Sequence record: MK568540.2 | Strand: one strand, 5' to 3' | Length of the DNA: 64,000 bases | In this document: one piece after another, positions 1 to 64,000 of the stretch | How the letters are laid out: the number at the start of each line of letters is the position of its first letter | Numbering within the stretch: the first letter of the stretch is position 1 | Program-made: the position numbers and the translations under genes | The notes under the pieces: generated by a model | What the model was told of the DNA's origin: nothing | The model's input: only the letters and a program-made list of their open reading frames with translations | The model's database searches: none

Positions 1-114
1 AACAACTTTGCTGTACGGAAGTTTGATAAGCTCACCGTCGATTGTGTCAATTCGCTCAATTACAATGATCGGCGTACCTGTTTTCAGTTCAAAATAATCT
101 GTTTTACTAATCAC
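1..114 (-). CDS. hypothetical protein, 5' part only (runs off window start)
   Basis: GTG overlaps the td stop (GTGA); frame is open to base 1 (VISKTDYFELKTG...). Confidence 0.45.
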   Translation of the reverse strand, partial: MISKTDYFELKTGTPIIVIERIDTIDGELIKLPYSKVV

Positions 115-1013
115 GACATTTTACCTTTTAGGGTTGGGTATGGGTCATAGTCATATACGCGAAAATCACTTGCGCGTTTAGTTAACAACTGTGACAACGT
201 TTCAAATTCAGGAAGTTCAATCTGAGGTAGCGCACGCGGCGTACGTCTCATTTGCTTCATTACTTGTATTAGATGATCTTCATAAATGTGAACATCACCA
301 CCAGAGAAAATCAATTCACCGACACCTAAGCCAGTCAATTTAGCTAGTATATGCACTAGCAAAGCATACGATGCGATATTGAACGGTAGACCTAAGAATG
401 TGTCAACTGAACGCTGATTCCATTTCAAGCTGATCTTACCATTACGCACGAACACTTGAAAGCCGTAATGACATGGCGGTAGAGCTACGTCAACTGAGTT
501 ACTTTCAGTATGGAAGTACGGGTCCCATGCTTCAACAAGCATACGACGTTGCGCACTTTGCGTCGGGTCTTCATTAACCGCTGCAATATCGCACAGCAAT
601 TGATGAATCTGGTCAAACTCAACAATTTCTCGCTCTGCATTTACAGATAGACGTTTACGCCACACTTTGCCATAGACATAACCAAGGTCGTCTTCATTGC
701 GAACAATACCTGCTTCTTTCGCACGCTCGTTCAGCTCGTCGAGATTTTGTTGCCAGATACAGAAATCTTCGTCTGATAATTCAGTGTATTTTCTCAGTTC
801 AGAAATCGAACCTGAACCGCTCAAGAACCATAGCAACTCACCGAAAATAGCTCTTGTCGCCATTTTCTTAGTCGTTAGCAACGGGAAACCTTTTTCTAAG
901 TCCCATCGAAGCTCACGCGAAACAACACTAACAGTATTCGTGCCTGTTCTATTCTCAAGAAAATCACCATTTTCTAGAATATCTTTACAAAGTTCCAAGT
1001 AGTTTTTCATCAA
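111..1013 (-). CDS. td: thymidylate synthase
   Basis: RTGT, GFPLLTTKK, ALPPCH catalytic motif, QRSVDTFLGLPFNIASY, GDVHIYEDH; uninterrupted. Confidence 0.98.
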   Translation of the reverse strand: MMKNYLELCKDILENGDFLENRTGTNTVSVVSRELRWDLEKGFPLLTTKKMATRAIFGELLWFLSGSGSISELRKYTELSDEDFCIWQQNLDELNERAKEAGIVRNEDDLGYVYGKVWRKRLSVNAEREIVEFDQIHQLLCDIAAVNEDPTQSAQRRMLVEAWDPYFHTESNSVDVALPPCHYGFQVFVRNGKISLKWNQRSVDTFLGLPFNIASYALLVHILAKLTGLGVGELIFSGGDVHIYEDHLIQVMKQMRRTPRALPQIELPEFETLSQLLTKRASDFRVYDYDPYPTLKGKMS

Positions 1014-1019
1014 TTACCT

Positions 1020-1223
1020 TTAAAAATCATCGTCCCATACTGCTTGCACGGGAGTACATTGCATCAACTGACCGTCAATTTCATAAGTCTCTGATTGCGG
1101 TTGAGTACTGTAAGATGTAGGTTGTTCAGCCCCAAACAACGTACCAGCAGCTACCGACGCTAGAATCCCTAGAATCGCAATCAAAACAATCAATTCGATC
1201 AGAGTAAAACCTTTAGATTTCAT
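1020..1223 (-). CDS. type IV prepilin-like small protein (class III signal peptide)
   Basis: MKSKG|FTLIELIVLIAILGILAS: basic leader, G-1, F+1, E+5, hydrophobic helix. Confidence 0.85.
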   Translation of the reverse strand: MKSKGFTLIELIVLIAILGILASVAAGTLFGAEQPTSYSTQPQSETYEIDGQLMQCTPVQAVWDDDF

Positions 1224-1259
1224 AATATTACACTCACAAAGTTAGTTAATAAACAGTTT

Positions 1260-1490
1260 TTACGGCAGTTTGCTCGTTTTGCGTGCTTGCTTTGCCGTTT
1301 CAGGTAGTTTCACTTCAAAGTGCTCTGCTTGTGAAACGTACAATACGCGCTCTGCAAGTAATTCACCGTTCTCGTAAACAGTCGTAATGAATTCAGGACC
1401 AGAAGAGCTATTTTTAACATCAACACCTGGTTTTGTCATTAGCTCTTCAAAGCGAGTCGCAGTAGTCAATTTAAGATTTAAGTTATCCAT
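1260..1490 (-). CDS. hypothetical protein
   Basis: 76-aa ORF packed in an operon, overlapping the upstream gene. Confidence 0.75.
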   Translation of the reverse strand: MDNLNLKLTTATRFEELMTKPGVDVKNSSSGPEFITTVYENGELLAERVLYVSQAEHFEVKLPETAKQARKTSKLP

Positions 1491-1926
1491 GATGAGAATG
1501 AAACCCCTCTAAGTATTTTGCAAGTTCATATGTTCGACCGTATTTGTAGAACATATCTGAATCAAAGTCGCGACGCTTTAGACCTTCGCCGATCTTACGC
1601 AGTTCACGCCATTCTTTCATTTCGGCTTGAACTTGCATTAGCGTGTCGTCGCCAATGAATGCTACACCTGTTAGTGAGTGATGTAAACCTTCTTCTTGAA
1701 AAAATGTAATGTCTTCAACAACACCCATTTCACGAATTGTCTCTTCGATTTCTTCAAGATGGTCATGACTAGCCGCTGACAGAACACAAATCGTCTCGTG
1801 ATCATTCAGCCACTTATTGAAAACTGGGTTATCTGCTTTACGCGCAAGACGTAGAAGCGCATGTGCACCTTGAATACCAGCTTGAATACCTTTACAATAG
1901 CGATTTACAAATACGTAACCTTTCAA
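1483..1926 (-). CDS. peptidyl-tRNA hydrolase type 2 (PTH2)-like protein
   Basis: GIQAGIQGAHA ... W ... ETICVL ... FFQEEGL..SLTGVAF follows the PTH2 layout (AAQxAHA, W, K/TIVL, T.LA). Confidence 0.6.
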   Translation of the reverse strand: MKGYVFVNRYCKGIQAGIQGAHALLRLARKADNPVFNKWLNDHETICVLSAASHDHLEEIEETIREMGVVEDITFFQEEGLHHSLTGVAFIGDDTLMQVQAEMKEWRELRKIGEGLKRRDFDSDMFYKYGRTYELAKYLEGFHSHHG

Positions 1927-2168
1927 ATCTTTTCCTCACAATACATAAAGCCATGAGCGTTTCTAGTTAATTCACTCACAACTGTGCCATTAATCATGTC
2001 GATGTTCACAGTGTTCAATTGAACTTCATTACCGGCGTCATCAACAAGTCGTAGAAAATCACCACGTGCCCATAGACACGGTGCAATATCAACCAACTGA
2101 CCAAAAAAGCTCTCTTGGTCTAGTCTTTCAGTGACCTCGATATAGTCACCAAGTCTAATTTGCTTCAT
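1923..2168 (-). CDS. hypothetical protein
   Basis: 81-aa ORF with ATGA overlap to the next gene. Confidence 0.75.
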   Translation of the reverse strand: MKQIRLGDYIEVTERLDQESFFGQLVDIAPCLWARGDFLRLVDDAGNEVQLNTVNIDMINGTVVSELTRNAHGFMYCEEKI

Positions 2169-2553
2169 TTTGCTTTCTGCTTATATCAATCAAAAAGAAT
2201 TTATCATGGTTTTGCTTATTTTGATTACGATATATCGTCGTAATCAAAATACAACCTTTAATTCCCTTCTCAAATATTATGTAAATATCTTCACGCTTGA
2301 TAGCAAGCTCACGCTTTTCAGCACTGTAATACCAATACAGAACTTCACCTAAGTGCTTGTTTACTGTATGATACAGCATTCTACGCAATGTTGAATGTTC
2401 AGCAGCACAGAATCGGTCATATACTCGATGTGTGAAGTGTTTCTTCATCACAAAGTCAACAGTCCCGACTAAGCCACGCTGCTTCTCAATCGCGTAATTG
2501 TTGAATTCAAATGAAAATCTTTTCCATTTGTACATGAACGAATGCAAATTCAT
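2155..2553 (-). CDS. hypothetical protein, possible RelE/BECR-fold RNase
   Basis: HFxxRxxDR near the N-terminus and ILITTIY strand near the C-terminus; ORF certain, fold speculative. Confidence 0.6.
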   Translation of the reverse strand: MNLHSFMYKWKRFSFEFNNYAIEKQRGLVGTVDFVMKKHFTHRVYDRFCAAEHSTLRRMLYHTVNKHLGEVLYWYYSAEKRELAIKREDIYIIFEKGIKGCILITTIYRNQNKQNHDKFFLIDISRKQNEAN

Positions 2554-2687
2554 AACGTTTTTTCAAACTCATTGATTTGCGAATTAAGCTCTTCGCGAGT
2601 ACGAGCAACTAAAACAGTACCGTCTTTGTATGTCGCGATGAACTGAGCTTTCTTTTCGATTGTCCAATCTAAGCGATTCGTTGTCAT
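2550..2687 (-). CDS. small early hypothetical protein (45 aa)
   Basis: MTTNRLDW start follows AAGAGA RBS just downstream of a sigma70-type promoter; the ORF-track start at 2735 lies inside the promoter. Confidence 0.7.
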   Translation of the reverse strand: MTTNRLDWTIEKKAQFIATYKDGTVLVARTREELNSQINEFEKTL

Positions 2688-2719
2688 AATATTGTTCTCT
2701 TTTCGTTGTCGATGTGAGT

Positions 2720-2748
2720 ATATTACACAAGTCACATCGACAACGCAA
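2720..2748 (-). promoter_or_regulatory. early sigma70-type promoter
   Basis: TTGCGT-17-TAATAT with upstream A-tract; -10 sits in the loop of a 14-bp inverted repeat. Confidence 0.8.
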
Positions 2749-2756
2749 CCACTTTT

Positions 2757-2918
2757 TTACATATTTTCTGTAATTCGGAAAATATTAATCAGTGGGTATT
2801 TGTAAACCATACCGTCTTTCATCATCAAGCAGTAAAGACCGTCTTTGGTGTAAGCGTTCTTTACATTATCATGAACAACTGGCTTGGCTTGTGATAGTAA
2901 ATGTACAGCAATCATCAT
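2757..2918 (-). CDS. small hypothetical protein (53 aa), not in ORF track
   Basis: ATG overlaps the dexA stop; MMIAVHLLSQAKPVVHDNVKNAYTKDGLYCLMMKDGMVYKYPLINIFRITENM fills the gap. Confidence 0.65.
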   Translation of the reverse strand: MMIAVHLLSQAKPVVHDNVKNAYTKDGLYCLMMKDGMVYKYPLINIFRITENM

Positions 2919-3607
2919 AGTAGCCCAAGTTCCTCTTTCTCTTCGTCAGTGAAATCAACCGATACTTCATGACATTCCATTTTCTCGGGTAGTTCTTCTA
3001 AATCAAGTGCGTAACGCGCTGCCATGATAAGCATCATTGCATCTTTCGCACAGTCGTGTACGCCGTTGTGGTGAATGAAACCTGGCATTGCGTCACGACG
3101 AATTGGCACTTTACACATGTCACGTTGTAACATCAATGCTTCAATACGAGTACGAACATCACGGAATTTCCAGAATCGTTCGATGACTGCATGACGCAAG
3201 CCGCTGTACTTGAAGCAATCTGCCATTAACGGGATATCGTAGTTATTACCGCGACAGTACAAGTGTGAACGACCGTCGTAGCGAGTGTTTTCTTCGATCC
3301 ACTCAATGAACAACTTGTGACCTTCTTCAACCGACACGTCTTCTGCGCTAGGTATTAGAATTTCTTTCGCTTCTTTTGATTGCTCAGACCACCATTGCAC
3401 AGTAGCTTTGTTAATGCTTCGCTTACCTTTCTGAGTTTTGATCTCAAACTTGCAACGAAAAGAGTTTTTCACAAGCTCTTGGTAGTCAGGGACTTTCGTA
3501 AAATCGTGCTCGAATTCAACTGCACCCAGTTCAATAACCGCTGCGTCGGGAGTCACGTCGAATCCCTCATAGTCGATTAGAATGTCATAGACGGGTTTAT
3601 CACTCAT
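2915..3607 (-). CDS. dexA: exonuclease A (DEDD 3'-5' exonuclease)
   Basis: IDYE, CRGNNYD, RDVRTRIEAL and HNGVHDCAKD match T4 DexA motifs. Confidence 0.93.
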   Translation of the reverse strand: MSDKPVYDILIDYEGFDVTPDAAVIELGAVEFEHDFTKVPDYQELVKNSFRCKFEIKTQKGKRSINKATVQWWSEQSKEAKEILIPSAEDVSVEEGHKLFIEWIEENTRYDGRSHLYCRGNNYDIPLMADCFKYSGLRHAVIERFWKFRDVRTRIEALMLQRDMCKVPIRRDAMPGFIHHNGVHDCAKDAMMLIMAARYALDLEELPEKMECHEVSVDFTDEEKEELGLL

Positions 3608-3840
3608 GATATTTCCTTCTTCACGTCAAGTAATGTATGTAGCAAATCGAGCTTAGATTCGATTCTGCTTTGTTGTTTGTCAATGTCGCAAATCTTAGTT
3701 CGATTCGAAATCAACATCTTTTCTTTTTGCTCTTGGTCACGTGCAATATCCATTCGAAGAGAAGCTTCAATGCGCTCGTCCATGAGCACTGAACGCATTG
3801 AACCTAGAATCTCACCAGTTTTAGAAATAGGCGTGTGCAT
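3604..3840 (-). CDS. hypothetical coiled-coil protein
   Basis: 78 aa, translationally coupled between dUTPase and dexA. Confidence 0.75.
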   Translation of the reverse strand: MHTPISKTGEILGSMRSVLMDERIEASLRMDIARDQEQKEKMLISNRTKICDIDKQQSRIESKLDLLHTLLDVKKEIS

Positions 3841-4352
3841 TATTTCACCCCGCTCTCACCGAACCCACTAGCACCGCGGTCAGTTTCTTCGTCGAAATCA
3901 TCAACTACTTCAAACTGCACGTTTTTCACGTAAGTGTGGAAAATCAACTGACAGATACGATCACCGCGCTCAATATGCAGCACGTCGTCGCCTTCGTTGC
4001 GAATCTTGATCATGATTTCGCCTTGATAGTTCGCGTCGATAATCCCGATTGTGTTTGCAAGGCGTAAGAAGTGCTTGAACCCAAGACCGCTTCGCGGTGC
4101 AATCGCGCCGTATACACCTAAATCAGTGAATACTCGATGTAGTGGGTGCGAACCAATATGAATCTTGACACCAGACGGGATAACGACTGAATCACCCGGT
4201 TGTAGCTCGATTGACTCTTCAATTGCAGCACGCAGATCAATACCCGCGTCATCTGGGTCTTTCACACCAATTGGCTCAATTGCTTTTAGACCAAGTTCTT
4301 TGTTTTCTTTGTAGTGAGGCAGGTAAATAATCTTCATTAAATTTTCTTCCAT
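3840..4352 (-). CDS. dut: trimeric dUTPase
   Basis: AGIDL, PRSGLG, GIIDANYQGEI, QLIF, RGASGFGESG motifs. Confidence 0.97.
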   Translation of the reverse strand: MEENLMKIIYLPHYKENKELGLKAIEPIGVKDPDDAGIDLRAAIEESIELQPGDSVVIPSGVKIHIGSHPLHRVFTDLGVYGAIAPRSGLGFKHFLRLANTIGIIDANYQGEIMIKIRNEGDDVLHIERGDRICQLIFHTYVKNVQFEVVDDFDEETDRGASGFGESGVK

Positions 4353-5395
4353 CTGTTAAGTCGATTTGTAGCCATTAGACCGCTAACGGCATTTTCATAA
4401 ATGTATTGCTGAATGAACTCAGCAGATACACCAGCTTTGACAAAATCATTGATGTCTTTCTTATCAATAATTTGAGGTGGGAGCTTATCCCAAATAACAA
4501 CACGCTCACCCGCTCTGATTAGAACTTGAAGACGCTTTACAACGTCTGGGTGGCGAGGCTCATTATCAAGCGCCCAAATGCGATTCCCCGCATAGGGTGC
4601 ATTTTGTGGACTGACTTGTCCACCTACTATAGCACAGCAATTGTAGAGGAATAAACTATCAATCGGGCCCTCAACGAAAATAACAGGGTCATCTTCATTG
4701 ATACGCTCTGTGCCGTATATCTTGTTGAAATCGTCGTCAATTTTAATGGTCATGTATCGTTGAGCATGTTTGTTTGTCAACGCACGACCTTGAACAGCAA
4801 TCAAACCTTCTTTGTTATAGATAGGTATTACCAATCGAGGGTGGTCATTTCTAATCTCACCTTCGTACAAATCTGGGCGAAGCGTCTTAGCCATTTGAGA
4901 CCAGCCACGAGTAAACCCAAGCAAATGCCACTTGTCTTTAGGGATTTTTCTAGATTCGAGGTATTTGTGCATCACATGACCATCTTTAAGGGCAGTGATA
5001 TTATAGAAAAGTTGCTCTTCTTGTTCTTTCTCAACGACAGTCGCTTCTTTCTTTTCAACGACTGGTTCAGGTTCGCGTTCTTTACGCTCACGAGAATTGC
5101 GCTCTTTGAATAACTCGACGCGATACTGAGAAAACAACGATGGTTCGTGATCTTTCAAAAAAGTATACAGCGATTCGTTATAGTCACAGTTCCAGCAACT
5201 ACAACGTAAATGAATCTCACCAGAACGTGTCTTAACTTCATTAATCCAGAAACGTGTCTTGTACTTGTTCTTTTTCGAGTCACCACAAATCGGGCATCTT
5301 GCATTGATTTTGAATGGACGATGACTATGCACCGTAGGGAGTAGTAATCGATGCTGAAGCATCTTGGCGTATTGTATATCAATCAATATTTGCAT
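4337..5395 (-). CDS. 61: DNA primase
   Basis: CPICGDSKKNKYKTRFW zinc domain, EGPIDSLF TOPRIM, DNEPR, KDIND. Confidence 0.96.
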   Translation of the reverse strand: MQILIDIQYAKMLQHRLLLPTVHSHRPFKINARCPICGDSKKNKYKTRFWINEVKTRSGEIHLRCSCWNCDYNESLYTFLKDHEPSLFSQYRVELFKERNSRERKEREPEPVVEKKEATVVEKEQEEQLFYNITALKDGHVMHKYLESRKIPKDKWHLLGFTRGWSQMAKTLRPDLYEGEIRNDHPRLVIPIYNKEGLIAVQGRALTNKHAQRYMTIKIDDDFNKIYGTERINEDDPVIFVEGPIDSLFLYNCCAIVGGQVSPQNAPYAGNRIWALDNEPRHPDVVKRLQVLIRAGERVVIWDKLPPQIIDKKDINDFVKAGVSAEFIQQYIYENAVSGLMATNRLNRWKKI

Positions 5396-5415
5396 AATTC
5401 AACCTCCGTGTAGTG

Positions 5416-5444
5416 ATTATACACGGCATCACGATACGATAAAC
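5416..5444 (-). promoter_or_regulatory. promoter for primase, with hairpin covering the RBS
   Basis: GTTTAT-17-TATAAT; inverted repeat CCGTGTA/TACACGG (5406-5426) overlaps GGAGG. Confidence 0.7.
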
Positions 5445-5446
5445 AT

Positions 5447-5468
5447 AAAAAAGCCCCGTTTCCGAGGC
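5447..5468 (-). terminator. intrinsic terminator
   Basis: GCCTCG-GAAA-CGGGGC followed by a T-run. Confidence 0.85.
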
Positions 5469-5474
5469 GTTTTA

Positions 5475-5954
5475 TTATTCGAAATGTCTGAACTTCTTCA
5501 GCTTTTTCTTTTTCTTTTTCTTACCGATAGTTTCAGGACCTGCATTAGTTACAGCACCAGTCGTTTCACCAGAAGCAATCGACTCTGGTGAGCTACTACC
5601 GTCACCCGCATCACCTGCAACAACAGCTTCTTCGACTCGAATACACTCTTTCGCGAAATCTTCAGATAACCCGTATTCTTTTGCAAGCTCAATCAGCAAC
5701 AAATAAGACGCGCCATAATCAAGTGCTGTTTTACCGCCTGGTAATGCACCAACCATGCGCTTGATATTTCTCACAGTAACATGAAACATCGTCCAGTTAC
5801 TTTTCTCTTGTGCAGTTACAGGGTCACGCAACTTCTTACCATCTGCGTCGATGATACCCATTCGATATGCTTCCCAACGTTCAAAACGAAGATGAAGCAA
5901 ACGAGACAGACGAAGAGCATAAAAACCATCTGCACCACGTTTAGCTACACTCAT
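5475..5954 (-). CDS. conserved T4-like protein (61.1-like) with Lys-rich tail
   Basis: WEAYRMGIIDADGKKLR.P.T..EKS.WT.FH..VRNIKRM family motif, SIASGETTGAVTN, KKKKKKK; lies next to primase. Confidence 0.7.
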   Translation of the reverse strand: MSVAKRGADGFYALRLSRLLHLRFERWEAYRMGIIDADGKKLRDPVTAQEKSNWTMFHVTVRNIKRMVGALPGGKTALDYGASYLLLIELAKEYGLSEDFAKECIRVEEAVVAGDAGDGSSSPESIASGETTGAVTNAGPETIGKKKKKKKLKKFRHFE

Positions 5955-6778
5955 TATGCCCCCAAGATTTGCTCAAGTTGACGATCAAAGATCTTCTCTG
6001 CTTCATCAAGTGGTAATGGTACGCTGCGCATGAATTCGTGCAGATTATCTTCGCGAATCAGATTTTCAATAGTACTAGATGGTACTTTGTTCTTGACTTC
6101 AACGATCTCGAATCGTGTTCCACCTACACGTAGGAAGTGACGACCTAGACGGCGATACTCAGCTACTTTGTTCGCTTCTACAAATGCAAACACGCGAGTG
6201 ATACCTTTTTGAATCATAGTCTCTACTTCAGCAAACATCACGCCTTTCGGTGCAACATCGACATCAGAGAACGATTCAAATAATTCAACGCGCTCTTGAA
6301 GTGATAAAACCTTGTTCTGAGCTTCAGGTACAAACACTTTACCAACAGCACCAACGTGTTCACACGCTTCAGATAATGTTTTAGTCAATTCTTTATGACC
6401 AACTGAAGGAATGCTTGAATCCACGTCCATGATACACGCAGCGTCAATCGCACACTCATTCACAACGGTTTCATGTTCGAAGAAATCTTTTTCCGAAACG
6501 ACAAATAGACCCTCATCAAGTTTAGCTGCAATTGCTTCAGCTTCTTGTTGTTGTTTCTTCATCGTTGCTTCTTCTTTTTCAGCAGCAGATTCTTTGTCAA
6601 ACATGGTGATTTTGCCGCGAATTGCGTCTCGAACACGAATGTCCATCATCGGTGTGATGTTCGCCCCGAGTTCTTTTTTCTTTTGCGTATATAGTTTCTC
6701 GATTTCAACTACACCGTCTTTGGTAGTACATTGGTGAACCGACGCAATAAGTTCTTCCAATTTATCTTTGATAGCCAT
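5954..6778 (-). CDS. fusion of a UvsW.1-like helical domain and a degenerate HIGH-class nucleotidyltransferase-like domain
   Basis: N-terminal CTTKDGVVEIEKLY...DIRVRDAIRGK resembles T4 UvsW.1; C-terminal PSVGHKEL, GITRVFAFVEANKVAEY, SSTIENLI..DNLHEF..SVP resembles phage cytidylyltransferase-like proteins. Confidence 0.6.
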   Translation of the reverse strand: MAIKDKLEELIASVHQCTTKDGVVEIEKLYTQKKKELGANITPMMDIRVRDAIRGKITMFDKESAAEKEEATMKKQQQEAEAIAAKLDEGLFVVSEKDFFEHETVVNECAIDAACIMDVDSSIPSVGHKELTKTLSEACEHVGAVGKVFVPEAQNKVLSLQERVELFESFSDVDVAPKGVMFAEVETMIQKGITRVFAFVEANKVAEYRRLGRHFLRVGGTRFEIVEVKNKVPSSTIENLIREDNLHEFMRSVPLPLDEAEKIFDRQLEQILGA

Positions 6779-6781
6779 TAG

Positions 6782-7627
6782 CTACTCCTCGTAAACAATC
6801 GTATTTTTAGTAATTCTTGATTCGAATACAACTTCAACACGTACACCATAAGGCAATGCCTTAGAACGGCGACATGCATCATTTCTAATCAACATATACG
6901 GGTGATATACAGTATCTTTAATATCTTTCGCGTTCAACAAAACATCACCGTTAATATGCAAGGTACCGCGTTTGAATACAAAATCATCTAGTGTAAAGCT
7001 ATTGACTACAACAAGACCGTTATTGAGAATGTCTGAACCAAATACAACATGATTTATTTCGTCGTCTCGTAGTCTGCGTGCGATTGGCTGGCTAAGTCTC
7101 TTCACTTTACCATCGTCAGAATAGTCCGATAATGTAACCATCTTCTTGACTATCATTTGTGATAAAAGCTTACGAGCTTCAGTGCCGTGAATAACGTCAG
7201 TACTAGCCCAACGCTCGGCATTTGATTTTTTAATCGAAATCGGAAAATCGCCGCTTACGGTCTTCAATACCATATCGGCTTTTTTGTTGTTTTTTGTGTC
7301 GTGACCAGTCATTTCAATCGACTGAACACCTTTTATTACTCGTCGACCAATTTTAATCCGAGTACAGCCAGAATCAATGTGTTGCTTTACAATATTATAG
7401 AAATTGCGTTCATTCTCGATGCCCGGATTAGATGTTGGTTTGACGTATACTCTGCATTTTTCCATCTGTATACAACCAATTGAACTGCCTGGGTCGCACT
7501 TCTTGTACGTCCCGTCAAGCTCTTTCGCAAGTTTAACAATTAGACCAAGTCGATTTTCATCTGTGTAGATAACGATCTTTCGGCTATTGATAATTCTCGC
7601 GTCATATCTTAACAAAACATCTATCAT
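6782..7627 (-). CDS. putative PD-(D/E)XK nuclease
   Basis: E ... KKADMV...ISIKK catalytic-like spacing. Confidence 0.6.
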   Translation of the reverse strand: MIDVLLRYDARIINSRKIVIYTDENRLGLIVKLAKELDGTYKKCDPGSSIGCIQMEKCRVYVKPTSNPGIENERNFYNIVKQHIDSGCTRIKIGRRVIKGVQSIEMTGHDTKNNKKADMVLKTVSGDFPISIKKSNAERWASTDVIHGTEARKLLSQMIVKKMVTLSDYSDDGKVKRLSQPIARRLRDDEINHVVFGSDILNNGLVVVNSFTLDDFVFKRGTLHINGDVLLNAKDIKDTVYHPYMLIRNDACRRSKALPYGVRVEVVFESRITKNTIVYEE

Positions 7628-7629
7628 AG

Positions 7630-7678
7630 TGCATGAACACCATCTTTAATACCATACCAGTATTTAGATGTTCATGCA
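7630..7678 (-). promoter_or_regulatory. RBS-sequestering hairpin with an internal late promoter
   Basis: TGCATGAACA/TGTTCATGCA arms with inner pairing; CTAAATA at 7661-7667 in the 5' arm; 3' arm ends 2 nt before the ATG. Confidence 0.75.
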
Positions 7679-7691
7679 GATAGACTACCAC

Positions 7692-8216
7692 TTAGAAGTC
7701 GTAACTTACCTCTTTGGACTCACGACGTTTGTCAAGAAGTTGTCGCAGATCAGTTAAACGAATCATCGGCTGACCGATGTTACGCTGCAAGTTATCACAA
7801 CAAACGTTCACGTAACGATAGTCATCAATCGTTGCGTAATGCACGTGCCCGTGAATGCTGAAATGACCACGCAGTTCATCGGGGTGTAATGGAAAATGAC
7901 TCAACCAACCCAACTTTTTGTACTTTTCACAACCGCGAATCACGTCAAACGCACGCATGTAGCTTGAAACAGGAAGATCGTCATGATTCCCGCCATATTG
8001 TACTTTACGACCCGGTAAACCAGCAAGAATTCCAACAGCTTCTTCAGTAAATGCAGTATCACCAAGCATAATCACAGTGTCACGCTTGCGAACGTTCTTC
8101 AACCAGAAGTCAACAATCCAGTCGGTATTCGCTTGAGTGTCTTCAATGTCATCCCGAAACTTACCAATATTTTTGTGACCTAAATGCAGATCACTTGTAA
8201 TCCAAACACAACTCAT
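7692..8216 (-). CDS. calcineurin-like metallophosphoesterase
   Basis: SDLHLGH, LGD, GNHD, HFP, HGHVH motifs. Confidence 0.93.
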   Translation of the reverse strand: MSCVWITSDLHLGHKNIGKFRDDIEDTQANTDWIVDFWLKNVRKRDTVIMLGDTAFTEEAVGILAGLPGRKVQYGGNHDDLPVSSYMRAFDVIRGCEKYKKLGWLSHFPLHPDELRGHFSIHGHVHYATIDDYRYVNVCCDNLQRNIGQPMIRLTDLRQLLDKRRESKEVSYDF

Positions 8217-8692
8217 TAATTTCTCTCTTTATCAATAACCATTTCATCATTTACCCGAACGTACAAGATTTGATTATCAGAGCCGCGCCACGCTTTCTGC
8301 GTTGGTTGATGTCTCTTGTATCGTCCGTCAATGAAAACATCAATATAATTCATTATCTCTAAATGATAAACATGAGATAATTTGTAACCGCTCCACAACC
8401 AAATGTCTTTATCGGGATATCGCTCTTTCACTGATTTACAAATACGCAATATTTCGTCGCGATTGCTCGGGTGCAACGGGTCACCTCCTGAAAGACTCAG
8501 CCCATCGTGCTGCTCTAAGCTCGTCAAAACGTCTCTAAGCGTTTCTTCAGTGAAATCGATACCATCGTTCGAGTCCCACGTAGATTCGTTGTAGCAGCCC
8601 TTACAGCGATGCTCACAACCAGAAACGAAGATGCTCAATCGAACACCTTCGCCGTTTGCAAAATCAAATTCGTTAATCTTCTGATACTTCAC
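8216..8692 (-). CDS. nrdG: anaerobic ribonucleotide reductase activase (radical SAM)
   Basis: NGEGVR.SIFVSGCEHRCKGCYN, LSGGDPL, DVFIDG.Y, RGSDNQ. Confidence 0.97.
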   Translation of the reverse strand: MKYQKINEFDFANGEGVRLSIFVSGCEHRCKGCYNESTWDSNDGIDFTEETLRDVLTSLEQHDGLSLSGGDPLHPSNRDEILRICKSVKERYPDKDIWLWSGYKLSHVYHLEIMNYIDVFIDGRYKRHQPTQKAWRGSDNQILYVRVNDEMVIDKERN

Positions 8693-9275
8693 TTACCTGC
8701 CATCCCGCAAAAACATCAATATTGAGGCGACAAGATTTTTTGATACCATCATTCGATACATGAACAATATTTTTGTTCATAGCTTCGCGTCGAGAAAATG
8801 TAAACGGTACATCATCTGCAACAACTGTGATGAAATCATCATTACAAAACACAACTGTTGCTTCTTCTTGTCTCGGCTCGAATTGACAGTTCAAGTATAC
8901 GTCAATCGTGTCACCTTCGTTGATACGAACATATTCCATCTTCGTTTCAATCGTTTCTTTATTGTATGACAGCACACCGTCGTGATTAAACAATTCTTGA
9001 AACGTTTCTCGTTCTTCAAAACGTGAAATGATACCAAAGCTAGAATTATCGCTGACTCGACTGCCTTGAACAATAAACGTCAAAGAACTCATATAATCAT
9101 ACAAAACACAGTCGCCAGTTTCGTCTTGATATATAAATCGAGCATCTATAGTATCACTCGCACTTAAACTCAAGCTGCTACTACTCATAGGTTCGACGTA
9201 TACTCTAACATCTTTACCAATTTCTAAAGCTGTCGGCGTGTATGTAGGTATTCTTCGTTCTTTTTGCGTAAACAT
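8673..9275 (-). CDS. hypothetical protein
   Basis: 200-aa beta-rich ORF coupled to its neighbours. Confidence 0.75.
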   Translation of the reverse strand: MFTQKERRIPTYTPTALEIGKDVRVYVEPMSSSSLSLSASDTIDARFIYQDETGDCVLYDYMSSLTFIVQGSRVSDNSSFGIISRFEERETFQELFNHDGVLSYNKETIETKMEYVRINEGDTIDVYLNCQFEPRQEEATVVFCNDDFITVVADDVPFTFSRREAMNKNIVHVSNDGIKKSCRLNIDVFAGWQVSEVSED

Positions 9276-9276
9276 T

Positions 9277-9693
9277 TTAAAACTCCCAATTTATTTTAGA
9301 CGTGTGACCATGTACTAACGTCCAACAGCCGCCCCGAACCCATTGACCAGACAACTTACGGCGATAGTATTTGCCACCCGTTGATGTCGTGATCATCTTC
9401 ATTGTTTTTGAAATCTTCGTGATTACACCGTCGGGATGACTGTCACCATTGAAACAATAGCTAACTGAATCACCTACACGTGGCTTTTTGATAATGTCAA
9501 AGCGCGGCAAGCAACCTGAACCTGCGTCCACAACCATGTATAGATCTTGGTCGAGCATGTTGCAGACTTCAGTAACTCGCTCTAATGTTTTCCAATCTCT
9601 ACGAGATTCAACAGTGTGACCCTCTTGGCGCCACTGTTCAGCTACTGAGTGTTCGTCGATAACGCTGCAAGTTGTCAAGTTGATGTATAGCAT
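9277..9693 (-). CDS. hypothetical early protein
   Basis: 138 aa, GAGAG RBS, directly downstream of an early promoter. Confidence 0.8.
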   Translation of the reverse strand: MLYINLTTCSVIDEHSVAEQWRQEGHTVESRRDWKTLERVTEVCNMLDQDLYMVVDAGSGCLPRFDIIKKPRVGDSVSYCFNGDSHPDGVITKISKTMKMITTSTGGKYYRRKLSGQWVRGGCWTLVHGHTSKINWEF

Positions 9694-9738
9694 ATAATGT
9701 TTCTCTCTCTGTTAGTCGATGTCGTCTCGATGAAGTTA

Positions 9739-9767
9739 ATATTACGCACTTATGATTCGTGTTGCAA
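9739..9767 (-). promoter_or_regulatory. early sigma70-type promoter
   Basis: TTGCAA-17-TAATAT with upstream A-tract. Confidence 0.8.
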
Positions 9768-9789
9768 CCTTTTTCTTCGTCAAAAAAAC

Positions 9790-9813
9790 AAAAAAAGCGC
9801 CCGAAGGCGCTTT
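9790..9813 (-). terminator. intrinsic terminator after nrdD
   Basis: AAAGCGCC-TTCG-GGCGCTTTTTT, C(UUCG)G loop. Confidence 0.9.
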
Positions 9814-9814
9814 C

Positions 9815-11650
9815 TTAACAGTGTTTAACTCGATTTTGCATTTCGACAGTCTTGCCGTGATTCCACCCACGAGCACCCGGGTTACCGAGATAACCGCAGA
9901 CACGTCTCGTTACATTGAGCTTTTCAGGGTCGCGTTCACCACAAACAGGACAAGAATAACCCAGCGAATCACCATGAGCTTCACCAGACCAACCACACGT
10001 ACACTGATCAATCGGGGTATTCGTACCGAAGTAAGCTACTTTAGTGTAAGCATAATCCCATACGCGCTCTAGACCTTTGATGTTATCTCGCATATTCGGG
10101 AACTCAGCATAACAGATGAAACCACCGTTTGCATGAATTGGGTATGCAGCTTCAAAATCAATTTTCTCAAATGGGTTAACTTTCTTGAACACGTCTAAGT
10201 GAAACGAGTTTGTGTAATAGTCTTTGTCATTGATACCTGTAATGACACCGTATTTCTCTTGATCGAGACGACAGAAACGATCACACAGCGATTCACTTGG
10301 TGTACTGTACAGACTGAAACCGTAGCCCGTCAGTTCTTTCCATGCATCGGTGTACGCTCTAAGAGTTTCCACAATCTTTTCAGCGAGGAATTGTTTGTGC
10401 TGTGACTCAAACGTATGCATGTCTTTATCTGGCGAAAGCAACGTTACTGCTTCGTGTAACCCGATATAACCAAGCGAGATACTTGAACGACCGTGTTTGA
10501 AAACTTCACTGACTTTATCAGTTGGCTTCAAGCGCACGCCCATTGCACCTTCACAGTATAGAATCGGAGCAACTGATGCAGTTACATCATCAAAACGCTT
10601 AATACGCAACATCAATGCTTCGTAAGCTAGTGTACAACGCTCGTGTAAGATCTCGAAGAAGCGTTCAGTATCACCCGATGCTTCAATAGCAATACGCGGG
10701 ATATTGATTGAGACGACGCCTAAGTTATTACGACCATCGAATACCGTTTCACCATCTTCGTTCTTCCAGTCACCCAAGAATGAGCGACAGCCCATTGGAG
10801 ACTTAAACCCACCAGTCGTTTCAACTAGTTTGTCATAGTTCAAAATGTCTGGGTACATACGCTTACTTGCACATTCAAGAGCTAACTTTTTGATGCCGTA
10901 GCACGGGTCGCCTTCTTTTAGGTTCACGCCGTCTCTCAATGTGAAAACAAGCTTAGGGAAAATAGCAGTTTTCTTAGTCTTACCTAGACCTGCAATACGA
11001 TTCTGAAGAATACTTTTTTGAATAAGTTTTTCTTCCCACGACGTACCTAACCCGAAGTTGATTGTCGTGAATGGTGTCTGACCGTTTGAAGTCTGCATCG
11101 TATTGACTTGATATTCAAACGTCTGGAATGCATCGAACGTTTCCTTTTCAACACGCTTTCGTGCAAAGATAGCAGCTTTAGAATCAGAGTCGGGATGTTC
11201 TTCGCGACCTACTTCGAGCCATTTATAATATGACTTACGAACATAAGGTGCTAGGACTTCGTCGATTCTATTGATCGTGTTACCGCCGTAGATATGGCTA
11301 CTTACTTGCTGAATAATCTGAGTTACAACAGTGGCAGCAGTGCTAATACTGTTTGGTTCTTCGATTTCAGCATTACCCATTTTGAAACCGCCTTCAAACA
11401 TGCCTTTGATATCAATAAGCATACAGTTGAATTGCGGGAATAATGGGCTGTAGTCAAGGTCATGAAAATGAATATCGCCGTCGATATGTGCATCTGCAAT
11501 ATGCTTCGGTAGATAGTCTTCAAGTGCGTAATGTTTCGACACTGTGCCAGCTACTAAGTCACGCATTGTAGGGATTACTTTCGAATCTTTATTTGCATTC
11601 TCTTTGTTGTTACCCGAACCGCTAACAATGTCTAAAATGTCGTGTTTCAT
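9815..11650 (-). CDS. nrdD: anaerobic (class III) ribonucleoside-triphosphate reductase
   Basis: IHFHDLDY, PMGCRSFL, YSTPSESLCDRF, CxC...CPVCG, RRVCGYLG glycyl-radical motif. Confidence 0.98.
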   Translation of the reverse strand: MKHDILDIVSGSGNNKENANKDSKVIPTMRDLVAGTVSKHYALEDYLPKHIADAHIDGDIHFHDLDYSPLFPQFNCMLIDIKGMFEGGFKMGNAEIEEPNSISTAATVVTQIIQQVSSHIYGGNTINRIDEVLAPYVRKSYYKWLEVGREEHPDSDSKAAIFARKRVEKETFDAFQTFEYQVNTMQTSNGQTPFTTINFGLGTSWEEKLIQKSILQNRIAGLGKTKKTAIFPKLVFTLRDGVNLKEGDPCYGIKKLALECASKRMYPDILNYDKLVETTGGFKSPMGCRSFLGDWKNEDGETVFDGRNNLGVVSINIPRIAIEASGDTERFFEILHERCTLAYEALMLRIKRFDDVTASVAPILYCEGAMGVRLKPTDKVSEVFKHGRSSISLGYIGLHEAVTLLSPDKDMHTFESQHKQFLAEKIVETLRAYTDAWKELTGYGFSLYSTPSESLCDRFCRLDQEKYGVITGINDKDYYTNSFHLDVFKKVNPFEKIDFEAAYPIHANGGFICYAEFPNMRDNIKGLERVWDYAYTKVAYFGTNTPIDQCTCGWSGEAHGDSLGYSCPVCGERDPEKLNVTRRVCGYLGNPGARGWNHGKTVEMQNRVKHC

Positions 11651-11896
11651 TCATTCCTCTTCTAACAATTTGTCGATGCGAGATAAGACGCTCACACCCT
11701 CGCCTAGACATTCGCCATTGTAAAACGCTATTGGGTGGGCAATATAACCATCATCTTCAGCGATTTTCTGAAGTTCTTTATAGCGTTCACTAGGAACAAA
11801 TGCGTCATAAAAAATATGTTTAATGTTTCTATCATTTAGCGAGTCGCACAACTTGCGACAAGCTAAACAATATTTTGACCCGATAATCTCTACCAA
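11651..11896 (-). CDS. glutaredoxin (NrdH/NrdC-like)
   Basis: YCLAC CxxC near the N-terminus, P-I...GE..G C-terminal motif, adjacent to nrdD. Confidence 0.8.
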   Translation of the reverse strand: MVEIIGSKYCLACRKLCDSLNDRNIKHIFYDAFVPSERYKELQKIAEDDGYIAHPIAFYNGECLGEGVSVLSRIDKLLEEE

Positions 11897-13290
11897 TTTA
11901 CCGCCTCTGCTTTCTGCGTCTGTTCTTTCTTCTGCGCGAAAGGAGTCGCCGATTGCGTTTGAGATTGAGCAGGCGCCGTATAACTCGCAGTACCATCTAC
12001 ATCACCCCAACGTTGTTTACCTTTGTTAACAGCAATCATAAATGTCTGGTCTTGGTTACGGTCAGCATAACGAGACTTAATCTGTTTCACTCGTTGTTGC
12101 CCGAGCGCGACAGTTTCTTCAGTTTCCATAATACCGAGAATCAAGTCAGCAGTATGAGCAAGACCAGCCGATTCAGCAATATCACCCATTCCCATGTCAC
12201 TTGCATCCCATGCGTTACGTGTAGTCTGAGCAGCAGACCAAACAGCAACGTTATGTTCAACAGCAAAACCACGAATTTCTTCAGCAATAGCTTTAACGTG
12301 AACGTATGTATTTTCTGAACTTGCAACACGTGAACTTGCACAGATACCAAGATAATCGACAATCACAATGTCTGGGATTACGTCTTTCTTGGTGCGAAGC
12401 TCATTCATCAACGTATTGAAGTGAGTTACATTCGCGCCCGCAGTCGGGAACTGTTTAATGAATAATTTACCTTGAGTTTTCTTCTCAAGATTCTGAATCT
12501 TAGTGCCGTATGTTTTTTCAGTAATAGTATCGAAATCGTCCATACTGATGTCCATTAAGTTGGCATCAATACGCTTCGACACTGCCGCTTCACTCATTTC
12601 CATACTGATGTATAGAACGTTGTAGCCTTGTAGAAGATACTCAGTTGCTAAATGACACAACGCAAGTGATTTACCCACGTTAGAACCCGCTAGAAGTAGG
12701 TTCAGAGTACTTCTTTCAACACCACCTTGAGTGATCTTGTTTAAAATGTTCATTTTGAATGGGATTTTTGCTGCTTTCTCGATATACGATTTGTATCGAG
12801 GTTCCCAATCTGCAAAATAATCATGACCAACTGATGTGTCAAAACAAACGTTCAATGCATCACGCATCAAATCGGGAATCGCACCAAGCGTTTTCATTCG
12901 TTTGTTTTGTTGATCAAGTGGTTTAGCTGCATTCTCTTGAATAGCAAGTGATTCACTAAGCGCGTTAAAAACGCTCTGTTCGATACAGAACTGTTCAGTC
13001 GTGTCAATCAACCATCTCAGGTCGTGACTCGGGTGAGGTTCTAGTTCATTTATTGTTTGTTGTATCTCTGCATAGTCGTATTCACTAATCCCCGTCAATG
13101 ACTCAAGACATACTTTCAAAACTTCAGGTGTCGCACGACGTTTGTACTCGTCTGCGTGGTTCTTAATCATCATAAAGATATGCTGATGAGCAGTTGACTG
13201 AAAGTATTCTTTTTTCAAGTGAGGGATTACGGTAGCAAAGTACTCTTGATTTTCGATAAGATTTGAGAAAATCGACTTCTCGATTTGCAT
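11890..13290 (-). CDS. 41: replicative DNA helicase
   Basis: AGSNVGKS Walker A, YISMEM, IVIVDYLGI, SAAQTTR, KSRY. Confidence 0.97.
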   Translation of the reverse strand: MQIEKSIFSNLIENQEYFATVIPHLKKEYFQSTAHQHIFMMIKNHADEYKRRATPEVLKVCLESLTGISEYDYAEIQQTINELEPHPSHDLRWLIDTTEQFCIEQSVFNALSESLAIQENAAKPLDQQNKRMKTLGAIPDLMRDALNVCFDTSVGHDYFADWEPRYKSYIEKAAKIPFKMNILNKITQGGVERSTLNLLLAGSNVGKSLALCHLATEYLLQGYNVLYISMEMSEAAVSKRIDANLMDISMDDFDTITEKTYGTKIQNLEKKTQGKLFIKQFPTAGANVTHFNTLMNELRTKKDVIPDIVIVDYLGICASSRVASSENTYVHVKAIAEEIRGFAVEHNVAVWSAAQTTRNAWDASDMGMGDIAESAGLAHTADLILGIMETEETVALGQQRVKQIKSRYADRNQDQTFMIAVNKGKQRWGDVDGTASYTAPAQSQTQSATPFAQKKEQTQKAEAVNW

Positions 13291-13529
13291 TGTTCTTTTA
13301 CCCCATTCTTGTTCTGTTCTTCACGAATAAGTTTCATAATACACGCCTCAACATGCGGACGAATTTGTTCTTCTTTGTCTGGATGTTGAGTTACAAATTC
13401 AATTTTGAGTCTGCCGCTATTATCTACTAGAATGTCAGTAATATAAACTTCAATATCGTCAATCATTATACTAAATTTCACGCGCTCTTGAAGCTCGGTT
13501 AGCATTTCTGTTACTTGGTTCGGAGTCAT
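13227..13529 (-). CDS. 40: head vertex assembly chaperone
   Basis: Position between uvsX and 41; I...D..VYIT..., PHVEACIMKLI resembles gp40; start chosen at MTPNQ, downstream of the terminator. Confidence 0.75.
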   Translation of the reverse strand: MTPNQVTEMLTELQERVKFSIMIDDIEVYITDILVDNSGRLKIEFVTQHPDKEEQIRPHVEACIMKLIREEQNKNGVKEQCKSRSRFSQILSKIKSTLLP

Positions 13530-13551
13530 ACGATTCGTCCCGTCTAAGGTG

Positions 13552-13576
13552 AAAAAGACCCGCAATTAAGCGGGCC
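13552..13576 (-). terminator. intrinsic terminator after uvsX
   Basis: GGCCCGC-TTAATT-GCGGGTC-TTTTT. Confidence 0.8.
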
Positions 13577-13583
13577 AGTATCG

Positions 13584-14684
13584 TTAATCGAATAAGCTAT
13601 CGATTTCATCATTCAATTCAGACTCGTCTAACTGACCTAAGCAGTAAAGTCGTTTCACGCCTTCTTTGAAAGTCGGTGAATTGATGATGTCTTTCCAGAA
13701 AGAAAGCGTTTGTGTTTCTTTCGCTCGATATTTCTTTTCTTCGACGATCATTTCGCCAGTTTCTTCATCAACAGTTGCACGTTGATACCAACCATTAGAT
13801 GGTTTAACAACATGACCGGTTTGAAGTGCAATATCAAGTAGACCAGAGAACATATCGATACCGTTTTCGTATGTAACTGTCAACGGAACTTTCATCTTCT
13901 CTTTCACGAAACGTGATTTCTCGATATTCATAATGAAGTGATAGCCGACAATCTCTTTGCCGTCTTTTTCTTGCTGTTTACCGAGAATGATTACCGTATC
14001 AGCAGAGTACATGATACCCGTACCACCAGACATGACAGTTTTAGAGTACATTTCTTGAGTTTGATACGTGTGGTTGATCGCGATACAAGGAATATCGAGC
14101 ATTGTGAAATATGGTGTGATGATACGGAACAATGATTTCAATTGTTTCGCACGAGACATATCAGCAACTGACTTTTCGTTTTGCGCGTCATCGATTTCTT
14201 TTGCAGAAGCAACGTTACCTACCGAGTCAATAAAGAAAATTACGCGGTCTGGTTCGTCACCCGCTTTCTTAGCTCGCTTACGTTCTGCAAGGTCTTTAAG
14301 CTGATTCGCCATTTCGAATTTCATACGCTCAACGCTCTCACATTGTATATGAAGAACACGGTCTGGGTCAACACCTTGTGAGCGCAAATAAGACGGTGTG
14401 ATACCGAATTCTGTATCAATGAATACACAAATTGCCTCAGGGTATTTCTTCAAGTAAGCAGCTACGCCAACTAGACCCAAGTTCGATTTAAAGTGCTTTG
14501 ACGGTCCCGCTAGTACTGTCAACCCAGAAGTTAAACCACCATCTACTTCACCACTAAAAGCAATGTTAATCGCAGGCACGTAAGTACGTGTATGATCTTT
14601 TTCGAACATAAACTGACTTTCTGATAACACTTGCGCGTAACCAGATGTGCTTGATTTTTTCAACGATTTCATTAAATCTGACAT
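13584..14684 (-). CDS. uvsX: RecA-like recombinase
   Basis: AGPSKHFKS, DTEFG, IDSVGN, INHTY, SGGTGIMYSAD. Confidence 0.97.
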   Translation of the reverse strand: MSDLMKSLKKSSTSGYAQVLSESQFMFEKDHTRTYVPAINIAFSGEVDGGLTSGLTVLAGPSKHFKSNLGLVGVAAYLKKYPEAICVFIDTEFGITPSYLRSQGVDPDRVLHIQCESVERMKFEMANQLKDLAERKRAKKAGDEPDRVIFFIDSVGNVASAKEIDDAQNEKSVADMSRAKQLKSLFRIITPYFTMLDIPCIAINHTYQTQEMYSKTVMSGGTGIMYSADTVIILGKQQEKDGKEIVGYHFIMNIEKSRFVKEKMKVPLTVTYENGIDMFSGLLDIALQTGHVVKPSNGWYQRATVDEETGEMIVEEKKYRAKETQTLSFWKDIINSPTFKEGVKRLYCLGQLDESELNDEIDSLFD

Positions 14685-14705
14685 TATTTTACCTTCTAAC
14701 TAAGA

Positions 14706-14727
14706 AAGGAGCAGCAAAATGCTACCC
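14706..14727 (-). terminator. probable terminator after the ClpP-like gene
   Basis: Imperfect stem AAGGGGTAGC-ATTTT-GCTGCTCCTT followed by TC. Confidence 0.5.
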
Positions 14728-14750
14728 CTTAAATTACAACTGAGATTAAA

Positions 14751-15467
14751 TTAAGCTTTCTTTGCAGCACGCTTGCGTTTTGGCTTTACGGGCTCATCTT
14801 CAACTTCTTCATCTTCAGGGTCGACCTTTAGTTTGCGAAGCTCTTCAGCTACGCGCTCTTGAATCTGTTCTTCAAGTTGAGATTCAATGTCACCTGCAAG
14901 TTGAGCTTCAGCTTCTTTCATTTCATCTTCGAACTTCTTCGACATTTCTTGAAGACGTTCTGTAACCTCTTCTGGCGTCAGCCATAAGTCTTGGTTATGG
15001 TTGATGATTTCGTCGATCTCGTCAGCATCAAAGAACGGTTCATAAAGAAGACCACATACGCGGTTTAAATGCTCTTCGTGAGATTTAGCTTGTTTCAACG
15101 TGTCTGGCATTTTACCAATTTGACCGCCGCTCGATGTATGGAACATGAACGTTGCAAATGGGGATACGTGCCAACCATTACAAGCTAAGAAAATCATTGT
15201 ACCTGCGCTGCACACTTCACCCTCTGCGCACGCGATGACTGCACCTGCTTTAGATTGCATAATTGCATCACAAATTTGACATGCAGCATAGAAGTTACCA
15301 CCAGGTGTATTCAAGTGCAAGTAAATCACGTCTGTTTCGGAAGCCGTATGCAGAATTTGAAGCATTTCTTCATAATCATTCGGCTCTTCAATCGCACCGT
15401 TGATGTAGAAATCATGACGTACAGAACCAGCCCCTGCGTACCATCCAATGTTATTTTTAAAAATCAT
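14751..15467 (-). CDS. clpP: ClpP-like serine protease with charged C-terminal tail
   Basis: LHLNTPGG, CSAGTMIF (Ser), FMFH (His), DLWLTPEE (Asp). Confidence 0.88.
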   Translation of the reverse strand: MIFKNNIGWYAGAGSVRHDFYINGAIEEPNDYEEMLQILHTASETDVIYLHLNTPGGNFYAACQICDAIMQSKAGAVIACAEGEVCSAGTMIFLACNGWHVSPFATFMFHTSSGGQIGKMPDTLKQAKSHEEHLNRVCGLLYEPFFDADEIDEIINHNQDLWLTPEEVTERLQEMSKKFEDEMKEAEAQLAGDIESQLEEQIQERVAEELRKLKVDPEDEEVEDEPVKPKRKRAAKKA

Positions 15468-16009
15468 AAGTCACCCTTTGTTAACTTTTCGATGAAAATC
15501 GTAGAGCCGTTCTGGCATTCGACGATCTCTGATTCCCCGTTGTGTGGGAAATACCAGAAAATTTTAGTTAAATCAATCGTAACGTCGTACGCTTCGATTT
15601 CATCAACGATTGTAGTTTTATATATGTGGTCTGCAAAAGGTAATGCAGACTCGATAACACTAGGGCCACCGATAACACTTATTTTATCAAAACCTTCTAT
15701 CAGATAAACATTTTCGATGTTCTTAATCAGGTCTTGAAAGGAGTCACACTTGCAGTAAACATCGGCTTTTTGACCGTTTTTTGCAGTCGCTGTATCGCTG
15801 CTACTGAGCACAACGTGCGGGCGGTCTGCTAGTTTACCGGGAAGTGATTCGAATGTCTTAGAGCCCATTACAAGCACGCTATTCATAGTAACTGCTTTAA
15901 ATCGAGCCAAGTCTTCTTTGTTATGTTTCCAAGGGAGTTTGTTTTGATTGCCGAAGGGCGCGTGCGGGGATTTACTCATACCGTGAGCGAAAACGATTTG
16001 AACTTTCAT
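15464..16009 (-). CDS. frd: dihydrofolate reductase
   Basis: FGNQNKLPW, EDLARFK, VMGSKTFESLPGKL..RPHVVLS, VIGG. Confidence 0.96.
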   Translation of the reverse strand: MKVQIVFAHGMSKSPHAPFGNQNKLPWKHNKEDLARFKAVTMNSVLVMGSKTFESLPGKLADRPHVVLSSSDTATAKNGQKADVYCKCDSFQDLIKNIENVYLIEGFDKISVIGGPSVIESALPFADHIYKTTIVDEIEAYDVTIDLTKIFWYFPHNGESEIVECQNGSTIFIEKLTKGDL

Positions 16010-16030
16010 TTAATCTCCTATAAAGAGAAC

Positions 16031-16052
16031 AAAGGGGCAATTAAGCCCCTTT
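16031..16052 (-). terminator. terminator after gene 32
   Basis: AAAGGGGC-TTAATT-GCCCCTTT. Confidence 0.8.
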
Positions 16053-16058
16053 AAATCA

Positions 16059-16985
16059 TTACTCGTCTAGCTCTAGGTCAGCTAGTAGTGCGTCTAGCTC
16101 GTCATCGACAGAATCAGTCACTGGCTCTTGTGAAGCAGGAGTGTCGTCAGTGTCGATAGTTGCGCTTGGTTTAGCAACTGTACGAGGTGCATTTGCTTGA
16201 GCAGGAGCACCAGTGTTCAGTTGAGCTTCAAGATTTTGAGCAGCCGTAGATGCTTTAGACTGAGCAGCGCCAGTCACTTGAAGAAAACGCTTCTGAAGGT
16301 CAGCTTCAGATTTAAACGCAGACGGTGCAATGATTGCGTTTAGGTCGTGCATTTGGTCCCAGACTTCTTTCAGTTTAGCTTCGTCACCGCCGTATAGCTC
16401 AGTGCTTGGGCCGAATTTAGAGTCGTCGTAGTTAGGGAAACCAGATACTTTCTTAGCTTTCAAGCTGAAGTTAGCACCATCGAATACACAAGTCACGTCC
16501 ATGCCCGGTACACCTAGATCTTCATCTGCTTGAGCAGCTTGAGTGATCTTGTCAAGAATTTTCTTACCGAAACGGTATTTAAAAACTTTGCCTTCATTTT
16601 CTGGTGCAGCTTCATCTTTGATTACAACGATGTTAGCCCAGTAAGAAAGAGTACGCTTGCGTTTACGTGCAATGTTTTGGTTATCTTCGTTTTCAGTTTT
16701 CCAAAGCTCGCCGTTAGCTTGGCAGCATGGACATGGAAGATCGATAGTCGAAGGACAGTTTTCGATGTACCAGTTACCGTTTTCTTTGAAACCGTGTGTG
16801 AAGATTTTTACAAATGGTAGGTCGTCTTCGCCTTTAGCAGGCAGGAAGCGAATCACCGCAGAACCATTACCAAGCTTGTCAGTAGAAAGTTTCCACTCGT
16901 CAGCATTGTCGAATGACTTTTTGCTTGACATTTGCTCTAGTTTTTCTTGAAGTTTTGCTGGAGATTTGCGTTTGAACATAGACAT
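16059..16985 (-). CDS. 32: single-stranded DNA-binding protein
   Basis: MFKRKSP, EWKL..DK.GNGSAVIRFLP, HGFK..G.WYIENC, acidic C-terminus. Confidence 0.98.
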   Translation of the reverse strand: MSMFKRKSPAKLQEKLEQMSSKKSFDNADEWKLSTDKLGNGSAVIRFLPAKGEDDLPFVKIFTHGFKENGNWYIENCPSTIDLPCPCCQANGELWKTENEDNQNIARKRKRTLSYWANIVVIKDEAAPENEGKVFKYRFGKKILDKITQAAQADEDLGVPGMDVTCVFDGANFSLKAKKVSGFPNYDDSKFGPSTELYGGDEAKLKEVWDQMHDLNAIIAPSAFKSEADLQKRFLQVTGAAQSKASTAAQNLEAQLNTGAPAQANAPRTVAKPSATIDTDDTPASQEPVTDSVDDELDALLADLELDE

Positions 16986-17048
16986 ATTGTATTTTACCTT
17001 GTATTTTATAGTATGATATAGTATCGTATAGTGTGTTATTGTATTTTA
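16986..17048 (-). promoter_or_regulatory. putative gp32 autogenous translational operator
   Basis: AU-rich unstructured leader with TAAAATACAA x3 and ACTATA repeats, by analogy with T4 gene 32 autoregulation. Confidence 0.5.
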
Positions 17049-17689
17049 CTTTGATTTTTTATTTGAATAAACATTTCTTTAGCAAGATCTTCGTCGATTT
17101 TCAGCAACTTATCGTATGCTAAAGCTCGTGTCTTGAACTCGTGCCAGAAGATATCGTCTCCGTAATCTTTGTCGATTACAGGTACGAAGTTCAATAATCT
17201 ATTCAGAATTACGAACGTCTCAATTGAGATAGTATTTCGTAACACGAGTTGCATTATAACGGGATGCCCTTCGCCTCTAAACAAATCTTTGAATTTTTTA
17301 TTCTCTCTATTTATAAGAGTAAAAATCGAAAGTAGTTCATTTTTGTAGTGTTGACTGTAAATTTCCATAAATCCCGTATGTTTCAACCAGAATTCATGAG
17401 CGTCAGCACCTGCAATCTCATAAGAAATCGCATTGGGGTTCGCTGCTAAGTTACTAACAAGCAACTGATAGCAATCATTCAATGTTAGCCGTTTGGCTAG
17501 CCGTTCAAAAAACACCTTATCTGAACGCTTCTCGAACGCAGATCTAGGTGTTTTCATTCCGAGTTTATACTTGGAGATGTCGTACTTTCCGCCCATATGC
17601 GCCTTTACAGCACAATAAACACGAAATACGCTATACCCATTGACCCAAGTCCGAGGCAGAACCAAATCGACTTCTAATAGTCTTTTCAT
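17036..17689 (-). CDS. 59: helicase loader
   Basis: NGYSVF..Y...K.H..GKYD..KY, F.KRSDK.FF, ETFVIL; gene order 33-59-32. Confidence 0.93.
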   Translation of the reverse strand: MKRLLEVDLVLPRTWVNGYSVFRVYCAVKAHMGGKYDISKYKLGMKTPRSAFEKRSDKVFFERLAKRLTLNDCYQLLVSNLAANPNAISYEIAGADAHEFWLKHTGFMEIYSQHYKNELLSIFTLINRENKKFKDLFRGEGHPVIMQLVLRNTISIETFVILNRLLNFVPVIDKDYGDDIFWHEFKTRALAYDKLLKIDEDLAKEMFIQIKNQSKIQ

Positions 17690-17927
17690 TTATCGCCTCA
17701 GTCTCAATTTTGTCTTTCAACGTCTGATTAATCAGATACGGGAAGCGACTAATGTCGTAATCGTATTGCTCAATGAAGAACAGACACGCTTCAAGATAGG
17801 TCATGGCGGGACAGCTATTATAAATCTCTTCAATTTCTAGAGAGATTTGCTGTCTAAGACTGCCTTTAATAGGCGGAACTAAATCACCAAGCTCTTCTTT
17901 TAAAACGTAGTTGTCTTTATTCATCAT
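17631..17927 (-). CDS. 33: late-promoter transcription coactivator
   Basis: IE.....TYLEAC..F.E, LKDKI..EA; synteny; exact start uncertain (17927 or 17933). Confidence 0.88.
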   Translation of the reverse strand: MMNKDNYVLKEELGDLVPPIKGSLRQQISLEIEEIYNSCPAMTYLEACLFFIEQYDYDISRFPYLINQTLKDKIETEAINEKTIRSRFGSASDLGQWV

Positions 17928-18198
17928 CTGCATCGTCAAAAAGCTTCTCGTATAGATTGTCTACCTTTTCATACTTCGCCTGTTCTTCTTGGCGGTTTTG
18001 TTTGTGATACATCTTCACAACTTTGTTGAAATCGGCAGGTTTGATTTCGAACTCTTCTTTTGCGCGATTCGCAATGTCTTTCATTAGATCGCGTTCAGAA
18101 TCAATGCGCAACATGGAAGCAGACGCTTCTTTAACCATGTTAACTACTTCTTGCTTATCTTGCGGAGTAGAGATTGTTTCGTATTCAAGAATGTCCAT
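17917..18198 (-). CDS. dsbA: double-stranded DNA-binding protein
   Basis: KEAS..M..I...RD..KDI..RAKEE......FNK..K.YHKQ.R; synteny. Confidence 0.92.
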   Translation of the reverse strand: MDILEYETISTPQDKQEVVNMVKEASASMLRIDSERDLMKDIANRAKEEFEIKPADFNKVVKMYHKQNRQEEQAKYEKVDNLYEKLFDDADDE

Positions 18199-18244
18199 CG
18201 TTACCTCAATATGTTTTGTTCAATGTCGTTGTTTCGTGCTGCTC

Positions 18245-18273
18245 ATTATACAGCAGCACATGTTGTTCTAAAC
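18245..18273 (-). promoter_or_regulatory. promoter for dsbA-33-59-32
   Basis: GTTTAG-17-TATAAT; -10 flanked by 8-bp inverted repeat GTGCTGCT/AGCAGCAC. Confidence 0.75.
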
Positions 18274-18280
18274 AATTTTT

Positions 18281-19213
18281 TTAGAATTCGCTCATGCTTT
18301 CAATAAGCTTATCTAACTTCTTAGAAGCAAAATACATCATGATTTTACTTCTAGGCGCTGGCTTCTGCGCTTCAAACTGTTCGATTATGCTATCACTGAT
18401 ATTCTTAGGAATAAACGCAAAATCTAACAATTTTCTGTTTTCTTCATAACGAGCAAATTGCTCTTCAGTTAAGAGCTTTTTAAGCTCATCTGGCGTTGAT
18501 GTCATTAGCGTGCGCAACTCTTCTTTGCGAACAGATGGTGCACGACGACCATCGCCATGTGTGTAGTGATCATTCGGCGCTTTCAACGGTGCAATACCGT
18601 CTTTTTTATCACCTTTGATGCATTTAAACATGATGTCCATTTCTGGTGAACCATGCTTCGGCTTGACCCATTTCTTCTGAATCGGAGACCATTGACGTAC
18701 AAGCTTGCTTGTGTGTAACTGAGTAAAGTCACCATCTGAAGAAGTAATCAAAACTGGAACGTTTTTACTCACGTAATAATTAGTCAAAACACCAATATGG
18801 TCATCGGCTTCAACGCCTTCAATGTCCATTACGTAATACGGCATGTTTTCTTTGATTTCTTCTTTAATCTGCGCCATTGCATTGAAAATCGTTTCGAAAT
18901 CCCAGCCAGAGTCATCACGCTGCTCACTACGTTTGTATTTGTAGTACCAAGCTTCTTTCTTGCGCCAATAACCGCCTTTACCGTTATCAATACACAAGAT
19001 AATACGCGGGTATTTGAGTTTGTTCTTTAGCACGTTACTACGTAGCGTGTTAAGAACGATATGACGAATCAAATCAACTGTTAGTAGATCAGTCGGTTTG
19101 TATGTTGCCATGATTGTACTCAAGACAATCTGACTGAAGTCAACGAGATTAACACCCGCTGGCATACCATCAAACGATTTTGTCTTTCGCTTGAAGAACC
19201 CCTCTAAACTCAT
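18281..19213 (-). CDS. rnh: RNase H / 5'-3' exonuclease
   Basis: LVDFSQI, YWR.....YKYKR, EADDHIG, SSDGDFTQL, KGDKKDG. Confidence 0.97.
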   Translation of the reverse strand: MSLEGFFKRKTKSFDGMPAGVNLVDFSQIVLSTIMATYKPTDLLTVDLIRHIVLNTLRSNVLKNKLKYPRIILCIDNGKGGYWRKKEAWYYKYKRSEQRDDSGWDFETIFNAMAQIKEEIKENMPYYVMDIEGVEADDHIGVLTNYYVSKNVPVLITSSDGDFTQLHTSKLVRQWSPIQKKWVKPKHGSPEMDIMFKCIKGDKKDGIAPLKAPNDHYTHGDGRRAPSVRKEELRTLMTSTPDELKKLLTEEQFARYEENRKLLDFAFIPKNISDSIIEQFEAQKPAPRSKIMMYFASKKLDKLIESMSEF

Positions 19214-19244
19214 GTGTCGTTTCCTATATGTTTATATCGTGTGT

Positions 19245-19251
19245 CTAAATA
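19245..19251 (+). promoter_or_regulatory. late (gp55-type) promoter for gene 34
   Basis: CTAAATA variant of T4 TATAAATA, upstream of the gene 34 RBS. Confidence 0.65.
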
Positions 19252-19291
19252 TATCATAGCGAATTGCATATCTAAACAAAGGAGCAATGAA

Positions 19292-22200
19292 ATGTCAGAA
19301 TTCCGCAGAGCATTTCGTGCGTCAGGTCTTGATGCAAGTGGTCAGAATGTCATTAACGTAGCAGACCCACGAGCAAATGAATTGTTCGACGGTATTAACC
19401 AAGGCTACTTTATTGAAGAGAACACTGTTCAAGAGTATGACCCAACACGAGATCACTATAAAGTAGACTTTATCGTTGAGTTCAATCAACGTCTATACAA
19501 AAACATTACCGAAATCAATGCACCTGAACCTTTTGACTCGCAGAAGTGGCAGAAAATGCGTACCGACCCTGAATGGGAAGATACTGATTCATCGGTAGGC
19601 GCAAACGTCGGTGACTTCTTGTTGTTAACAGCAAGCTCGGCAATCACTATTACACTGCCTGAAACACCATTAACAGGTGACACAGTTACAATCAAAGACG
19701 GTAAAGGCGTTCTTACAACTTACCCTTGTACGATTGCAGCAGCGGGCGGCTTGACGATTCAACATTACGGCATTGACGGTTCAATTGAGTCTAAACCGAG
19801 TATTTCATTCAATACCCCTAACAGCACTATATTCTTAGTGTACAACGGTATTGCATGGACATATCAGATCAATCAAGAGTTATACAATACGTATATTGAC
19901 GACAGTCACCCAACTCAACAGGGTGGGTACTTATCAACTGGTGGTTATTTCACTAACGTTGGCGAGACAGTCACATATGACGGTTCAGTTAAGAAAATTG
20001 CAATTTCTGTACCACTGAACCCGAACGTGGGCGATACAATTCATCTTAAAGATGTTGCGTATCTTGAGAATCAAACGTCGATTCAAATCGGTGTGAACCC
20101 GACTGCTACGGGTCAGGTTATTCAAGACCCTATTTCAGGCGAACGTAGTTCTGTTATCAGTCTTGATACTATCGGCGGCGCTGATATCACATTTATCGAT
20201 GATAACGGTACTGGCGTATGGGTAATCACAATCGCGAACAACCCGCATTTATGGAACTATGTCGGGGATTCAAGCGCGGTTGAATTGAAGCCTCGTTCTC
20301 GTTACGCTATCGAAATCGCAGATGCTGTTCCTGCAATGACGATCACACTACCAGAAAAACCAGCCGATGGTGACTGGATTGAGATCTCACACAACAAAAC
20401 AGCTCATAAGAAAGTAACGATTCAAGTTCACCCGAATTTCGGTGATGATGACCCAGGTCACGGCCCCGATGAATACAAAGTATTCTTGGACTTTGAAACA
20501 TATCGTTATCAAAAATACCGTCATTACGTTGATTTCGTTCCATTCTTCGTTGAATCATTCGAAATTAGTGATTATGACAGCGGTTATTCACTAGTTCTAT
20601 ACTACGACGCGAGTCGTAAAGTATGGTCGTTCGGTAACATCGCGACTCGTATCGATATCGCTGATGAACTATACCGTAAACGCCCGGGTATCGTGCCATT
20701 AGCTGACCCAACGGAAGCTCTAGCACACGGGATTGAATATGCGCACCCTGAAGATGCAGCAGACCCTTGGGCTGATCAAAACCCACTGAAAGACCACGTA
20801 ATCACGGTAGAGACGCTTGACGCTCGTCGTGCAGGTGAACAGCAAGTTGGTATGGCTCGTGTTGCTACTCTTGGAACTGATGAAGCTCTTGAAGAATCGC
20901 GTTCTGGTACGTTTGTTCGTTACCCAGATACAAACTTCAGACATGATCTGTTCATAACACCACGTAGTTTGAATGCGCGTACAGCAACTGAAACACGTCG
21001 CGGTGTAGTTGAAATCGCAACTCAAAACGAGACGCGAAGCACAACTAACGATGTTCAAGTTCTAACACCGATGAAATTCCACGCTGCACAAGCTGAAGAA
21101 GATCTAACAGGTGTTGCAAAACTAGTCGAAGCGTCGAACAACATCAATGCTGGTGGTATTGTTACATCAACAGCGAATATGCGTTCAGACCGTTCAGTAA
21201 ATGGTCTTGACAATACAGTATATGATAAAACTGATCATCTGCGTATCGTAACGCCAAAAATGCTTGATGAGTATCGTGCTACAGAGAATCAACCTGGTAC
21301 ATTATGGGTTGCTAAGAGCAGTGAACTCCGCATCAACGACTCAACAGTTGATAACGCGATCATCACGCCTAAGAAATTAGCAGCGTGGAAAGCAAGCTCA
21401 ACGGTTCGTGGTATTGCTCGTTCTGCCACACAGTCTGAAGCAAATGCAACAACAGGAACTGGTGAATCGTGGACAACAGTCTTCATCACACCAGAAACGT
21501 TGAATAGCAGAACAGCAACTGAATCACGTCGTGGTGTTGCTGAAATCGCAACTCAAACTGAAGTTGACTCAGGGACAGACGATACTCGTATTGTTTCACC
21601 ACTTAAACTGAAGACATGGCTTGATCGTGACCATTTCGTGACGGCAGGAACAGATGGTCTATCGCATAATGGTACAGTGTGGGGCGACGTTACATTCAGC
21701 ATCGCGTCAGCGACTGAAACACAACGTGGTACACTACAAGTTGCGACTCAAGTAGAAGCGAATGCTCAAACTGGTGCGCTTGATGATGTAATCATCACAC
21801 CACAGAAGTTAAATGCGCGTCGTGCTACAGAAACGCAAACCGGTATCGTGCGTCTTGCGACTCAAGCTGAAGTCGAAGCAGCGACAGCTAGTAATGAAAT
21901 TGTTGTTACTCCGAGTGATTTGCTACACTGGACTCGTTACTCTGACAGCTCACGTGCAAATGAAAGTCGTTATGGTAACGTACAAATCGCAACACCAGCA
22001 GAAACATTTGTTGGTAACAGTACAGACGGTTCAACACAAGCGTATACGTCGTACTTGCGTGTTCCATATGCAGTTTCACCTTACGGTCTGCATTATGCAT
22101 TGCGCAACTACTTACCGCTAAACGCTAAAGCTGATGACTCAGAATTACTAGATGGCTTGAACAGTACACAATTTGCACGTCGTGACATCGACCAAACAAT

Positions 22201-22999
22201 CAATGGCACGTATACGTTTAGTGGCGAATTCGTGCAAACGAAAGGTGGCGGTTATTTCTTAGTTGCAAACCCAACGAACGACGCAGCGAGTGTAAAACTC
22301 GACTGGTTTAATGACGAACCTCGCATTCGTGTGGGCGGTAGTGGTAACGGGTCTTCTTCACCATTCTCAATCGCAGGGACAGGTGACACAACTCGATGGC
22401 AAGTAAACTCAACTGGTTATACGACTCAACCAGGTGGGGCATCGTTCGGTGATACAATATATGAAAATGAAGCGACTGCTAACGTTGATACAACATACGG
22501 GTCTTATTCGAGCCCGTCAAGCGGTTCACTTCGTCAGAAGTACTTGGGTATTAACAACGTAGCTAAAGCGTCTGAGAAGTGGGTTACAGCGCGTACAGTA
22601 ACGTTCACCGGCGACTTGTCTGGTAACTTTACGTTAGATGGTAGCGGAAACGTTACTACAAACATTCAAGTTAATGATTACAGTCACGCTCACTCAGGTG
22701 AGAACATCACAACAGGTACAATTAACAATGATCGTCTGCGCAAATCAAGCCGCACAAATCAAGGTATTGTACAAGTAACAAGTGACGTGCGTACAGCAGA
22801 CCCAGTGAATGCTTCAGACCCACACCAAGCTCTATCGGCTGGTGCTGGTAAGACTCTATCTGAGCGTATCGACTTGTTCACGCCAGACGGTGGTACAGGT
22901 GAGAGCGTTAAATACAGAGACTACATTCAAGTTGGTTCTGTAAGAATGTCAACTAATAATCAAGGCGTGTTGGAGTTTACGTACGGACACGCTATATAA
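19292..22999 (+). CDS. 34: long tail fibre proximal subunit
   Basis: FRASGLDA.GQNVINV N-terminus and ATETRRG..EIATQ.E repeats; divergent from rnh as in T4; start at MSEF after GGAG. Confidence 0.95.
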   Translation: MSEFRRAFRASGLDASGQNVINVADPRANELFDGINQGYFIEENTVQEYDPTRDHYKVDFIVEFNQRLYKNITEINAPEPFDSQKWQKMRTDPEWEDTDSSVGANVGDFLLLTASSAITITLPETPLTGDTVTIKDGKGVLTTYPCTIAAAGGLTIQHYGIDGSIESKPSISFNTPNSTIFLVYNGIAWTYQINQELYNTYIDDSHPTQQGGYLSTGGYFTNVGETVTYDGSVKKIAISVPLNPNVGDTIHLKDVAYLENQTSIQIGVNPTATGQVIQDPISGERSSVISLDTIGGADITFIDDNGTGVWVITIANNPHLWNYVGDSSAVELKPRSRYAIEIADAVPAMTITLPEKPADGDWIEISHNKTAHKKVTIQVHPNFGDDDPGHGPDEYKVFLDFETYRYQKYRHYVDFVPFFVESFEISDYDSGYSLVLYYDASRKVWSFGNIATRIDIADELYRKRPGIVPLADPTEALAHGIEYAHPEDAADPWADQNPLKDHVITVETLDARRAGEQQVGMARVATLGTDEALEESRSGTFVRYPDTNFRHDLFITPRSLNARTATETRRGVVEIATQNETRSTTNDVQVLTPMKFHAAQAEEDLTGVAKLVEASNNINAGGIVTSTANMRSDRSVNGLDNTVYDKTDHLRIVTPKMLDEYRATENQPGTLWVAKSSELRINDSTVDNAIITPKKLAAWKASSTVRGIARSATQSEANATTGTGESWTTVFITPETLNSRTATESRRGVAEIATQTEVDSGTDDTRIVSPLKLKTWLDRDHFVTAGTDGLSHNGTVWGDVTFSIASATETQRGTLQVATQVEANAQTGALDDVIITPQKLNARRATETQTGIVRLATQAEVEAATASNEIVVTPSDLLHWTRYSDSSRANESRYGNVQIATPAETFVGNSTDGSTQAYTSYLRVPYAVSPYGLHYALRNYLPLNAKADDSELLDGLNSTQFARRDIDQTINGTYTFSGEFVQTKGGGYFLVANPTNDAASVKLDWFNDEPRIRVGGSGNGSSSPFSIAGTGDTTRWQVNSTGYTTQPGGASFGDTIYENEATANVDTTYGSYSSPSSGSLRQKYLGINNVAKASEKWVTARTVTFTGDLSGNFTLDGSGNVTTNIQVNDYSHAHSGENITTGTINNDRLRKSSRTNQGIVQVTSDVRTADPVNASDPHQALSAGAGKTLSERIDLFTPDGGTGESVKYRDYIQVGSVRMSTNNQGVLEFTYGHAI

Positions 23000-23007
23000 G
23001 GTGATTT

Positions 23008-25701
23008 ATGTACGAAAGACTTAAACGTGACGGCGATTGGCTATTAATCTTTCGCCATGATTCAACAGGAGGTGTGTTTTTCACCTCCGATGCTGAAGCA
23101 CGCAGCGTCGGGACAGATCCCGACGTTGAACAAAAATTCAGTGCGTTGAACTCACTTGAGGAATTTCGCCGTGAAGACGGCAAATTCCAATTCAAGCTTC
23201 ATTACCCAGAATTAGATGTAACAAACATTTGGAAGCAAAGTAGTAACTTTGCAGCTATTGATGTAGGTCAATATCTAACTAACGGTAACTTGGCTGGTGG
23301 CGAATACGTTACTGAGCAAAACGCAAAAATAGGTTCGTGGGTTATAGTTGAAAAAGAAAACCCAGGGTCGTCAAAATACGTTGTAGAACAACCAACTGCG
23401 GCACTCGAAGATCAATTGCGATTTCAAGTGCCACAATCGCGTTTAAAACCAAACAAAACATACACATTGTCATGTTGGGTTGGGTATGAAGTAGACGCTG
23501 ATCACGACACAGCAGCTATATTTCACGCTCGTTGGTATGACGGTTCCAATAATGATTATACATTAGGCGAACATACTGCGGGTGACGTGTTCGAATCAGC
23601 AGGAAACGAAATAATAGTTGACGGGATTCTTTGGAAACGTCACTATGCTCGTTTCACAACGCCTAGTACTCTTTCGTCAAGTAGCATGTACTGGTATTGT
23701 TGCTACACAAACGATGCCGGGAAATTACCAACAGGAAAACGTTGGTTGACGAACTTCATGATCACGGATTCGCAAATCGTCAAGAACTATACTGGCGATT
23801 ACGATGCTACCGCTCGTGGGGTTAGGGGTTATGAACCTGTTTACATCGAAAGCACTGCAAACGATTGGGGTGGTATTGAATTCAGCGTTTCAGCTAGTAC
23901 TTTAGCAGATGGTTCAGTCGATATATCAAATTGGTATTGGGCTATCGGTGCCAAACGTTCTTGGCCAGACGCGACTACGACATTCCCGGGACCGGGTATT
24001 AACGTAAATATAGCAGAATTATGGATTTATGCTCCCGTCGGTTCAAGAATCGGTGAATATGAAGTGTCGGCTAGACATATCAGAGATTTTTCAAATAATA
24101 ATATCAGACTGTTAGCAACAGGTGTCGCGAACGGTAGTTCGAATCTAGCATCATGTTATTTGAATGATGTTAGTCTATTCACACCCGAAGCTAAACAACA
24201 ATATCAAGTTCGTTTGATTATATTCAACGACGATATGACAGTCAAAACTAATAGAAAATATCTTCTGAGTAGTTCTACAGAACGTAGCAACTTCATCAAC
24301 GGGCTGAACGGGTTAACAACAGAGCCGTTTGTTATTTTATCAAATGGGTCAATGTACGCAGATTCTGCGGTAGATGCTGCAATTCAACAGTATCACCCGA
24401 TTGAGTATCGCGGTAGCTCTTACTTCAGTCAATACAGTTATAGTTACTGTGCATTCGGGACAGGGCAATTAGGTATTGTATATGATCGTTGTATGTTCGA
24501 TCATGAATCTGACGGTGACAGTGTTGTTGATACTGCATTCGAAGATAAAGCAGGGATTGGTTCAAACGGGTACGGAATTCCTTTACTCGAAACAATGACT
24601 GTTCCTACTGATAAACGTTATCTTCTTTCAGATTATGGTGTAATCGACGGACAGTACTTGATTTACAAAGCTCGTGCATGTATTGATCGAAATTCAGCAA
24701 TCGCGAATGCAGACAAAATGGCGAATCTTCGATTCTACAACGTAGTTGGCGATGAAGTAGGCAGACAGAATATTCATTTTTACAGTGCAGAGAAAAAAGA
24801 AACTCAAGAATTTTTCGTACAAGTACCAACAGGTGCAGTTAAATTTGGAGTTTGGTCTGACTTACAACCAGAGTACTTTGATTACGTCATATTGACTAAA
24901 GGCGGAATGTCAACCCCGAGTGGTATACCTCATATGATTTCGAACATAAACGGTATCGCTGCTCAAGAGATTGTCAATTCACCGATTACAGGTAACGTAG
25001 TTGATGACGATAGCTGGTGGCGAGCATATAACGCAGATTCAAACTTGTATGCAGGTATTAATATGCCAGTACAAGAAATTGACAACGTTCAATGGGGTAA
25101 TTATGTACTTTCAGGCGGTGAAAAGTGTTTCACACGTACAGCAGGCTCATCATCTCCAATTGAAATGCAAGAAGTATCAATCGATCCATCTCGACCATAC
25201 TTCTTATCGTTATGGGTTAATGCTATAGACAAGCAAAATAGCTTCTTATATTTCAGTGTACGTGTCAAGAATTCATCTGGTGACTATAGAACTCTGAGAT
25301 TATCAGACGGTAGTCGAACATCTACATATATCAATGTTGACAGAGTGTACGGGTTTCCTGCTTCAAACAATCAATGGGTTTTATTGCAGGGGTATATTCT
25401 ACCACATGATTGGACAGATGCACAACATCAAGCGTTTGCTGATAAGTTTAACAACTATTTCGGTGTAATAAACCCAGAAGATGATCCGACATATCAGACA
25501 TCAAAGGGTGTAGGTTATTACACCACAAACGCAGACAAGTCTTTTAGATGGAATGCTGATGATGATAAGTTGATACTTCGATACAAAGATGAAACAGCCG
25601 TTGAAAATCAAGTAATGTGGGCTTTCCCAATTGTCACTGAAGTCAATGTTGCTAGTTCGTTTGAAGACAATTTCACTGCAATCGACTTTGCAATGAAATA
25701 A
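23008..25701 (+). CDS. 35: long tail fibre hinge protein (gp35-like, enlarged, multi-domain)
   Basis: Follows gene 34; fibrinogen-like N-domain, CBM-like beta-sandwiches, ILEI-like domain. Confidence 0.75.
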   Translation: MYERLKRDGDWLLIFRHDSTGGVFFTSDAEARSVGTDPDVEQKFSALNSLEEFRREDGKFQFKLHYPELDVTNIWKQSSNFAAIDVGQYLTNGNLAGGEYVTEQNAKIGSWVIVEKENPGSSKYVVEQPTAALEDQLRFQVPQSRLKPNKTYTLSCWVGYEVDADHDTAAIFHARWYDGSNNDYTLGEHTAGDVFESAGNEIIVDGILWKRHYARFTTPSTLSSSSMYWYCCYTNDAGKLPTGKRWLTNFMITDSQIVKNYTGDYDATARGVRGYEPVYIESTANDWGGIEFSVSASTLADGSVDISNWYWAIGAKRSWPDATTTFPGPGINVNIAELWIYAPVGSRIGEYEVSARHIRDFSNNNIRLLATGVANGSSNLASCYLNDVSLFTPEAKQQYQVRLIIFNDDMTVKTNRKYLLSSSTERSNFINGLNGLTTEPFVILSNGSMYADSAVDAAIQQYHPIEYRGSSYFSQYSYSYCAFGTGQLGIVYDRCMFDHESDGDSVVDTAFEDKAGIGSNGYGIPLLETMTVPTDKRYLLSDYGVIDGQYLIYKARACIDRNSAIANADKMANLRFYNVVGDEVGRQNIHFYSAEKKETQEFFVQVPTGAVKFGVWSDLQPEYFDYVILTKGGMSTPSGIPHMISNINGIAAQEIVNSPITGNVVDDDSWWRAYNADSNLYAGINMPVQEIDNVQWGNYVLSGGEKCFTRTAGSSSPIEMQEVSIDPSRPYFLSLWVNAIDKQNSFLYFSVRVKNSSGDYRTLRLSDGSRTSTYINVDRVYGFPASNNQWVLLQGYILPHDWTDAQHQAFADKFNNYFGVINPEDDPTYQTSKGVGYYTTNADKSFRWNADDDKLILRYKDETAVENQVMWAFPIVTEVNVASSFEDNFTAIDFAMK

Positions 25702-25704
25702 AAG

Positions 25705-25724
25705 AGCCCTTCGGGGCTTTTTTT
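25705..25724 (+). terminator. intrinsic terminator after gene 35
   Basis: AGCCC-TTCG-GGGCT followed by a T-run. Confidence 0.9.
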
Positions 25725-25744
25725 ATACGCGAAGCGAAAACGGT

Positions 25745-25810
25745 AAGAGGCGGAAAAATTCCGTCTCATCTTAGTAGTATTAGTGGTTTTAGTGATATTA
25801 GAAGTATTAG
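25745..25810 (+). repeat. 66-bp dispersed repeat, copy 1 (hairpin plus 9-nt periodic TTAG array)
   Basis: Exact reverse complement of 53610-53675. Confidence 0.95.
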
Positions 25811-25820
25811 AGGGATTAGT

Positions 25821-25850
25821 GTTTAAGCAACCAATGATGAAATGTATACT
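25821..25850 (+). promoter_or_regulatory. promoter for uvsY
   Basis: GTTTAA-18-TATACT, followed by GAGG RBS. Confidence 0.65.
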
Positions 25851-25868
25851 TGATGACGCGAGGTTATT

Positions 25869-26282
25869 ATGAAGCTACAAGATTTAAAAATTGAATATCA
25901 CGAAGACGTGAAAATTGACACAACTGCTTTAGAAACAGCAGCTATTCGAATTCCCGTTCTTCATGCGAAGTGGCTTGCATACCGAGCCGATGCAAGACAA
26001 CTACTTATCAAAGCTGAAATGAAAATGGAAGCTGTGAGAAAAGACCGCTGGCTCTTTTATAGCGGCAAACATGACGATGAAGTTTGTGATTTCATCGTAG
26101 AAAAGAGTGAAATGAAATATGCTCTTGCGGGTGATGAATATCTTCAACGTGCAATTGCTACTTTTCAACACATGAAAGATGTGTTATCATTCATCGAAGA
26201 AGCTTTGAAAGGCATTAGTCAAATGGGCTTCACAATCAAACACATTATTGACAACAGAAAAATTGAGAGTGGTATAGTATGA
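25869..26282 (+). CDS. uvsY: recombination mediator
   Basis: L.ED.KID.T.L......IP.LHAKWL.Y, ...I...GF.IK..ID.RK.E.G. Confidence 0.93.
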   Translation: MKLQDLKIEYHEDVKIDTTALETAAIRIPVLHAKWLAYRADARQLLIKAEMKMEAVRKDRWLFYSGKHDDEVCDFIVEKSEMKYALAGDEYLQRAIATFQHMKDVLSFIEEALKGISQMGFTIKHIIDNRKIESGIV

Positions 26283-26692
26283 TCATCGAAACAATTAAAA
26301 CAACACGCCTACAAGCTCGTAAAGACCGTAACAACGCAGTTGCGTCTGTACTCGGTGTCATTATGGGTGAACTTGACCGTCGTCAAAAACACGATGACGA
26401 GTCTTGCATCAAAGTAATCTCAAGCGCGATTGACAACAACAAACTTGCTCTTGAACACGCACAAGGCGATCATGTAGACATTCTGAACGCAGAAAACGCA
26501 GTTCTTGAGTCTCTACTACCTGCAAAAATCTCTGAATCAGATCTAGACACGTTCGTTTCTAACTTTGTTCTAGAAACTGGTGCTGATTCTATGCGTGACA
26601 TGGGTAAACTAATGGGCGCTCTAAAAGCTACAGGTAAAGTTTTCGATGGTGGTAAAGCGTCTCAGTTGTTCAAACTAGCAATCGGTCTGTAA
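26279..26692 (+). CDS. YqeY/GatB-like tRNA-binding domain protein
   Basis: ARKDR...ASVL..I.GE, E..VLESLLP..ISE, SMRDMGKLMGALK. Confidence 0.88.
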   Translation: MIIETIKTTRLQARKDRNNAVASVLGVIMGELDRRQKHDDESCIKVISSAIDNNKLALEHAQGDHVDILNAENAVLESLLPAKISESDLDTFVSNFVLETGADSMRDMGKLMGALKATGKVFDGGKASQLFKLAIGL

Positions 26693-26693
26693 T

Positions 26694-26858
26694 ATGCAGA
26701 CTGATTACATTAAATACAAAGTAGTGCATGGCAATAATTCAAGAACTTTTGAAGAGGAAGTGCAGAAACTACTTAACGAGGGATGGGAACTTCATGGCTC
26801 TTTACAAGTCGATGGGTTTTATCTCTACCAATCACTTATAAAAAAGGGGTTAGACTAA
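26694..26858 (+). CDS. small protein (DUF1737-like, 54 aa), not in ORF track
   Basis: MQTDYIKYKVVHGNNSRTFEEEVQKLLNEGWELHGSLQVDGFYLYQSLIKKGLD; YKVV...V..LL.EGW.L.G...YQ pattern. Confidence 0.7.
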   Translation: MQTDYIKYKVVHGNNSRTFEEEVQKLLNEGWELHGSLQVDGFYLYQSLIKKGLD

Positions 26859-27028
26859 TGGCACATTGTGTTGTATGTAAACAACCTATTAAAGAAGGCG
26901 ATGTCACTATTGATACGCCACAAGGCACAGTTCACGCAGGTCAATGTCAGCAACATTTATCAGAAATGTCTATTTCTGAGTCTGGTGGCGAAACGCAACT
27001 TGTAGAAACACAACTGCTAAACGGGTAA
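26858..27028 (+). CDS. uvsY.-2: UvsY.-2-like conserved small protein
   Basis: CVVCK.PI......T..G.VH.G.C.....E..ISES...QL.ETQLL matches the T4 uvsY.-2 pattern; start at MAHC. Confidence 0.85.
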   Translation: MAHCVVCKQPIKEGDVTIDTPQGTVHAGQCQQHLSEMSISESGGETQLVETQLLNG

Positions 27029-27032
27029 AGAT

Positions 27033-27143
27033 ATGAGCAAGAATCGTAAACGAGATCGCGGGTTCTTCGACTGGCTATGGGCGCCATTTGAATTATTTTT
27101 TGAGTTAATCGGTGCGATTCTCTCAGCAATCTTTTCAGACTAA
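27033..27143 (+). CDS. small membrane peptide (36 aa), not in ORF track
   Basis: MSKNRKRDRGFFDWLWAPFELFFELIGAILSAIFSD: basic N-terminus and hydrophobic helix; ends at the terminator. Confidence 0.6.
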   Translation: MSKNRKRDRGFFDWLWAPFELFFELIGAILSAIFSD

Positions 27144-27144
27144 T

Positions 27145-27173
27145 AAAAAAAGGGAGCAATTTGCTCCCTTTTT
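27145..27173. terminator. bidirectional terminator between the uvsY operon and uvsW
   Basis: A-run, GGGAGC/GCTCCC stem, T-run. Confidence 0.9.
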
Positions 27174-27178
27174 CGTAT

Positions 27179-28711
27179 CTATGCGGCAAGATCTACTTTC
27201 TTGACTGCGTATTTGAACTCTTCTTGGTTGTAAAGCTCAATACGTTGCATACCATGCTTCATAGTATAATTTACGTGAGTGTACGGCTTCTTAGCGTTCT
27301 TACGTTTCGGCTTGATTGCCAAGTTGTCGATAATGTCAAACAGCTTCGCCGTAACTTTCGAACCGTGTTTACGTAGAATACGACCAATCGACTGCAAGTT
27401 GATGATCTTACTCTTCGTTGGGTGTGCGAAAATTACATTGTGTAGTTTCTTGATACTGATACCAGTCGAGAATACACCGTATGATGCGACAATGATCGCC
27501 CCATCAATATCTTCTGCAATCTTCTTCACATGCGTACGGTCGTCTGTTTTAGTCTCACCAGATACGTAGAACACTTTCTCTGGGTCATATACGCTCTTCA
27601 ACGCTTCGTAAAGCAATTTACCGTGTTTGATGTTCTTGAATAGCAATAACGTATTTTCGCCTTTCTTCGCGCTTAAATGATGCGCAAGCTTAATCAAGTA
27701 ACGATTTCGCTGCTTGTTCTCAAGAATGAATTTCATTTCTTCTTGATATGAACTACCTTTCATCTCGTCACGTAACGGCTGTGGGTATTCAAGCATCAAG
27801 CAATTGATCTTCAGATCTGTTACTTGCCCTTCTTCCATTAGCTGTGCAGTTGAAACAGGTCGGAAAATATCACCGAATGAACCAACGTACTGTAGAATAT
27901 TCGCTTTACCGTCTCGAAGTGAGCCAGTAAGACCGATTTTGTATTCACAGTTTGTCATTTTCTTGATTATACCGTCTAATGACTTACCTGTTGCTAAGTG
28001 ACACTCATCGACTAAAAGCATACCGAATTGGTCAAACCATTCTTTCGGTTGTTTTACAGCAGATTGCCATGTAGATACAACGATTCGGCAGTCACCGATT
28101 GCGTCTCGATCAACACCACCACGAATCTGATAAATGTCGCTGTGTTCGAATAAACGATAATCTAAGAAGTCATCGCGCATTTGCTGAACAAGTGCAGTTG
28201 TAGGTACAATCACTAATACTTTCTGAAGTTCGTGCTCTTCTTGTGCTAAGAACCATTTAGTAATCAGCGACTGAATTAATGATTTACCCGCAGATGTTGG
28301 TAGATTCAATAGACTGTGTTGGTTGTTAATTCCGTGAAACACAGAGTCCATCTGATACCAATACGGTGAAATCTTATTCGACCCTGAGTAGATGTCAATA
28401 GACTCAACCCATGCTTCGAAATCTTCACGAGAAATTTTCTCAATCGGATCTAGCATTGGATCGGTTTCAATCGTATACATCATATTTGATGCAAACGCTT
28501 TAGCTTGTCCGACTAGACCGTATGGCAATAGACCTTGATACGTCATTAGTCGAATTTTGCCATCCCAAATGCCCATTTTAAATTTTGGGTTAAATTTGTA
28601 CCCATCTGTTAGAAATGAGAAATAGTCAATCATTTCGTGAGTGATGCTTGGCTCGGCTACGACTCTCGCATAACTCTCATCGTGGTACTCAATTTTAATG
28701 TCACATGTCAT
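27179..28711 (-). CDS. uvsW: SF2 RNA-DNA/DNA helicase
   Basis: LPTSAGKS, VDECH, GLTGS, QSIGR.LR; start at MTCDIKIEY (the longer start crosses the promoter). Confidence 0.97.
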   Translation of the reverse strand: MTCDIKIEYHDESYARVVAEPSITHEMIDYFSFLTDGYKFNPKFKMGIWDGKIRLMTYQGLLPYGLVGQAKAFASNMMYTIETDPMLDPIEKISREDFEAWVESIDIYSGSNKISPYWYQMDSVFHGINNQHSLLNLPTSAGKSLIQSLITKWFLAQEEHELQKVLVIVPTTALVQQMRDDFLDYRLFEHSDIYQIRGGVDRDAIGDCRIVVSTWQSAVKQPKEWFDQFGMLLVDECHLATGKSLDGIIKKMTNCEYKIGLTGSLRDGKANILQYVGSFGDIFRPVSTAQLMEEGQVTDLKINCLMLEYPQPLRDEMKGSSYQEEMKFILENKQRNRYLIKLAHHLSAKKGENTLLLFKNIKHGKLLYEALKSVYDPEKVFYVSGETKTDDRTHVKKIAEDIDGAIIVASYGVFSTGISIKKLHNVIFAHPTKSKIINLQSIGRILRKHGSKVTAKLFDIIDNLAIKPKRKNAKKPYTHVNYTMKHGMQRIELYNQEEFKYAVKKVDLAA

Positions 28712-28737
28712 GATTTTTCTCTCTATGCGAGTTTTGT

Positions 28738-28762
28738 CTAAATATGTATAACTGTATTTATA
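28738..28762. promoter_or_regulatory. divergent late promoters
   Basis: CTAAATA on plus (28738-28744) and TATAAATA on minus (28755-28762). Confidence 0.7.
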
Positions 28763-28775
28763 GAGGTCTAAATTC

Positions 28776-28985
28776 ATGACAAGAGACGAAATGTTTTACA
28801 AGATGAAAGATGGTTGCTTTAAGTTTGAGCATAAAGGCAAGAAATATCACGCGACTTTATGCAAGCATTATCTACCACATCTTGATTGCAATCGAGAAGA
28901 ACAACGTAAAAATGAAAACGGTGCAGATAATGAACTTACATTTTTCGATTTAAATCGAAATGTGTGGGTAACAATTGAATGCTAA
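28776..28985 (+). CDS. small SH3-like protein (WYL_2/DUF2693-like)
   Basis: F....G....ATL...Y.P ... FFDL..NVW pattern. Confidence 0.5.
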   Translation: MTRDEMFYKMKDGCFKFEHKGKKYHATLCKHYLPHLDCNREEQRKNENGADNELTFFDLNRNVWVTIEC

Positions 28986-28994
28986 GGTAAAACT

Positions 28995-29507
28995 ATGATT
29001 AAAGAATATCTAAAGAAACAAACCAAGCGCGTAGTTGCAGAATTTGCAAAAGAGTACTACGACATCGAACTTGATAAATCGCTGACTAAAAGCAAGATGA
29101 TCGACGAGTTATTCACACACGAGCTACGCGAGGTTAAAGAACTACCACTAGAATGCTCTGTAATCGAGTCTGAGACGCGCTGTGAATCAGTCGATGAATC
29201 GGACGCGATTGTAGTCAAAGAGCTTTCAGACGACGTTAAGAAAGAATTAGAAGGTGTTTCTGCTAATGCCCCTTTAGGTGATGAAAACGTAACATTAGTA
29301 ATCAAGGACGAATTCAAGCCTAAATGGATGCCTACTTATCGCCGTGGTGATGAGCTATATCAGCCAGTTGCGCATGATGTGATTCATGATTGGAATATAG
29401 GTCGACGCGACTCTCACGAATTGAAGACGATTGAATATTGGGTTAAGCGAAATGGTCATCTTTTAGTTCACGACCGTCTTTCGAACAGCTTCATTTATCT
29501 GAGGTAA
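28995..29507 (+). CDS. Inh-like paralogue
   Basis: EFAKEYYDIELDKS..K..M shared with 34330-34827; C-terminus IEYWVKRNGHLLVHDRLSNSFIYLR. Confidence 0.75.
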   Translation: MIKEYLKKQTKRVVAEFAKEYYDIELDKSLTKSKMIDELFTHELREVKELPLECSVIESETRCESVDESDAIVVKELSDDVKKELEGVSANAPLGDENVTLVIKDEFKPKWMPTYRRGDELYQPVAHDVIHDWNIGRRDSHELKTIEYWVKRNGHLLVHDRLSNSFIYLR

Positions 29508-29510
29508 TTT

Positions 29511-29999
29511 ATGTTACGATTTAATGAATATGAAAACACGCTTTACGGTATCGAACTGAGTTTATCACTTGAAGAGGGGTGGGGTAATCATAACCTAGCC
29601 AAACTAATCCCTGAGCCGAAAATCGATGAGTTACTAGAAACGAAACCGAAGCACCCGTGGAAGATTGCTGCGAATGCTGCTCAATACCAGAACTTGCTCT
29701 TCAATATTGATTCAAGTCGAATCGTATTCAAGAACACTGTATATCAAGTTGCGTATCTAGGTAACTTATACCCGCCAGAAGAAGTCGGTAAACCTGAAGG
29801 TGGGTATAAGTTCGCAGTTAAAAAGTCGATTTATCACTCACACCCTAGTAGTGAATTTTATTCAGGGAAAAACCCAAAAGACCCTAAGTTAAATGATACT
29901 ATTTCATTGGTCTGGTGGTTTCAGAGAGGTACAATCGTATTCGACTTATGGAAGCATAGCGAATATGATGAAAAACTTGAGAGATGGCGAAGAAAGTAG
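29511..29999 (+). CDS. hypothetical late protein, putative head-packaged HigB/RelE-like fold
   Basis: M.RFNEYE...LEE leader; C-terminal LVWWF....IVFDLWKHSEYDEK. Confidence 0.55.
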   Translation: MLRFNEYENTLYGIELSLSLEEGWGNHNLAKLIPEPKIDELLETKPKHPWKIAANAAQYQNLLFNIDSSRIVFKNTVYQVAYLGNLYPPEEVGKPEGGYKFAVKKSIYHSHPSSEFYSGKNPKDPKLNDTISLVWWFQRGTIVFDLWKHSEYDEKLERWRRK

Positions 30000-30028
30000 T
30001 TGACAACTCAAATGTTTTTGCTTATTAT
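30000..30028 (+). promoter_or_regulatory. early sigma70-type promoter
   Basis: TTGACA-17-TATTAT. Confidence 0.85.
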
Positions 30029-30065
30029 AGTCATCGTTAACACAACATAACTAAGAGAGCAGAAT

Positions 30066-30332
30066 ATGAACAAACTCGAAACAGCTTTTGCTGAACATAA
30101 CGCTGTACAAGTTCCTGTTGAAAAACCTAGAGAGTTTTATACACCGTGTGGCGTTAAATTCACAACTGAACCGATGTTTAATACTGCAACTGGTAAATAT
30201 GACAGTATTTTATATTCATTTGATACTGGTGAAAAAATAATTGTTGACGATGAACTTGACAGCTTTCATGAAGCATATCAAGAATTCACTGGCAAGACAT
30301 TCATGGCTATTCAAGAGCCAATCGTAATTTAA
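30066..30332 (+). CDS. hypothetical early protein
   Basis: AAGAGAG RBS after an early promoter. Confidence 0.8.
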   Translation: MNKLETAFAEHNAVQVPVEKPREFYTPCGVKFTTEPMFNTATGKYDSILYSFDTGEKIIVDDELDSFHEAYQEFTGKTFMAIQEPIVI

Positions 30333-30347
30333 TGAGAGAAATATATT

Positions 30348-30974
30348 ATGAAAGATTTAGACATCGTACGTAAAGCACTTGCAACTAACGAGTCACCTAA
30401 GCGTCGTAACTTCCGCAAAGCAGTAATTCAATTGCTTGAAAAGCGTGACTTGACAGTTGCAGAGATTGTATATTCACTTAATGGTGGTGAATATGATGAG
30501 CGTCTTCGTCGTCGTGTTCAAGCTAACGTTCAGAATGCACCTGAAATCATGGTCACTCGATTCGAAACGTTCGGTCACACCGAGATTCCTGTATACACGT
30601 TGAAAGGTGACGGTAAATTAGAAGTACTCATGCCAAAACGCGAGTCGCCACGTAAGCCTGTATTAGGGATGGAATCTCTATTGACACGTGTTCTCAATCT
30701 TGGTCTGGGGCGTGCAGTAGCTGTTGCGGGTCCACAAGCGGTTGATGCATTTAAAAAACTTGAACCGAAACAGCAAGCTCGTTATATTTCAACGCTTGCA
30801 TTGTCAGATCACGCACGTTCTATTCTTACGCTTGTACATAGCGCGAACTTGTCAAAAGAGCAGTTGAAAGAACTGAACGTTAAACAACTTGTTCGTCAGA
30901 ATGCATCGTATGTTGTAGCGAAACTACACGGTTCAACTGCGTTTTTCGACAATATCAAATCAGTATACGGTTAA
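30348..30974 (+). CDS. hypothetical protein, possible winged-helix N-terminus
   Basis: RKAVIQLLEKRDLTVAEIVYSL...RRVQANV...YTL resembles a wHTH. Confidence 0.6.
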   Translation: MKDLDIVRKALATNESPKRRNFRKAVIQLLEKRDLTVAEIVYSLNGGEYDERLRRRVQANVQNAPEIMVTRFETFGHTEIPVYTLKGDGKLEVLMPKRESPRKPVLGMESLLTRVLNLGLGRAVAVAGPQAVDAFKKLEPKQQARYISTLALSDHARSILTLVHSANLSKEQLKELNVKQLVRQNASYVVAKLHGSTAFFDNIKSVYG

Positions 30975-30986
30975 ATTAACCAATTT

Positions 30987-31014
30987 AAAAGGGTGACTTC
31001 GGTCGCCCTTTTTT
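30987..31014 (+). terminator. intrinsic terminator
   Basis: GGGTGAC-TTCG-GTCGCCC-TTTTTT. Confidence 0.9.
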
Positions 31015-31023
31015 CGTTTGCGT

Positions 31024-31030
31024 CTAAATA
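31024..31030 (+). promoter_or_regulatory. late promoter
   Basis: CTAAATA between the terminator and the RBS. Confidence 0.65.
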
Positions 31031-31052
31031 ATAGTAAACAAAGGGGTTAACA

Positions 31053-31646
31053 ATGATAGAATTTTTAACAGAAATGGACAAAGCTAAACAAACCGGTAGA
31101 TGGGCTCAATTTAAAGCAGCAACATCGGGTTCGAAAGGTGAAGTTAAAAAGCGTATGCAGCGCAAAGGTGGCTTCTGGGGTGTGTTTGCAGGTTTGATCG
31201 CGAGTGCGACAGCATCGGGTGAACTTAGAAAGCACAATAAGTCACTAGAAGACCATAAGCTAAGAATGGAGCGTGCAGCAGTGAACACAATTCACAGTCT
31301 GAATGTTCTTAAAGACGTAATCGAGCTTGAACGTCCTCGTGACGAAGTAATGAAAGCTGCAAAGCGTTTAAAGCTTGATAACATGGAAATGAAGAAATAC
31401 GCAACCGAAATGATTCGTGTCGTAGATGAATACAAGCGTGTTCATGACGAAGATAAGAAGGCAGGTGCGTTTCGTTTTAATGTGAAAGAATACGACCGTC
31501 ATGATTTTCGTGAGATTTACCATCACTTGAACATGATTGAAGATAGCACATTTTACGTCGATAAAGCAGCGTCATCGGCTATGACTGGCGATACTGAATA
31601 CGCAATTCGTATGATTCGCAATATTACAAACGCAGCAACGAGGTAA
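31053..31646 (+). CDS. hypothetical late protein, putative internal head protein
   Basis: MIEFLTE leader (L-X-E gp21-type site), helical, one hydrophobic segment. Confidence 0.65.
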   Translation: MIEFLTEMDKAKQTGRWAQFKAATSGSKGEVKKRMQRKGGFWGVFAGLIASATASGELRKHNKSLEDHKLRMERAAVNTIHSLNVLKDVIELERPRDEVMKAAKRLKLDNMEMKKYATEMIRVVDEYKRVHDEDKKAGAFRFNVKEYDRHDFREIYHHLNMIEDSTFYVDKAASSAMTGDTEYAIRMIRNITNAATR

Positions 31647-31648
31647 TA

Positions 31649-32569
31649 ATGAGCATAATTTTTGAACGCGCTACATTGAAAACTCGAAAAGGTAGTGCAG
31701 TAAAACGCAGCAAGTGGGGCGTGGGTAAAGACATTGGCGGTTCATTATATGTTCACATTGACTATATACCAGATGAGTTCAAGCAAATGGTTGCTGATGC
31801 TCGTACTCAAGTATCAATTGCAAACCCACAATTTACTCCGAATGTAGTACGAATTGACTACAAGAAAGGTGGAGTTGCCTTCTACGATTCAGTTGAATTT
31901 GATACTGTACAAGAACCAGCCGCGGGTATGATGATTACTTACAGAGACGGTGTTGTTTCTAAACCACGTCAAGTAAACCAAATATGGCATCACAAATGGT
32001 TGTGGGTTGGTGATGATTATAGAGGGTTTGATACTTCTCAGTCATATGACCGCTCGGCTCAGTGGCTAGATCATGACGATATCCCATTTGCCAAGATCGG
32101 TAATAAGAAGACATGGCGTGAATGGTTATCTTCAGTTAACTTGACTGAGGCATTTGACCGACCATCTAAAATACACTGGGTTGAGAAGAGAATTCACAGT
32201 TGGGGTGGTACGTTCACGGTAAACGGGGACGAATACGCGATTGCAATACAGTATCAAGAACAAAACGATGCATGGGAACTTGTGTTCTTAGGTATGAACA
32301 GTTCGGGTGATTATACTTACAGCGCAACAGGTCGAGGCAATATGTATGGTGTGTTTGCGACAGTAATGAGCGGTATGCGTGAATTTATAGACGAGCGAGA
32401 GCCAGAAACAATTTATTTCAGTGCAGAGCGAGATATAAAAAACGACAGTGATTCGAGAATAAAACTATACAATCGTTTAGTAAAACGATATGCTGATACA
32501 TTACCGAATTACACATATAAAACGGTCGAAGGGAAAGTCTCGACTAAAACATATTTCATTAGAAAATAA
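31649..32569 (+). CDS. two-domain hypothetical late protein, putative internal head protein
   Basis: N-domain GK.IGG.LYVH...NVV..D...FD...EP...WHHKW.WV.DDY.GFD; internal NLTE|AF site; C-domain TGRG..Y.VFATV...F.....P..IYF.A...SR.KLY.R. Confidence 0.7.
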   Translation: MSIIFERATLKTRKGSAVKRSKWGVGKDIGGSLYVHIDYIPDEFKQMVADARTQVSIANPQFTPNVVRIDYKKGGVAFYDSVEFDTVQEPAAGMMITYRDGVVSKPRQVNQIWHHKWLWVGDDYRGFDTSQSYDRSAQWLDHDDIPFAKIGNKKTWREWLSSVNLTEAFDRPSKIHWVEKRIHSWGGTFTVNGDEYAIAIQYQEQNDAWELVFLGMNSSGDYTYSATGRGNMYGVFATVMSGMREFIDEREPETIYFSAERDIKNDSDSRIKLYNRLVKRYADTLPNYTYKTVEGKVSTKTYFIRK

Positions 32570-32576
32570 GAGAGCA

Positions 32577-32675
32577 ATGAAAACATTTCAAGATTTTCAT
32601 GAATTCAGCAGATTTCGTACCTGCTTGATAATTAAAAAGCGCATTTTTGCGCTTTTTTTTGTATCTATTGGTTGA
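32577..32675 (+). pseudogene. mini-ORF or relic starting with a capsid-targeting-like sequence
   Basis: AGAG RBS plus MKTFQDFHE (compare T4 IP leader MKTYQEFIAE); frame runs through the terminator into the next promoter. Confidence 0.45.
32634..32660 (+). terminator. intrinsic terminator
   Basis: AAAAAGCGCA-TTTT-TGCGCTTTTTTTT. Confidence 0.85.
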
Positions 32676-32700
32676 CGACAACACCAAAAAGCCGTAATAT
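32672..32700 (+). promoter_or_regulatory. early sigma70-type promoter
   Basis: TTGACG-17-TAATAT, followed by AAGAGAG RBS. Confidence 0.85.
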
Positions 32701-32742
32701 CTCTATCAACGAAACGAATCGTCCATTACAAGAGAGAACATT

Positions 32743-33927
32743 ATGACTTCACTAAACAAATTCGAAAACACTTACACAATCAAATCAATCTACATGAGCG
32801 AGTTTGAAGCGCGTATTGCATCTACTAACAAGATTGCAAAACGTCTCGGTGTTGCTGAAATTACATTTGAGTTCGGTGAAGTGTACTCAAAAGTCATTAT
32901 TATCAATCACCAAAAGCATCGTGAATACTACGTTGATGTTACTATTCGCGGTGAATACCCGTCAACTAAAGGTTGGTCTTTCTTGACTCAACTTGACCAC
33001 GCGACAAATCTTATTCGTTCAAACAACGAAACAAATCACCGTCATCTTCTAGGCGACACAACATGCGATCACTGTAACTCTAATCGTCAACGCAATGTAA
33101 CTTACGTCATTCAGAATGAAGAGACTAAAGAAGAAATGCGCGTCGGTGGTTCATGCTTGAAATACTACTTGCCGACTAAATCTATCGACTCACTAGCGAC
33201 GTTCTACACTGCAATCGCTGATTTCGGTGATGAAGAGTCTTGGGGTGGTGGTTCTCGTAAAATTTCATATAACGCGCTTCAGATTCTTGCTTGGGCTGCT
33301 ATGTATGTTGAACACAAAGGTTGTTATCACGGTGGCGGTGTGACTCGTCAATGGGTTCTTGACATGATTAATGCAGGTACACCTGCACTTCGTACCGAAC
33401 GCGATGCAATGTTAGATGAATATGATTACGACAATTGTGAAGAGCAAGCAAAAGAGATTTTAGAATGGGTTGCAACTCAAGAAGCGACTAACGATTTCAT
33501 GCATAACGTCATCGCGTCTTGTTCTGCACCATTCATCGAGTACAAACAAACTGGTTACATTGCAGCGGCTATCTTAGCTTTCAACAAAGCAAAAGAGCGC
33601 GAGATTCTAGCTAAACGAGAAGCTGAACGTAAAGCAGATTTGCCAGAATCTGAGTACGTCGGTACTATCAAAAAACGCGAGAACTTTAATGTCACTCTTG
33701 AAGCGGTTATCGTTTCTGAAGGCTACTACGGTGACACGTTCATTCACAAGTTTCGCGATGAACAAAACAATCTAATCGTGTGGTTTGGTTCAAAGCGTCT
33801 ACGTGATAACGACGGCGAAGCGATTGAGAAAGGCGTTTCAGTAACTGTAAAAGCGACTGTAAAAGCGCACGAAGAGTTTCGCGACGAAAAACAGACAATC
33901 GTACAGCGTGTAGCGTTCGTCGCTTAG
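32743..33927 (+). CDS. conserved phage protein with a Zn-binding motif and C-terminal OB-fold-like domain
   Basis: CDHC...R....Y......VG.SC; C-terminal YVG..K.R...G.YG...IHKF.D...N..VWF ... VKATVK.H.EF...KQT...R. Confidence 0.75.
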   Translation: MTSLNKFENTYTIKSIYMSEFEARIASTNKIAKRLGVAEITFEFGEVYSKVIIINHQKHREYYVDVTIRGEYPSTKGWSFLTQLDHATNLIRSNNETNHRHLLGDTTCDHCNSNRQRNVTYVIQNEETKEEMRVGGSCLKYYLPTKSIDSLATFYTAIADFGDEESWGGGSRKISYNALQILAWAAMYVEHKGCYHGGGVTRQWVLDMINAGTPALRTERDAMLDEYDYDNCEEQAKEILEWVATQEATNDFMHNVIASCSAPFIEYKQTGYIAAAILAFNKAKEREILAKREAERKADLPESEYVGTIKKRENFNVTLEAVIVSEGYYGDTFIHKFRDEQNNLIVWFGSKRLRDNDGEAIEKGVSVTVKATVKAHEEFRDEKQTIVQRVAFVA

Positions 33928-33955
33928 AAACGCATACAGCTCGATTTAGAGACAC

Positions 33956-33984
33956 AAAAAAAGCCCGCACTTAGCGGGCTTTTT
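33956..33984. terminator. bidirectional terminator
   Basis: A-run, GCCCGC/GCGGGC stem, T-run, between convergent genes. Confidence 0.9.
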
Positions 33985-33985
33985 A

Positions 33986-34321
33986 TTATTCAGCAGGTGT
34001 AGTAACAGTCCAAGCGATTCGGAAGAATCGGCTATTGGTATGTTCTCTGCAAAGTGTAGTTGTTGAATCAACCGCGCCTGCAAGAATGTCAACGCATTCT
34101 TGAGAAAGACCAGTAATTGAACTCAACGGACTAGCAGTTTCAATCGCAGCTTTAAGCTCTTCATAAGTTTGCTTGTCTACGATAATGTAAGATTCGCCTG
34201 AGTGATTAAGCACAGACGTAGTTACATCATCGTACCCACTTTTCGCAGCGTCTGCCGCTGCTACAGTCGCATCATCAAGTTCGACTGCAAGGTTCATATC
34301 AGTATAGATTGGTGTTGTCAT
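33986..34321 (-). CDS. hypothetical protein with Inh/Hoc C-terminal-like motif
   Basis: DILAGAVDSTTTLCREHTNSRFFRI aligns with Inh SILHYVEKDGKVLVRETRNSQFITI. Confidence 0.6.
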   Translation of the reverse strand: MTTPIYTDMNLAVELDDATVAAADAAKSGYDDVTTSVLNHSGESYIIVDKQTYEELKAAIETASPLSSITGLSQECVDILAGAVDSTTTLCREHTNSRFFRIAWTVTTPAE

Positions 34322-34329
34322 TTCAGTTC

Positions 34330-34827
34330 CTATTTAATTGTGATGAATTGACTGTTGCGAGTTTCACGCACTAGCACCTTGCCGTCTTTCTCGACATAAT
34401 GCAAGATTGATTTAACTACGCGAAGATCTGATGCAAGTACATCATCAAGCGAACCATCCCCTGCGATAATAGATTTCGCAGATTTAACCGCGCTATCAGA
34501 AGCAGTCATGAAAAATTCACGACCACGACGGAATGGCAATGGCATTGGTTCAAATGATTCATCGATTGGTAGTTCTACTTTCTCAACGACTTCAGGTTTC
34601 ACTTCAGAAATTTCTTTAATTTCTTTGGTTTCTTCTTTCGTCTCTACAAGAAGTTCTTCCCATGGTAGTTGTTTCAATGGCGTTTTACCTTCAGCTTCTT
34701 CTACAAGCTTCTTAGCCATTGCGCCTTTTGATTTACGACGGTCAAGTTCGATGCCGTAATATTCTTTTGCAAACTCGTCTAGTTTTTCTTTAGTTAACGA
34801 CTCTGCATGTTTTTTCAATTGACTCAT
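34330..34827 (-). CDS. inh: inhibitor of prohead protease
   Basis: C-terminus ILHYVEKDGKVLVRETRNSQFITIK matches T4 Inh; KL.EFA..Y.GI N-terminus. Confidence 0.88.
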   Translation of the reverse strand: MSQLKKHAESLTKEKLDEFAKEYYGIELDRRKSKGAMAKKLVEEAEGKTPLKQLPWEELLVETKEETKEIKEISEVKPEVVEKVELPIDESFEPMPLPFRRGREFFMTASDSAVKSAKSIIAGDGSLDDVLASDLRVVKSILHYVEKDGKVLVRETRNSQFITIK

Positions 34828-34857
34828 TGTGAATCTCCAAATTTAATCATTCATTTA

Positions 34858-34865
34858 TATTTATT
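34858..34865 (-). promoter_or_regulatory. late promoter for inh
   Basis: AATAAATA. Confidence 0.5.
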
Positions 34866-36318
34866 ACGGGATGCGTAACGTTGCGTCAGATACGATAATT
34901 GATGTCGAACCAGTTCTATTCTCGACATACAATTCAATGTAATCACCCTCTGAAACGTCCAATTGCCATGAAAGAGACAAGTTACCAGCCTTGCCATTAT
35001 CAGCAGTCGTCGTCTTCGCGCTCCCTATGATAGGAACACCGTTAATAGCGAGATAGCATCGAATCACAACACCGTTACCTGACGATGGTTGTACACTTAC
35101 AGATGCATCTATGCTAGTCGAAATTGTTCTTATTACTTGTGACGTTAAGCGACCAGCCGTCGTTGCTGAGAAGTGTGATGTTTCTTGTACAACCCATGTT
35201 CCCGCTGCTAAAGTCGGTGTATTGACAGCACCAACAATTGTAGGCGTTGCATTATCTGTAAGTGACAGCAAGCCACCGTGTACTGTGTTACCGATTAGTG
35301 TGTTACCGATACTTTCAAATTTGTAATCGCGAGGTGTCAAACTTCCCGGTGCAAATATCGTACCATTCAATGCACCGCGTAACGTACAGTTACGAACGTT
35401 GATTGTATCAATAGTATCTTGAATATTCGGATCGAAATTAAAGATCGTCTCGTTTGTACCTAGTGAGCACGTAACTGTATCTATGTTAATTGAACCAGTT
35501 GACGATGTACCCTGTACAGTGAAATAAGTACAACCTGCTTGGTTATTACCAAACACGAAGAACGTATTAACTTCGAAAAAGCCAGGGTCGTGAACAATCA
35601 ATCCCTGATTGAAGTTTCTAAATGTACCGTTATTGAACACGATAGTCGAAAGACCACCACAATAAACCTCACCTAGACTTGCACAGTTGTTGAATCGGTC
35701 TGCATATCTCGACTGAAACGAGAACCCACCTGCACCTGAAATCAAATTGAACATATCAGCATTCGGCGCATTAAACTCAGTCTGACCAGCAATTTCAATG
35801 TTTCCTTGAGCGCCTAGATCGTGGAACATTGCATCTGTCCCTGTGTAAGTTAGCACTGAACGATTGACTGCTTTGATTGTCGCGCTGATGCCCGGTCCCG
35901 GGAACCCTAGAGCATTCGATATATCAACGTCACCATCAATTACATACTCTTTCCCTTCGAGTTTATGGGTAAGAACCCCGTTGATTAGCTGAGGTGAAGG
36001 TAAATCGGCTTCACTTCGAACGTAAACAACATTTAGCGGGTCGTTGTAATAAAGCTCTTCAAGTGCATCATGTACGTTAATTGAATCTAATAGCGTAGAT
36101 GTCAATGTAATGTCATTTGCTGTATATGTCGGGTACGTTGGTAAAACCCATTGAAAGTCTTTTCTTACGTATTCTTGCCCGTCGGCAGGTGCTTCAAGTA
36201 CACCATCTGAGAGAGCGATTAACTCCCATGTGGCATTTCGTCTACCGTATAGCTGACCGTCATTTGGTGATTCAGGTACAGCAGAATAGCCGAAGCCAGG
36301 TATATTAATACTTGACAT
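34864..36318 (-). CDS. putative trimeric virion fibre or decoration protein (tandem foldon motifs, beta-helix-like core, C1q/BclA-like tip)
   Basis: [18 protein letters not shown] and [18 protein letters not shown] at the N-terminus; YLAING...[18 protein letters not shown] at the C-terminus. Confidence 0.7.
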   Translation of the reverse strand: [484 protein letters not shown]

Positions 36319-36327
36319 AGTATTCCC

Positions 36328-36669
36328 TTAATAAATTAGTGTTATTTTACCTGCACCTCGCAGCCATACGCGCAAGTTGCTGTTAAACATTCTCCCCTGA
36401 GCCTCGAAATGTCCCTGAGAGCCGATTAGATGAAAATCGGTATCTTCTGGTATCGGGTCTCGCTCGCCCTCAGTTTCGTTATAAAACCCTCCAAAGGCAA
36501 TCTCAACTGCGATTTGTTCTTCACTATTCAGAACTGCAAAATAGTTACTATCAGACCCACATGGGCTACTAGGCAAATCGATGTAAATCGCACCTTTATA
36601 ATCAGGCAAATTAATCCCGTGACTACGACGGCTACGATATTTTTGAATCTCGTATTTTGTATATTCCAT
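36328..36669 (-). CDS. hypothetical late protein
   Basis: 113 aa, beta-rich, downstream of a CTAAATA late promoter. Confidence 0.7.
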   Translation of the reverse strand: MEYTKYEIQKYRSRRSHGINLPDYKGAIYIDLPSSPCGSDSNYFAVLNSEEQIAVEIAFGGFYNETEGERDPIPEDTDFHLIGSQGHFEAQGRMFNSNLRVWLRGAGKITLIY

Positions 36670-36688
36670 GATCTTCCCATAAATCTGG

Positions 36689-36717
36689 TTGACTTATATT
36701 ATTTAGTCTTGTACAGT
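36689..36717. promoter_or_regulatory. overlapping divergent promoters (early on plus for cca, late on minus)
   Basis: TTGACT-17-TACAGT on plus; CTAAATA on minus at 36700-36706. Confidence 0.6.
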
Positions 36718-36740
36718 ATAGGTTCACTAAGGAGAATAAA

Positions 36741-37838
36741 ATGAAAGCGAAAATGAACTTAATGCAAAAATACATTGTCGGTGGCGCAGTACGCGACTCT
36801 ATACTGAAACACGTAGAGGGCTGGTCTAGATTCCCGAAAGATATTGATTACGTCGTCACTGGTTGTACACACGAACAAATGATGGCTATGTACGGCGAAC
36901 CTATCGGTGCTGATTTCCCTGTTTGGCTAGATCGAAACAACAATGAAGTCGCGCTTGCTCGTGTTGAACGTAGCACTGGTGACAAAACTACTGACTTCAC
37001 TTTCACAACTGATGGGGTCACGTTAGAAGATGACTTATCACGTCGAGATCTGACTATCAACTCAATGGCTATACCTGACATGACGCCAAATAGTCTGTTT
37101 ATGTTTGGTTCAACTGATGATGTCATCGACCCGTACGGCGGTCTAGATGACTTGAAGAACAAGATTCTCCGTCATACAACTGAAGCGTTTGCCGAAGACC
37201 CGTTGCGTGTTCTGCGCGTCGCTCGTTTCTATGCTCGATACTACAGCATGGGATTTACAGTCGCAGAAGAGACAGTTGAGCTATGCAAGAAAATGATCAA
37301 CGACGGTATGCTTGAGAATCTGCCGAAAGAACGTGTTTGGCTTGAAACACAAAAAGCACTGTCAGAAAAAGACGCGCACATGTACTTTGCATTCTTAGGT
37401 CAAGTGGGATTCTGTGCTGCACCATCTGCACGCGAACTACTTGAGTTGAAGTACTACAACCGTATGCCATTTAAATGCGAAGACGTTCAGATGATTGCTA
37501 AGTGGGCATCGTTTGATCATCGTAATCGTTACACTCGTAAGTTCGGTGCGACTAAGCAGTATGACAAAGCATCTGAGTTGCTGATGTCACTTAACGTTGC
37601 AAATGTATTCGACGAGACTATTGTAATTGTATTGCGTAAGCTAGGTGCATATAAAGAAGGTCTTCCGTTTGAAGTTGCGCTATCACAAGTGAAAGATGTT
37701 GTGAAGCGTCAAATTATTACCGATTTGATTGAACTGACACGTAATGTCAAAGTAGACGTTGAGCCGGGCCCTGAATATGGTGCAGCATTAGAAGACGCAC
37801 GAATGACAATCGCATACGATTATTTGCATTGTCTATAA
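36741..37838 (+). CDS. cca: tRNA nucleotidyltransferase (CCA-adding enzyme)
   Basis: YIVGGAVRD, KDIDYVV, LARVE, LEDDLSRRDLTINSMA, F.EDPLRVLRVARF. Confidence 0.96.
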   Translation: MKAKMNLMQKYIVGGAVRDSILKHVEGWSRFPKDIDYVVTGCTHEQMMAMYGEPIGADFPVWLDRNNNEVALARVERSTGDKTTDFTFTTDGVTLEDDLSRRDLTINSMAIPDMTPNSLFMFGSTDDVIDPYGGLDDLKNKILRHTTEAFAEDPLRVLRVARFYARYYSMGFTVAEETVELCKKMINDGMLENLPKERVWLETQKALSEKDAHMYFAFLGQVGFCAAPSARELLELKYYNRMPFKCEDVQMIAKWASFDHRNRYTRKFGATKQYDKASELLMSLNVANVFDETIVIVLRKLGAYKEGLPFEVALSQVKDVVKRQIITDLIELTRNVKVDVEPGPEYGAALEDARMTIAYDYLHCL

Positions 37839-37842
37839 ACGC

Positions 37843-37869
37843 AAAAAGGGACTCCGAAGAGTCCCTTTT
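37843..37869. terminator. bidirectional terminator (gene 23 / cca)
   Basis: GGGACTC-TTCG-GAGTCCC-TTTTT on minus; T-run also on plus. Confidence 0.9.
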
Positions 37870-37894
37870 GTTGTCTGTTTCAATTAAGAGTCTA

Positions 37895-39439
37895 TTATAG
37901 ACCCTTAACGAATACACGACGGAAGTAAGCGTTTTTACCCATTGAAGCTGCAACAGGCGCGCCGTTACCAACTTTTTCAGCAGCCTTAGTAGGATCTGCG
38001 AATGGGTTAACTTGAATACCGTAACGAGTTTTGAAACCAATTACAGGTTGGAAGTTCTTGCTGTCTGAACCACGTAGTGGAGTCAGCGGTACGTATGGTG
38101 AGTAGAACACACCCGCGTCCATTTCAGTAGAACCTTTGAAACCAACTGTGAAGTAATCGTTCACTGCGTATTGGTCGATGAACACTTTGAAGCGACCACC
38201 TAGAACACCCGCGAACACAGTTTGGTTTGTGTCAGTGTTCATTGAACCGTCTTGCATACCTTGTGCAGCAGGGCCAACAAGAGTATCAGTCATTGATAGT
38301 GCAGAAACTACGTTGCGTGATGCAATGATGAAGTTACCGTTACCACGACCAGTTTGACGACCGATTTCGTTCGCTTCTTTCTCAATTTGAATTAGTAGAG
38401 CTTTGTAAGCTTCACCAGCCCAACGAGCACCTTTAACGTCTACAGCGTCTGCGAAGTCGAATACACCCGCTGCGCCTTGACCTTGAGTCCAACCAGACTT
38501 ACCGATTTGCGCTTGAGAGTTAACTAGGTTAACGATTTCGCGGTTAAGCTCAACCATAACTTCGTTAGCAAGAATACCGCTAAGTTCAGCGTCAGCGTCT
38601 AGACCGTGTACAGCACGTAGATCTTGTGCAAGCTCGATTGAGTATTGAGCTTTCAATTGACGTGATTTCGCTTCAACAACTTGTTTGTCGATGCGGAATG
38701 ACATCTCGTTCCACTCGTTGTTGCTTGAACCGTTGAAGTTCTCTTGTAGTTCAGCCTGAGATGTTGCCATACCAGCGTCGATCTCAACTAGAAGACCACC
38801 TGCAACTGCGTCAGTGTATTCTGTAGCAGTCATTTCACCTGCAACTGCTAGAGTAACAGCGCCAAGTGCTAGGAAGTAACGAGTGTCAACGTCGCCGCCA
38901 GAAGTAGTTACTTCAGCTTTGTACGGAGTACCGTCAGTTGCAGCACCAGTAGTTGGGAAATCTGCAATTGTTGATGCAGCAGCTTGACCAGAGAACGAAG
39001 CGTCAGCTTGACGAGTCGGGTGGAAAGCTTCTTTACCAGTTAGCGGGTCTTTACCGTATACTGAGCGAAGTGTGAATACTTGGCTAGTTGGGCCAGTCAT
39101 TGGCTGAACACCAGCGATATCGAATGCGATAAGCTGAGGAATAGCACGACGAACCATACCCATTACAGTCGGACCGATGTTTGTTACTGCACCAGTAGTA
39201 ACACCTTGAGCGATGTTAGACGGATCGTAACCATGGTCACCGTTAACTACAGCTTCGTTTAGACCAGCATTGAATGCTTCGATTAACTGTGGGTCACGGT
39301 ACATTGGATCGTTGTTGATGTCGCGATCTTGGTTTTCAAAGATTTTCGACATGATTTTTTGCTTAGTTGCAGTCGCAATCTCTGGCATTTCCGCACCGTC
39401 TGCTTCAAGCAATTCTTTCCATTTTTCAGTTAGGTTCAT
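37895..39439 (-). CDS. 23: major capsid protein
   Basis: LIAFDIAGVQPMTGPT, KSRQLKAQYSIELAQDLRAVHG, FQPVIGFKTRYG. Confidence 0.99.
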   Translation of the reverse strand: MNLTEKWKELLEADGAEMPEIATATKQKIMSKIFENQDRDINNDPMYRDPQLIEAFNAGLNEAVVNGDHGYDPSNIAQGVTTGAVTNIGPTVMGMVRRAIPQLIAFDIAGVQPMTGPTSQVFTLRSVYGKDPLTGKEAFHPTRQADASFSGQAAASTIADFPTTGAATDGTPYKAEVTTSGGDVDTRYFLALGAVTLAVAGEMTATEYTDAVAGGLLVEIDAGMATSQAELQENFNGSSNNEWNEMSFRIDKQVVEAKSRQLKAQYSIELAQDLRAVHGLDADAELSGILANEVMVELNREIVNLVNSQAQIGKSGWTQGQGAAGVFDFADAVDVKGARWAGEAYKALLIQIEKEANEIGRQTGRGNGNFIIASRNVVSALSMTDTLVGPAAQGMQDGSMNTDTNQTVFAGVLGGRFKVFIDQYAVNDYFTVGFKGSTEMDAGVFYSPYVPLTPLRGSDSKNFQPVIGFKTRYGIQVNPFADPTKAAEKVGNGAPVAASMGKNAYFRRVFVKGL

Positions 39440-39477
39440 TTGAATGATTCCTTAATTTGTTCTAAAATTTATAGATG

Positions 39478-39485
39478 TATTTATA
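39478..39485 (-). promoter_or_regulatory. late promoter for gene 23
   Basis: Perfect TATAAATA. Confidence 0.8.
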
Positions 39486-39509
39486 TAACGCTTTTTGACG
39501 TTTTATTGC

Positions 39510-40367
39510 TTATCGATTAGTACGAGCAGCTTTCAAGTATGCAGCCATAGATGGTACTGCGGATTCTTTCATATCTTTGTCGTCTTTCTTGTCAGCGTCG
39601 TCTTCACCGTCTTTTTTATCAGCCGGTTTTTTGTCGTCATCACTTGGCATATCTTCTTTTTCAGCAAGTTTGATGCCTGATGCGAACTTGATAACACTAT
39701 TTAGATTGTCTTCAAAGTTCTCGTCGAAGCGAATTGATTCAGCTAGGTCAGAAACTTTCTCTTTTTGAGAGTCAGCCATACCAGCAGTCACGCGCTCGAT
39801 GATGATATTTTTTTCTACGTAGTTAGCGTATTCTTTGTGTTGACGGTTCTCGATAACAACTGTATCTAGACGACCTTCAAGATCTTGAATGTTTTCTTCA
39901 AGAGCTTCGATCATATCGATCTTCTCGTCTGGGCAGTGAACGTTGTTCTCAATGAATACATTCTTCATGCCTTCCATCAACCCGTCGAACATTGAAACTT
40001 TTAGACCGTTTTCAACAGCTAGTTTGTTTTCAGTCATCCATGTTTCAACAACGTGGTCTAGATATGAATCTAGTTTATTCGACATTTGCTCTGCTAGATG
40101 TTCACCGTATTTTTCAGCGGCTTCATCAAGCTCTGCTTTGTGTTCGTTGATTACTGCTTCTGCCTTTTCAGCAGCTTCAGCGATATGTGCTTCAGCAAGC
40201 TCAACGGCTTTAGTTTTGATTACACTTTCGAAAACAGTGCTGAACTTATTACGAACATCTTCGGAAAGTTCAACTGATTCAAAAATGCCATCCAAAGCAG
40301 TAGTGATTTTTGCATCGTCTTGCGATACAGCTTCAAGTAGTTGCTCTTTGATTTGCATCTTCTTCAA
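39510..40367 (-). CDS. 22: prohead core scaffold protein
   Basis: IFESV.LS...F..VFE, YLDHVV..W..EN..A, M.AYL.AA C-terminus; synteny. Confidence 0.95.
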   Translation of the reverse strand: MKKMQIKEQLLEAVSQDDAKITTALDGIFESVELSEDVRNKFSTVFESVIKTKAVELAEAHIAEAAEKAEAVINEHKAELDEAAEKYGEHLAEQMSNKLDSYLDHVVETWMTENKLAVENGLKVSMFDGLMEGMKNVFIENNVHCPDEKIDMIEALEENIQDLEGRLDTVVIENRQHKEYANYVEKNIIIERVTAGMADSQKEKVSDLAESIRFDENFEDNLNSVIKFASGIKLAEKEDMPSDDDKKPADKKDGEDDADKKDDKDMKESAVPSMAAYLKAARTNR

Positions 40368-40387
40368 TTCCTTAAATATGTTTTATA

Positions 40388-40395
40388 TATTTATA
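40388..40395 (-). promoter_or_regulatory. late promoter for gene 22
   Basis: Perfect TATAAATA. Confidence 0.75.
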
Positions 40396-41032
40396 AGAGA
40401 GTTTTTAACGTTTCCGCTAGTTTCGCAAATTCAGCGTCATTACTTTCTGTAATTTCTTCTGTTTTTACTGACTTAGCAGCTTCATTTGACTCAGTTACTG
40501 GTTTAACGTAAGCAGCAGGTGCACTAGGACCCCACACTACATCAACGCCTACTGTAAGACGGAAATCTTGCACTTCGTTGATGCCGTCAACTTGCTTAAC
40601 TGAACCAAGACCTCTTGAACTCACGCCCGGTACCCAACCACCTTCGATCAGACCTCGAACTATTTGTCCCTTCGGTGTATTTAGTACGATAGCTTTACCC
40701 ATTACGTTATCGCCGTCCCACCACAACTCAGTAATTCGAATCGCAGCTTCAGCGGGGTCAACGTTTGAACGACTTGGGTGATTAAGCTCGCCCAACGCTT
40801 GATTCGTGTTGACTTGTTCTTTCATGTATTTAGATACAGCATTTTCCATGACTTTTTTCGGGTATCGACGACCATTACGGTTTACGACATTCGATTGCAT
40901 GAAAATACCTTCGATGTACAAGTCACCGCCCTTTTCCGTGGGCATTTTCGCTTCAACAAGAGGCTTTTCACCGAAGCTATCAGCGCAACCGCTAGATAAA
41001 CCCCAGTCTTCAATTAAGAGTTGTAATTCCAT
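40391..41032 (-). CDS. 21: prohead protease
   Basis: LYIEGIFMQS.VVNRNGR.YP, ALGELNHP, GVSSRGLGS, DVVWGPSAP.A. Confidence 0.98.
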   Translation of the reverse strand: MELQLLIEDWGLSSGCADSFGEKPLVEAKMPTEKGGDLYIEGIFMQSNVVNRNGRRYPKKVMENAVSKYMKEQVNTNQALGELNHPSRSNVDPAEAAIRITELWWDGDNVMGKAIVLNTPKGQIVRGLIEGGWVPGVSSRGLGSVKQVDGINEVQDFRLTVGVDVVWGPSAPAAYVKPVTESNEAAKSVKTEEITESNDAEFAKLAETLKTLL

Positions 41033-41034
41033 AA

Positions 41035-41526
41035 TTAAAGCCCCATTTGTTGACGCTTCTTCATCGACTTCTTACGCAATTTTTTTGCTTTACGATCTGC
41101 ACTAGTGCCTTTCATACGCTTGCGTGTTTTAGCCGCTTTTCGCGCTGTTTTTTGTCTCTTCGATTTACTTAGACCAGTTGTTTGAGTCGCTTTTCGCGCT
41201 CTGGTTTTTCGGTCTTTGCGCTTCGTAATTAAACTACCGCCAGCTTTTTTGTTAGCAATAGAAACTTGCTTAACTAGCTTTTCGGAAAGTTCGAATTTTT
41301 CACACGCTTCATCGATTGATAACCCGTCTTCAAGAGAACTTAGCACGTCAAGTACAACTTCAACTTCGTTCGTGATGTCTTTATTGCTGTGAACGCCGAT
41401 ATCTTCAGCTTCAGCAAACGCTTTGATAGTGTCGCTGATATCTTGGCGATCTAACTGACCACCAAGAACTGCTTCTACCAAATCTTCGACGATTTTCTCT
41501 TGAACGGCTTCGGAAATGAACTTCAT
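41035..41526 (-). CDS. 68: prohead core protein
   Basis: Acidic N-half, Lys/Arg-rich C-half (R...ARKA.KT...RK..KSMKKR..MGL); synteny. Confidence 0.9.
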   Translation of the reverse strand: MKFISEAVQEKIVEDLVEAVLGGQLDRQDISDTIKAFAEAEDIGVHSNKDITNEVEVVLDVLSSLEDGLSIDEACEKFELSEKLVKQVSIANKKAGGSLITKRKDRKTRARKATQTTGLSKSKRQKTARKAAKTRKRMKGTSADRKAKKLRKKSMKKRQQMGL

Positions 41527-41694
41527 TTAGTCCTCCTGATTGATTTCACCGTCTACTGTAATTGAACGACCAAGTTCTTGCTTCATGTCGTCAATACGCG
41601 CCGCTACACGCTGACCGATTTCTTGGCGAAATTGAGATTCAAAATCTGCCAATTTACCGTCTCGTGCCGCTGCTACCATTGTTTCTAAGCTCAT
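41527..41694 (-). CDS. 67: prohead core protein (55 aa), not in ORF track
   Basis: MSLETMVAAARDGKLADFESQF...; located between genes 20 and 68. Confidence 0.8.
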   Translation of the reverse strand: MSLETMVAAARDGKLADFESQFRQEIGQRVAARIDDMKQELGRSITVDGEINQED

Positions 41695-41707
41695 TATGTG
41701 CTACCTC

Positions 41708-43258
41708 TTAAAATCCGTGATCGTCTTGTTGGAACCTTGGGTTTGTCTCTTCTTCGTCAATTTCACTCTGCATAGCAGTGATTTGATCGTCAGACAAACG
41801 TAAAATGTTCTTCTGAATGTATTTATGACTGTAATATTTGCCCGCGTACTCTTGCACGTCGCGCATTGCGTTCATACGACTATTTAGAATCTCTAATTCC
41901 TTAGCTTCTTCAAAATACGAGTCTTGGTTGAAAACAACATACAGTTTTTCGTGGTTTGCATCCCACTCTTCTTCTGTTATGATGTTATTTACAATCAACT
42001 GATGTTTTAACGGGTCAGTGATTACAGTTTCGAATTTCGTCTGCAAACGCTTAACGAATTTCGTGAATTTCAGCTCATCACGCGAAATTTCAGTGCCTTG
42101 ACCGAAGTTGATACCACCATTTTGATCTTCTGTCGCTGCGCGTGATGTAGGAATACGCATCGCTTTGTACAACTTACGATTGAAGTACAGAACGTCTTCG
42201 ATGTCACCAAGTGACTGACCGCCAGGTAGTGTGCTTACTTCTGTACCCTTCGAACCTTCTCGGCGAGGAAGATAGTAATCTTCAAGCATTGACATTGCGT
42301 TAGTCGTATTCTTGACTTTACCTGTTGATGTATCATACACAATGCGGTTTTTAACGTTTTGCATGATGCCGTTTACGTATTGCTGTGCTTTCTGAGTTGG
42401 CAAGTTACCTACGTCAACATAAAACACTCGACGTTCAGGTGCACGTGCTAGACGGTATATTACCAATGCGTCTTCTAGCATCTTCAACTGGTTCGCAGGT
42501 TTAATTGCGCGATCTAAGTAGCCGATAATATACGGCTCGTCAGCACATCCCTTCATTAACCCGCTGTGAGCAAATACGATAGCATCTTTCGGAATTCTGA
42601 ATGATGATTGTGAGCGAGAAGAACCACTCATCCATGACGGCATTTTGTAATCAGATTGCTTGTAAACGTAATACTCAAGCGTGCCCTTTACAACTTCAAC
42701 ACCATCAATAGTCTCTTTTTGAATTTCGCGAACTAGTTCCATTTTTGTCGGGTCTAGTGGGCGCAACTCAATGATATTATCTTCTTTGTCTAGAATTTTG
42801 TGAAAGTAGATTCGAGAATCAACGTACCATTTTCGAAACCACTTGTAGCCGTGCTTACGCATCTGTAGTAAGCCAACCACTCGATCAAATTCTTCGTTAA
42901 TTTTAGTCTTGATATTTTCTGAGAAGTCAGTGTTGTCTAAGTTCAACCACACAACTTCTTTATCGTTTTCATAAACGATAGCTTCATCGACGATTTCTTG
43001 AATAGCATCATCGACTTCGTGATATTCTGCTAGTGCTCGATATCCCTTTATCAACTCTTTTACGGGTACTGTCCCTTGAGCAGATTGACCGTCAGTCGGG
43101 ATAAAGTTAGTTCCCATTTGAGGTGCTAATAAGTTAGTATGAATCTCTTTAGCACCATCTACGTTATCTGGCGCAGAAAACGAACGGACAGGGTTTTTAT
43201 CGATTTGTTGTATTTCCTGTTCTTCTTCTTTCGCCCAGAATTTCATAAACTCTAACAT
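41708..43258 (-). CDS. 20: portal protein
   Basis: EVDDAI.EIV.EAIV, W...WYVD.R, EDALVIYRLARAPERRVFYVDVGNLP, MLEDYYLPRREG. Confidence 0.98.
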   Translation of the reverse strand: MLEFMKFWAKEEEQEIQQIDKNPVRSFSAPDNVDGAKEIHTNLLAPQMGTNFIPTDGQSAQGTVPVKELIKGYRALAEYHEVDDAIQEIVDEAIVYENDKEVVWLNLDNTDFSENIKTKINEEFDRVVGLLQMRKHGYKWFRKWYVDSRIYFHKILDKEDNIIELRPLDPTKMELVREIQKETIDGVEVVKGTLEYYVYKQSDYKMPSWMSGSSRSQSSFRIPKDAIVFAHSGLMKGCADEPYIIGYLDRAIKPANQLKMLEDALVIYRLARAPERRVFYVDVGNLPTQKAQQYVNGIMQNVKNRIVYDTSTGKVKNTTNAMSMLEDYYLPRREGSKGTEVSTLPGGQSLGDIEDVLYFNRKLYKAMRIPTSRAATEDQNGGINFGQGTEISRDELKFTKFVKRLQTKFETVITDPLKHQLIVNNIITEEEWDANHEKLYVVFNQDSYFEEAKELEILNSRMNAMRDVQEYAGKYYSHKYIQKNILRLSDDQITAMQSEIDEEETNPRFQQDDHGF

Positions 43259-43272
43259 ATTTTTACCTCAAT

Positions 43273-43292
43273 AAAGGGGCAATTAAGCCCCT
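43273..43292 (-). terminator. terminator-like hairpin after gene 19
   Basis: AGGGGC-TTAATT-GCCCCT-TT. Confidence 0.7.
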
Positions 43293-43297
43293 AGTCT

Positions 43298-43798
43298 TTA
43301 GTCCATTGTGAAGTAGTCTAGGCTGAATGTTACTTCAAACGTTTCGATTTCGTTGTTTGAGTCCCAATCAAGCGCAACTTCACCGACCATTGTTGGGAAG
43401 ATACCGAATACAGTTGCTGAAGTAGTCGGGTCGCCATTACGGTCTAATTGCGTGATTGTACCAGTACGCTTGTACTGATCTGGCGTCTCACCTGAAATGT
43501 CTTTACCTAAGCCTACTGCACGAGCTTGCCATGCCAAGATAGCTTTACGAATGTCGTGATTCTCATCATTGTAAACCGTAACGTTCCAATCATCGAAAGT
43601 ACGATCACCTGCGATGTTGTATTTACGGTTCTGATATGAGACCTCAAGCTTTTCAACGCTGCCCGGTGGCATAGAAGAAGCTCGACATTGGAATTTAAAA
43701 TTTTGTCCCAGATACGGAATCTCAACTTCGAACAAGTTTGGACGAGCGAAATCACCGTTACTGAAAGCTCTTTTAATGTTGTCTACATTAAGTGCCAT
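43298..43798 (-). CDS. 19: tail tube protein
   Basis: GDFARPNLFEV, AGDRTFDDW.VT.YND, L.WD.NNE.E.F.VTF..DY. Confidence 0.97.
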   Translation of the reverse strand: MALNVDNIKRAFSNGDFARPNLFEVEIPYLGQNFKFQCRASSMPPGSVEKLEVSYQNRKYNIAGDRTFDDWNVTVYNDENHDIRKAILAWQARAVGLGKDISGETPDQYKRTGTITQLDRNGDPTTSATVFGIFPTMVGEVALDWDSNNEIETFEVTFSLDYFTMD

Positions 43799-43813
43799 TT
43801 TCTCTTACCTTAT

Positions 43814-43839
43814 TATTTAGAGGGGCTAAAAAGCCCCTC
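43814..43839 (-). promoter_or_regulatory. hairpin plus late promoter for gene 19
   Basis: GAGGGGCT/AGCCCCTC hairpin followed by CTAAATA. Confidence 0.6.
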
Positions 43840-43849
43840 GTGATTGCTC

Positions 43850-45865
43850 TTAGCCGATGATTTCTGCAAAGTCAGCGTCAGTTGACGTTGCTACGAAGTT
43901 CAGCGTAATGTAGTTGATTGACTTAGCAGGTTTCACGTAGATACTTGCTACAAACTCGTTTCTGTCGATGACAGACCCTGGGTTGTTTGTCTCATCACAT
44001 ACAACACGGAAATCGTAAATACCGCCTAGATCTTGAATGTTAGTCAAGTAAGCGTCGATTTCCGATTTGAAGCTTGAGCGTGTGAACTCATCGTTCAATT
44101 CGAATAGACGATACTTAGCAGCATCTGAGATCGCTTTCTTCAGCAAGTTGAACAGACGACGCACGTTAATGCGATCAAATGCACTCGCTTGCTGTGTAGC
44201 AGTCTTATCACCGTATAGTACGAAGCCTTGACCTGCAAAGCCCACTACAGGGTTAATACCGATTTGATATAGCGCATCACGGTGAGCACGACGTAGATCA
44301 ACTGCTAGACGGTTTACGCCCTTGATTTGACCACGATTGAAGCCCGCTGGTGACATCCAAGGTTGAGAAACTTGGTCAGTGTAAGCACATAGACCTGCAA
44401 TATCACCCGCTAGAGGAACCCAACGATTGCGATCTGAGTACTTGTCGTACTGATACTTATAGTTACCGTCAACCACTGCATAAGTCGTGCTTACGTTTAG
44501 ATTGTCAGTTACAGGTTGACCGTTAGTCGGGTCGATACCCGTGCGCCAGCCTTGAATATTCGCTACTGCAACATGCGCTTGTTTGTTGATTACGTGAACA
44601 CCCGGTGGCGATACGAAAACAACACAGTCTTGACGTACATTACCAACTGAGTCAATCGCGTATTTCTGAACAGTCGATGCAATTGATAGCTCTTCTGCCG
44701 CAGCATTACCCGCAATGATCAAGTTTGTGTAAAGCACTTCTGGGTCAGATAGCATATCTAGACCAAGCATCCAGTCGTCTGCGCCAGCGTTAGCGTCGTA
44801 ACCACCACTAAGATTGTATGCACCTGAGCCAGTATTCCAACCCTCTGCTATCGCAGTGATGTACGCAGAACCGCTATTTTCAAAGTACTCGTCGATGAAA
44901 ATAGATTGACCGTTCACGTCTTTGTCACCTGGGTTCGTAGAAACGATGAACGCTTCTTCAACTTCACCAGATACGCGAACAATTACAGCGTATTGGTTGC
45001 TGTTTGCAGGGCCGAAAGTGAAGTAACTAGCTAGGTTGATTGAACGAGTACCACCATCTGGGTAGATTGGTAGATCGATGTCACCTAGTGTATGACCAGC
45101 CGCGAATGCAAATGCAGTCTGATAGTCAGCGTAGTTAATCACTTCAACAGAAATGTTGTCACCGTAGCTACCAACATAACGTGCAGCAATACGAGAGAAA
45201 CCTTGCTTCTCGATTAGATCAGCATATTTCAGTGCACCGCCTTCAGTTTCAATCTCTGTTAACGCGCCTGTTGACAATTCGATATTAGGGAAGTATACTG
45301 AACCAGTATCGATAATTTCAATCGCAGAAAGTGCAATATCACCTTGAGTTGGTTGTAGTGTAACTGTACCCACGCCCGGGTAGTTCCCGTCAGCTTTAGC
45401 AGCCGCAACGATCTCTGCCGAAGGCAAGAAAATCTTAGTTGCTGCGTTGTTGTTACCCGCATCTACTTCAAGTACTTTACCTTTTTCAGTAAGCGGACCA
45501 ACACCTGAGTAAGTAATTGTGATTTCATCACCAACAACACAGCCGTTTGATGCACCTAGCGTGTATTCAACAGCGTTGTATAATGCAGTCGCGTTCTGAG
45601 CACTTGACTCATCACAGATACGCACTAGACGTAGATCGTTACCATACTTCAAGAAGTTGTTCGCAGTCATGAATGATGCTGCGGTATAGTCGTTTGGACG
45701 ACCGAAAATAGTAACCAAGTCGGACTCTGAAGTTACTTGAGTGATGCTGTATGCTGGACCCCACTCAAATTTCCCCACCATAGCAGCACGCCCTGTAGAC
45801 GCACGACCGATAGCACTTGCAAGGTTAATCTCTTTATTTTCGACACCCGGAGATAAAAGAGTCAT
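43850..45865 (-). CDS. 18: tail sheath protein
   Basis: MTLLSPGVE.KE, GKFEWGPA, PWMSPAG, DRINVRRLF, NN....IDRNEFVA. Confidence 0.99.
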   Translation of the reverse strand: MTLLSPGVENKEINLASAIGRASTGRAAMVGKFEWGPAYSITQVTSESDLVTIFGRPNDYTAASFMTANNFLKYGNDLRLVRICDESSAQNATALYNAVEYTLGASNGCVVGDEITITYSGVGPLTEKGKVLEVDAGNNNAATKIFLPSAEIVAAAKADGNYPGVGTVTLQPTQGDIALSAIEIIDTGSVYFPNIELSTGALTEIETEGGALKYADLIEKQGFSRIAARYVGSYGDNISVEVINYADYQTAFAFAAGHTLGDIDLPIYPDGGTRSINLASYFTFGPANSNQYAVIVRVSGEVEEAFIVSTNPGDKDVNGQSIFIDEYFENSGSAYITAIAEGWNTGSGAYNLSGGYDANAGADDWMLGLDMLSDPEVLYTNLIIAGNAAAEELSIASTVQKYAIDSVGNVRQDCVVFVSPPGVHVINKQAHVAVANIQGWRTGIDPTNGQPVTDNLNVSTTYAVVDGNYKYQYDKYSDRNRWVPLAGDIAGLCAYTDQVSQPWMSPAGFNRGQIKGVNRLAVDLRRAHRDALYQIGINPVVGFAGQGFVLYGDKTATQQASAFDRINVRRLFNLLKKAISDAAKYRLFELNDEFTRSSFKSEIDAYLTNIQDLGGIYDFRVVCDETNNPGSVIDRNEFVASIYVKPAKSINYITLNFVATSTDADFAEIIG

Positions 45866-45902
45866 TTATTTTTCCTTACCATTAAGTTGTTTGTTCATTT
45901 AA

Positions 45903-45910
45903 TATTTATA
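45903..45910 (-). promoter_or_regulatory. late promoter for gene 18
   Basis: Perfect TATAAATA. Confidence 0.75.
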
Positions 45911-45911
45911 A

Positions 45912-48222
<2,311 letters not shown>

Positions 48223-48332
48223 ACGTTCCTCTCTAAAACGCTCTGTGAGCGTTTTTCAATAATATGAGTACAAACACTCAATACAATAGACAAACGCTGC
48301 GTACGTTAAGCACACAGCGATATAAACAGGCA

Positions 48333-48881
48333 TTAAGCGTCAGTGTCTCCACGAACAGTAATAGTTGCAGTTTCTAATGCTGCCGCTGCACCTGCATTGA
48401 TAGTACGCCTAACCCAAATTGCTCGATATTCACCTGCCGCTAAATTACCGATATCAAGACCTGATTCGAATGTCGAATGTTCACCGAATACAACCGCTGA
48501 CAATTCAGTACCTGAATCAACTTCGTCATTTAGAGTGATAAGCGAATCAACGCCGTTAAGCGCCACTGGGTCTAGACCTAGCTCGATAGTAGAATCTGCC
48601 GATGCTGTATTGGCAGACATATACACCATTGCATCATACAAAGTTAGCGATGGGTGGTTATTTTTGACGTAAATTAAGCGATACTCAACACGACCTGAAG
48701 AAGCTTCAGATGAAGGTACCGCATCGAAAAGATCATGAACTTGACCTGAAACTAGCTCGGTAGCACTGATACCACCACCCAGTGAATCAACTTCTTGATC
48801 GTTTGTGTTGCCGTTTCCCGGCGAAGCCGCAACTACGTGCAGACTTTTATTAAATCTTAAATCACCTGTTACGATAGGCAT
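48333..48881 (-). CDS. hypothetical virion structural protein
   Basis: LFD.V...EA..G.VEYR.IYV.N, G.L.AGEYRAIWVRRT; own late promoter; between genes 15 and 16. Confidence 0.7.
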   Translation of the reverse strand: MPIVTGDLRFNKSLHVVAASPGNGNTNDQEVDSLGGGISATELVSGQVHDLFDAVPSSEASSGRVEYRLIYVKNNHPSLTLYDAMVYMSANTASADSTIELGLDPVALNGVDSLITLNDEVDSGTELSAVVFGEHSTFESGLDIGNLAAGEYRAIWVRRTINAGAAAALETATITVRGDTDA

Positions 48882-48906
48882 GATTTCTCTCCAAAAAGAT
48901 AAGGAC

Positions 48907-48927
48907 GGTCTTCATATTTAGAAGACC
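48907..48927 (-). promoter_or_regulatory. late promoter in a palindrome loop
   Basis: GGTCTTC-TAAATAT-GAAGACC. Confidence 0.6.
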
Positions 48928-48933
48928 ACCATA

Positions 48934-49995
48934 TTAGTTTTCAATGTTGTACGTCACGTCAGTAGAGCTAATGACAGATTCACGAGAATGATCCCAAACT
49001 ACACCGTACGAGGCGCCCACTTCATCTCTGTTATACCAGTAGATGTTATAATCGCTATCAATTGTAGAGCGAGTAGACCAATCAAATTCACTCGATGCGC
49101 TCACTGAACTATATGTCGAATACTCAACATCAATATTACCGCTCGTGCTGAATCGTCTCGACCAATCAACATCAAGGTCGCTACTTATATCACTACGTAT
49201 ATTCCAATCAACATCGTATGATGATTCGATTCTATATCGCCAGCTAATTGAACTAGCAGCATCGACTTGAGAACGAACGCTCCAATCAATGTCACATGAA
49301 CTAGAAACAGCTTCACGTTCTGCATGAATGATTGATTGCTCTTCGTCTTGGAAGTTCAAGTAAATCGTTCTAATCTCACCGAACTGAGCATTTGTAGGTG
49401 GGTATAACCAACCTTTAAGACGCAAGTTCAATGTCCATTCGATATGTCGCATATCGCCAGCCGCGCCTTCAAATGTCGCTTCGGGTACGGCTGATTCTAA
49501 TATAATAGGAATATCACGCTCATCTACTACAACCTCATTTTCATCAAGCTCTTTAATCATAGTGTTAAATTGCGGTTGAAAATAAGGAAGTATTTGTTCT
49601 ATAATTTGAAATGCATCATCTTGATGACGTGTATAAACACTGACTTCAAATTCAAAGTCGTAAGGGACTGAGTTAAAGAGCTTATTCGATTTAGGTCGAT
49701 CACCCGTATAATCACGTGTCAGCTTACGGTTTGAAACGTTAGTTTTTCTCGTCGCGTCATAAGTACACGACACCATGTCCAAGCCAATTCTTGGTAGCAG
49801 CGTAGCTACATTCGCTACGCTACCGTCGCCGTTAAGCTCTTGACTATTCAAAGATGCAACGAATTGCTCCTTTGAAGAAACTGTAATTGGCACCTTTCTA
49901 TACGTATCTCCGCGAGATACGTATATGTTAGAGAACAAGTTTCCCATCAAGAGAACGTATTTGCGTATCGATCTGTGATAGAAATACCCTTTCAC
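48934..49995 (-). CDS. 15: tail sheath stabiliser / tail terminator with C-terminal repeat extension
   Basis: YFYH.SIR.Y..L.G.LF, R.QDD.FQI.EQILPYFQP; about nine 14-aa repeats at the C-terminus. Confidence 0.95.
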   Translation of the reverse strand: MKGYFYHRSIRKYVLLMGNLFSNIYVSRGDTYRKVPITVSSKEQFVASLNSQELNGDGSVANVATLLPRIGLDMVSCTYDATRKTNVSNRKLTRDYTGDRPKSNKLFNSVPYDFEFEVSVYTRHQDDAFQIIEQILPYFQPQFNTMIKELDENEVVVDERDIPIILESAVPEATFEGAAGDMRHIEWTLNLRLKGWLYPPTNAQFGEIRTIYLNFQDEEQSIIHAEREAVSSSCDIDWSVRSQVDAASSISWRYRIESSYDVDWNIRSDISSDLDVDWSRRFSTSGNIDVEYSTYSSVSASSEFDWSTRSTIDSDYNIYWYNRDEVGASYGVVWDHSRESVISSTDVTYNIEN

Positions 49996-50004
49996 GATGC
50001 CCCC

Positions 50005-50844
50005 TTAAAAACTGTCAAATGGATTACTGTTATTTACGCTAAACCCAACTGGTGCTTCTTGACGTGGGTCTGTTGGTTTAACATCACTACCCTGAGGCAC
50101 AACTTGCTCAGATTCGTAGTATTTTTCAACTTCATCTTCGATTTGAGTAATTTCATCACCCTGCTCGATTCCGATGTCCCAACGACCATCAAGTGAATTG
50201 ATTTTGTCAATATCAATCATTTCGTCAGTATCTTGACCAAAGTTTAAAATGTCGTCAATCGAGTCAACAACTGCGTCTGGCTTCTCAAGATTGATTTCCT
50301 CACCAGAGTATACGAATTTCGTCATTTTCATCTTACGCATAGGCAAAACACCATTCATATACCACGGGTCTTCTCTTTCAACCCAACTAATCTCAAATAG
50401 ACTGTTAGCAAGAGGGAAATATATCAAGTCACCCATTAGCGGTTGATTGCCATCTCCTTGTTGAGCGAACAGTTTTGGGTTGATACAGACATTCATTTCA
50501 TCGTTAACTTGAAAGCCGAACTTACTATACCAATCGCCGTCGCCATCCCAGCCGTCAAATGATTCAACATACAACGCCATTCTGAAGTTCTTTGTAAATT
50601 TACTCAACGGATCTTCGCCGAATACAAGGTCGACGTTTTGCATTTCACGTCGAATGTAAACACATTCAACGCCACGGTTGATGATAGACTCTGCAACAAG
50701 CATGTCTGTTAAATTCTGTTCGTTGGTATGATTTACCCAGTTGAAATAAGGGTTGACTAAATGATCATTGTAGATCTTGTCAAACCCTTTTTGACTTTCC
50801 AACTTAGCGAACATACCACCTGTATTGTCGTCGTATGCTCCCAT
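50005..50844 (-). CDS. 14: neck protein
   Basis: NPYFN, EQ.L...LVAESI...G....Y, GDLIYFP....LFEI.WVE..DPWY. Confidence 0.95.
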   Translation of the reverse strand: MGAYDDNTGGMFAKLESQKGFDKIYNDHLVNPYFNWVNHTNEQNLTDMLVAESIINRGVECVYIRREMQNVDLVFGEDPLSKFTKNFRMALYVESFDGWDGDGDWYSKFGFQVNDEMNVCINPKLFAQQGDGNQPLMGDLIYFPLANSLFEISWVEREDPWYMNGVLPMRKMKMTKFVYSGEEINLEKPDAVVDSIDDILNFGQDTDEMIDIDKINSLDGRWDIGIEQGDEITQIEDEVEKYYESEQVVPQGSDVKPTDPRQEAPVGFSVNNSNPFDSF

Positions 50845-50847
50845 AAA

Positions 50848-51777
50848 TCACCCCATGAATACGCCAAGCGGAACGGTCAGTGACATAAGTTCTTCACGCA
50901 AGCGATTCATTTCTTCTTCTGCCTCTGCGTAAATCTCTTTACCGTCTACTGTAATACCACCTGGTAATTGAAGCCCTTGGTGCTTCTTCAGAATCGTACC
51001 GTTAAGCTGTTTAACCATAGCAGTAGCCATGTCTTTAACCCAACGCACCGAATATGCGTTCTGTTCAGCGAACTGGTTAGGGTTACCGATTGTGTTATTC
51101 TGTCTTAGAATCGCATACGGGTCATCCCAACGCTCTTGCGCTGTAGTGTCTTCATATGAACCAATTGTTGCTGCTTTGTTACCGATGATACCAGTCGCAG
51201 ATTCAGAAACTAACAATGCACTAGGAACATATGCTTCGACTACAACAACTTCATTCGGTTGCAAATTGGCATTGATGCGCAATTGTTTGTTAACACCATT
51301 ATACCAGTAATCGTGTTCTGGTGACATTAAGTCCATCATCAAACTTTTGTATGACATCAAGTTCCAATAATCACTTAAACCGCCACCACTACCACCTAAC
51401 ATACCTTGATGATACGAATTGCATGAACCTTGTCCTGCACCGCCCGCGAGACCTTGTAAAAAGTCGCTGAACCATGAGTATGTCGCAGTCCCGTCCATTG
51501 TGAAGAAGCTACTCTCACCGCGCAAAATTTTTGTGATCGCAGTCGCAGGGATATCAAGATCTATGATACCTGTTTGAGCTTGTTCTTCAGACAATGAAAT
51601 GATAGAATATGTTTTGTTCACCCCGTCTGGGTGATATTCAATGTAAAGTTCTAGCGCACGTGAAATGCAGTCGTATATCTGATCTTCAGATACTTCGACA
51701 TTGACAATAGGCGCACCAAGGCGCCTTAAAATCAAATCTTTCATTTCACGAGGCGATGTAGCGTTATACGCTTGCAT
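50848..51777 (-). CDS. 13: neck protein
   Basis: LRRLGAP..NVEV...QI.DCI.RALE, WVK..ATA.VK, L.K..G..LPGG.T.DG. Confidence 0.96.
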   Translation of the reverse strand: MQAYNATSPREMKDLILRRLGAPIVNVEVSEDQIYDCISRALELYIEYHPDGVNKTYSIISLSEEQAQTGIIDLDIPATAITKILRGESSFFTMDGTATYSWFSDFLQGLAGGAGQGSCNSYHQGMLGGSGGGLSDYWNLMSYKSLMMDLMSPEHDYWYNGVNKQLRINANLQPNEVVVVEAYVPSALLVSESATGIIGNKAATIGSYEDTTAQERWDDPYAILRQNNTIGNPNQFAEQNAYSVRWVKDMATAMVKQLNGTILKKHQGLQLPGGITVDGKEIYAEAEEEMNRLREELMSLTVPLGVFMG

Positions 51778-51787
51778 AACTTACCCC

Positions 51788-53470
51788 TTATACTTTTAGT
51801 ACAAATGATTCATGGTCGATAGTAACATTAGCCGCTGTACTAGCCAATACTCGAATCTCACTCAAGTCATCTAGATTCGCAACGTTAGTGATTGTAACTG
51901 GAGTAACTTGGTTTGCACGAAGCGTACGTGTTTTCTCGATTGATGAGCTTGTGCCGTTATCATGATCGAAATCAATTCGAATCGTGATTGTAGTGTTTAC
52001 TGGTGAAACAACAACCCAATGAATAGACATCGTTTTGCTCAATGATAGACCGTTACGTGTCAATACACCACCTGCATACGTGTAACCACTCACATCTGTC
52101 TCAAGATTAAATAAACTGAATACATCTGTAGGTGTAGTTGTCAAATCAACTGTACTCGGAGTATCAGAAGACAATAATGCATGATCCAACTGTGCTTCAA
52201 GTTCCAGAACACGAGCACGCAATGTACCCACTTCGCTATCACTCTGACCAACTACAGCCAATAGACCGTCAACGTCTGCCTGAGCAGATTCAACTAAGCC
52301 ACGGTTTTCTTGAATCGTGTACCATGCAGTGAATTCAACAGGGTTTGTACGCTCACCTAGACTAGACTCAAGCTGTGACACTCTGTAAGACACTGTGCCA
52401 GTTTCTGCGTCAGTAGCCCCTAAACGACCCCACAAGCTATTGATATCGTCGTTAAACGTCGATAGACGAGCTTTCATGCTACCCGAGTACACGTCATCTA
52501 CTGCGTATGAACCGATATCAGTTGACATTTCAATAAATAAATTAGTAACGGAGCCAATTTGTGACTGATTATCTGCAATTGTAACTTCATTCGCGCTAAC
52601 GCGATCAAGTAGACCTGTAGTCGGCGTTTCAACTTCCTGTTGTAATAATGCAATATCTGATGCGTTGTCTGAAATAGAACTTTCAGCATCATCAAGACGA
52701 AGATACACTGGACGACCAGAGTCAGCATCTGCCGTTTCACCTAGTTCATCACGAATCTGATCAACAGAACCAACTTGCGAGTTTTGTTCTAGTTCGTATA
52801 AACGACCGTTGATTGAAAGCGGGATTGCGTTCTCGCCAATTTCAGCGTTGATCGTAGCTGTTTTGTTGTACAGGTCTTCGATCTGATATTTCATACCAGT
52901 CGGGTTTGTACTAGGAGATGGGTTGCCGTTGACATCGTAGTTACGGTCATTACCAATACGACGCTTGATGAAATATAGATCTTTACGAACTGTATCGTTG
53001 TTTTCAACTTCGTTTGGAATATCTAGGCTGTTACGAACACCAATATCTGCTTCAACATCTTCGATGCCTTTATGCAGACCTGTTGCAAGTACGTCAACGC
53101 TACTCGGTACACCGATGTCATCAATGACGTTAGTCATTTGACCTTCAAGTACATCAATATCAAACTCGTTTTGTGACACACGAGAACCTAAGTTAGCGTC
53201 ACCGCCACCTGTCAGTTCGTTAACAGTATCAACAAGTTCTTCAATTGCGCTTTGCTGTGCTTTTGTGTTGTAATGAGAGTTTAGAACGTTTTCTTGAATC
53301 TGTACTCCTGCGCGGTTTAATACACCGTCTGAAGTCGTGTCACCAGAAGCACCGTTGATGCTTTCACCGTTCTTAGCCCAATTGATTCGAGTCTGATCGG
53401 GACGTTGAGAAGGATCTGGTTGACCATTTACATATCTAAGCTCTTCAATGATAGGCTTTTGAATTGTCAT
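51788..53470 (-). CDS. wac: fibritin (whiskers)
   Basis: Y.NG.P...Q.RI.W.KNGE...GA...G.LNR N-terminus, long coiled coil; start at MTIQKP; no C-terminal foldon. Confidence 0.9.
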   Translation of the reverse strand: MTIQKPIIEELRYVNGQPDPSQRPDQTRINWAKNGESINGASGDTTSDGVLNRAGVQIQENVLNSHYNTKAQQSAIEELVDTVNELTGGGDANLGSRVSQNEFDIDVLEGQMTNVIDDIGVPSSVDVLATGLHKGIEDVEADIGVRNSLDIPNEVENNDTVRKDLYFIKRRIGNDRNYDVNGNPSPSTNPTGMKYQIEDLYNKTATINAEIGENAIPLSINGRLYELEQNSQVGSVDQIRDELGETADADSGRPVYLRLDDAESSISDNASDIALLQQEVETPTTGLLDRVSANEVTIADNQSQIGSVTNLFIEMSTDIGSYAVDDVYSGSMKARLSTFNDDINSLWGRLGATDAETGTVSYRVSQLESSLGERTNPVEFTAWYTIQENRGLVESAQADVDGLLAVVGQSDSEVGTLRARVLELEAQLDHALLSSDTPSTVDLTTTPTDVFSLFNLETDVSGYTYAGGVLTRNGLSLSKTMSIHWVVVSPVNTTITIRIDFDHDNGTSSSIEKTRTLRANQVTPVTITNVANLDDLSEIRVLASTAANVTIDHESFVLKV

Positions 53471-53510
53471 TTTTTGTTCCCTTGTATTGTAAATGAACAT
53501 AGCTTACTAC

Positions 53511-53518
53511 TATTTATA
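53511..53518 (-). promoter_or_regulatory. late promoter for wac
   Basis: Perfect TATAAATA. Confidence 0.75.
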
Positions 53519-53609
53519 GCAATACAAAGAAACAGAGAGGGAATGTCTTTATGTGTTAATAATAGCAAGCATATTCATGGTATTAAACACGTATTTAATA
53601 CTAATCATA

Positions 53610-53675
53610 CTAATACTTCTAATATCACTAAAACCACTAATACTACTAAGATGAGACGGAATTTTTCCGCCTCTT
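53610..53675 (-). repeat. 66-bp dispersed repeat, copy 2
   Basis: Exact reverse complement of 25745-25810; TTAG period continues toward 53590. Confidence 0.95.
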
Positions 53676-53699
53676 GCCATTTCTTCGCTGCGCTAATAC

Positions 53700-53727
53700 A
53701 AAAAAGGGTGAGAAATCAATCTCACCC
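53700..53727 (-). terminator. intrinsic terminator after gene 12
   Basis: GGGTGAGA-TTGATT-TCTCACCC-TTTTTT. Confidence 0.88.
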
Positions 53728-53767
53728 GTTTATTAGCATTGACTTTCAAGCTATAATATGCTTGTCT

Positions 53768-55195
53768 TTATGCAGTTCTTTCCCACATGTAAACAGTATA
53801 GTATGGCTGTACGTTATTATGTGGTTGACCACCACCTTCTGGTGATGAGTAATACAAGTAGTTGTCGTTATCAGTGCGACCTGAACCTGGGTTGCTTCTA
53901 CCATATTCGTATGCAACTCCAAACCCTAGTCCGTTGCCACCGTAAGTCCAACGATCACCCCAACCCGCGTGTTTGTGAGTTGGCATTGTTTCTTCAGTTA
54001 AGATAACTTCGTATTCACCACCTGTTTGTCTTACGTTGAATGTTCTACCCCCATGTGTACCTTCAGATACAAGCACGCGACCTTCTGCAATTCTAGACCA
54101 TGTTCCGCCGAATAGCGTAGCTGGTGATGTAGATTCAAGTGACATGTAAATAGCACCAACAGGGTACATATTCAACATAGCTGATGATTCAATCAGACCA
54201 TTTGTCATTAACTGAGTACCACTTACAGATTGAACATCGTCGATTTTCAATGTACCAGTTACTGTCCCGCCTGAAACCCCAATCTTTTCATTATTCAACT
54301 TATAACCCATTGCAGCACTTAGTGCTTGAGTCGCGTCGTTTGTTGTTAGATTGTTTGCAAGTTTCGCAACACCAACACGTGAGCTAGTCGCAGTGAATAA
54401 ATCTAATGTACCGACTGTGACTGCATGGTCATTAGATGTACGCGCATTTGCAACTGTTGAGTTCGGTAGATAGAAACCTGCCTTTCTCGTAGTTGTCGCT
54501 GTGCGTTCATTGAATCGATACGGTGAAATTGCTAGATTGTTTTCTGATGCTGATGTGCTGTTTACTTCAGTTGCATTTGCTAATCGAATCAACCCTTTCG
54601 TCGTTTCTGTAGCATCTGATGCGGTAGTATTCGCCCACACGTCAAGCATTTCCTTAACTCGCTGTGGGGTCATAGCCACACTATTAGACAATGTGCCTGT
54701 TGTCGTTGCTTGTGCATATGTCGCTAGCCGTACAGCACCCGGCGAAGATTCAGTTGCATAGAAACGAGTATTCAACGCGTAGTTCAATGTTTTAAGCGTG
54801 AATGCATGTTTCTGTGCTTCTTCTACTGCGGATGTCGGGTCAATGTTATCAATCGTGCTGTTTGTAATCAGCTTCACAAAACCGTATTGAAGTTCTGTTG
54901 CAGTCGCGTGATTTTCCATCCAATAATTTAATGCAGATGGTGTCACCGCGCTTGTGTTATTAAGCTCATCTGCGACTGCTGCATTATCACTTAACAATGT
55001 AATACCCGCGACAGATGTTGATGCTATAGGGTAATCGGGTAATGGTTGAAGTGCATGAGCTTGTACAAGCTCAAGACACGTTTGGAGATCGTTATTACCC
55101 CCAGTAAGACCATCAAAGGAAGTACCTTCGACTTCAACTGTAACCGTACCCGCATCGTCAATCACGTGATTGAAAATTTGAGTTCCTTTGCTCAT
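53768..55195 (-). CDS. 12: short tail fibre
   Basis: ATE...G...LAT repeats, YPVGAIYMS collar domain, MPTHKH metal site, HNNVQPY..VY.W.RT. Confidence 0.85.
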   Translation of the reverse strand: MSKGTQIFNHVIDDAGTVTVEVEGTSFDGLTGGNNDLQTCLELVQAHALQPLPDYPIASTSVAGITLLSDNAAVADELNNTSAVTPSALNYWMENHATATELQYGFVKLITNSTIDNIDPTSAVEEAQKHAFTLKTLNYALNTRFYATESSPGAVRLATYAQATTTGTLSNSVAMTPQRVKEMLDVWANTTASDATETTKGLIRLANATEVNSTSASENNLAISPYRFNERTATTTRKAGFYLPNSTVANARTSNDHAVTVGTLDLFTATSSRVGVAKLANNLTTNDATQALSAAMGYKLNNEKIGVSGGTVTGTLKIDDVQSVSGTQLMTNGLIESSAMLNMYPVGAIYMSLESTSPATLFGGTWSRIAEGRVLVSEGTHGGRTFNVRQTGGEYEVILTEETMPTHKHAGWGDRWTYGGNGLGFGVAYEYGRSNPGSGRTDNDNYLYYSSPEGGGQPHNNVQPYYTVYMWERTA

Positions 55196-56730
55196 TTAAC
55201 TCGTCTCCAAATGTAAACTGGGTAGTATGGCATCATATTCTCATGCGGCTCATTACCACCAACTGCTTCGTTGTAATACATGTAATTATCACGATCAGTA
55301 GATTTCGAACCGGGATTATTACGCGAACCTGTTATACCGAATCTCCAGTAACTGACAGTATTATATTCATCACACGTATATGTTACACCATACGGGCTTC
55401 GATGAGTTTCGTAGCGAATACACCCCTCGCGTGAGCCTGTATATGCTTCACCCCAACCTGCGTGTTGGTGTTGTGGTAAATTACTCTCGTATAACTGAAC
55501 ACGGTCGATGTCACTGAACGAACCCGCTGCGTAATATCTGCGAGTGAACCCATCATCACCGATACCCTGCCCCATCATAGTCCGACCTGCTCTCATCTTA
55601 TACCATACGCCACCGAAAATCTCATTCGGGTCAACTGATGAAGTACAGTGAAAAATACTACCCACAGGGCGCCCTTCGAGACCGATCTTCGCGTCTAATT
55701 GGTTGTTTGGGAACATTTCTCTCTGCTCTCGCACAGTTGTGTAATATGTTCCACCATAGCTGCTCTGCTTTTGACGAGAAATGATGTTTGTGTAAATGTT
55801 GTCGCACTTCAAAACACCAGTAATTGTACCACCGTCTGGGCCCAATAGTGTATTCAAATCAACACCAAGTGCAGCACTTGTGGCTTTCGTTGAGTCGTTT
55901 ACATACGAGCTTGGTAGTTCAAAGAACCCGTGCTTAGTCGGTGTCGCTATTAGATTGTCAATTGTACCGGGAGTTATAGCATATTCATCTGAATCGCTTG
56001 CATTACGGTCATAGTTGTTCTGTGTTAATTTGAATGCACCACGCTTAGATGTCGTCGCTTTAACGTAATTAAGACCTTTAACTGTAATTGCAATCGAACC
56101 GTCTGATTTATACCCGTCTCGTTCTGCTACAGTACGAAGCACGCCCGTGTATGTTTCTGTCGCTTGAGCCCAAGGGTTTGGTATCTCTGCTTTAATTAAG
56201 TTCCACGTTCTAAGTGGAGAAATGAATCGATCAGGGTTATATGCTAAAGTTTCGCTTAGATTTGCAAACTCAGCAAAACCTTGTGATTCGTTTGTTGTGT
56301 CATCTGCTAGTGCATTACGAGTCGTCATCATTTCATTTAGACGGCGATATGACAGCAAACGACTTGCATCTGATGACGAATATGTTCTTGTCAAATCAGT
56401 ATTACGCAATTCTTGTAGATTACCTAACTGAGTACTGGTTGCTGGTGACACGAACTGATCAACCCCGTCTAGTGACGCTGGTGTGATTACAGTTAATAAG
56501 TCGTCAAGTGCATTAGCTTCTGTTTGAGTTGCGTACTCAACAATACCAGCCTCAGTCGTTGTCGCATACGGAAGTGACGGAAGTGGTGCTAATGCGCTAT
56601 CGTCAAATAGCTCCATTATACTCTGCACATCACCGCCTGACTCAAACGCTGAACCAGGCGATGTGAAGGGCTGTAGGTAAACATATTGCGCTGCATCACT
56701 AGCGTGCGTGAATATGTTTGTTCCTGACAT
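55192..56730 (-). CDS. second gp12-like short tail fibre
   Basis: Same architecture: H.SD.A.YV, AT...G...AT repeats, PVGSIF collar, LPQHQH, HENMMPY..VY.W.R. Confidence 0.8.
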   Translation of the reverse strand: MSGTNIFTHASDAAQYVYLQPFTSPGSAFESGGDVQSIMELFDDSALAPLPSLPYATTTEAGIVEYATQTEANALDDLLTVITPASLDGVDQFVSPATSTQLGNLQELRNTDLTRTYSSSDASRLLSYRRLNEMMTTRNALADDTTNESQGFAEFANLSETLAYNPDRFISPLRTWNLIKAEIPNPWAQATETYTGVLRTVAERDGYKSDGSIAITVKGLNYVKATTSKRGAFKLTQNNYDRNASDSDEYAITPGTIDNLIATPTKHGFFELPSSYVNDSTKATSAALGVDLNTLLGPDGGTITGVLKCDNIYTNIISRQKQSSYGGTYYTTVREQREMFPNNQLDAKIGLEGRPVGSIFHCTSSVDPNEIFGGVWYKMRAGRTMMGQGIGDDGFTRRYYAAGSFSDIDRVQLYESNLPQHQHAGWGEAYTGSREGCIRYETHRSPYGVTYTCDEYNTVSYWRFGITGSRNNPGSKSTDRDNYMYYNEAVGGNEPHENMMPYYPVYIWRRVK

Positions 56731-57416
56731 TATGCAATCCTTCTGTAATAATACACAGGGTCTGTGAATGTAGTTGAATCAGTGTGATATAATTCCCACT
56801 CGCCGTAACCAAGACTCGTCTGACCGTCTGATGTACCCGTGACAACGCTTTTCGCTTGAATCCCAGTTGGTGCCCCTAAAGGGTCTAGAATGTCTGCAAA
56901 CGTCGCTGTGTACGCTGTATTGTGCGGTCTTGAGCTTCGGTGCTTCAAAAGAAACGTATTTGATGGTGGTACATGATCTGTCGGAACCATGTCAAACAGA
57001 TCTGATTCTAGTAACGCAGTGAACACTTTCTCTGCAATATCGTTATCAGAATCGCCTACTTCTAGTTGAACAGGAACACCGTATAGCGTTATGTATTCAA
57101 CTCCCGATGTACCGTTGTACGTAATCGTTTCATTAAATTGATTTGTGTTGAATGGGTTCGAAGCGTCAGTTGAAGCAATGATTGTCCCTACTGGCATAAT
57201 TGCTGCCATAGCAAGCTGCATAATCGCAGCTTGCACGTTTGGGTCCCACGCACCGTCTTGAATCTCATCGACTGTCGAATCGCCCAATACCGCACCGCGG
57301 AAATTGAAGCGATCACCCGGGAATAATCCCGAGTCGCTAATCGCATCTTGATCGAAAACTTTCATGCGTGAGTCATTACTCCACACTTGTGACGCATGTC
57401 TTGCTTTAGTCGTCAT
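56730..57416 (-). CDS. 11: baseplate wedge subunit / tail pin
   Basis: LG...VDEIQ.G...PNVQ.AI, MPVGTII, GYG.W...Y.YRRIA; follows gene 10; start at MTTK. Confidence 0.88.
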   Translation of the reverse strand: MTTKARHASQVWSNDSRMKVFDQDAISDSGLFPGDRFNFRGAVLGDSTVDEIQDGAWDPNVQAAIMQLAMAAIMPVGTIIASTDASNPFNTNQFNETITYNGTSGVEYITLYGVPVQLEVGDSDNDIAEKVFTALLESDLFDMVPTDHVPPSNTFLLKHRSSRPHNTAYTATFADILDPLGAPTGIQAKSVVTGTSDGQTSLGYGEWELYHTDSTTFTDPVYYYRRIA

Positions 57417-59662
57417 TATGCAGTCCTTATCCAAGTGTATGCAGTGATATATGGCTGAGTTACGTCAACCGCCTGAGCCACCTGACCATGATTGACCTTG
57501 ATTGGCTCTTCTTTGTAGTAAGCTAGTGGCGTAGTGTTTTCAGGGTCGCCTAAACAACCATTCAAGTTAATGTCACCGCCTGAAGTAGCTGAACGTGCAA
57601 CTAAGCTGTATTGTTCTGTGATGTTGTTAATATCACGCGAAGAATCATTCGCGTAATCTGGGTTTGTTGTACTGATTAGCTCAGGGATATTCTCTTGAGT
57701 AAGAGTCACACCAATTGAACCACCCGTACCACCTGCTTGAACGATATTTTCATTGTTATTGTTTCGGTGGAACTTACCGTCGTCATTTGGGTTCCAACCC
57801 ACGACTGTACGCCCCTCTGCATATCGAACCCATGTACCAAAGCCCATGTAATCGGCTGGGTTATTCGGGTTGTTTGCATTTGTGTATACCGAACCAATAG
57901 GGAAGATACTTTCAAACAGTGATGTCAGCGTACCGCCCGGTGCAAACGTCTCAGGGTCTGGCAGAACTTCAGTTACTGCCGCTGATGGGTTTTGCGGGTC
58001 GGTGTACATGATCTTATTTGAGCGTCGTACGTCTGCCCAGTCGTCACGTGAAACGAAAATCTCACGGGTTCTTTGTTGCAAGTTATCGTCGCCGTCATCC
58101 CACGTAAGCAATGTACCTATCACGTTGTCATACCAACGAACTGTTACAATGTCGCTATCGATTAACGGGTCAGCGAAAACAATCGTATTCCAACGACCTT
58201 CCGAGTCTTGAATATAATCGTAATCATACTCACCGCCTGCTAGACTATCACCATTACCTGCTGTATTCGACTTGGTTAACTGAGAACCATTGACTAATAC
58301 TTCTAGTGTTTCGGTGTTAAACTGCGTATAATCAGGAAGACCGAAATCACTCAACGTGATTTGCATGTCAGGTACGAAATCTTTACGTACGATTTGTCCC
58401 GGTGATTCGTCTACCGCGTAGTTGTTTTGGTCGATTACTTTAATTGATTTTAAAACGTAGCTACTACGGAAGCTCGACACGTCACTCAAGTATGTAATAA
58501 ACGCAATTGGGTCAGCGTCATTTGCAGCCAAACGCAAACGAATCGTTCTACCGTCAAGCGGAGCTAGATCATCGTTTGTCAACTGTCTCCAACGAGAATC
58601 AGCCGTTAGATCTGTATATCCCGATGCTGATGTATGTGAAATCAAACATTCAAATGTCTGAGAGTAACCATTGTGGTCTTGAGTTACGATATCACCAACT
58701 GCATATGCAGTACTACCCGCGTGGTCTACATACTCTGGGAAATCTGCGAATTCAGCCCATTTAGACTCTTCCCATGCGCCGATGCTGTTGTGTTCTTCTA
58801 GACATTGCCAGATGCGGTCATCACGACCTGTAACAGCGTCACCTCGTACTAAATCACCAACGTGATATGTTTCTGGGTTGTTTGATACCCATGCTTCAAC
58901 AGTGTGAAGCGGGATTGAACCATAGTCGCTGAAGTCGCTAAGTTCGTCACCGAAGTATAACAAGTTACCACGACGATACACTTCTACCGCAGCTTGATTG
59001 TATAACCCGCCATTTAATTCAAGTGATACGTTGAAGTCACGCTGATCTTGTCGTGCGATGATTGCTCGACGTAGAACACTAGGGATGTCACCGAATGTCA
59101 AACCGTTTACGTATTTCTGTGCAACATATTCCCAATGACGTGGTGGGGTGAATACAAGCTCAAGATCTTGATATGCATTCCCGAATTCCGCGCCAGAACC
59201 TAAGTCGTTTTGAGTTGAACCTGCGACACGTTTTATCGAGTCTTTAGGGTCTGGGTATACTGTTACAAGCTGCTTAGACCATGTGCCTTTAACGTCACGT
59301 AAACGAATCGCTTTACCGTAGTCTGCTTCTTCAACACCACTCGGTAGATATACATCAACTGGACCCAGTGACGTATCGATAGTCCATGATTCACCAAAAC
59401 TTACGCGCAATTCAGGTCCCTGACCATCGCCGTTCTCGTCGAAATACAGTTCAGCGTTAGCAGGGTTGTACGATGTATCACCGTTTAGATATGTAGATGC
59501 AAATTTCCAATTGCGCCAAGCACCGGCAGCATATAATCTGCTACCGTCGCCTAATTGACTGTATATTTCGTCGAAGTTGTCACGGGTCTTAATGCCACCT
59601 ACTCTTAGGTAATCACCAGTACCGTCATCAACAATTTGTCCGACGTTGATCGTCTGTTTCAT
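57416..59662 (-). CDS. 10: baseplate wedge subunit / tail pin with inserted CBM-like repeats
   Basis: MKQ.INVG..VDDGTGDYLR.GG.K...NF.E.Y..LGDG; FPIGSVY...NP..MGFGTW. Confidence 0.95.
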   Translation of the reverse strand: MKQTINVGQIVDDGTGDYLRVGGIKTRDNFDEIYSQLGDGSRLYAAGAWRNWKFASTYLNGDTSYNPANAELYFDENGDGQGPELRVSFGESWTIDTSLGPVDVYLPSGVEEADYGKAIRLRDVKGTWSKQLVTVYPDPKDSIKRVAGSTQNDLGSGAEFGNAYQDLELVFTPPRHWEYVAQKYVNGLTFGDIPSVLRRAIIARQDQRDFNVSLELNGGLYNQAAVEVYRRGNLLYFGDELSDFSDYGSIPLHTVEAWVSNNPETYHVGDLVRGDAVTGRDDRIWQCLEEHNSIGAWEESKWAEFADFPEYVDHAGSTAYAVGDIVTQDHNGYSQTFECLISHTSASGYTDLTADSRWRQLTNDDLAPLDGRTIRLRLAANDADPIAFITYLSDVSSFRSSYVLKSIKVIDQNNYAVDESPGQIVRKDFVPDMQITLSDFGLPDYTQFNTETLEVLVNGSQLTKSNTAGNGDSLAGGEYDYDYIQDSEGRWNTIVFADPLIDSDIVTVRWYDNVIGTLLTWDDGDDNLQQRTREIFVSRDDWADVRRSNKIMYTDPQNPSAAVTEVLPDPETFAPGGTLTSLFESIFPIGSVYTNANNPNNPADYMGFGTWVRYAEGRTVVGWNPNDDGKFHRNNNNENIVQAGGTGGSIGVTLTQENIPELISTTNPDYANDSSRDINNITEQYSLVARSATSGGDINLNGCLGDPENTTPLAYYKEEPIKVNHGQVAQAVDVTQPYITAYTWIRTA

Positions 59663-59671
59663 TATTGTCCC

Positions 59672-60628
59672 TTACGATAGTCTGATTGTTTCGATAGATT
59701 TGATAGCAATTGAAACATTGTCGTCGTTTGATGTAATATCAAGAACGATGTTGCCAGCGTCAACTCGCGGTTCAATCAGAATCAAGTTACCAAAATCTTT
59801 GTCTGTATTGATTACTGAGTATTCATCAATATAAACGTCTGTTATGTTATTTAGCAGCAACAATTCCGATGACATGCGTCGAGTAACAGCACCACCCTGT
59901 AGAGGGTCGCTATTCTCTGCATAAACCATCAATTTACATGCTGCATACGATTGAATATCGAATAGCGGCATTGTAACTGTCACCGTGTCTGGAATTGAGT
60001 AAATCGTGTCATTAACTGGCGCACCGAAGTCACCGGCAATCGGGTTGATTTTGACACCCCACTGCGGCGTTCCTGCTAATCCCGTACCATCGTCAATGAC
60101 AGTGCAGATGATATGACATCGATTTGTACGAACAATTTGAGTTCCGTTAAGTTCTGGGGCACCTACAATAGCGTCTCCTGATGATGGTGCTAGTACAATC
60201 GGGTTTGTATCTAATGTTGCTGTTGTGTTCTGAAACTCTATTCGCTCACCACGTTTTGCCATCCCTGCTGTCGTGCCAATCTTAGGTAAATTCAAAGTCA
60301 TCGATGCACCGCCACCTAATGCTGACGTGTCGATGTCATATTTACCACCTGTTACGATTGATGTCAGTAAGTTTGTATTGTTCGGACCACCCGAACCGCC
60401 CGCAGTAGAACTCGGTGGAATTCTCTGCCAATAACCACCTGCATGAGGTCTAGGTGCGATGTCATTATATGCAGGGATATAGTTTTCACCTGCATCGGTT
60501 AGCTCAAAGTCTGCATTAATATGGTAAAACTCATCTGAGTTATCACGCAGCTTATTACCACCATTGTGAATTGTATCACCAGTACCGACCGAACCCGCCG
60601 TACCAGTTTCTAATCTATTACGTCCCAT
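59672..60628 (-). CDS. 9: baseplate wedge tail-fibre connector
   Basis: G..G...TGD....GG.KL..N....Y, PH.GGYWQ, YDIDTS; start at MGRNRL after GGAG. Confidence 0.88.
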   Translation of the reverse strand: MGRNRLETGTAGSVGTGDTIHNGGNKLRDNSDEFYHINADFELTDAGENYIPAYNDIAPRPHAGGYWQRIPPSSTAGGSGGPNNTNLLTSIVTGGKYDIDTSALGGGASMTLNLPKIGTTAGMAKRGERIEFQNTTATLDTNPIVLAPSSGDAIVGAPELNGTQIVRTNRCHIICTVIDDGTGLAGTPQWGVKINPIAGDFGAPVNDTIYSIPDTVTVTMPLFDIQSYAACKLMVYAENSDPLQGGAVTRRMSSELLLLNNITDVYIDEYSVINTDKDFGNLILIEPRVDAGNIVLDITSNDDNVSIAIKSIETIRLS

Positions 60629-60642
60629 TTCTTTCTCCAAGA

Positions 60643-60660
60643 AAGGCGCATATGCGCCTT
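60643..60660 (-). promoter_or_regulatory. palindrome upstream of the gene 9 RBS, downstream of a late promoter (AATAAATA 60676-60683)
   Basis: AAGGCGCA-TA-TGCGCCTT. Confidence 0.45.
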
Positions 60661-60681
60661 ATGAGTTATTTACTGTATTTA

Positions 60682-61713
60682 TTAGAAGTTGTAGATCAGA
60701 TTGAATTCTTCTACCTGGTCTAATGTTTTACGAATCGGCTGACGGTTTTCCATGTAGATAATTTGACCTGTTCCTGCTTGTATCTCATGCGGGTCGTATC
60801 TAACTTCAGTCGCTTTCGTGTCTTCGGTATCACCTTCTTGACGAATCAATAATGGGTTCTGAACAAGTGAAATCTGACGATACCCATTATTCCCGGGACC
60901 GAATAAGTGAATAAAGTCAGAGCCTGCTAATTTAGCTCGGAATCGTAACTGAACTGCACCTACGTTGAAAATAGTTTCGTCGTAGTTCTCGTTGAATACG
61001 ATATTCTGATCAAGACCCCACGCAACTCGATTTTCGATGATGTCGTTAGGGAACGGACAAACGATGTATTCTTTTGTCACGTTCGTTAAGACTTCATTCG
61101 GCGGGATAGTGTATAGATATTCCCATACGTAACCGTCACCTGTTTCAATCGCATTCCCTGTACCATGAGGGATATTCTCTTGGTTACCGGGTGACGACGG
61201 TGCATTCCATTCACCCCCAACTGCTACACAATCATTTTTATTTGTGACTGTTGATATTGAACATGTACCACGAATGTTTGTGTTATTCGGGTCAGTCTCT
61301 GGAATATCGACACATCGATAAACCATATAGCCGTTCAATGCGCTCGGGTGACTGTTGATTGACATCGTATTAACTGTCACGATATCGCCAAATGTGAAAC
61401 GAAGTGAATCGTTTAGGTCAGGGTCGCCCCAGTCCTTACGAGGAATAACAGGGCGAAGCTGTGATTTTGGAATCTTAATCAGACCTAGCGCACGCGCCCA
61501 AACGTCTGCTTTCCCATCTGGGCTATCGTTTGGGTAAGGTGGCGCGAAGTTTATTTCATCTTCGCGGTCTGACCAAGGCTCGTTACGACCGAACATAAGG
61601 TAAATTGTGTTCTTGTCGTCGTCATCACCTACGTTTTCGTAGAAGTTCATCAAGTTATTAACTCGATACTCTGTTGTGATTGTTGATCTGTAAATTTTTG
61701 CCACTTTATTCAC
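60682..61713 (-). CDS. 8: baseplate wedge subunit
   Basis: IYRS.IT...R..N..NFY..VGD..DKNTIY..FGR.EPW, GDGYVWEYLYTIPP, G..IYMENRQPI. Confidence 0.97.
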   Translation of the reverse strand: MNKVAKIYRSTITTEYRVNNLMNFYENVGDDDDKNTIYLMFGRNEPWSDREDEINFAPPYPNDSPDGKADVWARALGLIKIPKSQLRPVIPRKDWGDPDLNDSLRFTFGDIVTVNTMSINSHPSALNGYMVYRCVDIPETDPNNTNIRGTCSISTVTNKNDCVAVGGEWNAPSSPGNQENIPHGTGNAIETGDGYVWEYLYTIPPNEVLTNVTKEYIVCPFPNDIIENRVAWGLDQNIVFNENYDETIFNVGAVQLRFRAKLAGSDFIHLFGPGNNGYRQISLVQNPLLIRQEGDTEDTKATEVRYDPHEIQAGTGQIIYMENRQPIRKTLDQVEEFNLIYNF

Positions 61714-64000
61714 CTATTTGTTTTTGAGTCGGCGTTACTGGGTCATATGGGTTGCCAACGTTGTCTTTCAATCTGTAATCAGAATCTTCGTACATATCTG
61801 AAATACTCGTCGATGCTGCTGACCAGTCAAACATAAATGCAGGAGTTCGTTCGTATGCTGTCATTCCCCAATATACCGACCCGTTTGCGTCTGCTGATTG
61901 AACTTTCGCAGTTGGGTTGTAATTGGGATTCAGAACACGTTTCTTACCGCCCCATTCATCGTTGATATCACCCGTGTCTGTTTCTATATATCGTTGCTCG
62001 TCGATAGCTGAATACTCATCTAAAGCAATCACACGATCATTAGCCCAGTAGTTGTTGTAGTCGATGATTGTAATACCCTGTGTATTAGTCAATCGATCTT
62101 GAATCGCATGATCAAGCGGGTCTTCTAGTGCTAACGGGTGTGGCTTCAATTGAAGTTCACCGAACGAGTTGTAAATTCTATCGTCGTTACCATCAAGCAA
62201 TGAAGTTTCTTCAGTGAAGTTATTCCCTATACCGTTGTCATAGCGAATCAATCTGTATGAATCTACAATCGTTTCGTGGTGGTTGACTGAGATACCGTGA
62301 TTGATCAATACTGTCAGCAACGTAATACCTAAGAACCCAAACCCAATTGGGTGTACAAATCGAATTACATCATCTTTGTACTGACTAAGCTGAATCTCAG
62401 AACGAATCTTCATAACGTAGTATGATTTGCTTCGATCAAGAAATTCATTTGAATCGTAGTCGATTCGTTCACCTTGTACGCGAGTAATCGCAGTTGCAGT
62501 GAATTCCAGACCGTCGATTTCTAACGTGTCGCCGATGTTCAACTCACCGATTAAGTTGTTCAAAGTCAATTTCCAGTAACGTTTACCTTCAATGTAATGA
62601 CGGTCAACATATGTCACGTCTGCGTTGCCTGTCTCTGAATAAATTCTACGACCTACCACATCATCGGTTACGTCATTTGAGTTAACAACGATTGAATATT
62701 CAAACGTGTTAAGCGATTCTATTTCAACTTCAACATCTTCGTTGTACAGTAACTTGAACAAGAACTTGTATGAGTCTAAAATACCTTTAGTGCTGTAAAA
62801 ATCTGCACGTCGTGCCAAGAAAAATTTAACAACTGCATCACGTTTCTCTGGCTCTAGAATACGATTTCGCTCGTATACTAATTTGTGTAGATACTCAGTG
62901 TAATGGTCGTCAAGTGGGTTTTTGCTGTTAAGCAAGTTATACACGTTATTATAAGCCGTACCATCACCTTTACTGATGAAATCTAAGTAGTGCTTTGCAA
63001 AACTCTTGTAAAACCCGTCTGCATCGAGATAATTCTCTGGCATCATCTTGTAAATCAATGGTGTCAGAGTCGGGTCGAGCATACTTGTTGGGTCTTCTTC
63101 AGGCGGCTCGATAATTACTGGAGAATAATTAGACAAACTAGCCGTGATTACACGACGCTCAGGCGACCAGCGAATTGGCGCTGTGATATCAACGCGGTAT
63201 GGAAACTTGTAGTAACCTATTACCTTGTTGTCGTTCGCGCTGTGAATGATCGCACCTGCTGCATAACCATTAAACCCGAAAATCGATAGATTAGGAGCTT
63301 CCAGTTTGTATTCACCTTCGTCAAATGTCTCTTTCCATTTATATTCGTCTAGATCTTCAAAATCGCTTCTGAAAATTGACTCTTTCTTGTAGTACATGAT
63401 TTCATTTGCCCAAGATTTCCAATCACGTGTTTCAGCACGCTGCATCCAGTTGAAATGCGCGGATCCGTAATAATCTTGCGGCTTGTAGTACCAATCATCA
63501 CCGTCTTTCGTCGCGATAATCTGTGTCATCGGCTTAACGTATGTTGTAAAGAACGGTTTAGTGAACATACGAACAGCTTCGTCAACTTCATCGTTGTCTG
63601 AAACTAGATACGGGTCATCTATTGTACCGTAGTTATCACCCGCAGTTGAGTGGAAATTACCAGGTGCACCGCTAGACTCTTGACGATTGTCGTAAGCTGG
63701 GTTGCCTTCTTCACCGTAGTTCTTTGTTAGATCGTGACCTACAATCAAATGAGTGTTGTCACGTGAAATAACTGAACGTTCGTTTAGAAGTTCGCGTTCT
63801 TCTTCAATGTTTCCGTATACACGTTCCCATGTCAAGCCAGTGTAACCAATAACGATACCATCTCTCAATGTCGCTGTGCGATTTAGTCGATAAACACCGC
63901 GAATCTCATTCGGGTCAGATGTACCGATTCGTTTACCGTTCTCGTCATGCTCCCACTCACCTATGACTAGCGCGAACATATTTCCGTCTTGATAATCGAG
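61706..64000 (-). CDS. 7: baseplate wedge initiator, 3' part (frame open to window end)
   Basis: P.L.PLI.KM.P..YL, DFYS.KG...SYKFLFKLLYNE.V, RFVHP.GFGF.GITLLT, L.DNVGNP.DP..PTQ. Confidence 0.93.
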   Translation of the reverse strand, partial: LDYQDGNMFALVIGEWEHDENGKRIGTSDPNEIRGVYRLNRTATLRDGIVIGYTGLTWERVYGNIEEERELLNERSVISRDNTHLIVGHDLTKNYGEEGNPAYDNRQESSGAPGNFHSTAGDNYGTIDDPYLVSDNDEVDEAVRMFTKPFFTTYVKPMTQIIATKDGDDWYYKPQDYYGSAHFNWMQRAETRDWKSWANEIMYYKKESIFRSDFEDLDEYKWKETFDEGEYKLEAPNLSIFGFNGYAAGAIIHSANDNKVIGYYKFPYRVDITAPIRWSPERRVITASLSNYSPVIIEPPEEDPTSMLDPTLTPLIYKMMPENYLDADGFYKSFAKHYLDFISKGDGTAYNNVYNLLNSKNPLDDHYTEYLHKLVYERNRILEPEKRDAVVKFFLARRADFYSTKGILDSYKFLFKLLYNEDVEVEIESLNTFEYSIVVNSNDVTDDVVGRRIYSETGNADVTYVDRHYIEGKRYWKLTLNNLIGELNIGDTLEIDGLEFTATAITRVQGERIDYDSNEFLDRSKSYYVMKIRSEIQLSQYKDDVIRFVHPIGFGFLGITLLTVLINHGISVNHHETIVDSYRLIRYDNGIGNNFTEETSLLDGNDDRIYNSFGELQLKPHPLALEDPLDHAIQDRLTNTQGITIIDYNNYWANDRVIALDEYSAIDEQRYIETDTGDINDEWGGKKRVLNPNYNPTAKVQSADANGSVYWGMTAYERTPAFMFDWSAASTSISDMYEDSDYRLKDNVGNPYDPVTPTQKQIGE

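Follow-up and report, generated by a model that had tools for sequence, protein, structure and literature searches.

We suggest that three close-packed genes of Vibrio phage Va3, which encode a probable nuclease, a fusion of a UvsW.1 domain with a nucleotidyltransferase-fold domain, and a long form of the T4-family protein gp61.1, make up a late cassette whose translation is gated by an RNA hairpin in the T4 style. Taken as a whole, with its inferred products, we give this model a probability of about 0.5. The stretch of DNA that was analysed, referred to here as the window, is 64,000 nucleotides long and 100% identical to Va3 (MK568540.2), a Va3/VH7D-type Schizotequatrovirus whose genome was already known. 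It is ~86% identical to phage KVP40, in which the cassette genes are labelled hypothetical or wrongly. The cassette lies in the variable region that runs from the helicase gene 41 to the primase gene 61, and its elements and neighbours are as follows.

7692-8216, minus strand: metallophosphoesterase gene, the upstream neighbour and last gene of the nrdD-nrdG early-type block
7619-7685, minus strand: RNA hairpin at the 64-nt gap after the phosphoesterase gene, with an outer 7-bp stem and an inner 12-bp stem
7661-7668, minus strand: late-promoter-like box TCTAAATA in the apical part of the hairpin, one mismatch from the T4 late box TATAAATA
6782-7627, minus strand: ORF281, 281 aa, restriction-endonuclease-like, probable PD-(D/E)XK nuclease, with no curated family
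5954-6778, minus strand: ORF274, 274 aa, UvsW.1 domain plus nucleotidyltransferase-fold domain
6572-6739, minus strand: UvsW.1 domain, ORF274 residues 14-69 (PF11637, E 2.5e-33)
5957-6511, minus strand: Rossmann-like HxGH-type nucleotidyltransferase fold, ORF274 residues ~90-274, from the fold search
5475-5954, minus strand: ORF159, the long form of gp61.1, 159 aa, immediately upstream of primase gene 61
5447-5468, minus strand: intrinsic terminator, with a stem at 5468-5453 of 6 pairs (5 G-C), a GAAA loop, and six T at 5452-5447
4337-5395, minus strand: primase gene 61, the downstream neighbour

A preliminary description of this DNA had placed three coupled ORFs of 281, 274, and 159 amino acids between a hairpin and a terminator, and the ORF coordinates match exactly. 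ORF281 and ORF274 are separated by a 3-nt gap, and the stop and start codons of ORF274 and ORF159 overlap by 1 nt. The terminator, too, was found as described, a G-C-rich stem followed by six T, and it closes the cassette ahead of gene 61. A hairpin plus T-run is found at this position in KVP40, D480, 1.081.O, and Ac42 as well, on stems of different sequence. The T-run is weaker behind the D479 hairpin and missing behind that of KPN6, and EniLVp02 and T4 have neither hairpin nor T-run. An Rfam search over 5200-8000 returned zero families.

Hairpin and late-type box

A hairpin with a late-type promoter inside it had been proposed ahead of ORF281, and the sequence is consistent with both elements. 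The RNA from 7685 to 7619 is predicted to fold at -25.3 kcal/mol (z = -3.05), none of 200 shuffled sequences folding as well, and the box lies in its apical part. Within or adjoining the 3' arm are the start codon of ORF281 (7627-7625), which falls between the two stems, and a Shine-Dalgarno-like GGUG element (7641-7638), which is in the arm itself. The hairpin is almost unchanged in KVP40, nt-1, and D480 (z = -3.55 for the D480 version), though the flanks vary. Pairing is kept in 123 of 123 cells (100%) across five phages, and all substitutions in phage 1.081.O retain it, with one compensatory change of C-G to U-A and two one-sided changes that keep the pair. The D479 sequence differs, yet here too there is a box, GATAAATA, and the Shine-Dalgarno element and AUG are covered by a 10-bp hairpin. 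No significant structure was found in EniLVp02, Ac42, KPN6, or T4, and the strong hairpin is thus a feature of one clade only.

Being one mismatch from TATAAATA, the late box does not by itself rise above chance, and the bare motif CTAAATA is not enriched (12 occurrences against 9.5 expected). It is the position of the box and the other uses of TCTAAATA that make it credible. The same 8-mer is found upstream of gp34 (19244-19251, plus strand), gp19 (43814-43821, minus strand), and the inh unit (28737-28744, plus strand), and the gp23 gene has a perfect TATAAATA at 39478-39485. The box in the hairpin loop is invariant in five phages, in which the adjoining loop positions vary. More distant relatives carry TATAAATA or GATAAATA at the late-box position, EniLVp02 having a perfect TATAAATA 28 nt ahead of its ORF281 homologue. 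Directly ahead of 61.1, Ac42 has GATAAATA at 18 nt and KPN6 has AATAAATA at 13 nt; no late box was seen near 61.1 in T4 or RB43. The late box of the related phage Aeh1 has a/gC at -13/-12 (PMC2988020). When the start is placed by the -13 to -6 numbering of the late box used in the same work (PMC2988020), late transcription would begin at about 7655, at a point in the apical loop that the entire 5' arm precedes. The genes gp34 and gp19, both preceded by TCTAAATA, are those of the tail fibre and the tail tube.

The probable nuclease and the fusion protein

ORF281 is predicted to have a restriction-endonuclease-like fold, and it is probably a nuclease, putatively of the PD-(D/E)XK class. Searches of Pfam, NCBIfam, and PDB sequences gave no match for either ORF281 or gp61.1; a weak Pfam match of ORF281 to Ribosomal_L18p was set aside, as were weak Pfam matches to Sp-DndD and CTNNBL. 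The predicted ORF281 model (pLDDT 89.7) matched, among the predicted structures of BFVD, those of CviJI (E 1.9e-8), Nt.CviQII (7e-7), and a PBCV endonuclease, all with a probability of 1.0. A Foldseek search against the PDB gave nothing significant, the weak matches being to HincII, SwaI, HinP1I, MspI, and Hjc. There are 36 homologues of ORF281, and in an alignment of 29 sequences the invariant residues are N72, E73, K116, D118, S131, K133, N136, W140, and FGSD at 196-199. The candidate catalytic motif, which was set by eye, consists of E73, D118, and S131-x-K133, on the helix 68-85 and the strands 119-123 and 126-133, with Ser in place of the usual acid. The PD-(D/E)XK-like nuclease of the preliminary description therefore stands at the level of a restriction-endonuclease-like fold, upheld by the predicted matches to CviJI and Nt.CviQII. 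In the window GGCC by itself is depleted but RGCY sites taken as a class are not, and so there is no evidence for a CviJI-like specificity of ORF281. As regards the idea that ORF281 replaces endonuclease VII, relatives of T4 gp49 are present in 74 Vibrio-phage records.

The N-terminal domain of ORF274 is UvsW.1: it scores 114 bits against PF11637 (cutoff 25), all 14 of 14 family members match, and the family profile finds the T4 UvsW.1 structure 2JPN (E 1e-11). No UvsW-1 domain follows uvsW (27179-28777) in the window, the domain being fused in ORF274 instead. In T4, uvsW is late for both RNA and protein. For the C-terminal domain, the fold matches are to PPAT/CoaD, FAD synthetase, TmcAL, and NaMNAT (probability 1.0, E 1e-4, TM normalized to the target ~0.6). 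Against the PDB there were 39 matches at E <= 1e-3, mostly to PPAT and including FAD synthetase and TmcAL, with NaMNAT next at E 1.3e-3. The UvsW.1/nucleotidyltransferase-like fusion that had been proposed thus agrees with both PF11637 and the predicted fold, which would put the second domain in the HxGH (cytidylyltransferase-like) class. Motif remnants are seen at P-S-V-G-H (124-128) and S-S-T (235-237). In the family alignment some relatives have T-N-G-H and others have neither the HxGH nor the SST motif, and catalysis is doubtful because the two motifs are not kept across the family. The PF01467 threshold was not reached by the window's ORF274, and one of 14 relatives matched at E 4.8e-4. 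We consider that the domain, as modelled, probably binds or transfers a nucleotide. A weak Pfam match to UPF0102, which would have made the C-terminal domain a second nuclease, was contradicted by the fold search and discarded.

Throughout the ORF274 family the nucleotidyltransferase-fold domain is fused behind UvsW.1. In Stenotrophomonas phage Moby, Moby049 is a homologue of ORF281 (E 2.6e-34) and Moby051, one gene further on, is a canonical PF01467 transferase; both come after a gp41-like helicase. This recurrence of a nuclease-transferase pair suggests that the transferase domain is functionally tied to the nuclease.

gp61.1 and its likeness to gp23

ORF159 aligns with the RB43 and Ac42 proteins annotated as 61.1 and with T4 61.1, and this homology, together with its position directly upstream of gene 61, bears out the earlier naming of it as a 61.1-like protein. 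Three further features are needed here.

5520-5654, minus strand: gp23-junction module, gp61.1 residues 101-145, with V107-E108-E109/A110 and, after it, a segment that copies the gp23* N-arm start
5478-5519, minus strand: Lys-rich basic tail, gp61.1 residues 146-159; a K/R-rich tail is present in every gp61.1 examined
39146-39286, minus strand: maturation junction and N-arm start of gp23 (gene at 37895-39439), residues 52-98, the comparator in the window

Residues 107-148 of gp61.1 are 50% identical over 42 aa to residues 60-98 of the phage's own gp23 (E 3e-8), and T4 gp61.1 is 46% identical to residues 57-93 of T4 gp23 (E 6e-9). In a six-frame scan of the window, the two motifs of the module were found in gp23 and gp61.1 only, and 10 gp61.1 sequences contain the module. 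A V-E-E/A site had been pointed out in gp61.1, and it coincides exactly with the gp23 maturation cut, lining up with L-N-E/A in gp23 of the same phage; every form of gp61.1 has this Glu. In T4 the gp21 protease removes 65 residues from gp23 (PMC7136217). When co-variation of gp61.1 and gp23 was followed in five phage pairs, the gp23 segment proved nearly invariant. A D479 gp23 sought by guessed position turned out to be a different head protein and was left out. An interpretation of the gp23 segment as a portal-binding 'N-whisker' was also dropped, since the whisker belongs to the portal protein gp20 (PMC7136217).

The resemblance to prohead core proteins claimed in the preliminary description did not hold; the likeness is instead to the gp23 cleavage junction and N-arm and, in T4, also to the internal-protein leader. 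T4 gp61.1 opens with 7-10 residues that match the leaders of IPI, IPII, and IPIII, which are a capsid targeting sequence (PMC3012670). This N-terminal targeting leader, present in T4 gp61.1, is absent from the window's long gp61.1, the start of which differs in the alignment. RNA of T4 61.1 is classed as early and its protein was not detected in the whole-infection proteome; in the same table ipI-III and e are 'early RNA, late protein'. GenBank entries that call gp61.1 homologues 'major capsid protein', 'capsid vertex protein', or 'capsid protein' are over-calls that stem from the short gp23 match. Recurrent labels corrected here are 'major capsid protein' on gp61.1 homologues and 'DNA helicase' on homologues of ORF274. 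Since 2006, lists of conserved ORFs of the T4 family have carried uvsW.1 and 61.1 with no function assigned (PMC1524935). Literature searches for gp61.1 gave nothing beyond such entries as a conserved ORF of unknown function, and its mimicry of gp23 appears to be undescribed so far.

A proposed gated late cassette, its alternatives and known systems

Under the model that we favour, transcripts from the nrd-phosphoesterase block, which meet no predicted terminator ahead of the hairpin, would carry the whole hairpin and be translated poorly, or partially stop there. Late transcripts from about 7655 would be free of the 5' arm and would be translated, so that the three close-packed genes would be made late. 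What we say of late timing, of packaging, and of enzyme activities is inferred. The nuclease is presumed kin to chlorovirus CviJI and nicking enzymes, and making it early would carry a risk, as it would with T4 endonuclease VII and with homing endonucleases, which are under the same gate. UvsW.1, natively the partner of the late gene uvsW, would be made as a fusion to a PPAT-like domain. As for gp61.1, we propose that it enters the prohead and that the gp21 protease cuts it after Glu109, leaving in the head a basic peptide of ~50 residues made up of the N-arm mimic and the Lys tail. In a wider reading, possible although we hold the odds to be against it, gp61.1 is the unrecognised precursor of a head-internal peptide throughout the Straboviridae. 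It would enter the prohead by imitating the gp23 junction or, in T-even phages, through the internal-protein leader itself, and gp21 would cut it at the same kind of site. The product, which mimics where the gp23* N-arm begins and has a polybasic tail, would remain at the inner wall of the capsid or with the DNA packaged there.

The three genes may instead be unrelated passengers of a hyperplastic 41-61 region, sharing a transcript and no common function. In that case gp61.1 would be the ancestral neighbour of gene 61, ORF281 a selfish or accessory nuclease that behaves like a homing endonuclease and is silenced by the hairpin, and ORF274 a relocated UvsW.1. Synteny, a check called for in the preliminary description, was met with in part of the family: the trio is kept only in KVP40-like Vibrio phages, D479, and EniLVp02, and gp61.1 occurs family-wide with neither of the other two. 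Phages of Vibrio are the only ones in which all three genes occur together. Phage records number 656 for gp61.1, 70 for ORF281, and 58 for ORF274, and gp61.1 is without ORF281 or ORF274 in hundreds of phages. ORF281 is patchy (Vibrio, Stenotrophomonas, and Xanthomonas phages and some cyanophages), the content of the 41-61 interval varies among T4, RB43, Ac42, and KPN6, the EniLVp02 cassette has an extra DUF6267 gene inside it, and hairpin gating is typical of homing endonucleases (PMC3014915). However, the order ORF281-ORF274-61.1 is still intact in D479 and EniLVp02, whose proteins are 27-45% identical to those of the window, the nuclease-transferase pairing is seen again in Moby, and ORF281 is at one site in all KVP40-like genomes, with no presence/absence polymorphism seen. 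We therefore regard independent passengers as somewhat unlikely. A terminator, attenuator, or RNA-stability element closing the nrd-phosphoesterase unit could also account for most of the hairpin, with TCTAAATA incidental and the genes expressed early or in the middle period by read-through. GUUUUGUU does come after the stem, terminator prediction gave no other candidate after the phosphoesterase gene, the bare box motif is not enriched, and T4 61.1 RNA is early. This is improbable, in our judgement, as the U-rich run falls within the reading frame of ORF281 and the hairpin spans the ORF281 start codon, which a plain terminator would not need. Moreover, the box is constant amid varying loop positions and serves three structural-gene units, and a late box is kept in place, once perfectly, by distant relatives that lack the Va3-type hairpin. 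The two roles are in any case compatible, because a terminator-like hairpin would strengthen a gate.

Other alternatives concern the fate of the proteins. That gp61.1 stays unpackaged, in the cytoplasm or at the membrane, where it competes or serves as a decoy for one of the gp23 junction's partners (gp21, the scaffold, or the folding machinery), and so tunes head assembly relative to replication, strikes us as unlikely. The copied segment is the part of gp23 that is recognised and cut in maturation, 61.1 sits in the replication cluster beside 61 and near 41 and 40 (head vertex chaperone), the long gp61.1 has no N-terminal targeting leader, and gp61.1 was not seen in the T4 proteome. On the other hand, T4 gp61.1 has the same leader as the packaged internal proteins, the conserved basic tail would fit contact with DNA, and late boxes stand directly ahead of 61.1 in Ac42 and KPN6. 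Far less probable is a stronger form of what the preliminary description had suggested, a kit for DNA-end processing or anti-defence, with the whole trio of proteins taken into heads and then injected. The presumed late expression, the predicted kinship of ORF281 with chlorovirus restriction or nicking enzymes, and the packaging-type features of gp61.1 speak for it, but neither ORF281 nor ORF274 has a targeting leader or a gp23-like junction, and no sign was seen that either protein is packaged or injected.

If the wider reading of gp61.1 is right, the internal proteins would owe their targeting leader to a copying of the P9-P1 segment of gp23. The junction copy in gp61.1 and the packaging leader in T4 predict a new small component of T4-type heads, and hint at how the leader works. 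That UvsW.1 is joined in one clade to a domain for nucleotide handling, and associated with a restriction-enzyme-like nuclease, points to late nucleic-acid processing. Thus uvsW.1 and 61.1, both long without a function, gain leads that can be tested.

T4 genes e, soc, 49, and I-TevI, and mobE of Aeh1, provide the precedent for a hairpin gate (PMC3014915): a hairpin masks their ribosome-binding site, and the late promoter lies in the DNA encoding its 5' strand. The Va3 arrangement, as read from its sequence, is alike in having a stable helix over the Shine-Dalgarno element and AUG and a late box that would leave late transcripts without the 5' arm, and its first gated gene is a probable nuclease gene, as gene 49, I-TevI, and mobE are nuclease genes. 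It is unlike them in its variant box TCTAAATA and in that the gate would rule a three-gene unit with its own terminator. We consider the regulation to be the known T4 design, apparently found here in a Vibrio phage as well and with a variant late box. ORF281 resembles the chlorovirus Type II enzyme CviJI and the nicking enzyme Nt.CviQII in whole-chain fold (TM ~0.5-0.56, predicted structure against predicted structure) and conserves the E...D...S-x-K pattern, whereas sequence identity is 11-15%. The N-terminal domain of ORF274 is like T4 UvsW.1 (2JPN) by PF11637 and profile match, but the gene is not downstream of uvsW and the domain is fused to an enzyme-like domain of 180 residues. That domain shares the Rossmann-like fold and remnants of the HxGH and SST motifs with PPAT and other HxGH nucleotidyltransferases (PF01467), from which it differs in that the motifs are degenerate and not conserved across the family; in Moby, gp051 has an ORF281 homologue in its neighbourhood. 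With IPI-III, T4 gp61.1 shares a leader of 7-10 residues ending in Glu, and all gp61.1 forms share a hydrophobic-x-Glu site. Unlike IPI-III, the Vibrio-phage gp61.1 is, by its sequence, long, with an internal site (after residue 109) and no leader, and beyond the presumed cut come a segment copied from the gp23* N-arm start and a basic tail rather than a folded effector. Finally, gp61.1 is 46-50% identical to gp23 over 37-42 residues, from P9 to P'32 of the cut, in T4 and Va3 both, and differs from it in having none of the capsid fold.

Gene neighbourhood of the cassette

In nucleotide comparison, bases 5300-7900 of the window are 100% identical to Vibrio phage Va3, 99.7-100% identical to R11Z, phi-ST2, VH7D, ValKK3 and others, and ~86% identical to KVP40; the phage belongs to Schizotequatrovirus (Straboviridae). 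With names taken with the VH7D annotation, the minus-strand gene order is uvsX, 40, 41, nrdD, two ORFs, nrdG, phosphoesterase, ORF281, ORF274, ORF159, gene 61, dut and dexA. The coordinates of the three ORFs in the preliminary description were exact, and its intrinsic terminator is a clean match.

7685-7619 (-), RNA hairpin ahead of ORF281
7668-7661 (-), late-promoter-like box in the apical part of the hairpin
6782-7627 (-), ORF281
5954-6778 (-), ORF274
5475-5954 (-), ORF159, encoding gp61.1
5468-5447 (-), intrinsic terminator
5406-5426 (-), 7-bp hairpin, CCGTGTA / TACACGG

The cassette is tightly packed, with a 3-nt gap between ORF281 and ORF274 followed by a 1-nt overlap between ORF274 and ORF159. 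A terminator-like hairpin lies between 61.1 and 61, and its stem sequence differs among the window/KVP40, D480, 1.081.O, D479 and Ac42. The 7-bp hairpin beyond it surrounds a TATAAT hexamer and adjoins the GGAGG of gene 61; an ACGGAGG end and a hairpin before gene 61 are also found in KVP40, 1.081.O and D479. This hairpin may serve translational or promoter control of the primase gene. Some arrangements are lineage-specific: EniLVp02 has a DUF6267 protein inserted between its ORF281 and ORF274 homologues (2371-3453 of its examined stretch), and D479 has an additional small ORF between 61.1 and 61 (5665-5901 of its examined stretch). In RB43 (2243-2977 of the examined stretch) and phT4A (1-37), a DNA methyltransferase gene immediately upstream of 61.1 occupies the place of the nuclease-transferase pair of the Vibrio phages.

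All three cassette genes are labelled 'hypothetical' or carry borrowed names in Va3, VH7D, KVP40 and other matching records. GenBank labels include 'major capsid protein', 'capsid vertex protein' and 'capsid protein' for gp61.1 homologues in several records, and 'DNA helicase' and 'ATP-dependent DNA helicase' for those of ORF274; these capsid and helicase labels overinterpret short or legacy matches.

Palindrome avoidance is strong across 1-64000, with observed/expected ratios of 0.25 for GGCC, 0.52 for CCGG and 0.60 for GATC, and at least eight six-base palindromes (e.g., CTGCAG, AGCGCT, CAGCTG, CGATCG) are absent, most with 7-40 copies expected. This depletion suggests unmodified phage DNA that would evade restriction through site avoidance.

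The putative nuclease and the fusion protein

None of the 36 homologues of ORF281 carries a Pfam domain, and the residues invariant in the family alignment include E73, D118, S131 and K133. The predicted model is confident (pLDDT 89.7). A Foldseek search of the PDB gave no significant match, its weak list being rich in restriction enzymes and Hjc; a viral predicted-structure library matched CviJI (E 1.9e-8, TM 0.56 over 260 columns) as well as Nt.CviQII, a PBCV endonuclease and cyanophage proteins. We read ORF281, already proposed to be a nuclease, as a putative restriction-endonuclease-like enzyme on these predicted-fold matches.

The proposed fusion of UvsW.1 with a nucleotidyltransferase-like domain is supported for ORF274 by sequence and predicted fold. 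A domain search places UvsW.1 at residues 14-69, and the family profile matches the T4 UvsW.1 structure 2JPN at 1e-11. The predicted model (pLDDT 86.1) matches the folds of PPAT, FAD synthetase, TmcAL and NaMNAT, and remnants of nucleotidyltransferase motifs in the C-domain are not conserved across the family. In an exhaustive search this C-domain proved rare, with ~7 convincing clusters, all of the same two-domain length. No uvsW.1 was found behind uvsW in the window; uvsW itself (27179-28777, -) has a perfect TATAAATA at 28755-28762 and converges on plus-strand DUF2685, a YqeY-like gene and uvsY (region 26783-28777). T4 uvsW has late RNA and late protein, and a late cassette therefore fits the ancestry of the UvsW.1 domain.

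Stenotrophomonas phage Moby has, behind a gp41-like helicase, genes for an ORF281 homologue and for a canonical cytidylyltransferase-like protein, with a single gene between them. This neighbourhood is the best hint that nuclease and transferase may work together. The protein assignments are supported at the fold level; it is uncertain that the three act as a single functional module, given that gp61.1 occurs throughout the family whereas ORF281 and ORF274 are limited to a few lineages.

gp61.1 and the capsid protein junction

ORF159 matches 656 phage records, and its suggested 61.1-like identity agrees with homologues annotated 61.1 in RB43, RB16 and Ac42, where the gene is always immediately upstream of gene 61. 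Residues 107-148 of gp61.1 are 50% identical (E 3e-8) to residues 60-98 of the phage's own major capsid protein, gp23. The V-E-E|A site noted earlier in gp61.1 aligns on L-N-E|A of gp23, the counterpart of the site behind residue 65 at which T4 gp23 is cut (PMC7136217), and a search of all six frames of the window for the two junction motifs found none beyond gp23 and gp61.1. T4 gp61.1, a short form of 54 residues, likewise matches T4 gp23 residues 57-93 (E 6e-9), with no match to gp24. Ten gp61.1 sequences share a common plan: hydrophobic-x-Glu, x-(V/M)-V-(A/S)-G-D, a G-x-x-(S/T)-G-(A/S/P)-(V/I) segment and a basic tail. In gp23, the segment that gp61.1 copies opens the N-arm; this segment is disordered before the head expands and adopts an extended form once the head is mature.

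The N-terminus of T4 gp61.1 matches that of the internal head protein IPI (first seven residues identical) and also that of IPII/IPIII. The IP leader, which is the capsid targeting sequence (PMC3012670), may itself imitate the gp23 junction, because it shares the pattern aromatic-x-x-F-(I/L)-x-E with the nine residues before the T4 gp23 cut (57-65). T4 61.1 has RNA classed as early and an undetected protein; in the same table, ipI-III and e are 'early RNA, late protein'. That gp61.1 is packaged and cleaved is a reasoned prediction.

The late-promoter-like box and its hairpin

A hairpin here had been proposed in the preliminary description; the 64-nt gap behind the phosphoesterase gene folds as a 7+12 bp stem, with an energy of -25.3 kcal/mol that none of 200 shuffles equalled. 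The ORF281 AUG lies between the 7-bp and 12-bp stems, with a GGUG element 10 nt upstream in the 3' arm. Hairpin and box are nearly invariant across KVP40, nt-1 and D480, while the end of the upstream gene varies. Phage 1.081.O carries four substitutions in the stems, none of which breaks a pair: two together turn C-G into U-A, and the other two each alter one side of a pair. Across five sequences 100% of cells pair versus 18-46% in slid controls; the shuffle control (93/500) is powerless at five sequences.

The box, TCTAAATA, has one mismatch to the T4 late consensus. Considered as a plain sequence word, it shows no enrichment in the window; each of the six perfect TATAAATA sites there is followed, 10-43 nt further on, by a long minus-strand ORF, gp23 and uvsW among them, and the TCTAAATA variant also precedes the gp34 tail fibre gene (plus strand), the gp19 tail tube gene and a small ORF leading the inh gene. 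Single deviations from consensus occur at many T4 late promoters, and those of Aeromonas phage Aeh1 show an a/gC variant at -13/-12 (PMC2988020). By the -13 to -6 numbering of the late box (PMC2988020), the late transcript would start near 7655, within the apical loop and past the entire 5' arm. A 197-aa ORF (31023-31643, +; phrog_16422, no assigned function) also has a TCTAAATA box, 22 nt ahead of it, and is likely an additional late gene.

Among relatives, D479 (45% protein identity) has a leader of different sequence, with GATAAATA and then a 10-bp hairpin covering SD and AUG. EniLVp02 has a perfect TATAAATA 28 nt upstream of its ORF281 homologue (34% identity, E 1.6e-32), and folding of that leader gave no significant hairpin. 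Ac42 and KPN6, which lack ORF281 and ORF274, have GATAAATA 18 nt and AATAAATA 13 nt ahead of 61.1, respectively; the same leader comparison found no late box before 61.1 in T4 or RB43. The late box is thus the more deeply rooted of the two features, and the strong hairpin is a clade-specific addition.

The proposed reading of a late-gated cassette has good support from sequence. The same hairpin/late-promoter design is found at T4 genes e, soc, 49 and I-TevI and at Aeh1 mobE, several of which encode nucleases (PMC3014915).

Follow-up and report, generated by a model that had tools for sequence, protein, structure and literature searches.

UvsW.1 in T4 and related phages

In T4, UvsW.1 is a free protein of 76 residues whose gene immediately follows uvsW and is itself followed by a bidirectional terminator. 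T4 and five other T4-like phages have uvsW.1 in this position, after uvsW and ahead of a conserved bidirectional terminator (PMC1524935). The protein has been described as a "potential DNA-binding partner" of UvsW (Iyer et al. 2021; PMC7824862). Our literature search found no established role for UvsW.1 beyond this description and no report of UvsW.1 binding gp32, which the earlier note on this DNA had given as its rationale. Nelson and Benkovic are said to have reported a UvsW-UvsW.1 complex by FRET in 2007. The partner of gp32 is UvsW itself, with which UvsW.1 reportedly forms a complex.

A second described system is the "cytitidyltransferase" of cyanophages and jumbo phages (S-RIM2 YP_007675634.1, PA5oct gp177). 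These proteins keep all three motifs of their family, often have long C-terminal extensions (1021 aa in total for S-RIM2) and form a pair or even a fusion with DUF6267, a Pfam domain for which a ligase-like function is suggested here. The protein described here shares their fold, the phrog_12709 gene upstream and, with those of T4-like phages, the genomic slot between genes 41 and 61. In contrast to them, it has a UvsW.1 domain and no DUF6267. No description of this fusion protein was found in the literature.

A fusion gene within a proposed three-gene unit

The window, the whole stretch of DNA that was analyzed, consists of 64,000 nucleotides of record MK568540.2, from a KVP40-like Vibrio phage. 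The fusion gene and its surroundings are as follows.

5954..6778, minus strand: whole ORF, 274 aa, orthologue of KVP40.0018; UvsW.1 domain, long helix and eroded cytidylyltransferase-like domain
6569..6778, minus strand: UvsW.1 domain, residues 1-70 (Pfam match 14-69), from the PF11637 profile and the 2jpn structure match
6464..6568, minus strand: linker, residues 71-105, with the end of a 45-residue helix (43-87), an extra strand and a short helix
6782..7627, minus strand: upstream gene, 281 aa, phrog_12709, with a PD-(D/E)xK-like pattern, E73...D118...S131-I-K133
5475..5954, minus strand: downstream gene, 159 aa, gp61.1-like (phrog_2086 and phrog_1823), its start overlapping the stop of the fusion
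5453..5468, minus strand: terminator-like hairpin and T run, closing the three-gene unit ahead of the primase gene

The fusion ORF starts with ATG, and its TAA stop shares a base with the ATG that follows, giving TAATG. Its product is 100% identical to the protein of Va3, ValKK3 and VH7D. The gene lies in the interval between genes 41 and 61, in a cluster that also holds nrdD and nrdG. The phrog_12709 gene is kept upstream of the nucleotidyltransferase (NTase) gene across phages and metagenomes. The downstream product is 47% identical to that of the gene downstream of P0018, a metagenomic relative, and takes the name gp61.1 from its label in phage nt-1. This arrangement would have the fusion expressed as the middle gene of a unit of nuclease-like, fusion and gp61.1-like genes, just upstream of the primase gene. 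PADLOC gave no match for any protein of the operon. Read-through of an in-frame TAG from the 281-aa ORF into the fusion ORF was considered and dropped, since the frame relation is not preserved in phage D479.

GenBank and the only two PHROGs that the 274-aa protein matches in a profile search, phrog_14207 (full length, E 3.5e-188) and phrog_1143, label it "DNA helicase" or "ATP-dependent DNA helicase." This label goes back to an old T4 uvsW reading frame into which uvsW.1 had mistakenly been drawn (PMC1524935). We rejected the annotation because neither the Pfam and NCBIfam profiles nor the fold show a helicase or P-loop domain. That two genes were joined by faulty annotation or assembly is contradicted by the single uninterrupted ORF, which recurs at 27-100% identity in 50 phage records and independent metagenome contigs. 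Either explanation, helicase or artefact, is almost certainly wrong. The correction extends to both PHROG families and to over 50 genomes of Vibrio phages.

The N-terminal domain is UvsW.1

The first 70 residues form a genuine UvsW.1 domain; the earlier note had proposed this for residues 1-65 from their likeness to the T4 protein. Residues 14-69 match PF11637 (UvsW-1) with an E value of 2.5e-33 and 114.4 bits, far above the cut-off of 25 bits, and cover 56/56 profile positions. T4 UvsW.1 (PDB 2jpn) was matched with an E value of 0.0023 from the single sequence and 7.4e-07 from the family profile. When the model of residues 1-70 was superposed on 2JPN, 68 of 79 residues aligned with a Z score of 8.0, an rmsd of 3.7 and 26% identity; helical matches in that range need sequence support, which is present here. 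The AF2 model, built on only 10 sequences, places helices at residues 3-16, 20-40 and 43-87, and its pLDDT falls to 57-66 in the linker, the least conserved stretch of the protein. The UvsW.1 domain is 49-57% identical even in the remotest family members. A helical bundle is common to the T4 protein and this domain, which reads ITPMMDIRVRDAI where T4 reads DISVRDAL, and the putative role as a partner of the UvsW helicase is probably common to both as well. Unlike in T4, UvsW.1 here heads a 274-residue protein whose gene lies 20 kb from uvsW, next to that of the primase.

The uvsW locus itself has two features of interest.

27179..28777, minus strand: uvsW helicase gene with no uvsW.1 after it (UvsW_N E 4.5e-29, with ResIII, DEAD and Helicase_C)
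27145..27173, no strand assigned: bidirectional terminator hairpin directly after uvsW, from sequence and folding

The hairpin, GGGAGCAAATTGCTCCC, is flanked by A and T runs and has convergent genes beyond it. A simple terminator scan missed it; direct folding reveals it, at -18.7 and -16.6 kcal/mol for the two strands (z -6.9 and -6.0). The claim that uvsW ends at this terminator without UvsW.1 thus held. Relocation of UvsW.1 is a fair inference, because the terminator stands directly after uvsW here and after uvsW.1 in T4-like phages (PMC1524935). Pfam searches found exactly one UvsW.1 domain, the fusion, per genome in the near-identical genome G001, in KVP40 and in EniLVp02, and no free uvsW.1 copy in G001 or KVP40.

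The C-terminal domain has a nucleotidyltransferase fold

The remainder of the protein forms one structural domain.

5957..6463, minus strand: HIGH-type nucleotidyltransferase fold, residues 106-274, with eroded catalytic motifs (Foldseek, VIA, BFVD)

Residues ~110-272 are predicted to be a complete HIGH-type, cytidylyltransferase-like Rossmann fold. Foldseek against the PDB matched the domain to phosphopantetheine adenylyltransferase (PPAT) with an E value of 3e-5, and VIA gave a Z score of 12.8 and an rmsd of 2.4-2.7 over ~140 residues for the same enzyme. In a search independent of Foldseek, NMNAT scored Z 11.6, the top 19 representative chains were HIGH-type nucleotidyltransferases or unannotated look-alikes, and class I aaRS reached Z 8.9 at most. 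The nearest viral folds in BFVD, with E values of about 1e-7, were cyanophage cytidyltransferase-like proteins ("cytitidyltransferases"). Membership of the C-terminal half in the HIGH superfamily, and its likeness to the cytidylyltransferase-like proteins of T4-like cyanophages, were both suggested in the earlier note and are borne out; the halves were recognized by different means, UvsW.1 by profile and structure and the C-terminal half by fold.

Sequence searches of the 274-aa protein were silent on this point. PF01467 (CTP_transf_like) was not matched by the protein at E values up to 1, nor at the fusion locus of KVP40 or G001. The best nucleotidyltransferase model among Pfam, NCBIfam and PHROG, TIGR00125, had an E value of 0.14, and none was significant. 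The phage cytidyltransferase families phrog_3041 and phrog_395 were not matched directly, PDB sequence and profile searches gave no nucleotidyltransferase match to the fusion protein at E values up to 10, and the ESM Atlas gave no usable match. An hhalign comparison with E. coli CoaD pairs PSVGH with ITNGH at a probability of 2.8%, which is consistency and not evidence. A match of residues 170-228 to UPF0102, a YraN-type nuclease (E 0.011), was rejected since the fold is Rossmann-like and the top 19 chains are HIGH-type enzymes or look-alikes.

PPAT (CoaD) and the archaeal and bacterial NMN adenylyltransferases are the best matches of solved structure, at ~140 of ~160 residues or nearly the whole enzyme. 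However, their substrate-specific residues are missing from the window protein, and no sequence-level similarity was seen in PDB searches at E values up to 10. The protein belongs to neither enzyme family.

Relatives and descent of the C-terminal domain

Searching 1.84 billion representatives by phmmer, with only the C-terminal 184 aa as query, returned 12 matches. The UvsW-1 Pfam domain was present in 8/8 of those of 260-301 aa, the distant relatives checked with Pfam. The fusion of UvsW.1 to the NTase domain is an old, fixed architecture. Searches of IMG/VR for related loci, with the C-terminal domain and with alignment A1, returned KVP40 only.

Homology to the cyanophage and jumbo-phage cytidyltransferases is shown transitively, by way of P0018, P0019 and EniLVp02. 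PF01467 and the cytidyltransferase PHROGs detect these three and not the window protein, which itself matches P0019 with an E value of 3.5e-4 in the 1.84-billion library. P0019 in turn matches phrog_3041 (E 3.2e-31) and phrog_395 (E 8.8e-16), and its domain matches 493 phage records, mostly of cyanophages. PF01467 scores were 21.4 bits for P0018, 21.6 for P0022 and 27.9 for S-RIM2, against a gathering threshold of 21. The C-terminal domain descends from the "cytitidyltransferase" gene whose place in T4-like marine phages is between genes 41 (helicase) and 61 (primase).

The closest comparison is with UvsW.1-NTases whose motifs are intact, EniLVp02_0207 and the metagenomic P0013, P0018 and P0019. 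They share with the window the two-domain architecture, the gene order of phrog_12709, fusion, gp61.1-like gene and primase, and a fusion-specific patch, ExxRxGxxFLxxGGxxF. Their C-terminal domains, 21-28% identical to that of the window protein, keep the three motifs (in the TxAH form) and reach or approach the PF01467 threshold. DUF6267 is encoded directly upstream in all four. It is absent from the window, KVP40, G001, P0012 and P0017, and P0014 has a remnant without KxDG. As far as sequence can tell, the KVP40 clade has lost the GRFNP loop, GxDR and the basic residues of the ISSTxxR type, leaving only P-[ST]-x-G-H, and it has also lost DUF6267, which accompanies every intact-motif relative.

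New here are the finding of UvsW.1 in all eight distant C-terminal relatives checked and the finding that DUF6267 tracks the intact motifs and is lost with the eroded ones. Several independent erosions were tested by tree and discarded: the eroded members are nested among intact ones, with a branch of 1.32 to the KVP40 clade, and one event suffices. The joint loss of motifs and DUF6267 counts as one observation and not as replicated evidence, since a single event explains it. Long-branch attraction could account for the grouping of the eroded members.

Eroded motifs under purifying selection

Four sites in the C-terminal domain bear on its activity.

6395..6406, minus strand: S125-V-G-H128, remnant of the H/TxGH signature, in the turn from strand 1 to helix 1
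6167..6178, minus strand: E201-A-N-K204, at the position of the family GxDR, which is lost (alignment A3)
6065..6082, minus strand: P233-S-S-T-I-E238, at the ISSTxxR / SASKMR position (alignment A3)
6110..6160, minus strand: E207-YRRLGRHFLRVGGTR-F223 patch, kept in all UvsW.1-fused members

The family motifs GR[FM]NPPTxGH, GxDR and S[AS][ST][KR]xR correspond to VDSSIPSVGH, EANK and PSSTIEN here, in alignments at 20-28% identity. In alignment A3, SVGH and PSSTIE face PTVGH and SASKMR of the cyanophage proteins. In the GxFxPxH/TxGH signature after strand 1, only P-S-V-G-H is kept, with V, S and S in place of G, F and N/D. PSSTIEN keeps the Ser residues and has lost the Lys/Arg and the Arg, and the loop that precedes it is ~10 residues shorter. 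The word "degenerate," applied earlier to this domain, is right for the three family motifs and for the silence of PF01467 and the PHROGs. A caveat is that S/TxGH by itself is not a degenerate form, since the aligned residues of E. coli PPAT are ITNGH.

These observations bear on whether the C-terminal domain retains nucleotidyltransferase activity in a remodelled site, for example by adenylylating or cytidylylating small molecules, proteins or the ends of nucleic acids, with the UvsW.1 domain delivering the enzyme to recombination intermediates. G127 is invariant and H128, the catalytic His, is present in 9/10 clade members at the right structural position, in the TxGH form of active PPAT. 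R209, R210, H214, R222 and K231 form an invariant basic cluster in the clade and could replace the basic residues lost from GxDR and SxxKxR. The fold is complete (Z 12.8), and dN/dS in the NTase-like part is low: 0.023 for window/KVP40, 0.096 for window/nt-1 and 0.072 for KVP40/nt-1, showing strong purifying selection on the domain (0.02-0.10). However, three of the four nucleotide-site motif elements found in all near relatives are replaced, no nucleotidyltransferase model of Pfam, NCBIfam or PHROG is significant, and the partner gene, DUF6267, is absent from the genome. His128 is T in P0003 and absent from P0012, P0014 and P0017, with the rest of the protein kept, so it appears to be dispensable. 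We consider an active enzyme unlikely. Judged by the persistence of G127-H128 and of the basic cluster in the alignment, the domain may yet bind nucleotides or catalyze.

Proposed role of the fusion protein

The reading that we favor, with a probability of about 0.6, is that the protein is a two-domain, non-catalytic accessory of UvsW-dependent recombination and replication. The C-terminal domain would no longer transfer nucleotides and would survive for a second role born with the fusion, as a scaffold, in oligomerization or perhaps as a nucleotide-binding module. It could thereby position or regulate the UvsW.1 domain on the UvsW helicase or on branched DNA. The best candidate surface for this second role would be the patch EYRRxGxHFLxxGGxRF, exclusive to the fused members. 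Its residues E207, R210, G212, F215, L216, G220 and F223 are kept in at least 12 of 13 sequences, and it differs in the unfused cyanophage or jumbo-phage relatives S-RIM2, PA5oct and P0022.

A different second role would be that of a sensor, in which the eroded domain binds a nucleotide or cofactor (NTP, NAD- or CoA-related) without turning it over and makes UvsW.1/UvsW activity depend on the nucleotide state of the infected cell. In its favor, the S/TxGH turn and basic residues are kept without the remaining catalytic apparatus. The phage is also rich in nucleotide and NAD metabolism: the gene cluster of the fusion includes nrdD and nrdG, and the genome has two canonical PF01467 genes at other sites. 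Yet the GRFNP loop, which contacts phosphate and ribose in the relatives, is replaced, and His128 is lost in several lineages. We regard the sensor as quite improbable.

Beyond the accessory role favored above, the fusion might serve as a Rosetta stone, placing UvsW.1 in an undescribed nucleic-acid processing module of T4-like phages and making the NTase shell of the KVP40 clade a pseudoenzyme regulator of UvsW. We offer this as speculation that is unlikely to hold. The module would comprise the PD-(D/E)xK-like protein, the ligase-like DUF6267, the HIGH nucleotidyltransferase and the gp61.1-like protein, beside the primase. Its targets, in concert with UvsW, would be RNA-DNA or branched intermediates, for example R-loops, primers or regressed forks, and the KVP40 clade would have dismantled the enzymatic pair and kept the nucleotidyltransferase shell. 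UvsW.1 is conserved across T4-like phages, and a lineage that has it only as a fusion provides a testable link to a nucleotidyltransferase, ligase-like and nuclease-like module. The same lineage holds both active-looking and eroded nucleotidyltransferases, which can serve as natural controls when catalytic and scaffolding roles are to be told apart.

The UvsW.1 half and the uvsW locus

The fusion from this KVP40-like Vibrio phage certainly has a two-domain architecture. Proteins of Va3, ValKK3, VH7D, R10Z/R11Z and some others match its product at 100% identity, and KVP40.0018 does so at 95%.

5954-6778, (-), fusion ORF, 274 aa
27179-28777, (-), uvsW

Residues 14-69 matched Pfam UvsW-1 over 56/56 profile positions (E 2.5e-33). 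T4 UvsW.1 (2jpn) was matched with E 0.0023 by sequence and 7.4e-07 by family profile, and the AF2 model (pLDDT 87) superposed on 2jpn with Z 8.0 (68 aligned residues, 26% identity). The N-terminus is therefore UvsW.1, as the earlier note had claimed. This domain is the most conserved part of the fusion, with 49-57% identity even to the most distant relatives.

The claim that uvsW itself ends at a terminator, with no uvsW.1 after it, was also borne out. A hairpin, AAAAAAAGGGAGCAAATTGCTCCCTTTTT, directly follows the uvsW stop and folds on both strands (-18.7 kcal/mol, z -6.9, and -16.6 kcal/mol, z -6.0); on its far side lie convergent genes, one with DUF2685. In T4 and five other T4-like phages, in contrast, uvsW.1 separates uvsW from a conserved bidirectional terminator (PMC1524935). 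A Pfam search found one UvsW.1 domain per genome, that of the fusion, in KVP40, in EniLVp02 (a Vibrio phage) and in G001, the near-identical record (79% shared) from which the count for the window's phage was taken. A UvsW-UvsW.1 complex was reportedly described by Nelson and Benkovic in 2007. UvsW.1 is viewed as a potential UvsW partner by Iyer et al. 2021, and no confirmation of the UvsW.1-gp32 interaction cited in the earlier note was found in the literature.

The C-terminal fold and its eroded motifs

The C-terminal half had no PF01467 match and no PDB sequence match, and TIGR00125 reached only E 0.14 against the fusion. Its predicted structure clearly has a HIGH-type nucleotidyltransferase fold, as had been proposed. 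Foldseek against the PDB placed PPAT first (E 3e-5), then FAD synthetase and TmcAL, and VIA-align gave PPAT Z 12.8 (rmsd 2.4-2.7, ~140 of ~157 residues). Each of the top 19 representative chains in a Foldseek-independent search was either a HIGH-type nucleotidyltransferase or a look-alike without annotation (NMNAT Z 11.6, NadR 11.4, PPAT 10.5, with FADS and CCT also among the top chains); class I aaRS and ETF ranked below the HIGH-type enzymes. The best match in a search of viral structure predictions was the nt-1 orthologue. Behind it came a series of cyanophage cytidyltransferase-like proteins with E ~1e-7, one of them a 1021-aa protein of Synechococcus phage S-RIM2.

The motifs were said to be degenerate, which held for the set but not for SVGH by itself. 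In an alignment with motif-bearing relatives, the family motifs GR[FM]NPPTx[GA]H, GxDR and [IM]S[AS][ST][KR]xR correspond to VDSSIPSVGH, EANK and PSSTIEN in the window, and the loop ahead of PSSTIEN is ~10 residues shorter than in these relatives. S/TxGH alone is no defect, since the stretch of E. coli PPAT aligned to SVGH reads ITNGH. G127 is invariant; H128 is present in 9/10 clade members, replaced by T in P0003 and absent from P0012, P0014 and P0017. Residual catalysis by the C-terminal domain, with SVGH on its side and EANK and PSSTIEN against it, seems unlikely.

The nucleotidyltransferase-like domain is clearly maintained rather than decaying. By the Nei-Gojobori method its dN/dS was 0.023 (window/KVP40), 0.096 (window/nt-1) and 0.072 (KVP40/nt-1), similar to 0.04-0.07 for the UvsW.1 part; all these ratios are approximate because dS was ~1 or higher. 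At least 12/13 fused proteins retain the patch E207-F223 (ExxRxGxxFLxxGGxxF), which unfused relatives lack. Pure ligand sensing by this domain appears quite improbable.

Relatives and the proposed history of the fusion

The C-terminal 184 aa alone, searched by phmmer in a library of 1.84 billion representatives, returned only 12 matches. All 8 of those with 260-301 aa bear an N-terminal UvsW-1 domain, and the remainder are long repeat proteins aligned over ~40 residues. To judge from their sequences, some fused relatives retain an enzyme-like appearance: the P0018 domain scored 21.4 bits on PF01467 (cut-off 21), and P0019 matched two cytidyltransferase families, phrog_3041 with E 3e-31 and phrog_395 with E 9e-16. 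By tblastn the P0019 domain found 493 phage records, mostly T4-like cyanophage "cytitidyltransferases", with jumbo phages and nt-1 among the others. The earlier note was thus correct on the cyanophage cytidylyltransferase-like family.

L023:5764-8826, S-RIM2 "cytidyltransferase", 1021 aa, PF01467 at residues 83-225 only
L013:6929-7996, L007:6853-7995 and L023:4866-5759, DUF6267 genes of related loci, outside the window
G001:C1:28956-29129 and 53901-54224, KVP40 94519-94683 and 113629-113922, PF01467 genes outside the window

The S-RIM2 protein has ~750 unassigned residues C-terminal to its PF01467 part, and BFVD holds more members of the family, 600-1270 aa long, whose labels come from other domains (AAA, LysM, SET). 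Two other genes of the phage genome, ORFs of 347 and 327 aa, exceed the PF01467 threshold, so canonical HIGH nucleotidyltransferases coexist with the eroded one; the 347-aa ORF is likely the NMNAT-Nudix NatV.

The order phrog_12709, DUF6267, nucleotidyltransferase was seen in EniLVp02, P0018 and P0019, and in the IMG/VR loci retrieved by a search with the 281-aa protein; in fused-family loci the nucleotidyltransferase is directly followed by a gp61.1-like gene and then the primase gene. The 41-61 interval of S-RIM2 likewise has DUF6267 directly upstream of the nucleotidyltransferase, its position next to cytidylyltransferase-like genes in cyanophage and marine T4-likes, and the two are fused in L060 and phrog_455. 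Scored with HMMs from our own alignments, an intact DUF6267 gene stood directly upstream of the intact-motif fusions (4/4). Upstream of the eroded fusions, none was detected in the window, P0012 or P0017, and P0014 has a remnant (341 aa, 16 bits) without KxDG; none occurs anywhere in the KVP40 or G001 genome. In a tree, the fused proteins form one clade (support 96/92). The eroded fusions form a single nested group (87/83), in which the branch to the KVP40 clade measures 1.32 substitutions per site, so one erosion event is enough. The correlation of motifs with DUF6267 gives the direction of change and is a single, unreplicated observation.

DUF6267 is probably a ligase-like covalent nucleotidyltransferase, judging from motifs and predicted fold together. 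Fourteen sequences share VTVKWDGAP, QGDFLF, EGFV and VKLVDR, with K27, D29 and G30 invariant, a pattern resembling ligase/capping-enzyme motifs I, III, IV and V. ATP-dependent DNA/RNA ligases topped both fold searches of the AF2 model (pLDDT 86) with modest scores: E 0.02-0.1 by Foldseek, and NgrRnl Z 6.5, REL1 Z 6.2 and T4 Rnl2 Z 5.8 by VIA-align (165-187 aligned residues).

The most economical reading (probability about 0.6) is a three-step history. An active nucleotidyltransferase would first have been paired with a ligase-like partner; UvsW.1 would then have been gained at its N-terminus; and the KVP40 lineage would finally have lost the partner and the catalytic motifs, keeping a selected, fusion-specific, non-catalytic role.

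Annotation

The labels "DNA helicase" and "ATP-dependent DNA helicase", widely carried by the fusion and by free UvsW.1 proteins (GenBank H1-H40, phrog_14207, phrog_1143), are wrong, being inherited from an old T4 uvsW reading frame that took in uvsW.1. Already known are the UniProt automatic name of the nt-1 orthologue, "UvsW.1 domain-containing protein", and the family in PHROGs. No description of the nucleotidyltransferase half or its motif erosion was found in the literature, nor one of the fixed UvsW.1-nucleotidyltransferase architecture or of the link to DUF6267.

Gene neighbourhood

The block has T4-type order: uvsX, 41, nrdD, nrdG, phosphoesterase, the 281-aa, fusion and 159-aa genes, 61, dut and dexA.

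4337-5395, primase gene
5453-5468, (-), hairpin and T run closing the three-gene set ahead of the primase gene
5475-5954, (-), 159-aa gp61.1-like ORF, phrog_2086 with C-terminal phrog_1823
6782-7627, (-), 281-aa ORF, phrog_12709, stop 3 nt before the fusion start
7630-7678, (-), 12-bp hairpin between the phosphoesterase gene and the 281-aa ORF, preceding the three-gene set

The hairpin at 7630-7678 has the stem GCATGAACA...TGTTCATGC (-18.3 kcal/mol, z -3.3 by folding) and a loop with TCTAAATA, a 7/8 match to the T4 late-promoter box. The 281-aa and fusion ORFs share a frame with only TAG CTA between them (6779-6784, -), a spacing also found in KVP40, nt-1, F86 and D485. Read-through of this TAG, joining the two, is unlikely to matter since the D479 ORFs overlap in different frames.

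The fusion TAA overlaps the ATG of the 159-aa ORF as TAATG, coupling the two translationally. The gp61.1-like protein is 47% identical in distant relatives and thus better conserved than the fusion itself; its C-terminus has a Gly/Ala/Ser-rich stretch, then a KKKKKKKLKK tail. The 281-aa protein had no match in Pfam, PDB sequences or PADLOC. Its residues E73, D118 and S131-I-K133, which do not vary among 20 sequences, form a putative PD-(D/E)xK-like pattern, and the protein is also found in Stenotrophomonas and Xanthomonas T4-like phages.

Follow-up and report, generated by a model that had tools for sequence, protein, structure and literature searches.

What is the role of a 66-nt segment that is found twice, exactly and in opposite orientations, at two gene junctions of a large vibriophage, one of them that of uvsY? 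The window in which it was noticed, i.e., the whole stretch of 64,000 nucleotides that was analyzed, is identical to positions 62001–126000 of Va3 (MK568540.2), a Schizotequatrovirus with a genome of 247,567 bp that is one of the KVP40-like T4-type Vibrio phages. An initial annotation of the window had seen in the pair a candidate replication origin or helicase-loading site, by analogy with T4. The element is genuine and conserved, and has an unusual architecture of which a literature search with the element sequence as a string found no prior description.

Two Copies in the Window

Positions 25745–25810 are the exact reverse complement of 53610–53675 over 66 nt, as annotated, and the partial similarity of the flanks extends to arms of 89 nt (25738–25826 and 53594–53682) at 92% identity. 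Copy 1 (c1) is at the junction between the gene of a gp35-like tail-fibre connector and uvsY. Copy 2 (c2), on the opposite strand, is at the junction between the gene of a gp12-like short tail fibre and the one of fibritin (wac). Both copies point with local transcription and both follow an intrinsic terminator, in agreement with the initial annotation. The terminator of the gp35-like gene stands directly 5′ of c1 (25705–25724, plus strand), with a 5-bp G+C stem, a TTCG loop, and T7; the terminator scan gave its stem on the minus strand only, and the sense call comes from direct reading and folding. The terminator of the gp12-like gene, upstream of c2 (53700–53727, minus strand; 53727–53706 in the scan), has an 8-bp stem followed by a T run and was found by the scan.

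The two copies share the same succession of features. In c1, a purine-rich motif, CGCGAAGCGAAA (25728–25739, plus strand; family consensus AGCGAAGCG), precedes a hairpin (25747–25767, plus strand) for which RNA folding predicts a 9-bp stem, GAGGCGGAA/AAA/TTCCGTCTC, with the single G·T wobble that had been pointed out. An ATC linker and six TTAGNNNNN units follow (25768–25824, plus strand), as found by pattern scan, alignment, and Tandem Repeats Finder, with TTAG at 25771, 25780, 25789, 25798, 25807, and 25816. In c2, all on the minus strand, one finds the upstream motif AGCGCAGCGAAG (53683–53694; read in the sequence and by motif alignment), a hairpin that sequence comparison shows to be the same as in c1 (53653–53673), and the ATC linker with six TTAGNNNNN units (53596–53652; pattern scan and Tandem Repeats Finder). 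For the arrays, Tandem Repeats Finder gives a period of 9, 5.7 copies, 76% matches, and zero indels, which together with the positions bears out the six TTAG at 9-nt intervals of the initial annotation. Within the window, four TTAG at 9-nt spacing are found only in c1 and c2, and in none of 100 shuffles.

Each copy was also thought to be followed by a promoter. At c2 this is upheld by the promoter scan, which gives a sigma-70-like promoter with TG, TTAATA-16-TATTAT, downstream of the array (53559–53586, minus strand); it is conserved in five phages, as is the T4-type late promoter TATAAATA of wac, read directly at 53511–53518 (minus strand). At c1 the promoter is weaker: the candidate sigma-70-type promoter of uvsY, TTTAAG-17-TATACT (25822–25850, plus strand), was read by eye and lies under the threshold of the scan. 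It is kept in KVP40, VS1, VH7D, and D480, and its −35 overlaps the sixth repeat of c1. The claim that this copy abuts the uvsY promoter is supported.

A Family of Six Copies in KVP40-Like Vibriophages

The pair is part of a larger family. A profile built from the six copies of Va3 finds exactly six in each of the complete genomes of Va3, VS1, and D480 (the most divergent of the relatives compared), as well as six in the loci of KVP40 and six in those of VH7D. All 30 copies of these five phages are located at the same six junctions (c1 to c6) and all are sense to the local genes. The two oppositely oriented loci of the initial annotation are thus replaced by a six-copy family at fixed positions, which is neither absent nor degenerate in close relatives. 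Besides c1 and c2, the copies of Va3 are found at the junction of gp3 and gene 1 (dNMP kinase), upstream of the glutaredoxin gene, across the start of the record, and in a variable region, where two small genes flank the copy. Three of the six junctions (35/uvsY, 12/wac, and 3/1) separate conserved core genes, and the circular order and spacing of the copies are alike in the three complete genomes.

The search for further copies and relatives by BLAST that had been suggested matches 51 records when the region is compared with phage genomes. All are Vibrio phages, almost every listed genome-length record has six matching places, and each genome examined has six copies. UvsY proteins with at least 60% identity are found in about 50 Vibrio phage records, the next relatives being below 40%. 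The element thus occurs throughout this isolated KVP40-like clade and only there. Several phages of this kind have been isolated for aquaculture phage therapy.

Scans with the core pattern extend this picture to other collections. In IMG/VR, genuine copies are found in KVP40 and VH7D only, the remaining matches lacking the hairpin, and among 23 matches in metagenomes three are genuine, i.e., environmental copies of the same kind. When the pattern is relaxed to five TTAG with a 9-nt period, IMG/VR gives more than 120 matches, many of them on giant-virus contigs, and the result is uninformative. The 100 matches in bacterial and archaeal genomes (one per bacterial species) are all perfect tandem 9-mers without hairpin or linker; since there is no host copy in the bacterial genomes scanned, the scan gives no pointer to a host factor. 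The best match in Rfam has 26.9 bits, to be compared with a gathering score of 60 (E = 0.84). A literature search for the transcriptome of a KVP40-like phage found none.

Anatomy of the Element

From 5′ to 3′, the element usually starts behind an intrinsic terminator (at four of the six loci in Va3 and five of the six in D480), often has the AGCGAAGCG motif, and continues with the hairpin, the ATC linker, and the TTAG boxes, with a promoter beyond them at five loci. The purine-rich motif is seen in about 70% of the 30 copies, being absent from every c4 (which adjoins its terminator directly) and from c5 of KVP40 and VS1. At c5 and c6 the upstream ORF extends into the element and the motif provides its last codons (KSEA). 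These ORFs are unrelated: no paralogy was found between them, and the common KSEA ends derive from the motif of the element.

The hairpin has 9 bp and an A-rich loop, and the core motif is found at the six sites only. The hairpin is not an intrinsic terminator, as the stem is followed by ATCTTAG instead of a T run and the scan is silent. All 30 copies have the ATC linker and the first five TTAG without any change; a sixth box is seen in most of them. Boxes number five to seven per copy and keep a strict 9-nt period without a single indel in the 30 copies. The consensus of the unit is TTAG-T-R-R-T-A, and units, which include the invariant 4-nt core, are 75%–76% alike. With such divergence between units and zero indels among copies of five to seven units, a simple tandem repeat (VNTR) was rejected. 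Conservation is highest beside the hairpin and decays 3′ with distance. Gene callers put spurious small ORFs on the element.

Beyond the array, c1 to c5 have a conserved sigma-70-type promoter that is specific to the locus, with a −35-like TGTTTAA or TTGACA placed 16–17 nt from the −10; several of these −35 hexamers are weak. The start of the −35 is located 4 to 31 nt past the start of the sixth repeat unit, depending on the locus, and the distance from the element to the start codon also varies between loci. The layout of c6 is different, as it has no terminator and no sense promoter nearby. In all five phages, its fifth repeat is the Shine-Dalgarno sequence (TTAGGAGTA) of a lipoprotein gene, whose start codon comes next. 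In an environmental copy (L170), the array ends with a start codon. Both c6 in the five phages and L170 sit inside transcription units and have a ribosome-binding site or start codon in their last repeats.

The anatomy bears directly on whether the element is itself a small gene, coding either for a trans-acting small RNA (one of the roles first considered) or for a Leu/Val-rich peptide in the TTA frame. The automatic annotation of D480 has small hypothetical CDSs over several copies, and one frame of the array is open. Yet none of the 150 TTA has given way to another Leu codon, and copies disagree in the frame that the array takes with respect to the upstream motif, for which reasons peptide coding was rejected. 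The element has no promoter ahead of it and stands right behind a strong terminator in four of its six copies (c4 adjoining its own), which makes a small RNA gene unlikely; nor is there a match in Rfam. Taken as a whole, a small gene is the least probable of the explanations considered here, and an extremely improbable one.

Selection and Gene Conversion

The initial annotation held that exact identity of the two copies implies selection or gene conversion, and both are at work. Core identity is 0.88 between copies at the same locus of different genomes, 0.82 between different loci of one genome, and 0.81 between different loci of different genomes. Same-locus copies thus exceed copies of one genome in similarity, from which it follows that purifying selection at the individual loci is the main force that keeps the family together and that conversion is only occasional. 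Strong concerted evolution was rejected as the cause of conservation, as it does not fit these classes. Between Va3 and D480, cores are 0.79–0.90 identical and flanks 0.50–0.82. Since c1 differs from c2 in three repeats in VH7D, the sister phage, the exact identity of the same two copies in Va3 is a recent gene conversion. Another copy (L167) combines, as a hybrid, both versions of the hairpin that the next section describes.

If recombination were the main force, one would think of the promoter-early stem-loop (PeSL) cassettes of T4-like phages, recombination-prone composites described in nt-1 and KVP40 (Arbiol 2010; Comeau 2014, PMC4122927). PeSLs are intergenic and combine a stem-loop, an A+T-rich tract, a sigma-70-like promoter, and a Shine-Dalgarno sequence; they favour hyperplastic regions and are tied to indels (Comeau 2014, PMC4122927). 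The element might accordingly be a PeSL-like terminator–promoter cassette that is only a substrate for recombination and is kept similar by it. Its layout resembles that of the PeSLs of nt-1 and KVP40, the general order holding at c1 to c5, and conversion does occur, as indicated by the identity of c1 and c2 in Va3, the distribution of the hairpin versions, and the L167 hybrid. Against this, a copy resembles its counterpart at that locus in another phage more closely than it resembles the other copies of its own genome. Each of the five phages has just six copies, at junctions common to all, and not many copies in hyperplastic regions beside indels. Between stem-loop and −35 there are 60–90 nt of extra conserved sequence, including the additional hairpin and the phased TTAG tract. 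The promoters downstream are locus-specific and lie outside the repeat, c6 has none, and neither the phasing and invariance of TTAG nor the avoidance of C (see following) would be explained. This explanation is thus quite improbable.

Constraint on a Single Strand

The composition of the arrays is strongly asymmetric. On the sense strand only 11 of 1,620 array bases are C. Position 5 of the unit has T 126, A 39, G 15, and C 0, and position 8 has T 115, A 50, G 14, and C 1. The T of the spacers changes to A or G and almost never to C, the expected product of transition. The strand bias noted initially is real. With one strand lacking C and the other lacking G, self-folding of the array is precluded, and in the RNAalifold consensus the array is indeed unpaired, with a 6-bp core of the hairpin retained. 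The c1 array alone folds weakly, as UUAG is self-complementary through G·U pairs; a fold within the array was rejected, since none survives in the consensus of the alignment.

The hairpin gives a second indication. In its alignment, 91% of cells are paired, G·U occurs in 14 of 26 and A·C in none. The wobbles fit the sense strand only, the antisense stem being weakened when folded, and the stem of c4 in VS1 has tandem G·U/U·G wobbles. In one version of the hairpin (CCC/GGG), two adjacent stem pairs are swapped from G-C to C-G. This version is found at c3 and c5 in Va3 and at c3 only in KVP40, so that versions with swapped pairs coexist in one genome, and one environmental copy is half-converted, with a broken stem. 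The covariation in the stem that was to be looked for is therefore present, and is supportive and not decisive, because the double swap is probably one event spread by conversion. A template-switch mutation of the T4 type could also give such covariation. Judged by array composition and hairpin together, selection points to the single-stranded form as its target.

These observations weigh against a regulator that reads the double helix. According to such an explanation, a phage or host protein, e.g., of the ribbon-helix-helix type, would coat the TTAG boxes and repress or activate the adjacent early promoters of uvsY, wac, dNMP kinase, and glutaredoxin, which would form a small regulon. Five of the six copies are indeed upstream of a conserved sigma-70-type promoter, several of these with a weak −35; tandem 4-nt boxes with short spacers are known from omega, ParG, and MetJ; and a 9-bp register would rotate the sites such that some protomer faces RNA polymerase at any spacing. 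Yet the exclusion of C from each spacer position of one strand is a constraint on a single strand and not one of groove reading, and coexisting hairpins with swapped pairs argue for pairing instead of sequence recognition. In addition, the spacing between array and promoter differs between loci and c6 has no promoter. We regard an operator of this kind as unlikely.

The complementary strand could be the relevant one if the element insulated genes from antisense transcription. The antisense RNA of the array is fully unpaired over 63 nt and contains C and no G. It could then act as a rut-like tract followed by a hairpin, at which Rho would stop antisense transcripts from entering the upstream genes. 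The fixed orientation of the element relative to genes fits such a role. However, Rho prefers pyrimidine-C dinucleotides, and the conserved antisense box is mostly A-C-U-A-A; Rho does not need a strict register; and no convergent promoters were identified. Insulation by Rho is very unlikely.

Duplex Stability and Genome Placement

The six arrays are among the 0.01%–0.6% least stable 54-bp duplex windows of the genome (within 0.5% for c1 and 0.01% for c2), and each coincides to within 4 bp with the minimum of stability over ±500 bp. The six sites are also evenly dispersed: the smallest gap is about 26 kb in 248 kb, which has a probability of about 0.007 for six random points and counts as a single observation, because gene order is common to the whole clade. 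There is one element per 41 kb; T4, for comparison, has at least five origins in 169 kb. GC skew shows no shift at the six sites beyond random expectation. No DnaA box is conserved near the copies, where seven 9-mers matching with one mismatch are scattered and locus-specific.

Proposed Function

The element has the appearance of a strip on which a protein would dock, either on unwound DNA or on RNA. We tentatively favour the former: acting on DNA, the element may serve six dispersed origins of replication as a strand-specific module for unwinding and protein loading. DNA is preferred to RNA because four to five of the six copies lie between a strong terminator and a promoter, the unwinding elements are extreme, and their dispersal is even, at about the density of T4 origins. 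An origin or helicase-loading site thus survives from the initial annotation as the leading, still provisional reading; the grounds on which it was put forward do not, and are replaced by extreme duplex instability and even spacing. Anatomy, conservation, strand bias, duplex instability, spacing, and distribution are observed; binding of a protein to the tract, DNA as the form in which the element acts, and a part in replication are steps that we infer.

In such a module, the G+C hairpin with its A-rich loop would be the clamp or nucleation point. The tract would open with the help of negative supercoiling behind the outward-firing early promoter alongside or, at c6, of transcription through the array instead. 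A promoter firing outward next to an unwinding element helps origin opening, as does that of gidA at Escherichia coli oriC. The C-free strand would then offer its phased TTAG boxes to an oligomeric binder of single-stranded DNA, either an initiator or a helicase loader, which would start at the hairpin and spread in the 5′ to 3′ direction. A fork co-directional with transcription would then be established. The 3′ decay of conservation is as expected for nucleation followed by spreading.

Several observations count against an origin. T4 origins have no common motif, and the unwinding element of oriF and oriG is downstream of the promoter, while here it is upstream at five of the six loci. GC skew stays within random expectation at the sites. 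The layout of c6 and L170 looks like that of an RNA operator, the tandem G·U/U·G of c4 in VS1 would be better tolerated by RNA than by DNA, and the invariant G and the purines of the spacers would be needless in a pure unwinding element. A Pfam scan, limited to nine proteins (eight flanking the copies, and Va3_215) and ten ORFs of the replication module, gave no candidate initiator, loader, or RNA-binding protein. A DUF2828/DUF7788 protein, called RNA-binding in the annotation of D480, has only weak PDB matches, to designed repeat proteins.

Some of these points lead to the main alternative, that the element works in RNA. In transcripts that read through a terminator or span an operon, the hairpin would nucleate, and the unstructured UUAG tract would carry, an oligomeric or cooperative RNA-binding protein, much as in the gene 32 operator, an architecture that is documented. 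In a variant, RNase E would cut at sites arrayed along the tract, thereby punctuating transcripts and leaving them with a protective hairpin at the 3′ end. The consensus of RNase E is R-N-cut-W-U-U, and 118 of 150 repeat junctions fit it. All six loci are sense to transcription, wobbles are of the G·U type only (including the tandem one of VS1), and the array is unpaired in the consensus fold. At c6, where there is no terminator or promoter nearby, the fifth repeat is a Shine-Dalgarno sequence, L170 has its start codon at the end of the array, and the upstream ORF enters the element at c5 and c6. On the other hand, copies stand behind strong terminators (4/6, and 5/6 in D480) and ahead of the next gene's own promoter (5/6), so that most transcripts of the neighbouring genes would lack the element. 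The start codon is at a variable distance, and even genomic spacing would be unexplained. RNase E requires neither a strict 9-nt register nor an invariant A and G. Links to RegA and gp32 themselves were rejected, as UUAG is missing from their known target regions in Va3: the initiation regions of the classical RegA targets (44, 45, rIIB, and regA) have no TTAG, and the leader of gene 32, whose repeats are different and free of G, contains neither a UUAG array nor the hairpin of the element. A role in RNA is possible, and we place it next in probability after the DNA module.

A stricter version of the DNA module ranks below both and is correspondingly doubtful. It would have the six sites be sequence-defined origins, all sharing the clamp hairpin and the 9-nt TTAG tract, the latter being read as single-stranded DNA by an oligomeric initiator or helicase loader.

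The choice of origins in T4-type phages is poorly defined, and a six-copy element provides a concrete handle on it. In the KVP40 genome paper, features of early- or middle-mode transcription reportedly could not be identified. If the element does mark origins, it would be a phage analogue of the DnaA-trio system and the first origin motif to be shared in any T4-type phage. Whichever the role, be it in origins, as an RNA operator, or in transcription control, the element should reveal a new sequence-specific activity of single-strand binding and a new layer of genome organisation in large vibriophages.

Comparison with Known Systems

According to a review of T4, the phage has at least five origins that share no motif. 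At oriF and oriG, a MotA-dependent middle promoter, with its MotA box near −30, is accompanied by a downstream unwinding element that is essential and has no sequence requirement, and the non-template strand of these R-loop origins becomes single-stranded (T4 review). The six sites of Va3 resemble them in being several and dispersed at a similar density, and in having a nearby promoter and an easily melted A+T-rich segment; moreover, one T4 origin is at uvsY, like c1. The difference is that Va3 has a conserved hairpin and TTAG tract upstream of a sigma-70-type promoter at five of the six loci. The least stable duplex within ±500 bp is the array itself, upstream, and not an A+T-rich element downstream of the promoter, and the MotA box TGCTT is found in none of the c1 to c5 promoter sequences read. 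With this reversed geometry and no MotA box, the sites do not belong to the oriF/oriG class, and the analogy initially drawn with the R-loop origin at uvsY does not hold.

T4 oriE comes closer in one respect, as it has evenly spaced short direct repeats, whose role the T4 review leaves undefined, and depends on an early promoter. Its repeats, however, have a 24-nt period and are inside gene 5, antisense to repEA/repEB, whereas the TTAG arrays are intergenic, with a 9-nt period and an invariant core of 4 nt. Gene 5 of Va3 has its own coding repeat of the T4 kind, which is the only repeat in that region, and none of the six elements is near it. By tblastn, T4 RepEB has 625 matching records, for which the genera listed do not include Vibrio. 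The 24-nt repeats being coding repeats of gene 5, and the RepEB matches listed including no Vibrio phage, the sites are not of the oriE type either, and the comparison with its iterons has to be abandoned.

In bacteria, a basal unwinding system is said to have been defined by Richardson et al. in 2016 as a DnaA box, a G+C cluster, DnaA-trios, and A+T-rich DNA. The consensus of the trio is TAG read 5′ to 3′. There, as in the present element, a G+C element is followed by a strand-specific repeat of short period, which in the DnaA system guides the initiator filament onto one strand of an easily melted region. The element differs in that its context is a phage and not oriC, in that only every third triplet is TAG, and in that no conserved DnaA box was found near it.

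Ribbon-helix-helix operators are another case of tandem short boxes, of 4–7 nt, bound cooperatively, with periods of 7 bp for omega and 8 bp for ParG and MetJ. The likeness lies in short boxes at a nonhelical period upstream of promoters. Those operators are read as duplex and have no exclusion of C from one strand, whereas here composition and hairpin point to a single strand.

The T4 gene 32 operator is documented as a structured 5′ pseudoknot followed by unstructured UUAA(A) repeats, along which gp32 spreads 5′ to 3′ towards the ribosome-binding site. It occurs as a single copy in the gene 32 leader, and its nucleation site is a pseudoknot instead of the simple hairpin of the Va3-type element. 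A tract entering the ribosome-binding site in this way is found only at c6 (and in L170), a promoter being placed between array and gene at c1 to c5. Both systems have a structured site for nucleation followed by an unstructured tract of short repeats. By this analogy, the gene 32 operator is the closest mechanistic counterpart of the element and the best model of how it may work, be it on RNA or on single-stranded DNA.

Promoters and gene calls around the element

The promoters 3′ of element copies c1–c5 (window positions 25822–25850 and 53559–53586, and, in the Va3 loci L003 and L001, positions 41640–41668 and 45016–45043, respectively) are of the early type, and they reveal an extended −35 region, TGTTTAA or TGTTGACA, common to such promoters in the clade. 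Early promoters reportedly could not be defined in the KVP40 genome paper, and this −35 region could serve as a query motif to find them in the clade. In the annotation of D480, the most divergent relative compared, small CDSs labeled "hypothetical protein" overlap several copies of the element (L142 23368–23529 and other D480 loci). These CDSs, such as VPHD480_0031, 0302, 0404, and 0430, are almost certainly spurious gene calls.

The element and similar arrays outside the known loci

Two related metagenome contigs, L170 (positions 3600–3745, minus strand) and L167, carry the element at a junction with flanking sequences unlike those of any of the six known loci. There, a 28-codon ORF is opened by the AGCGAAGCG motif and closed by the array's first TAG; another ORF of ~44 codons begins where the array ends. 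The stem of the L167 copy is a hybrid and is partly broken.

Runs of 3–12 perfectly repeated tandem 9-mers that fit TTAGTRRTW are found in bacterial contigs (L182–L281) of ~100 species from many phyla, a commonness that was not anticipated. A few of these arrays lie directly 3′ of terminator-like hairpins, as in the SAR86 contig L182. The bacterial arrays appear to have no relation to the phage element.

Other repeats and gene families of Va3

Repeats and paralogs also occur among the structural genes of the window. Within the gp34-like proximal tail fiber gene, a 76-nt coding repeat occurs three times (20951–21866, plus strand), with 64–80% identity and spacings of 531 and 309 nt; a 32-nt part of this repeat also matches, in inverted orientation, positions 56517–56548 of a gp12-like gene. 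The two gp12-like (tail collar fiber) genes, at 53768–55195 and 55192–56730 on the minus strand, are adjoining paralogs that overlap by 4 nt. A distinct 32-nt direct repeat (41125–41210, 81% identity, spacing of 54 nt) coincides with an annotated prohead core protein gene. Outside the window, Va3 has an annotated 7-deazaguanine/queuosine pathway cluster (L001 4810–9568), whose members are QueC, a QueF-like gene, GTP cyclohydrolase I, and a PTPS-like gene. Its products might modify either the DNA of the phage or its many tRNAs, and might have some bearing on the invariant G of TTAG.

Comparison with gene 32 and oriE repeats

In the leader of gene 32, which codes for the ssDNA-binding protein (window 16983–17115, minus strand), G is almost absent from the ~60 nt upstream of the start codon, and this stretch contains the 9-mer AAAATACAA three times and ATACTATA twice. 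These repeats, which are dissimilar to the TTAG arrays, may be the clade's own form of the gp32 autoregulatory operator. The T4 direct repeats that adjoin the annotated oriE (L181 2903–3070, corresponding to T4 79402–79569) have a period of 24 nt and lie within the coding sequence of gene 5. Because gene 5 of Va3 has the same kind of repeat (L003 32061–32225), the "iterons" of the T4 oriE may simply reflect coding periodicity.
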